Origin: a virus
Lineage: Duplodnaviria > Heunggongvirae > Uroviricota > Caudoviricetes
Length of the DNA stretch: 4,298 bases
Virus record (IMG/VR): IMGVR_UViG_2675903578_000005
Reading direction: 5' to 3' (one strand)
The position numbers were made by a program, and so were the translations under genes. Position 1 is the first letter of the stretch, and each line of letters begins with the position of its first letter. This document shows positions 1 through 4,298 of this stretch, piece after piece. The notes beneath the pieces are model-generated. The model was given only the letters and a program-made list of their open reading frames with translations. It did no database searches and was not told the DNA's origin.

Positions 1-167
1 ACGGCAGCAAGCCAGTAATGGGTTAAGTGATAACAGGTGTCTGGAAATATAGGGGCAAATCCAGCGTTCATCAGCCCCCGCATTGCCGACAGGATCACAG
101 ACGGGGGGCGCAACTGGTTGTCGTTCAACTGGCCCAGCTACCGTTCTTGTATCAGAGGTGTGGCTGC

Positions 168-1502
168 ATGACAACACCAGTCTGGCGTAATGATGACCTG
201 GAAGGCGCTGTCATTGGCGCATTCTTTCTGCGTGGGGCAGATCATGAAGTGATGGATATTCTGATCACACTACCGGCGGACATTTTTTCTGTACGAGCGT
301 ATCGGGATATCTACACAGGCATCTGCAGACAGGCCCGTGTTTCAGGAGTGATTGACCCCGTGCTGTTGTGTAATGAGATGCCGGAACTTGCCCCGGTGAT
401 TACTGATACCGGGCGTAAAACCTGGGTGAAGTCTTCACTGGAGCACTATGTTGCAGCGTTGCGGCGCAATGCCGCACTGCGCGATGCAGAAAAAACACTG
501 AATGAGGCGCTGCAGAAATTACGTGATGCGCATACCTGTGAAGCAGCTGAAGATGCCCTGAAGGATGCGCAGAACATGATGGTCACACTGTCGACAGGAA
601 AGGGCGTCATTCAGCCGGTACATATTGATGATGTGCTTCCGGAAGTGGTTGAGCGTGTTGAATGCCGGAATCAGGGGCTGGAGAAATCCAGGACGTTGAT
701 GACCGGTATTGATGAACTGGACGCAAAAACAGGCGGTATGGAGCCCGGAGACCTGGTATTCATTGCCGCCCGTCCTTCGATGGGGAAAACCGAACTTGCG
801 CTGGACATCATCGACAAGGTGACTGAGCAGGGGCATGGTGTGCTTCTGTTCACCATGGAGATGGCGAACATCCAGATTGGTGAACGTATGGTGTCTGCGG
901 CTGGAGGGATGCCAGTATCACGCCTGAAATCTGTGGCTCACTTTGAAGATGAAGACTGGGCGCGTTTCTCACAAGGGGTGGGGCGGATGACCGGGCGCAA
1001 TATCTGGATGGTGGACCAGGCGAACCTGACCATTGATGAGATATGCGCAACAACGAAACACCATCTGATTAAACATCCGGAAACGGCGCTGGTGGTGGTT
1101 GATTATCTCGGGCTGATAAAAACCCGAACCACGGGGCGTCATGACCTTGCCGTGGGTGAAATCTCAAAGGGGCTTAAAGGCCTGGCAAAATCCGGTGGTT
1201 TTNNNNNNNNNNNNNNNNNNNNNNNNNNNNNNNNNNNNNNNNNNNNNNNNNNNNNNNNNNNNNNNNNNNNNNNNNNNNNNNNNNNNNNNNNNNNNNNNNN
1301 NNNNNNNNNNNNNNNNNNNNNNNNNNNNNNNNNNNNNNNNNNNNNNNNNNNNNNNNNNNNNNNNNNNNNNNNNNNNNNNNNNNNNNNNNNNNNTGTGGAC
1401 CAGGAAAGCGCACAGGTTCTTTCCACCCCAATGCGGCAGCCCCAGCCGCGCAGATACAGCAATACACGTACCGACAGCAGTAAGATGGAGCGTTTCTTTT
1501 GA
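168..1502 (+). CDS. Replicative DNA helicase, DnaB-like (phage-encoded); interrupted by N-run 1203..1393, so the 3' end and frame after the gap are unverified
   Basis: ATG at 168 preceded by AGAGGTG (154-160) at good spacing. The N-terminal part (TTPVWRNDDLEGAVIGAFFL...) resembles the DnaB N-terminal domain. Walker A-like ARPSMGKTELALD and Walker B-like ALVVVDYLGLI are present, and EISKGLKGLAK resembles the DnaB SRSLKALAKEL motif. The track ORF begins at a GTG at 27, but the first 47 residues are unlike protein and have no RBS, so 168 is preferred. The stop at 1500-1502 assumes the N-run preserves length and frame; alternative stops are 1478-1480 or 1528-1530. Confidence 0.8.
   Translation: MTTPVWRNDDLEGAVIGAFFLRGADHEVMDILITLPADIFSVRAYRDIYTGICRQARVSGVIDPVLLCNEMPELAPVITDTGRKTWVKSSLEHYVAALRRNAALRDAEKTLNEALQKLRDAHTCEAAEDALKDAQNMMVTLSTGKGVIQPVHIDDVLPEVVERVECRNQGLEKSRTLMTGIDELDAKTGGMEPGDLVFIAARPSMGKTELALDIIDKVTEQGHGVLLFTMEMANIQIGERMVSAAGGMPVSRLKSVAHFEDEDWARFSQGVGRMTGRNIWMVDQANLTIDEICATTKHHLIKHPETALVVVDYLGLIKTRTTGRHDLAVGEISKGLKGLAKSGGFXXXXXXXXXXXXXXXXXXXXXXXXXXXXXXXXXXXXXXXXXXXXXXXXXXXXXXXXXXXXXXXXVDQESAQVLSTPMRQPQPRRYSNTRTDSSKMERFF
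1203..1393. other. Run of 191 N (masked or unresolved sequence) inside the helicase gene
   Basis: Directly visible run of n characters. 191 is not a multiple of 3, so frame continuity across it is only nominal. Confidence 1.
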
Positions 1503-1513
1503 ACAACCAGACA

Positions 1514-1756
1514 ATGACTTTTACCTCTGAACAATTGCGTAAACACGCGCAGGAAATGTTGCGACAGGCGGAACAACTGGAAAAAACAGGTGTAACAAAA
1601 GATGCCATTCGTCGGGATATGGTGCCAGCGCTCAGGGAACTGATGCAGGCGAAACATCGCGCACAAAAAGCGGTGGATGAGCTCGTTGATTGTGTGGCAG
1701 AGCTGGAAACCAAAGTTGGAAAGTTTGAAAAAATGGTGCAGGAGGTGCTGCGCTGA
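1514..1756 (+). CDS. Hypothetical small phage protein (about 80 aa, charged, predicted helical/coiled-coil); function unknown
   Basis: Intact 85-codon ORF in the track (TTG at 1499); first ATG is at 1514. Its stop TGA (1754-1756) overlaps the rusA ATG (1756-1758), suggesting translational coupling. The heptad-like charged sequence (EQLRKHAQEMLRQAEQLEKT...VDELVDCVAELETKVGKFEKMVQEVLR) is not recognised as a named family. Start is ambiguous: GGAG at 1483-1486 is 12 nt before the TTG at 1499, and there is no obvious SD before the ATG at 1514. Confidence 0.5.
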   Translation: MTFTSEQLRKHAQEMLRQAEQLEKTGVTKDAIRRDMVPALRELMQAKHRAQKAVDELVDCVAELETKVGKFEKMVQEVLR

Positions 1757-2127
1757 TGCGCCATGAGTTTATTTTACCTTATCCGCCGACGGTGAATACT
1801 TACTGGCGACGTCGTGGCAGCACATATTTTGTATCAAAAGTTGGTGAGCGTTATCGCCGTGATGTGACGCTAATTGTTCGCCAGCAGCGGCTGAAATTAA
1901 ACCTGTCCGGAAGGCTGGCGATAAAGATTATTGCAGAGCCACCGGATAAGCGCCGTCGTGACCTGGACAATATCCTGAAAGCACCACTGGATGCGCTGAC
2001 GCATGCCGGACTACTCATAGACGACGAGCAGTTTGATGAAATCAATATTGTGCGCGGTCAGCTCGTTCCTGGTGGGCGACTGGGCGTGAAGATTTATGAA
2101 ATCACAGGTGATAACGATGGCGCGTGA
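1756..2127 (+). CDS. rusA: Crossover junction endodeoxyribonuclease RusA (Holliday junction resolvase)
   Basis: 123-aa product with the RusA hallmark [23 protein letters not shown]...IDDEQ, which matches E. coli RusA [23 protein letters not shown] with the catalytic Asp residues (from memory). GGAGG at 1741-1745 lies about 10 nt upstream of the ATG. Size is typical of RusA (about 120 aa). Confidence 0.9.
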
Positions 2128-2503
2128 TATTCAGCAGGTTATGGAACGGTGGGGGGCTTGGGCTGCAAACACTCATGAAGATGTATCCTGGGCGTCGATC
2201 GCTGCTGGTTTTAAAGGGTTAATTCCGTCGAAAGTGAAATCACGCCCTCAGTGTTCTGATGATGATGCAATGATAATTTGTGGCTGTATGGCCCGGTTGA
2301 ACAAGAAAAATCAGGATTTGCACGATTTGCTGGTGGATTATTACGTAGGTGGAATGACTTTTATGAGTCTGGCACGGAAACATGGGTGTTCGGATACCTG
2401 TATTGGCAAGCGCCTGCAGAAAGCGGAAGGGGTTATTGATGGCATGTTGATGATGCTTGATATCCGGCTGGAGATGGACAGATACGTAGAACGAATTATG
2501 TAG
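2117..2503 (+). CDS. Q: Late-gene antitermination protein Q (QuuD / DLP12-type Q family)
   Basis: 128-aa product [23 protein letters not shown]...[21 protein letters not shown]...[25 protein letters not shown]...[25 protein letters not shown] closely resembles the E. coli DLP12 QuuD sequence as I recall it. ATG at 2117 is preferred over the track start at 2096 because the homologue begins at MARDIQ and AGGTG (2105-2109) precedes it. The start lies inside the last codons of rusA. A candidate late promoter follows immediately downstream. Confidence 0.85.
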
Positions 2504-2507
2504 GTGC

Positions 2508-2537
2508 TTGACCAGACACATTGTCCGGGGCTATATT
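2508..2537 (+). promoter_or_regulatory. Candidate late promoter PR' (with presumed Q-utilisation site) immediately downstream of Q
   Basis: -35 TTGACC (2508-2513), 18-nt spacer, -10 TATATT (2532-2537), starting 5 nt after the Q stop codon, as in lambdoid PR' arrangements. Predicted transcription start is about 2544. Confidence 0.4.
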
Positions 2538-2544
2538 CCTCACG

Positions 2545-2562
2545 CGCCAGCAAAATCTGGCG
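2545..2562 (+). promoter_or_regulatory. Perfect 6-bp hairpin at the 5' end of the predicted PR' transcript (possible pause / Q-engagement element)
   Basis: CGCCAG (2545-2550), loop CAAAAT, CTGGCG (2557-2562), a perfect inverted repeat. The loop CAAAAT is -10-like and sits at about +7..+12, where sigma-dependent promoter-proximal pause elements occur in lambdoid late promoters. Confidence 0.3.
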
Positions 2563-2598
2563 TCGGGATTGGAACCCCGGATAGAGACCGCGACAGAC

Positions 2599-2623
2599 AC
2601 ACGCCGCGAGCGTGTTTTTTATT
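2599..2623 (+). terminator. Intrinsic terminator (tR'-like) ending a short late leader RNA of about 75 nt
   Basis: Stem ACACGC (2599-2604), loop CGCGA, stem GCGTGT (2610-2615), followed by TTTTTTATT (2615-2623). This is the classical GC-rich hairpin plus U-tract geometry, about 75 nt downstream of the predicted PR' start. Confidence 0.5.
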
Positions 2624-2748
2624 GTCGTATGCACGCGCACATCTGAATTATGGTGGGGCGCATGGGGGAGCTGAAAAGCTCGCCGGTCGGTTTCCCGGTA
2701 GTTCCAACCCTGTGCGTCTCACCACCCGATGATTGGAACCTGACGGTG

Positions 2749-2777
2749 TTGACAGTTTCAGGTTTGCAGTTTACATT
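2749..2777 (+). promoter_or_regulatory. Candidate sigma70 promoter upstream of the ORF6N gene
   Basis: Perfect -35 TTGACA (2749-2754), 17-nt spacer, -10 TACATT (2772-2777). It would give a leader of about 200 nt before the ATG at 2984. Confidence 0.3.
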
Positions 2778-2983
2778 TCCCCGCGGTGCTCAAAACACCT
2801 CGAAAGCGGTATCCACACCCGATAGCCATGTGGTTTTTTTGTGTCCAGAATTCTTGGTTTATGACCGGGTGTGCGGCTAATACAATACCAGCAATGGAAA
2901 TACGCCCGCCGACTTTCGACGGTTTTGAGCGCCCGGTCACCCTCTCAAAAGGGGTAAATCAAAATATTCGAAAGGACATGTCT

Positions 2984-3510
2984 ATGAATCGCACGTCTAT
3001 TGAAAAACTCCCGTCACTTACGCATAACCATCTTCCTGTCATGACAACAGAGCTGCTGGCTGATTTGTACGGAACAGAGCGCCAGCGTTTGACAAACAAT
3101 TTCAATCGAAACAAAGAACGGTTTATAGAAGGTAAACATTTTTTCCTGATAGAAGGTGATGCGTTACGAGAGTTGAAGAACGAAAACTCTTTAAGAGTTT
3201 CTGTGAAAATTGCCCGTAACGTTCGCTCCCTCATCCTCTGGACAGAACGTGGCGCAGCCCGTCACGCCAAAATGCTCGAAACCGATCAGGCGTGGGAAGT
3301 GTTCGAAAAACTGGAAGACTGTTATTTCAACCAGAAACAGCCACCAGCGGCACAAAACACATCTATCGAAAATGATGGATGCGCATTACTGAGCCACTTC
3401 GATAAACACGGTCAGGTTGAGTTCACGGAAAAGGTACCCGCCGATGCGATGGTATGTACTCTGGAACGGTTTAAATTTTATCTGGAGCAACACGGGTGGA
3501 TCGTTGCCCG
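2984..3510 (+). CDS. ORF6N-domain protein (Bro-N/KilA-N-like DNA-binding superfamily; antirepressor-like), 3'-partial because the C-terminus lies in N-run 3511..3760
   Basis: ATG at 2984 with AAAGGA (2971-2976) 7 nt upstream. N-terminal region LPVMTTELLADLYGTERQRLTNNFNRNKERFIEGKHFFLIEGD...VRSLILWTERGAARHAKMLETDQAWEVFEKL matches the ORF6N consensus pattern as I recall it. The track ORF 2786..3841 is rejected as an artefact of read-through over Ns into the tRNAs, and has no RBS at 2786. If the N-run preserves length, the gene must end before about 3741. Confidence 0.7.
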
Positions 3511-3760
3511 NNNNNNNNNNNNNNNNNNNNNNNNNNNNNNNNNNNNNNNNNNNNNNNNNNNNNNNNNNNNNNNNNNNNNNNNNNNNNNNNNNNNNNNNNN
3601 NNNNNNNNNNNNNNNNNNNNNNNNNNNNNNNNNNNNNNNNNNNNNNNNNNNNNNNNNNNNNNNNNNNNNNNNNNNNNNNNNNNNNNNNNNNNNNNNNNNN
3701 NNNNNNNNNNNNNNNNNNNNNNNNNNNNNNNNNNNNNNNNNNNNNNNNNNNNNNNNNNNN
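3511..3760. other. Run of 250 N (masked or unresolved sequence) covering the 3' end of the ORF6N gene, the intergenic region and the 5' end of tRNA-Ile2
   Basis: Directly visible run of n characters. Confidence 1.
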
Positions 3761-3817
3761 CAGAGCGAGCGACTCATAATCGCCAGGTCGCTGGTTCAAG
3801 TCCAGCAAGGGCCACCA
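3761..3817 (+). tRNA. tRNA-Ile2 (anticodon CAU, lysidine type), 3' portion only; the 5' 19 nt or so lie in the N-run (full gene about 3742..3817)
   Basis: Visible sequence ...GAGCGAGCGACTCATAATCGCCAGGTCGCTGGTTCAAGTCCAGCAAGGGCCACCA has anticodon loop CTCATAA (CAT at 3775-3777), T-stem GCTGG/CCAGC with loop TTCAAGT, acceptor 3' strand AAGGGCC, discriminator A and CCA. It is near-identical to E. coli ileX over this stretch (from memory) and unlike elongator tRNA-Met. Confidence 0.7.
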
Positions 3818-3818
3818 A

Positions 3819-3895
3819 CCACCACTAGCTCATCCGGATAGAGCATCAACCTTCTAAGTTGACGGTGCGAGGTTCGAGTCCTCGGTGGTGGGCCA
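3819..3895 (+). tRNA. tRNA-Arg (anticodon UCU, reads AGA/AGG)
   Basis: 77-nt cloverleaf: acceptor CCACCAC/GTGGTGG, D-stem GCTC/GAGC with 9-nt loop, anticodon stem TCAAC/GTTGA with loop CTTCTAA (anticodon TCT), T-stem CGAGG/CCTCG with loop TTCGAGT, discriminator G, encoded CCA. Begins 1 nt after the preceding tRNA. Confidence 0.85.
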
Positions 3896-3897
3896 GC

Positions 3898-3973
<76 letters not shown>

Positions 3974-3976
3974 TAT

Positions 3977-4051
<75 letters not shown>

Positions 4052-4298
4052 GCGAGATTTGAGACGAAGGTTGTTATTTGCACTGACACAATATTGTGTG
4101 GGAATGTCTGACTCCTTACCATCTCCTGTTCTGTGATGTTGTTTTGTTGCAGTTCCAGTGCTCTTTTTTCAGCACCAGAATGGTGCATTGTCGGTCAGGT
4201 TACGTAGTGAACCTCTGGCAGGGGACTGATGATTCATCATTCTGGTGTTGTAAATATCTCTTCGGACAACTTACAAAATATTCTAAGCAAACCCCGGG

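Follow-up and report, generated by a model that had tools for sequence, protein, structure and literature searches.

TTGGAAC heptamers downstream of a lambdoid Q gene as probable recognition elements of a C4/IsrK-type RNA switch

Why does the same heptamer recur, in both orientations, just downstream of the Q gene of a lambdoid prophage? The window (the whole stretch of 4,298 nt that was analysed) contains TTGGAAC at 2569-2575 and 2733-2739 on the + strand and the inverted GTTCCAA at 2701-2707, and exact matching found no further copy of either across its whole length. Exact matches thus agree with the two direct copies and the inverted copy given in the preliminary description, and the longer GATTGGAACC was likewise found at 2567-2576 and 2731-2740. 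The repeat had also been said to be unlikely by chance. This stands for a heptamer fixed beforehand, of which 0.69 copies are expected and three or more were obtained in 9 of 200 shuffles, but not for any heptamer, as some 7-mer is present three times within 175 bp in 576 of 1000 dinucleotide shuffles of the window (58%). Moreover, some 10-mer direct repeat within 200 bp is found in 491 of 1000 dinucleotide shuffles (49%), and four other heptamer triples of that kind are also present in the window. The composite pattern, a 10-mer occurring twice with its inverted 7-mer core in between, appeared in 56 of 3000 shuffles (1.9%). By themselves the repeat statistics are marginally significant and constitute weak evidence; the heptamer repeat is accepted here as real because of homology and covariation, and not because of the repeat count.

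The first copy is located in a small RNA. The promoter scan identified a cassette promoter, P1, at 2508-2537 on the + strand (TTGACC, 18-nt spacer, TATATT; 10 of 12 matches), whose -10 region, GGGGCTATATT, is common to VT2-Sakai, Gifsy-1 and the IMG/VR cassettes, whatever the place of the cassette in the phage genome. It is followed on the same strand by an IsrK-like leader sRNA (2544-2620), which matches the Rfam family isrK (RF01394) over the full model length, 1-77, with 77.5 bits (curated threshold 50) and the family c4-a1b1 (RF03163) with 50.1 bits (threshold 46.7). According to the terminator scan the leader ends in a Rho-independent terminator with a stem at 2599-2615 and a T run, and its hairpins covary among 54 cassettes. 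An RNA of about 77 nt, two 5' hairpins, a Rho-independent terminator and the order Q, isrK-like RNA, ORF6N gene are all found here as in IsrK, a class that is defined by Hfq binding as well. The leader carries two elements, a1 and b1. Heptamer copy 1 is a1 (2569-2575, +), placed by the predicted fold in the 8-nt loop of a CGGG/CCCG hairpin, and it corresponds to positions 26-32 of Gifsy-1 IsrK, including the mutated G28 and G31. The sequence of b1 (GAGACCG, 2584-2590, +) would form seven pairs, one of them G.U, with an element b' further downstream, and the predicted duplexes have energies of -10.4 kcal/mol for b1:b' and -8.8 kcal/mol for a1:a'. In homologs b1 stands about 62 nt ahead of the C4 anchor and the b triads covary.

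The inverted copy lies in a second RNA, encoded at 2646-2729 on the + strand, which cmscan assigned to the C4 antisense RNA family (RF01695) with 71 bits (threshold 45). Its architecture comprises a 17-bp closing stem, two hairpins and an 8-nt 3' junction, and the predicted fold is tRNA-like, with an MFE of -44.9 kcal/mol and a z-score of -5.0; folding predicts both a1 and a' to be single-stranded. In the closing stem 99.9% of cells are paired, and G.U pairs and compensatory changes are numerous; for the C4 stems overall the figure is 98-99.9%. The loop of hairpin 2 holds b' (CGGTTTC, 2688-2694, +), in the position of b' of phage P1 (CACTAAC), and the inverted copy, a' (GTTCCAA, 2701-2707, +), is predicted to be in the single-stranded junction directly before the CCC of the closing stem, which is also the position of a' in phage P1 (CTGTCAA followed by CCC). 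It corresponds to positions 158-164 of Gifsy-1, including the mutated C159 and C162, and covaries with both a1 and a2. Heptamer copy 3, a2 (2733-2739, +), is placed 4 nt past the C4 3' end, exactly as the a2 annotated in phage P1. The C4 fold, the complementarity of a' and a2 and the upstream a1 and b1 are all present, the C4 class being characterised in addition by the action of RNase P and other nucleases, which cut C4 out of a longer precursor. Other candidates for the hairpins, namely tRNA T-arm fragments and att-site remnants, were dropped once the Rfam matches accounted for them.

As copy 1 belongs to the isrK/c4-a1b1 RNA, the inverted copy to the C4 RNA and copy 3 occupies the a2 position of phage P1, the three copies are identified by their sequence context as a1, a' and a2, respectively. 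It is therefore very probable that the heptamers are the 'a' recognition elements of an RNA switch of the P1-type C4 and Gifsy-1 IsrK type, which in this lambdoid prophage follows the Q gene and precedes the true late promoter. The TTGGAAC repeat would then be functional, but of a kind already described.

Comparison of homologous cassettes bears this out. Among 54 distinct cassettes a1 and a' are paired in 98.1% of cells and a' and a2 in 97.1%, six of the seven pairs being changed on both sides in each case, whereas pairing reaches 44% at most in slid controls. The covariation amounts to 0.55 for a1:a' and 0.54 for a':a2 versus 0.15 in shuffles, values reached by none of 500 shuffles. At least 15 different heptamer triads are represented in these cassettes and the three copies change in concert. 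Regarding the b elements, the upstream and downstream ones match together in 45 of 64 cassettes, and about 20 'b' specificities, along with the at least 15 'a' specificities, assort in lambdoid, Stx and other phages. The membership of the RNA families, the positions of the elements, the three-way covariation and the identity of the gene are established in this analysis, whereas that the switch is active in the prophage at hand, and that a2 has a role, is inferred. A coincidence of short words without function, however readily shuffles yield heptamer triples (58%) and 10-mer repeats (49%) and although four other triples occur in the window, is hardly conceivable, since only 1.9% of shuffles give the composite pattern, the copies coincide with elements annotated in phage P1 or tested in Gifsy-1, and the covariation of the three positions over 54 homologous cassettes provides counts that effectively refute it.

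The preliminary description had offered, as an alternative, a long-range RNA stem between 2701-2707 and 2733-2739. This was right in principle, the two segments being a' and a2 in an antisense system of the C4 type; the pairing of a' with a2 stands, but it had been missed that copy 1 pairs with the same a' element and that the system is a known one. A search for the conserved TTGGAAC motif in related phages, its absence counting as refutation, had been proposed as a check. The heptamer sequence in fact varies in relatives (TTGGCGT, TTGGTCT and others), which keep the three-way complementarity instead, and such a test is misleading because complementarity, and not the motif sequence, is what relatives keep. 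An unrestricted RNA duplex prediction of C4 against its flanks unfolded everything and was uninformative, and the position-based comparison with phage P1 was used instead.

The record of phage P1 (AF234172) annotates a1, b1, c4, a2 and b2. In the immI regions of P1 and P7, as far as they are outlined in PMC8198154 (citing Citron & Schuster 1990), there is a c4 antisense RNA with a1, b1, a2 and b2 sites upstream of icd-ant, and pairing represses ant. The order promoter, a1, b1, C4 (b' in the hairpin-2 loop, a' in the 3' junction) and a2 4 nt past C4 is common to phage P1 and the window, as are the 7-nt elements and the position of the module upstream of an anti-repressor gene. They differ in the heptamer, which is TTGGAAC in the window and TTGACAG in phage P1, and in the anti-repressor, which is an ORF6N protein and not Ant1/2. 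Moreover the window is without icd and without a C1 operator, its module being placed between Q and pR' of a lambdoid prophage; it has a Rho-independent terminator between a1/b1 and C4, which would give a discrete short RNA; and b2 with the occluded RBS is absent.

The isrK locus of Gifsy-1 consists of antQ, isrK, orf45/STnc1160 and anrP (Hershko-Shalev et al. 2016, PMC4825925). There helix b-I forms between the middle of IsrK and the read-through RNA downstream, the short form acts in trans as an activator of translation, and the compensatory mutants G28A/C162U and G31A/C159U indicated that the pairing affects translation (PMC4825925). In the Gifsy-1 numbering helix b-I contains the pairs G28:C162 and G31:C159, which are a1:a' pairs. 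The window has the same succession of Q, IsrK promoter, sRNA and terminator, C4-like RNA (the orf45/STnc1160 region) and ORF6N anti-repressor. However, the Gifsy-1 heptamer is TTGGCGT and its b element ATCACCG, and the Q families differ (82-like with 225 aa in Gifsy-1, PF06530 with 128 aa in the window). In addition, Gifsy-1 has a complete a2-b2-SD operator and its orf45 ends at the anrP start, allowing translational coupling, whereas in the window the ORF from the equivalent AUG (2650) runs to 2880, so that coupling to the gene at 2984 is impossible, and a second cassette, of the sRNA-Xcc1 type, is interposed. The two models also differ in their details: in that for phage P1 the RBS is blocked by processed C4, and in that for Gifsy-1 there are a cis helix and a trans-activating short RNA.

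In satellite phage P4 the CI RNA is tRNA-like, arises by processing of an untranslated leader and pairs with the complements that flank it on either side (seqA and seqC), and the outcome is premature transcription termination of the replication genes, not translational control of an anti-repressor. The likeness to the window would lie in a processed tRNA-like RNA that pairs with flanking complements. No P4 CI model gave a match in the window. The analogy with P4 was drawn also by the authors of the Gifsy-1 work (PMC4825925).

The preliminary description had suggested that the heptamers are iterated double-stranded DNA sites for a protein, either the ORF6N protein, Q or a host factor. The occurrence of two direct copies and an inverted one close to two promoters could be read in this manner, and their concerted change between phages is formally compatible with a protein of co-evolving specificity. 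However, the suggestion found no support, as the copies lie within transcribed structured RNAs that score above the Rfam curated thresholds, in loop or junction positions of these RNAs. The stems of C4 are maintained with the help of G.U pairs, which only the + strand transcript can form, loci that differ in their heptamers have Q proteins with 95% identity, and the N-terminal domains of the ORF6N proteins do not group by heptamer type. Moreover the same geometry is annotated as RNA targets in phage P1, and in Gifsy-1 compensatory RNA mutations have put it to the test. The spacing and orientation of the copies, the constancy of Q and the placement in RNA loops and junctions all depart from what is expected of iterated DNA sites, and we regard this explanation as highly improbable. 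The bias of G.U versus A.C in single-mismatch b1/b2 duplexes offered too few cases to tell RNA pairing from DNA sites, and the strand-specific G.U pairs in the C4 stems were used in its place. A Q-binding element was also rejected: the Q21-type element has two adjacent 8-bp direct-repeat subsites beside a sigma-dependent pause element, whereas here 164 bp separate the two direct copies and the remaining copy is in inverted orientation.

The recognition of an RNA switch also changes how the region behind Q is read. The Q antiterminator gene is located upstream of the module (2117-2503, +; Pfam PF06530, 176 bits) and its product is about 80% identical to Q proteins of Stx phages and phage 434. 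What had been called the late leader and the late terminator are the IsrK-like sRNA, with its isrK match of 77.5 bits, and its own terminator, and the "second candidate promoter" belongs to the separate sRNA-Xcc1 cassette. Promoter P1 and the leader terminator (T1) are unlikely to be a Q-dependent pR' and tR', because the same promoter-leader-terminator unit is also found far from Q, after ninE, in VT2-Sakai, and because a relative that is 100% identical to the window over all unmasked segments (L032) has a 933W/Sakai-type pR'-tR' after its ORF6N gene. This argues for a true late promoter (pR') downstream of the ORF6N gene, probably under the N mask of the window.

The protein output of the module would be an ORF6N-domain anti-repressor, whose gene (2984-3510, +; Pfam ORF6N, 74.6 bits) runs into the N mask and encodes 187 aa in the relative L032. 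The protein matches the PHROG anti-repressor family phrog_2379 (E = 4e-85) and is 49% identical, over its full length, to AnrP/STM2616 of Gifsy-1. Close E. coli relatives with the same Q have the canonical cassette, in which b2 and the Shine-Dalgarno sequence (SD) directly precede the ORF6N start. In the window no b2 (GARACC(G)) was found anywhere in 2740-2984, including its usual position about 34-40 nt past C4 and just 5' of the SD. The window leaves the canonical cassette directly after CTGACGGTG, at 2748/2749; b' is present, and the stretch with b2 over the RBS of the downstream ORF, which is a character of the C4 class, is replaced by a second promoter, P2. The only other GAAACCG, at 3278-3284, falls within the coding part of the ORF6N gene, where it belongs to conserved LETD codons, and is probably a coincidence. 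By its position a2 would thus be the first half of an mRNA operator whose second half (b2 and SD) is absent here. A second promoter, a terminator and an RNA cassette set the ORF6N gene apart from C4, and since this second cassette intervenes, control of the gene by C4 itself does not follow.

The second cassette begins with promoter P2 (2749-2777, +; TTGACA, 17-nt spacer, TACATT), detected by the promoter scan outside the C4 cassette. Both hexamers are kept in E. coli EC12, with a different spacer, and L009 has TTGACA-17-TATAGT at the same place. The heptamer-triple scan identified behind it a leader (2789-2840, +) with the upstream target copies CTCAAAA (2789-2795) and TCGAAAG (2800-2806), ending in a terminator, t2, with a hairpin at 2813-2833 and a T run to 2840. 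The t2 stem shows compensatory changes in EC12 (CCACA/TGTGG to CCGC/GCGG), and the same leader is found ahead of an ORF6N gene in Stx phage P13374. An RNA of the sRNA-Xcc1 family follows (2863-2946, +; Rfam RF02221, 77.4 bits, threshold 53), with CTTTCGA (2913-2919) in the loop of hairpin 2 and TTTTGAG (2923-2929) in the 3' junction. Sequence matches and homologs point to a downstream operator (2944-2976, +) with CTCAAAA at 2944-2950 and TCGAAAG at 2968-2974, the latter overlapping the ORF6N SD, AGGA (2973-2976); in homologs the matching operator element abuts GGAC or GGAGG, and the ATG comes about 10 nt later. Exact triple matches of at least 7 nt were found in 37 of 49 Xcc1 cassettes, with 22 specificities, versus 32 of 9185 in the permuted control. 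Here and in these 37 viral cassettes sRNA-Xcc1 has on both sides covarying sequences complementary to the loop of its hairpin 2, of which the downstream one covers the SD. To judge from this, the arrangement is C4-like, that of a putative cis-encoded antisense RNA.

The sRNA-Xcc1 family is RF02221 (Chen et al. 2011). The literature searched presents sRNA-Xcc1 as a trans-acting, virulence-linked sRNA, whereas here it is flanked by cis targets, and no description of covarying target triads in Xcc1 cassettes was found in that literature. Apart from the 77.4-bit match, the window shares with the family the position upstream of an ORF6N gene, which was also remarked in a paper on APSE phage.

The following mechanism can be proposed. 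Transcription from P1 would yield a 77-nt IsrK-like RNA that stops at its own terminator, with a1 (UUGGAAC) in a hairpin loop and b1 just downstream, and read-through from P1 would give transcripts containing C4. In C4 a hairpin loop would expose b' and the 3' junction a' (GUUCCAA), and both would pair with the leader a1 and b1, either in cis within a read-through transcript or in trans once the short RNA is free. In canonical cassettes they would also pair with a2 and b2, before and over the ORF6N RBS, so that the anti-repressor remains untranslated, and the short leader RNA would relieve this block by competing for the a' and b' surfaces. The variable 5 nt of the heptamer would set the specificity, as in the hetero-immunity of P1 and P7. 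In the window this canonical output cannot operate on the adjacent gene, because b2 and the occluded RBS are absent, and a second cassette of the same design (P2, leader, t2, sRNA-Xcc1 and an operator over the SD) would have replaced them. Owing to this replacement, the Xcc1-type RNA is most likely what gates translation of the anti-repressor. It is most likely that C4 and IsrK continue to work as an sRNA/anti-sRNA pair, possibly in trans on phages with a TTGGAAC/GAAACCG operator; the operator of phage contig L031, with a2 TTGGAAC, b2 GAAACCG and an SD, is a perfect match to the C4 of the window and a possible trans target.

The role of a2 in such a recombinant is less certain. It is a real possibility, though somewhat short of an even one, that only a1 and a' are functional here and that a2 (2733-2739) is a relic, kept since the Xcc1-cassette recombination joined just downstream of it and with no regulatory role now. 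The missing b2 and SD and the departure from the canonical sequence at 2748/2749 agree with this, as does a tandem relative (L260) with GGAAC-type a1 and a' but a GGCGT-type a2; the canonical-type L094 is also a mismatched recombinant. However, a2 matches a' in four of five distinct tandem versions, among them E. coli EC12, which keeps GATTGGAAC intact though the flanks of a2 have diverged, and a contact between C4 and a2 could still influence how C4 is processed at its 3' end or how stable the read-through RNA is. The a2/P2 junction had no exact match in the species-representative genome collection.

Considering both cassettes together, we would give equal weight for and against a scheme in which two RNA locks built alike and stacked one after the other hold back the anti-repressor. 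The C4/IsrK cassette, retaining only a1, a', a2, b1 and b' and having lost its own RBS operator, would serve mainly in trans, as a specificity module for cross-immunity against phages with TTGGAAC and GAAACCG such as L031. The sRNA-Xcc1 would be the RNA that occludes the ORF6N SD, i.e. a cis-encoded, C4-like immunity antisense RNA with an upstream decoy and a downstream operator.

As to annotation, the region after Q should not be labelled here as pR', short leader RNA and tR'. The heptamers would set the specificity of an RNA switch that controls an anti-repressor, and hence prophage induction, and they are not worth pursuing as protein sites. The diversification of the 'a' and 'b' specificities fits hetero-immunity between co-resident or incoming phages. 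The finding on sRNA-Xcc1 is the more useful by-product of this survey. In the literature searched, discussion of its function has so far been confined to trans targets and virulence, and a cassette built on the same logic, with 22 specificities and with its operator covering the SD of ORF6N-type genes, gives it a concrete and testable cis-target.

Exact matching finds three copies of the heptamer TTGGAAC in the window and no others, the inverted copy counted: two direct copies on the plus strand (2569-2575 and 2733-2739), which share the extended match GATTGGAACC, and the inverted copy GTTCCAA at 2701-2707. This bears out the positions given in the preliminary description. The expected number of copies is 0.69, and three or more were reached in 9 of 200 shuffles. 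The claim that such a repeat is unlikely by chance holds only when the heptamer is fixed beforehand. Once any 7-mer is admitted, a triple inside 175 bp turns up in 576 of 1000 dinucleotide shuffles of the window, and some 10-mer direct repeat inside 200 bp in 491 of 1000; the full composite, in which two copies of a 10-mer flank an inverted copy of its core, was obtained in 56 of 3000. This statistical argument is weak, and the reality of the repeat therefore rests on comparisons with homologs.

Downstream of the gene encoding the Q antiterminator (2117-2503, PF06530) come a gene with an ORF6N domain and a cluster of tRNA genes; a DnaB-type helicase and RusA are also encoded in the window. When all Rfam families were scanned, four exceeded their curated thresholds between Q and ORF6N: c4-a1b1 (2531-2583; 50.1 bits, threshold 46.7), isrK (2544-2620; 77.5 bits, threshold 50), C4 antisense RNA (2646-2729; 71 bits, threshold 45) and sRNA-Xcc1 (2863-2946; 77.4 bits, threshold 53). 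The first heptamer copy lies inside both the isrK and c4-a1b1 matches and the inverted copy inside C4, while the last copy starts 4 nt past the C4 end. Moreover, the ORF6N protein has matches among the PHROG anti-repressor families (E = 4e-85) and shows 49% identity over its full length to AnrP, the ORF6N anti-repressor of Gifsy-1.

The positions of the immI elements were taken from the annotated phage P1 record. There a1 (TTGACAG) and b1 (GTTAGTGC) are placed upstream of c4, b' (CACTAAC) is in the c4 hairpin 2 loop, a' (CTGTCAA) is directly 5' of the closing-stem CCC, a2 (TTGACAG) is 4 nt after c4 and b2 (GTTAGTGA) lies over the icd Shine-Dalgarno (SD) sequence. This geometry recurs in the window: in the predicted fold the leader TTGGAAC occupies an 8-nt loop closed by a CGGG/CCCG stem, and GTTCCAA is directly 5' of CCC in an 8-nt junction of the C4 fold (z = -5.0). 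The three heptamer copies are thus a1, a' and a2 of a C4-type system. In addition, b' is CGGTTTC (2688-2694) in the C4 hairpin-2 loop and b1 is GAGACCG (2584-2590); their computed duplex has seven pairs, one of them G.U (-10.4 kcal/mol). A perfect b' complement, GAAACCG at 3278-3284 in the conserved LETD codons of ORF6N, is probably coincidental, since no a-type site is near.

The order Q, isrK, C4 and ORF6N gene in Gifsy-1 resembles that of the window. Translation of anrP was de-repressed by IsrK G28A and G31A and by 'orf45' C162U and C159U, and matched double mutants regained the wild-type RNA conformation and lowered the raised basal translation (Hershko-Shalev et al., PMC4825925). Numbered from the isrK start, G28 and G31 fall in a1 (T26-T32, TTGGCGT) and C159 and C162 in a' (A158-A164, ACGCCAA), so the a1:a' pairing has already been tested by genetics in this homolog, under different terms. 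The AUG of orf45 (A107) falls within the C4 stem, on its 5' strand. The same AUG in the window opens a 76-codon ORF (2650-2880) which passes through a2 and through the promoter (P2) and terminator (t2) of the sRNA-Xcc1 cassette. This ORF stops 100 nt short of the ORF6N start, so it cannot be coupled to ORF6N in translation in the way described for orf45 and anrP in Gifsy-1. A complete C4 cassette, unannotated in the records, was also seen after ninE in VT2-Sakai (3001-3281 of locus L003) and in many Stx1 and Stx2 phages; its a element is TTGGCGT, its b2 (GAAACC) adjoins the SD, and it controls H0107, an ORF6N-type gene.

The canonical cassette, found in E. coli prophages with the same Q and in many viral contigs, runs a2, CTGACGGTGGTGA, b2, SD and ORF6N start. 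The window tracks it through CTGACGGTG (2748) and then departs, the position of b2 and the SD being taken by P2 (TTGACA-17-TACATT, 2749-2777, from the promoter scan), a leader, t2 (hairpin 2813-2833 plus T7, with compensatory stem changes in the E. coli relative EC12) and sRNA-Xcc1, with the ORF6N gene next. The canonical C4 operator is thus truncated here. The tandem C4 and Xcc1 layout is present in five distinct versions, in one of which (contig L260) a2 mismatches a'; a2 may therefore be vestigial in this layout, and with b2 lost perhaps the entire C4 cassette is a functionless relic. The phage contig L031 carries a full operator that matches the window C4 (TTGGAAC ... GAAACCG-SD), so a role in trans is conceivable for this C4.

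A pattern scan of viral contigs gave 120 loci, the C4 3' closing strand following the match in 67; the alignment comprised 54 distinct cassettes, including added E. coli relatives and VT2-Sakai. Conservation of the motif in related phages, raised in the preliminary description, fails for the heptamer sequence itself, which varies among homologous cassettes (variants include TTGGCGT, TTGGAAC, TTGGTCT, TTTGCAC, TTAGGAAC, TTGACGA, CTGCAAA, TTGATAC, TTAGAAC, GTAGGAA, TTGAGAC, TTGACCT, TTTCCAC and TTCTCAA; TTGACAG in phage P1), but all three copies change in concert. For a1:a' 98.1% of cells were paired over the 54 cassettes and for a':a2 97.1%, each with both-side changes at six of the seven pairs; covariation was 0.550 against 0.146 in shuffles and 0.536 against 0.152, respectively, reached by 0 of 500 in either case, and the best slid control paired at most 44% of cells. 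The b elements match upstream and downstream in 45 of 64 cassettes, with 22 variants. The RNAs bearing these elements are real: 99.9% of cells in the C4 closing stem are paired, numerous G.U pairs there being possible only in the plus-strand transcript, and compensatory changes are found in C4 hairpin 1 and both leader hairpins.

Iterated DNA sites for a binding protein, as was also suggested, would likewise predict concerted change of the copies. However, this explanation is contradicted by the RNA context of the copies, the strand-specific G.U pairs, the 95% identity of Q between loci with different heptamers, the ORF6N N-terminal domains, which do not group by heptamer type, and the published RNA genetics of Gifsy-1; the Q21-type binding element, two adjacent 8-bp subsites, also differs in geometry. 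Chance is excluded because the copies covary. The alternative reading as paired RNA elements was essentially right.

Two cassettes are recombinant, a2 differing in specificity from a1/a' (GGCGT against GGAAC in L260, C4 anchor 8056, plus strand; GGAAC against GGCGT in contig L094), and their crossovers appear to be located on the 3' strand of the C4 stem, which is conserved. In the first leader hairpin, the loop (2553-2558, GCAAAATC) is near-invariant in otherwise diverged cassettes (CAAATT in phage P1) and looks like a -10-type hexamer placed roughly at +10 to +15; this loop might bind a protein or Hfq, or act as an element for sigma-dependent pausing.

The terminator at 2599-2620 had been labelled the late terminator. 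In VT2-Sakai the cassette promoter, leader and terminator follow ninE and precede Q by about 2.5 kb; the window Q shares about 80% identity with its counterparts in Stx phages and phage 434. Contig L032, 100% identical to the window over all three unmasked segments, carries at 668-913 (minus) the ORF6N C-terminus, a late promoter/qut site/terminator and the start of tRNA-Met (CAT), and this late region closely matches the annotated one of VT2-Sakai (933W/VT2-Sakai type). The terminator at 2599-2620 is therefore that of IsrK and is unlikely to be tR'. As the L032 pR' region corresponds to the second N run (3511-3760), the true pR'/tR' is probably concealed there, and the entire RNA-switch and anti-repressor module would lie between Q and pR'. 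The N runs, 1203-1393 and 3511-3760, measure 191 and 250 nt, against 248 and 246 nt for their L032 counterparts, which means that the masks are not length-preserving or that the source has indels there relative to L032. Downstream of the presumed pR' (3761-4051) are the 3' part of tRNA-Met(CAT), at the mask edge, tRNA-Arg(TCT), tRNA-Thr(TGT) and tRNA-Gly(TCC), a position resembling that in Stx phages, where tRNA genes sit after pR'.

A heptamer-triple scan found two further triads, TCGAAAG/CTTTCGA/TCGAAAG (2800, 2913 and 2968) and CTCAAAA/TTTTGAG/CTCAAAA (2789, 2923 and 2944). Their inverted copies are in sRNA-Xcc1, as the hairpin-2 loop (CTTTCGA) and the 3' junction (TTTTGAG), the upstream copies are in the P2 leader 5' of t2, and the downstream copies are directly before and over the ORF6N SD. 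This arrangement repeats the layout of the C4 cassette, and the sRNA-Xcc1 cassette would likewise be of antisense type. The corresponding triads are TCAGTAG/CTACTGA/TCAGTAG in EC12 and CAAGTAG/CTACTTG/CAAGTAG in Stx phage P13374. The loop element and both flanking copies covary: in 37 of 49 viral cassettes all three match exactly over 7 nt or more, 22 different specificities being represented, against 32 of 9185 in the permuted control. Searchable papers describe sRNA-Xcc1 as virulence-linked and trans-acting, and one places it upstream of an ORF6N gene; no description of its flanking target sites was found in the searchable (non-subscription) literature.

The heptamers are a real feature of a functional kind, and the window is a fresh specificity variant of the known RNA switch of phage P1 C4 and Gifsy-1 IsrK. 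The parts which merit follow-up are the tandem arrangement and the C4-like character of sRNA-Xcc1.

Follow-up and report, generated by a model that had tools for sequence, protein, structure and literature searches.

The gene at positions 2984..3547 of the window, by which we mean the whole stretch of 4,298 nucleotides analysed here, probably encodes an AnrP-type antirepressor controlled by two tandem RNA units of the c4/P4-CI type, of which the Xcc1-type unit would occlude the Shine-Dalgarno sequence of the gene. The gene itself is of a known and ordinary kind, encoding a complete prophage antirepressor-type protein of 187 residues. The control region is a new arrangement of known parts and points to a role of sRNA-Xcc1 not found in the searched literature. 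All nucleotide features of the window given below lie on the + strand.

The gene and its protein

The open reading frame starts at ATG 2984 and continues into the N-run at 3511. In the unmasked copies with zero mismatches (L004 and others, from Shigella sonnei), the protein has 187 residues without a frameshift, and the true sequence of the gene, 187 codons and a stop codon, corresponds to positions 6868-7431 of L004. The sequence-only reading had assumed an unseen C-terminal part and had raised the case of a frameshifted pseudogene. Neither was borne out: the masked end consists only of RKEQLVERLMRF and the stop codon (12 residues), and the frame is open in the visible sequence and in the unmasked copies. 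Because identical unmasked copies end at 187 residues, no further domain is present under the N-run, and the small C-terminal domain is almost wholly visible before it. The N-runs distort length: the run of 250 N replaces 246 real bases, and that of 191 N replaces 248.

ATG 2984 is favoured as the start codon, with a spacing of about 7-8 nt from the Shine-Dalgarno sequence and with the aligned ATG conserved. Two other start codons were rejected. An older annotation of S. sonnei 53G, 'Rha family', begins at ATG 2894 and gives 217 aa; this form overlaps with the Xcc1-like RNA, and the in-frame 5' extension is interrupted by TAG in the EC12 homologue. ATG 2978 is located only 1 nt from the Shine-Dalgarno sequence and is not conserved.

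According to the Pfam search, the visible 175 residues match ORF6N (PF10543) with 74.6 bits against a gathering cut-off of 27.8 (E=7.8e-21). The match at residues 13-97 (nt 3020-3274) covers profile positions 5-86 of 86, and the assignment of an ORF6N domain by the sequence-only reading is thereby confirmed. The same residues match PHROG 2379, 'anti-repressor' (E=3e-79). Nothing besides ORF6N was detected by Pfam at E≤0.1, and P22_AR_N, ANT (KilAC), P22_AR_C and AntA/KilAC domains were absent at this threshold. A linker (residues about 116-131) connects the domain to the small C-terminal one (residues about 132-187). The AlphaFold model is moderate: the pLDDT is 68 for the whole chain and 50-60 for the C-terminal domain, which the model did not resolve. 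A family-profile sequence search of the PDB gave no match at E≤1, and Foldseek of the predicted structure against the PDB gave nothing at E≤0.001. Two-domain ORF6N proteins of this type abound in enterobacterial prophages (4,660 relatives at E≤1e-5), and one homologue has been studied.

AnrP of Gifsy-1 (STM2616) has 187 residues, as here, and shows 49% identity over 184 residues (E=6e-58), with the C-terminal domains divergent. Expression of Gifsy-1 AnrP raises the RNA of the antQ operon and induces the prophage (Hershko-Shalev et al. 2016, PMC4825925). Domain, completeness and homology are established, and the sequence-only reading was right to suggest that antirepressor activity is worth testing. 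The protein appears to be an AnrP-type member of the 'Bro network' class of antirepressors, in which a flexible linker joins a winged-helix-like ORF6N domain at the N-terminus to a small C-terminal one. By homology to AnrP, the protein, once made, would lift prophage repression, and the early operon including Q would then switch on. A sequence-specific DNA-binding regulator of the Rha/Roi/Bro-like type, which acts on phage or host promoters and does not inactivate a repressor, is a rather unlikely explanation of the same protein. ORF6N proteins are not known to bind a repressor.

Two tandem RNA units upstream of the gene

The 480 bases 5' of the gene contain both units. The first unit starts from the promoter PisrK (TTGACC-18-TATATT, 2508..2537; 10/12 in the promoter scan), located 5 nt after the Q stop codon. 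Every isrK module, nin-region copies included, keeps TTGAC and TATATT at equal spacing. Homology to other isrK modules starts in the middle of the PisrK spacer (window 2521-2526), which is compatible with a Q-specific upstream half of PisrK as a candidate PR'. The target RNA of unit 1 (2531..2620) contains matches to Rfam c4-a1b1 (2531-2583; 50.1 bits, GA 46.7) and isrK (2544-2620; 77.5 bits, GA 50). The isrK-like RNA presents UUGGAAC in the loop of hairpin 2 (2569-2575) and ends in an intrinsic terminator (2599-2615 and a T-run, terminator scan). It is followed by an antisense RNA of the C4/P4-CI type (2646..2729; Rfam C4 RF01695, 71 bits, GA 45), the counterpart of Gifsy-1 'orf45'/STnc1160, with a single-stranded GUUCCAA at 2701-2707. 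The exact complement of this word, UUGGAAC, is repeated as a downstream target (a2/b2 or seqC-like) at 2733..2739, 10 nt 5' of the P2 -35 hexamer. The antisense word and both targets covary three ways across 4 specificity types; the target/antisense words are UUGGCGU/ACGCC in Gifsy-1, UUUGCAC/GUGCA in the relative L034 and UUAGGAAC/GUUCCU in the relative L056. The ORF equivalent to orf45 (2650-2880) encodes 76 aa and stops 104 nt before ATG 2984. It was rejected as a conserved coding leader, as the corresponding ORFs of relatives measure anywhere from 14 to 76 aa.

The second unit starts from the promoter P2 (TTGACA-17-TACATT, 2749..2777; 10/12 in the promoter scan), whose hexamers hold position across leaders with diverged spacers and flanks. 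The counterpart of P2 in phage Nil2 is annotated 'promoter by homology'. According to the promoter scan, PisrK and P2 are the only strong promoter-like sites from Q to the lysis genes. The leader RNA of unit 2 (2784..2840) carries a1 (GCUCAAAAC, 2788-2796) in the loop of a GGUG/CACC hairpin, b1 (UCGAAAG, 2800-2806), and a terminator hairpin CCACA/UGUGG (2813-2833, U-run 2834-2840) whose stem covaries. The antisense RNA of this unit (2863..2946) matches the sRNA-Xcc1 family over its full length 1-87 (Rfam RF02221, 77.4 bits, GA 53) and is built of an outer stem, two hairpins and a CACCC tail. Its specificity loop b' is CUUUCGA (2913-2919), and segment a' is GUUUUGAGC (2922-2930). The translation-initiation region 5' of the ORF6N ATG (2944..2976) contains two targets: a2 (CUCAAAA, 2944-2950) lies in a hairpin loop, and b2 (UCGAAAG, 2968-2974) extends into the Shine-Dalgarno sequence AAGGA (2972-2976). 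The leader site b1 and the site b2 at the Shine-Dalgarno sequence are both complements of the 7-nt specificity loop.

The pairings were examined in 25 leaders, which were gathered by a 17-mer inside the RNA, and the sequences are therefore related. The internal structure of the Xcc1-like RNA is paired in 95.9% of cells. Between b' and b2, 175/175 cells are paired, with double changes in 5/7 pairs and 55 compensatory cells, whereas the slid controls are 32-53% paired. Between b' and b1, 97.1% of cells are paired, with 5/7 compensatory pairs. Unit 2 falls into at least 8 specificity types. The matches to the RNA families and the three-site covariation are established.

The following mechanism is drawn by analogy with P1/P7 c4 and P4 CI, with comparative support. 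In unit 1, PisrK would give the isrK-like short RNA with the target loops, then the C4-type antisense RNA, and then the second target. In unit 2, P2 would give the short terminated leader with a1/b1, and then the Xcc1-family RNA, whose a'/b' would pair with a2/b2. Since b2 overlaps the Shine-Dalgarno sequence, the antisense RNA would block ribosome binding. The short leader RNAs bear the same targets and may serve as decoys, titrating away the antisense RNA. Such titration would account for the observation in Gifsy-1 that extra IsrK in trans raises anrP translation 140-fold (PMC4825925). Processing of the antisense RNAs is presumed on the same analogy: a CACCC tail follows the outer stem in the C4-type and the Xcc1-like RNA alike, a feature reminiscent of c4-type RNase P processing. 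As the 7-nt loop and target words differ between phages, co-resident prophages would each control only their own gene. As the Xcc1 unit is stacked behind the isrK-C4 unit, the antirepressor of the Shigella prophage would stand behind two different RNA locks.

Genomic setting and codon usage

The host element is a lambdoid prophage of Shigella sonnei. The late antiterminator gene Q is located at 2117..2503 (Pfam Phage_antitermQ PF06530, E=2.2e-52), and exactly this Q protein occurs on S. sonnei chromosomes. The ORF6N gene is followed by an intrinsic terminator at 3623..3648, which is masked in the window and was found by the terminator scan on L004 (7507-7528 and a T-run); its window coordinates are approximate, since the N-run exceeds the real sequence by 4 nt. 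ARAGORN detected four tRNAs (array 3741..4051): Ile2(CAU) at 3741-3817, with the first 20 nt masked, Arg(UCU) at 3819-3895, Thr(UGU) at 3898-3973 and Gly(UCC) at 3977-4051. In 99.7%-identical E. coli arrays, PGAP labels tRNA-Ile/Arg/Thr/Gly, and the partly masked CAT tRNA is tRNA-Ile. The position given by the sequence-only reading, between Q and the Ile2/Arg/Thr/Gly tRNAs, is therefore correct, and Q is upstream as in Gifsy-1. The upstream terminator of that reading, described as tR'-like, is probably the leader terminator at 2813-2840. Terminators do exist there, but they belong to the isrK/C4 and sRNA-Xcc1-type RNA modules and not to a plain tR' region. It is plausible that the ORF6N gene is additionally read by Q-modified polymerase.

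The codon counts made by hand in the sequence-only reading are exact (ACA 6/11, ATA 2/7, GGA 2/7). The enrichment relative to E. coli, using reference frequencies of the Kazusa table, holds for ACA (binomial p=0.0013) and does not hold for ATA (p=0.09) and GGA (p=0.17; AGA p=0.44). With the rest of this prophage's genes as the reference, the test gave p=0.05 for ACA and p=0.03 when pooled. The bias is prophage-wide (ACA 26%, ATA 12%, GGA 15%), and the EC12 homologue, which has no adjacent array, uses ACA 5/9, GGA 4/7 and AGA 3/15. In E. coli RMDEC465, the same tRNA array is located behind a DUF1133 gene, 2.5 kb away from the ORF6N gene. Judging from this arrangement, the tRNA array is a module independent of the ORF6N gene. 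The proposed matching of codons and tRNAs is thus not specific to the gene, as homologues without an adjacent array are equally or more biased.

These results bear on the view that the gene is an anonymous moron, or cargo, of the Q-dependent late transcript, active together with the late genes or, in the lysogen, to the benefit of the host, with codons tuned to the tRNAs. Lying between Q and the lysis cassette in the same orientation, with flanking terminators and its own promoter, the gene has the classic moron layout; PisrK right after Q may be PR', and ACA takes more than half of the Thr codons. We nevertheless consider this view highly improbable. The closest studied relative governs prophage induction and no host trait, and the codon bias is common to the whole prophage and to homologues without the array. 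The same gene-plus-leader or antirepressor modules are located in the nin region (Nil2, 2851, PhiR12_1) or next to int (phi346) in other phages. Judging from the pairing, a cognate antisense RNA would gate translation of the gene. The homology and the regulatory cassette indicate a phage-cycle regulator, an AnrP homologue in the lysis-lysogeny circuitry of the phage itself; the gene also has a conserved promoter of its own at 2749-2777.

The module could also be left over from recombination in a decaying prophage full of IS elements, and now idle. Replication genes are IS-interrupted in several S. sonnei copies, unit 1 lacks the antA-type gene that comes next in Nil2 and 2851, and a copy in E. 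coli RM8082 is located at a prophage stump beside ompW. Against this, at least 1000 contigs carry an identical, intact ORF, and the three complementary sites of both units, the promoters, the Shine-Dalgarno sequence and the terminators are all preserved, which makes an inert remnant highly improbable. Control of an AnrP-type antirepressor by two RNA units remains the preferred explanation.

The sRNA-Xcc1 family

A second set of 111 independent Xcc1-family elements was gathered with a different seed (hairpin 1) and analysed by an alignment-free test. In 53% of the 111 elements, a word of ≥7 nt has complementary sites on both sides, one upstream and one downstream, compared with 0.6% of shuffles, and the three-site matches comprise 57 distinct words. 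The downstream ORF starts 79-98 nt past the search pattern, and the target abuts GGAG/AGGA. The genes behind Xcc1-type leaders encode Bro-N+P22_AR_C (63/104), AntA+P22_AR_C (17) and Rha (4). Among the distinct upstream regions of ORF6N relatives, 29/30 carry isrK-C4 and/or Xcc1.

[quoted passage not shown] No paper tying sRNA-Xcc1 to a c4-like mechanism was found in the searchable, open-access literature. We give an even chance to the idea that sRNA-Xcc1 (RF02221) is a second lineage of c4/CI-type 'immunity' RNAs gating Bro-network antirepressors, rather than a trans-acting virulence sRNA. If so, and with the same balance of probability, each RF02221 copy would be made from the leader of the gene under its control, and its hypervariable loop of ~7 nt would fit the decoy of its own leader and the Shine-Dalgarno region of the downstream gene. 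On equal terms, there would be dozens of mutually non-cross-reacting specificities, and the gated genes would include ORF6N, Bro-N/P22_AR_C, AntA and Rha, and possibly symE in Xanthomonas integrons.

KilA-N family relatives include host-killing proteins. A toxic or abortive-infection effector silenced by an RNA antitoxin, following type I toxin-antitoxin logic, would agree with the predicted occlusion of the ribosome-binding site and with the symE cassettes, but we give this very little credence, as locus-deleted Salmonella expressing anrP formed normal colonies and AntQ is the source of toxicity (PMC4825925).

The control region of the AnrP-type gene unites the Rfam families isrK/c4-a1b1, C4 and sRNA-Xcc1 as putative decoy and antisense RNA with a target at the ribosome-binding site. 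The sRNA-Xcc1 family, widely annotated and functionally obscure, would thereby gain a concrete and testable role. Matching 7-mers would provide a simple rule for predicting cross-induction or insulation among the prophages of a polylysogen. The rule would bear on Stx phages, since the same modules precede their ant genes.

Comparison with known systems

Gifsy-1 and the window share the order Q, PisrK, isrK with its terminator, the C4-like region (orf45/STnc1160), the 187-aa ORF6N protein, tRNA and lysis genes. The Gifsy-1 leader is alignable to that of the window, and the loop and target words covary. In Gifsy-1, isrK and anrP are driven from one promoter, STnc1160 (about 80 nt) is processed out of the isrK read-through transcript, and co-expression of STnc1160 left the toxicity of IsrK unrelieved (PMC4825925). 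The authors explain the control by mRNA refolding and translational coupling via orf45 (PMC4825925). The orf45 stop overlaps the anrP start in Gifsy-1, whereas the 76-aa equivalent of the window is not coupled to the gene start. Because this ORF stops 104 nt short and varies in length, the coupling part of the model is inapplicable as such here. In the window, about 205 additional bases, containing P2, the leader terminator and the sRNA-Xcc1-type RNA, separate the C4 unit from the gene. The window also has four tRNAs compared with one in Gifsy-1, and its Q protein (128 aa, PF06530) belongs to another family than the 225-aa Q82-like protein of Gifsy-1.

In the late region of Stx phages, the tRNAs ileZ-argN-argO and morons are located past PR'-tR', and the window similarly has rare-codon tRNAs, Ile2 and Arg(UCU), between Q and the lysis genes. 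The array of the window adds Thr(UGU) and Gly(UCC), and it is separate from the ORF6N gene. In the immI region of P22 (ant, sar antisense RNA, Arc, Mnt), the lysogen silences an antirepressor partly by a small antisense RNA, and P22_AR_C architectures occur among the genes behind Xcc1-type leaders. The RNA and the proteins differ, however, and protein repressors are not evident in the window.

The RNA arrangement also resembles immI of P1/P7 (c4, icd, ant; Citron & Schuster 1990). There, the antisense RNA and its targets come from one transcript, the targets are located upstream (a1b1) and downstream (a2b2), b2 covers the ribosome-binding site, heteroimmune phages differ in the specificity words, and the gated gene is an antirepressor, as is presumed here. 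The window likewise contains a C4-family RNA, covarying targets on both sides, and a downstream target over the ribosome-binding site. In contrast to P1/P7, no icd-like leader ORF was found in the window, the gated protein would be of the ORF6N type and not the AntA/KilAC-type Ant1/2, two different RNA families stand one behind the other, and the context is a lambdoid late region and not a plasmid prophage.

In P4 immunity, a processed small RNA similarly pairs with two flanking sites of the nascent transcript, and a terminator follows the first target. The Rfam C4 and isrK models detect relatives of P4 CI and seqA (PMC10111431). P4 CI is the immunity factor itself and causes premature termination, whereas unit 2 of the window would target the ribosome-binding site of a protein gene. 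The Xcc1-like RNA shares with sRNA-Xcc1, an integron sRNA of Xanthomonas campestris, the size of about 85-88 nt and the three-way-junction shape. In searchable papers, sRNA-Xcc1 is described as a trans-acting virulence sRNA controlled by HrpG/HrpX, or is just noted upstream of symE or an ORF6N gene. In contrast, the data of the window point to a c4-like antisense gate in a cis-leader, with one target upstream and another at the ribosome-binding site.

The ORF6N gene and its product

The ORF starting at 2984 on the + strand and its ORF6N domain are real, far beyond chance. Within the 175 visible residues, Pfam ORF6N covers residues 13–97 (74.6 bits, cut-off 27.8, E = 7.8e-21), and a further match is to PHROG 2379, 'anti-repressor', at positions 3–175 of the 187-position profile (E = 3e-79). 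These matches and the gene calls bear out the domain, the ORF and its position as given by the sequence-only reading. That reading also placed an unseen C-terminal part of the protein in the 250-N run at 3511–3760. A search of public assemblies for the exact Q protein led to chromosomes of ~4.8–5.0 Mb with the same locus, and five of them (Shigella sonnei) show zero mismatches to all unmasked bases of the window. From these copies the masked stretch was recovered and the complete ORF translated. The true gene has 564 nt and encodes 187 aa, and the supposed hidden part is just RKEQLVERLMRF and the stop codon. The E. coli homologues likewise have 187 aa, and the exact protein is present on at least 1000 contigs.

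The 250-N run stands for 246 real bases, and the 191-N run at 1203–1393, within the DnaB-like gene, stands for 248. Positions 3' of each run are offset from the real sequence. After the gene, the masked stretch includes an intrinsic terminator (7507–7528 of L004, an unmasked zero-mismatch S. sonnei copy), a weak promoter-like site and the 5' end of a tRNA with a CAT anticodon, annotated as tRNA-Ile in 99.7%-identical arrays of E. coli prophages.

An AlphaFold model built with 27 relatives is moderate (mean pLDDT 68). The N-terminal domain (pLDDT 75–90) is predicted to contain strands 12–21, 53–57 and 82–87 and helices, followed by a disordered linker (residues 116–131) and a C-terminal part of a β-hairpin and two helices (pLDDT 50–60). 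A PDB sequence search gave no relative, and a Foldseek search with the model gave no significant match. The protein may bind a repressor, DNA or both. Its closest studied relative is AnrP (STM2616, labelled 'similar to antirepressor') of the Salmonella Typhimurium prophage Gifsy-1. The two proteins are 49% identical across 184 residues (E = 6e-58), with higher conservation in the N-terminal 120 residues than in the C-terminal 60. The ORF6N gene adds one more member to a family that is known and very common.

Locus and codon usage

As the late-regulatory region of a lambdoid prophage, the window runs from a partly masked DnaB-like gene through a small ORF, RusA (1756–2127), Q (2117–2503; Pfam Phage_antitermQ, E = 2.2e-52), a 480-nt gap without a gene call, the ORF6N gene and an N-run to the tRNAs. 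The small ORF (1514–1756, + strand, 80 aa), located between the DnaB-like gene and RusA, is called in all S. sonnei assemblies, and a Pfam search with it gave no significant match, just weak coiled-coil-like ones. In some S. sonnei strains (L005 and L008, 2728–4223, upstream of the DnaB-like gene of the window) an IS3-family element splits the DnaB-like replication gene and more IS copies flank the region; in these strains the prophage is probably defective. Between the last tRNA and the holin gene, ~680 bases (window 4052–4298, L004 7932–8611) have no consistent gene call, and an ORF of 98 or 69 aa is called in some assemblies only. This stretch has three terminator-like hairpins (L004 8190–8209, 8253–8271 and 8545–8571), a convergent minus-strand hairpin (8365–8344) and a weak promoter-like site (8310–8338).

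The sequence-only reading linked the codon usage of the gene to the adjacent tRNAs. Its hand counts are exact (ACA 6/11, ATA 2/7, GGA 2/7), and AGA is used in 1/15. Against E. coli averages (Kazusa values), ACA alone is enriched (p = 0.0013; ATA p = 0.09, GGA p = 0.17, AGA p = 0.44). Against 2,013 codons from other genes of the same prophage (ACA 26%, ATA 12%, GGA 15%, AGA 6.5%), the p values are 0.05 for ACA and 0.03 pooled. Homologues with no nearby array show an equal or stronger bias, as in E. coli EC12 (ACA 5/9, GGA 4/7, AGA 3/15) and RM8082 (ACA 4/10, GGA 4/7, AGA 3/15). The four-tRNA array also occurs in E. coli RMDEC465, after a DUF1133 gene; the ORF6N gene of that genome is in the nin region, 2.5 kb upstream. 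These results speak against the link: the array and the gene are independent modules, and the bias characterises the phage and the gene family. Taken as a whole, the earlier observation stands in its ORF, domain, position and counts, and falls in its hidden C-terminal part and its codon–tRNA link.

Two antisense-RNA units upstream of the gene

An Rfam search of the region between Q and the gene gave four matches above the gathering score, all on the + strand: c4-a1b1 (2531–2583, 50.1 bits), isrK (2544–2620, 77.5 bits), C4 antisense RNA (2646–2729, 71 bits) and sRNA-Xcc1 (2863–2946, 77.4 bits). In the first unit, the isrK hairpin-2 loop UUGGAAC (2569–2575) is matched by the unpaired GUUCCAA of the C4-like RNA (2701–2707), and a second UUGGAAC (2733–2739) lies just after C4, all on the + strand. 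The three sites change together in other leaders, to UUGGCGU/ACGCC in Gifsy-1 and L086, UUUGCAC/GUGCA in L034 and UUAGGAAC/GUUCCU in L056.

The second unit, also on the + strand, starts with a sigma-70-like promoter, P2 (TTGACA-17-TACATT, 2749–2777). Its leader contains GCUCAAAAC (2788–2796), UCGAAAG (b1, 2800–2806) and a terminator with a 5-bp hairpin and U7 (2813–2840). The Xcc1-like RNA carries the hairpin-2 loop CUUUCGA (b', 2913–2919) and, in the junction after this hairpin, GUUUUGAGC (a', 2922–2930). Downstream, CUCAAAA lies in a hairpin loop (a2, 2944–2950), and UCGAAAG (b2, 2968–2974) overlaps the Shine–Dalgarno sequence AAGGA (2972–2976), 8 nt before the ATG at 2984. The EC12 allele alters all three b sites jointly (loop CUACUGA, both targets UCAGUAG).

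In an alignment of this unit (A3; 25 distinct leaders), loop b' and site b2 are paired in 175/175 cells, with 5/7 pairs compensatory (55 compensatory cells), and sliding the partner by 1–3 columns reduces pairing to 32–53%. Loop b' and site b1 are paired in 97.1% of cells, again with 5/7 pairs compensatory (30–57% for the slid partner). At least eight specificity words occur among the 25 leaders. The stems of the Xcc1-like RNA itself are 95.9% paired and nearly invariant; thus, most variation falls in the loop and its two targets, the pattern that a specificity determinant should show. The P2 hexamers are positionally fixed, and the spacers and flanks diverge. A natural recombinant, L153 (10682–10901), has b1 CAAACAG, which mismatches the loop CUUUCGA, and b' and b2 still match. 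L106 (1032–1487) has two differing Xcc1-type units in tandem, the second promoter directly following the first RNA, and in L161 the loop matches an upstream site, with no recognisable downstream ribosome-binding-site target.

With a hairpin-1 seed, which does not depend on segments a' and b', a second collection yielded 111 distinct Xcc1-family elements. In an alignment-free test, a hairpin-2/junction word of at least 7 nt has its reverse complement in both the upstream leader and the downstream region in 59 elements (53%; composition-matched shuffles 0.6%), and one of at least 6 nt in 94 (85%). The elements have 57 distinct words, and in most cases the downstream ORF starts 79–98 nt past the seed and the target abuts GGAG/AGGA. 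According to clustering and Pfam (n = 104), the gated genes encode Bro-N+P22_AR_C (63/104), AntA+P22_AR_C (17), Rha-like (4) and unassigned 84-aa (9) proteins, and singletons. They are antirepressor-type proteins of the domain-swapping 'Bro network' (PMC10111431). The shared regulation and the AnrP homology place the window gene in this functional class.

In searchable open-access papers, sRNA-Xcc1 is a trans-acting Xanthomonas sRNA controlled by HrpG/HrpX, or is mentioned simply for its location, which is upstream of symE in integron cassettes or of an ORF6N gene in APSE phages. No statement of a c4-like mechanism was found in the open-access literature, and a prior description is possible; the family is outside Rfam's C4 clan.

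Mobility of the cassettes

The sequence-only reading took the gene for cargo of the late operon. The position after Q agrees with this, but the AnrP homology and the mobility of the regulatory pieces do not, and the cargo reading is partly supported at best. The order isrK-C4-ant is found in the nin region of PhiR12_1 and adjoining int in phi346/PA2-type Stx phages, and the nin regions of the Stx2c phages Nil2 and 2851 have isrK-C4-antA followed by promoter-Xcc1-antB (ORF6N). Viral contigs gave 30 distinct regions upstream of ORF6N relatives; isrK-C4 and/or Xcc1 occurs in 29 of these, and the isrK-C4-Xcc1 arrangement of the window in five. The pieces are mobile regulatory cassettes moving with antirepressor-type genes, and the region is not a Q-specific PR'-tR' region. 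The records of Nil2 (L011 3019–4951) and 2851 (L035 140–3385) treat antA and antB as one insertion-split ant gene, and they look like two separate gated genes; in 2851, IS629 lies between them. In RM8082 (L002 3500–4530), isrK-C4-Xcc1-ORF6N is present as a full, isolated module on the border of a prophage remnant; an ompW fragment lies to one side and inverted tail-fibre genes to the other, and Q is missing upstream.

The isrK promoter, PisrK (2508–2537), is the sole strong promoter-like site directly after Q and may be the Q-responsive PR'. Its -35-proximal half may be Q-specific, because homology to isrK modules elsewhere begins mid-spacer, at 2521–2526. The -35 hexamer and first spacer half (2508–2526) are identical in the window and EC12, two prophages with this Q type, and differ in Gifsy-1 and the nin-region copies. 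If PisrK doubles as PR', 2508–2526 would be the expected place of a Q-binding element.

Proposed mechanism and comparison with known systems

A complete AnrP-like gene lies behind two intact target-antisense-target units, and the downstream target of the second overlaps the Shine–Dalgarno sequence. The best-supported reading, which we consider likely, is an antirepressor gene of the AnrP type that is locked by two antisense RNAs; our confidence is higher in the RNA logic and lower in the exact activity of the protein. In the lysogen, P2 and PisrK would be active, and most transcripts would end at the leader terminators as short RNAs showing the target words in loops. Stable antisense RNAs would come from read-through transcripts, and the Xcc1-type RNA would pair with a2/b2 and block ribosome binding. 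Excess short leader RNA would titrate the antisense RNA and open the site, as a counterpart of IsrK trans-activation in Gifsy-1. The ORF6N protein may then lift repression, which would turn on the early genes and Q; polymerase modified by Q would pass all these terminators.

Gifsy-1 has the order Q (STM2617), 270-nt spacer, 187-aa STM2616, isrJ, tRNA-Arg and lysis genes. The 77-nt IsrK sRNA is made from a promoter directly after antQ; part of the transcripts pass its terminator into orf45-anrP, yet remain untranslated, and anrP translation rises ~140-fold with IsrK in trans (Hershko-Shalev et al., PMC4825925). AnrP raises antQ-operon RNA and induces Gifsy-1, and alone shows no toxicity; STnc1160, an ~80-nt RNA processed from the read-through transcript, was likened by the authors to P4 CI RNA (PMC4825925). 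The window and Gifsy-1 can be aligned over the promoter, isrK and C4, and the sequences rejoin at the ribosome-binding site, whereas Gifsy-1 lacks ~205 bases present in the window between C4 and that site. The window equivalent of orf45 (2650–2880, + strand, 76 aa) opens with the same pair of in-frame AUGs as orf45. It overlaps the C4-like RNA, P2 and, within the Xcc1-like RNA, the 5' stem. It ends 104 nt before the ORF6N gene; thus, translational coupling of the orf45 type cannot operate in the window. Its length varies from 14 to 76 aa across leaders, which indicates that the conserved feature is the RNA. The ORF is unlikely to be conserved as coding sequence, although orf45 of Gifsy-1 is itself translated.

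The first unit shares the a1b1/c4/a2b2 logic of P1/P7 and the seqA/CI/seqC logic of P4. The isrK/C4 control is of the kind known from P1/P7, P4 and Gifsy-1; the insertion of a second unit, of the Xcc1 type and driven by a separate promoter, makes the layout a variant.
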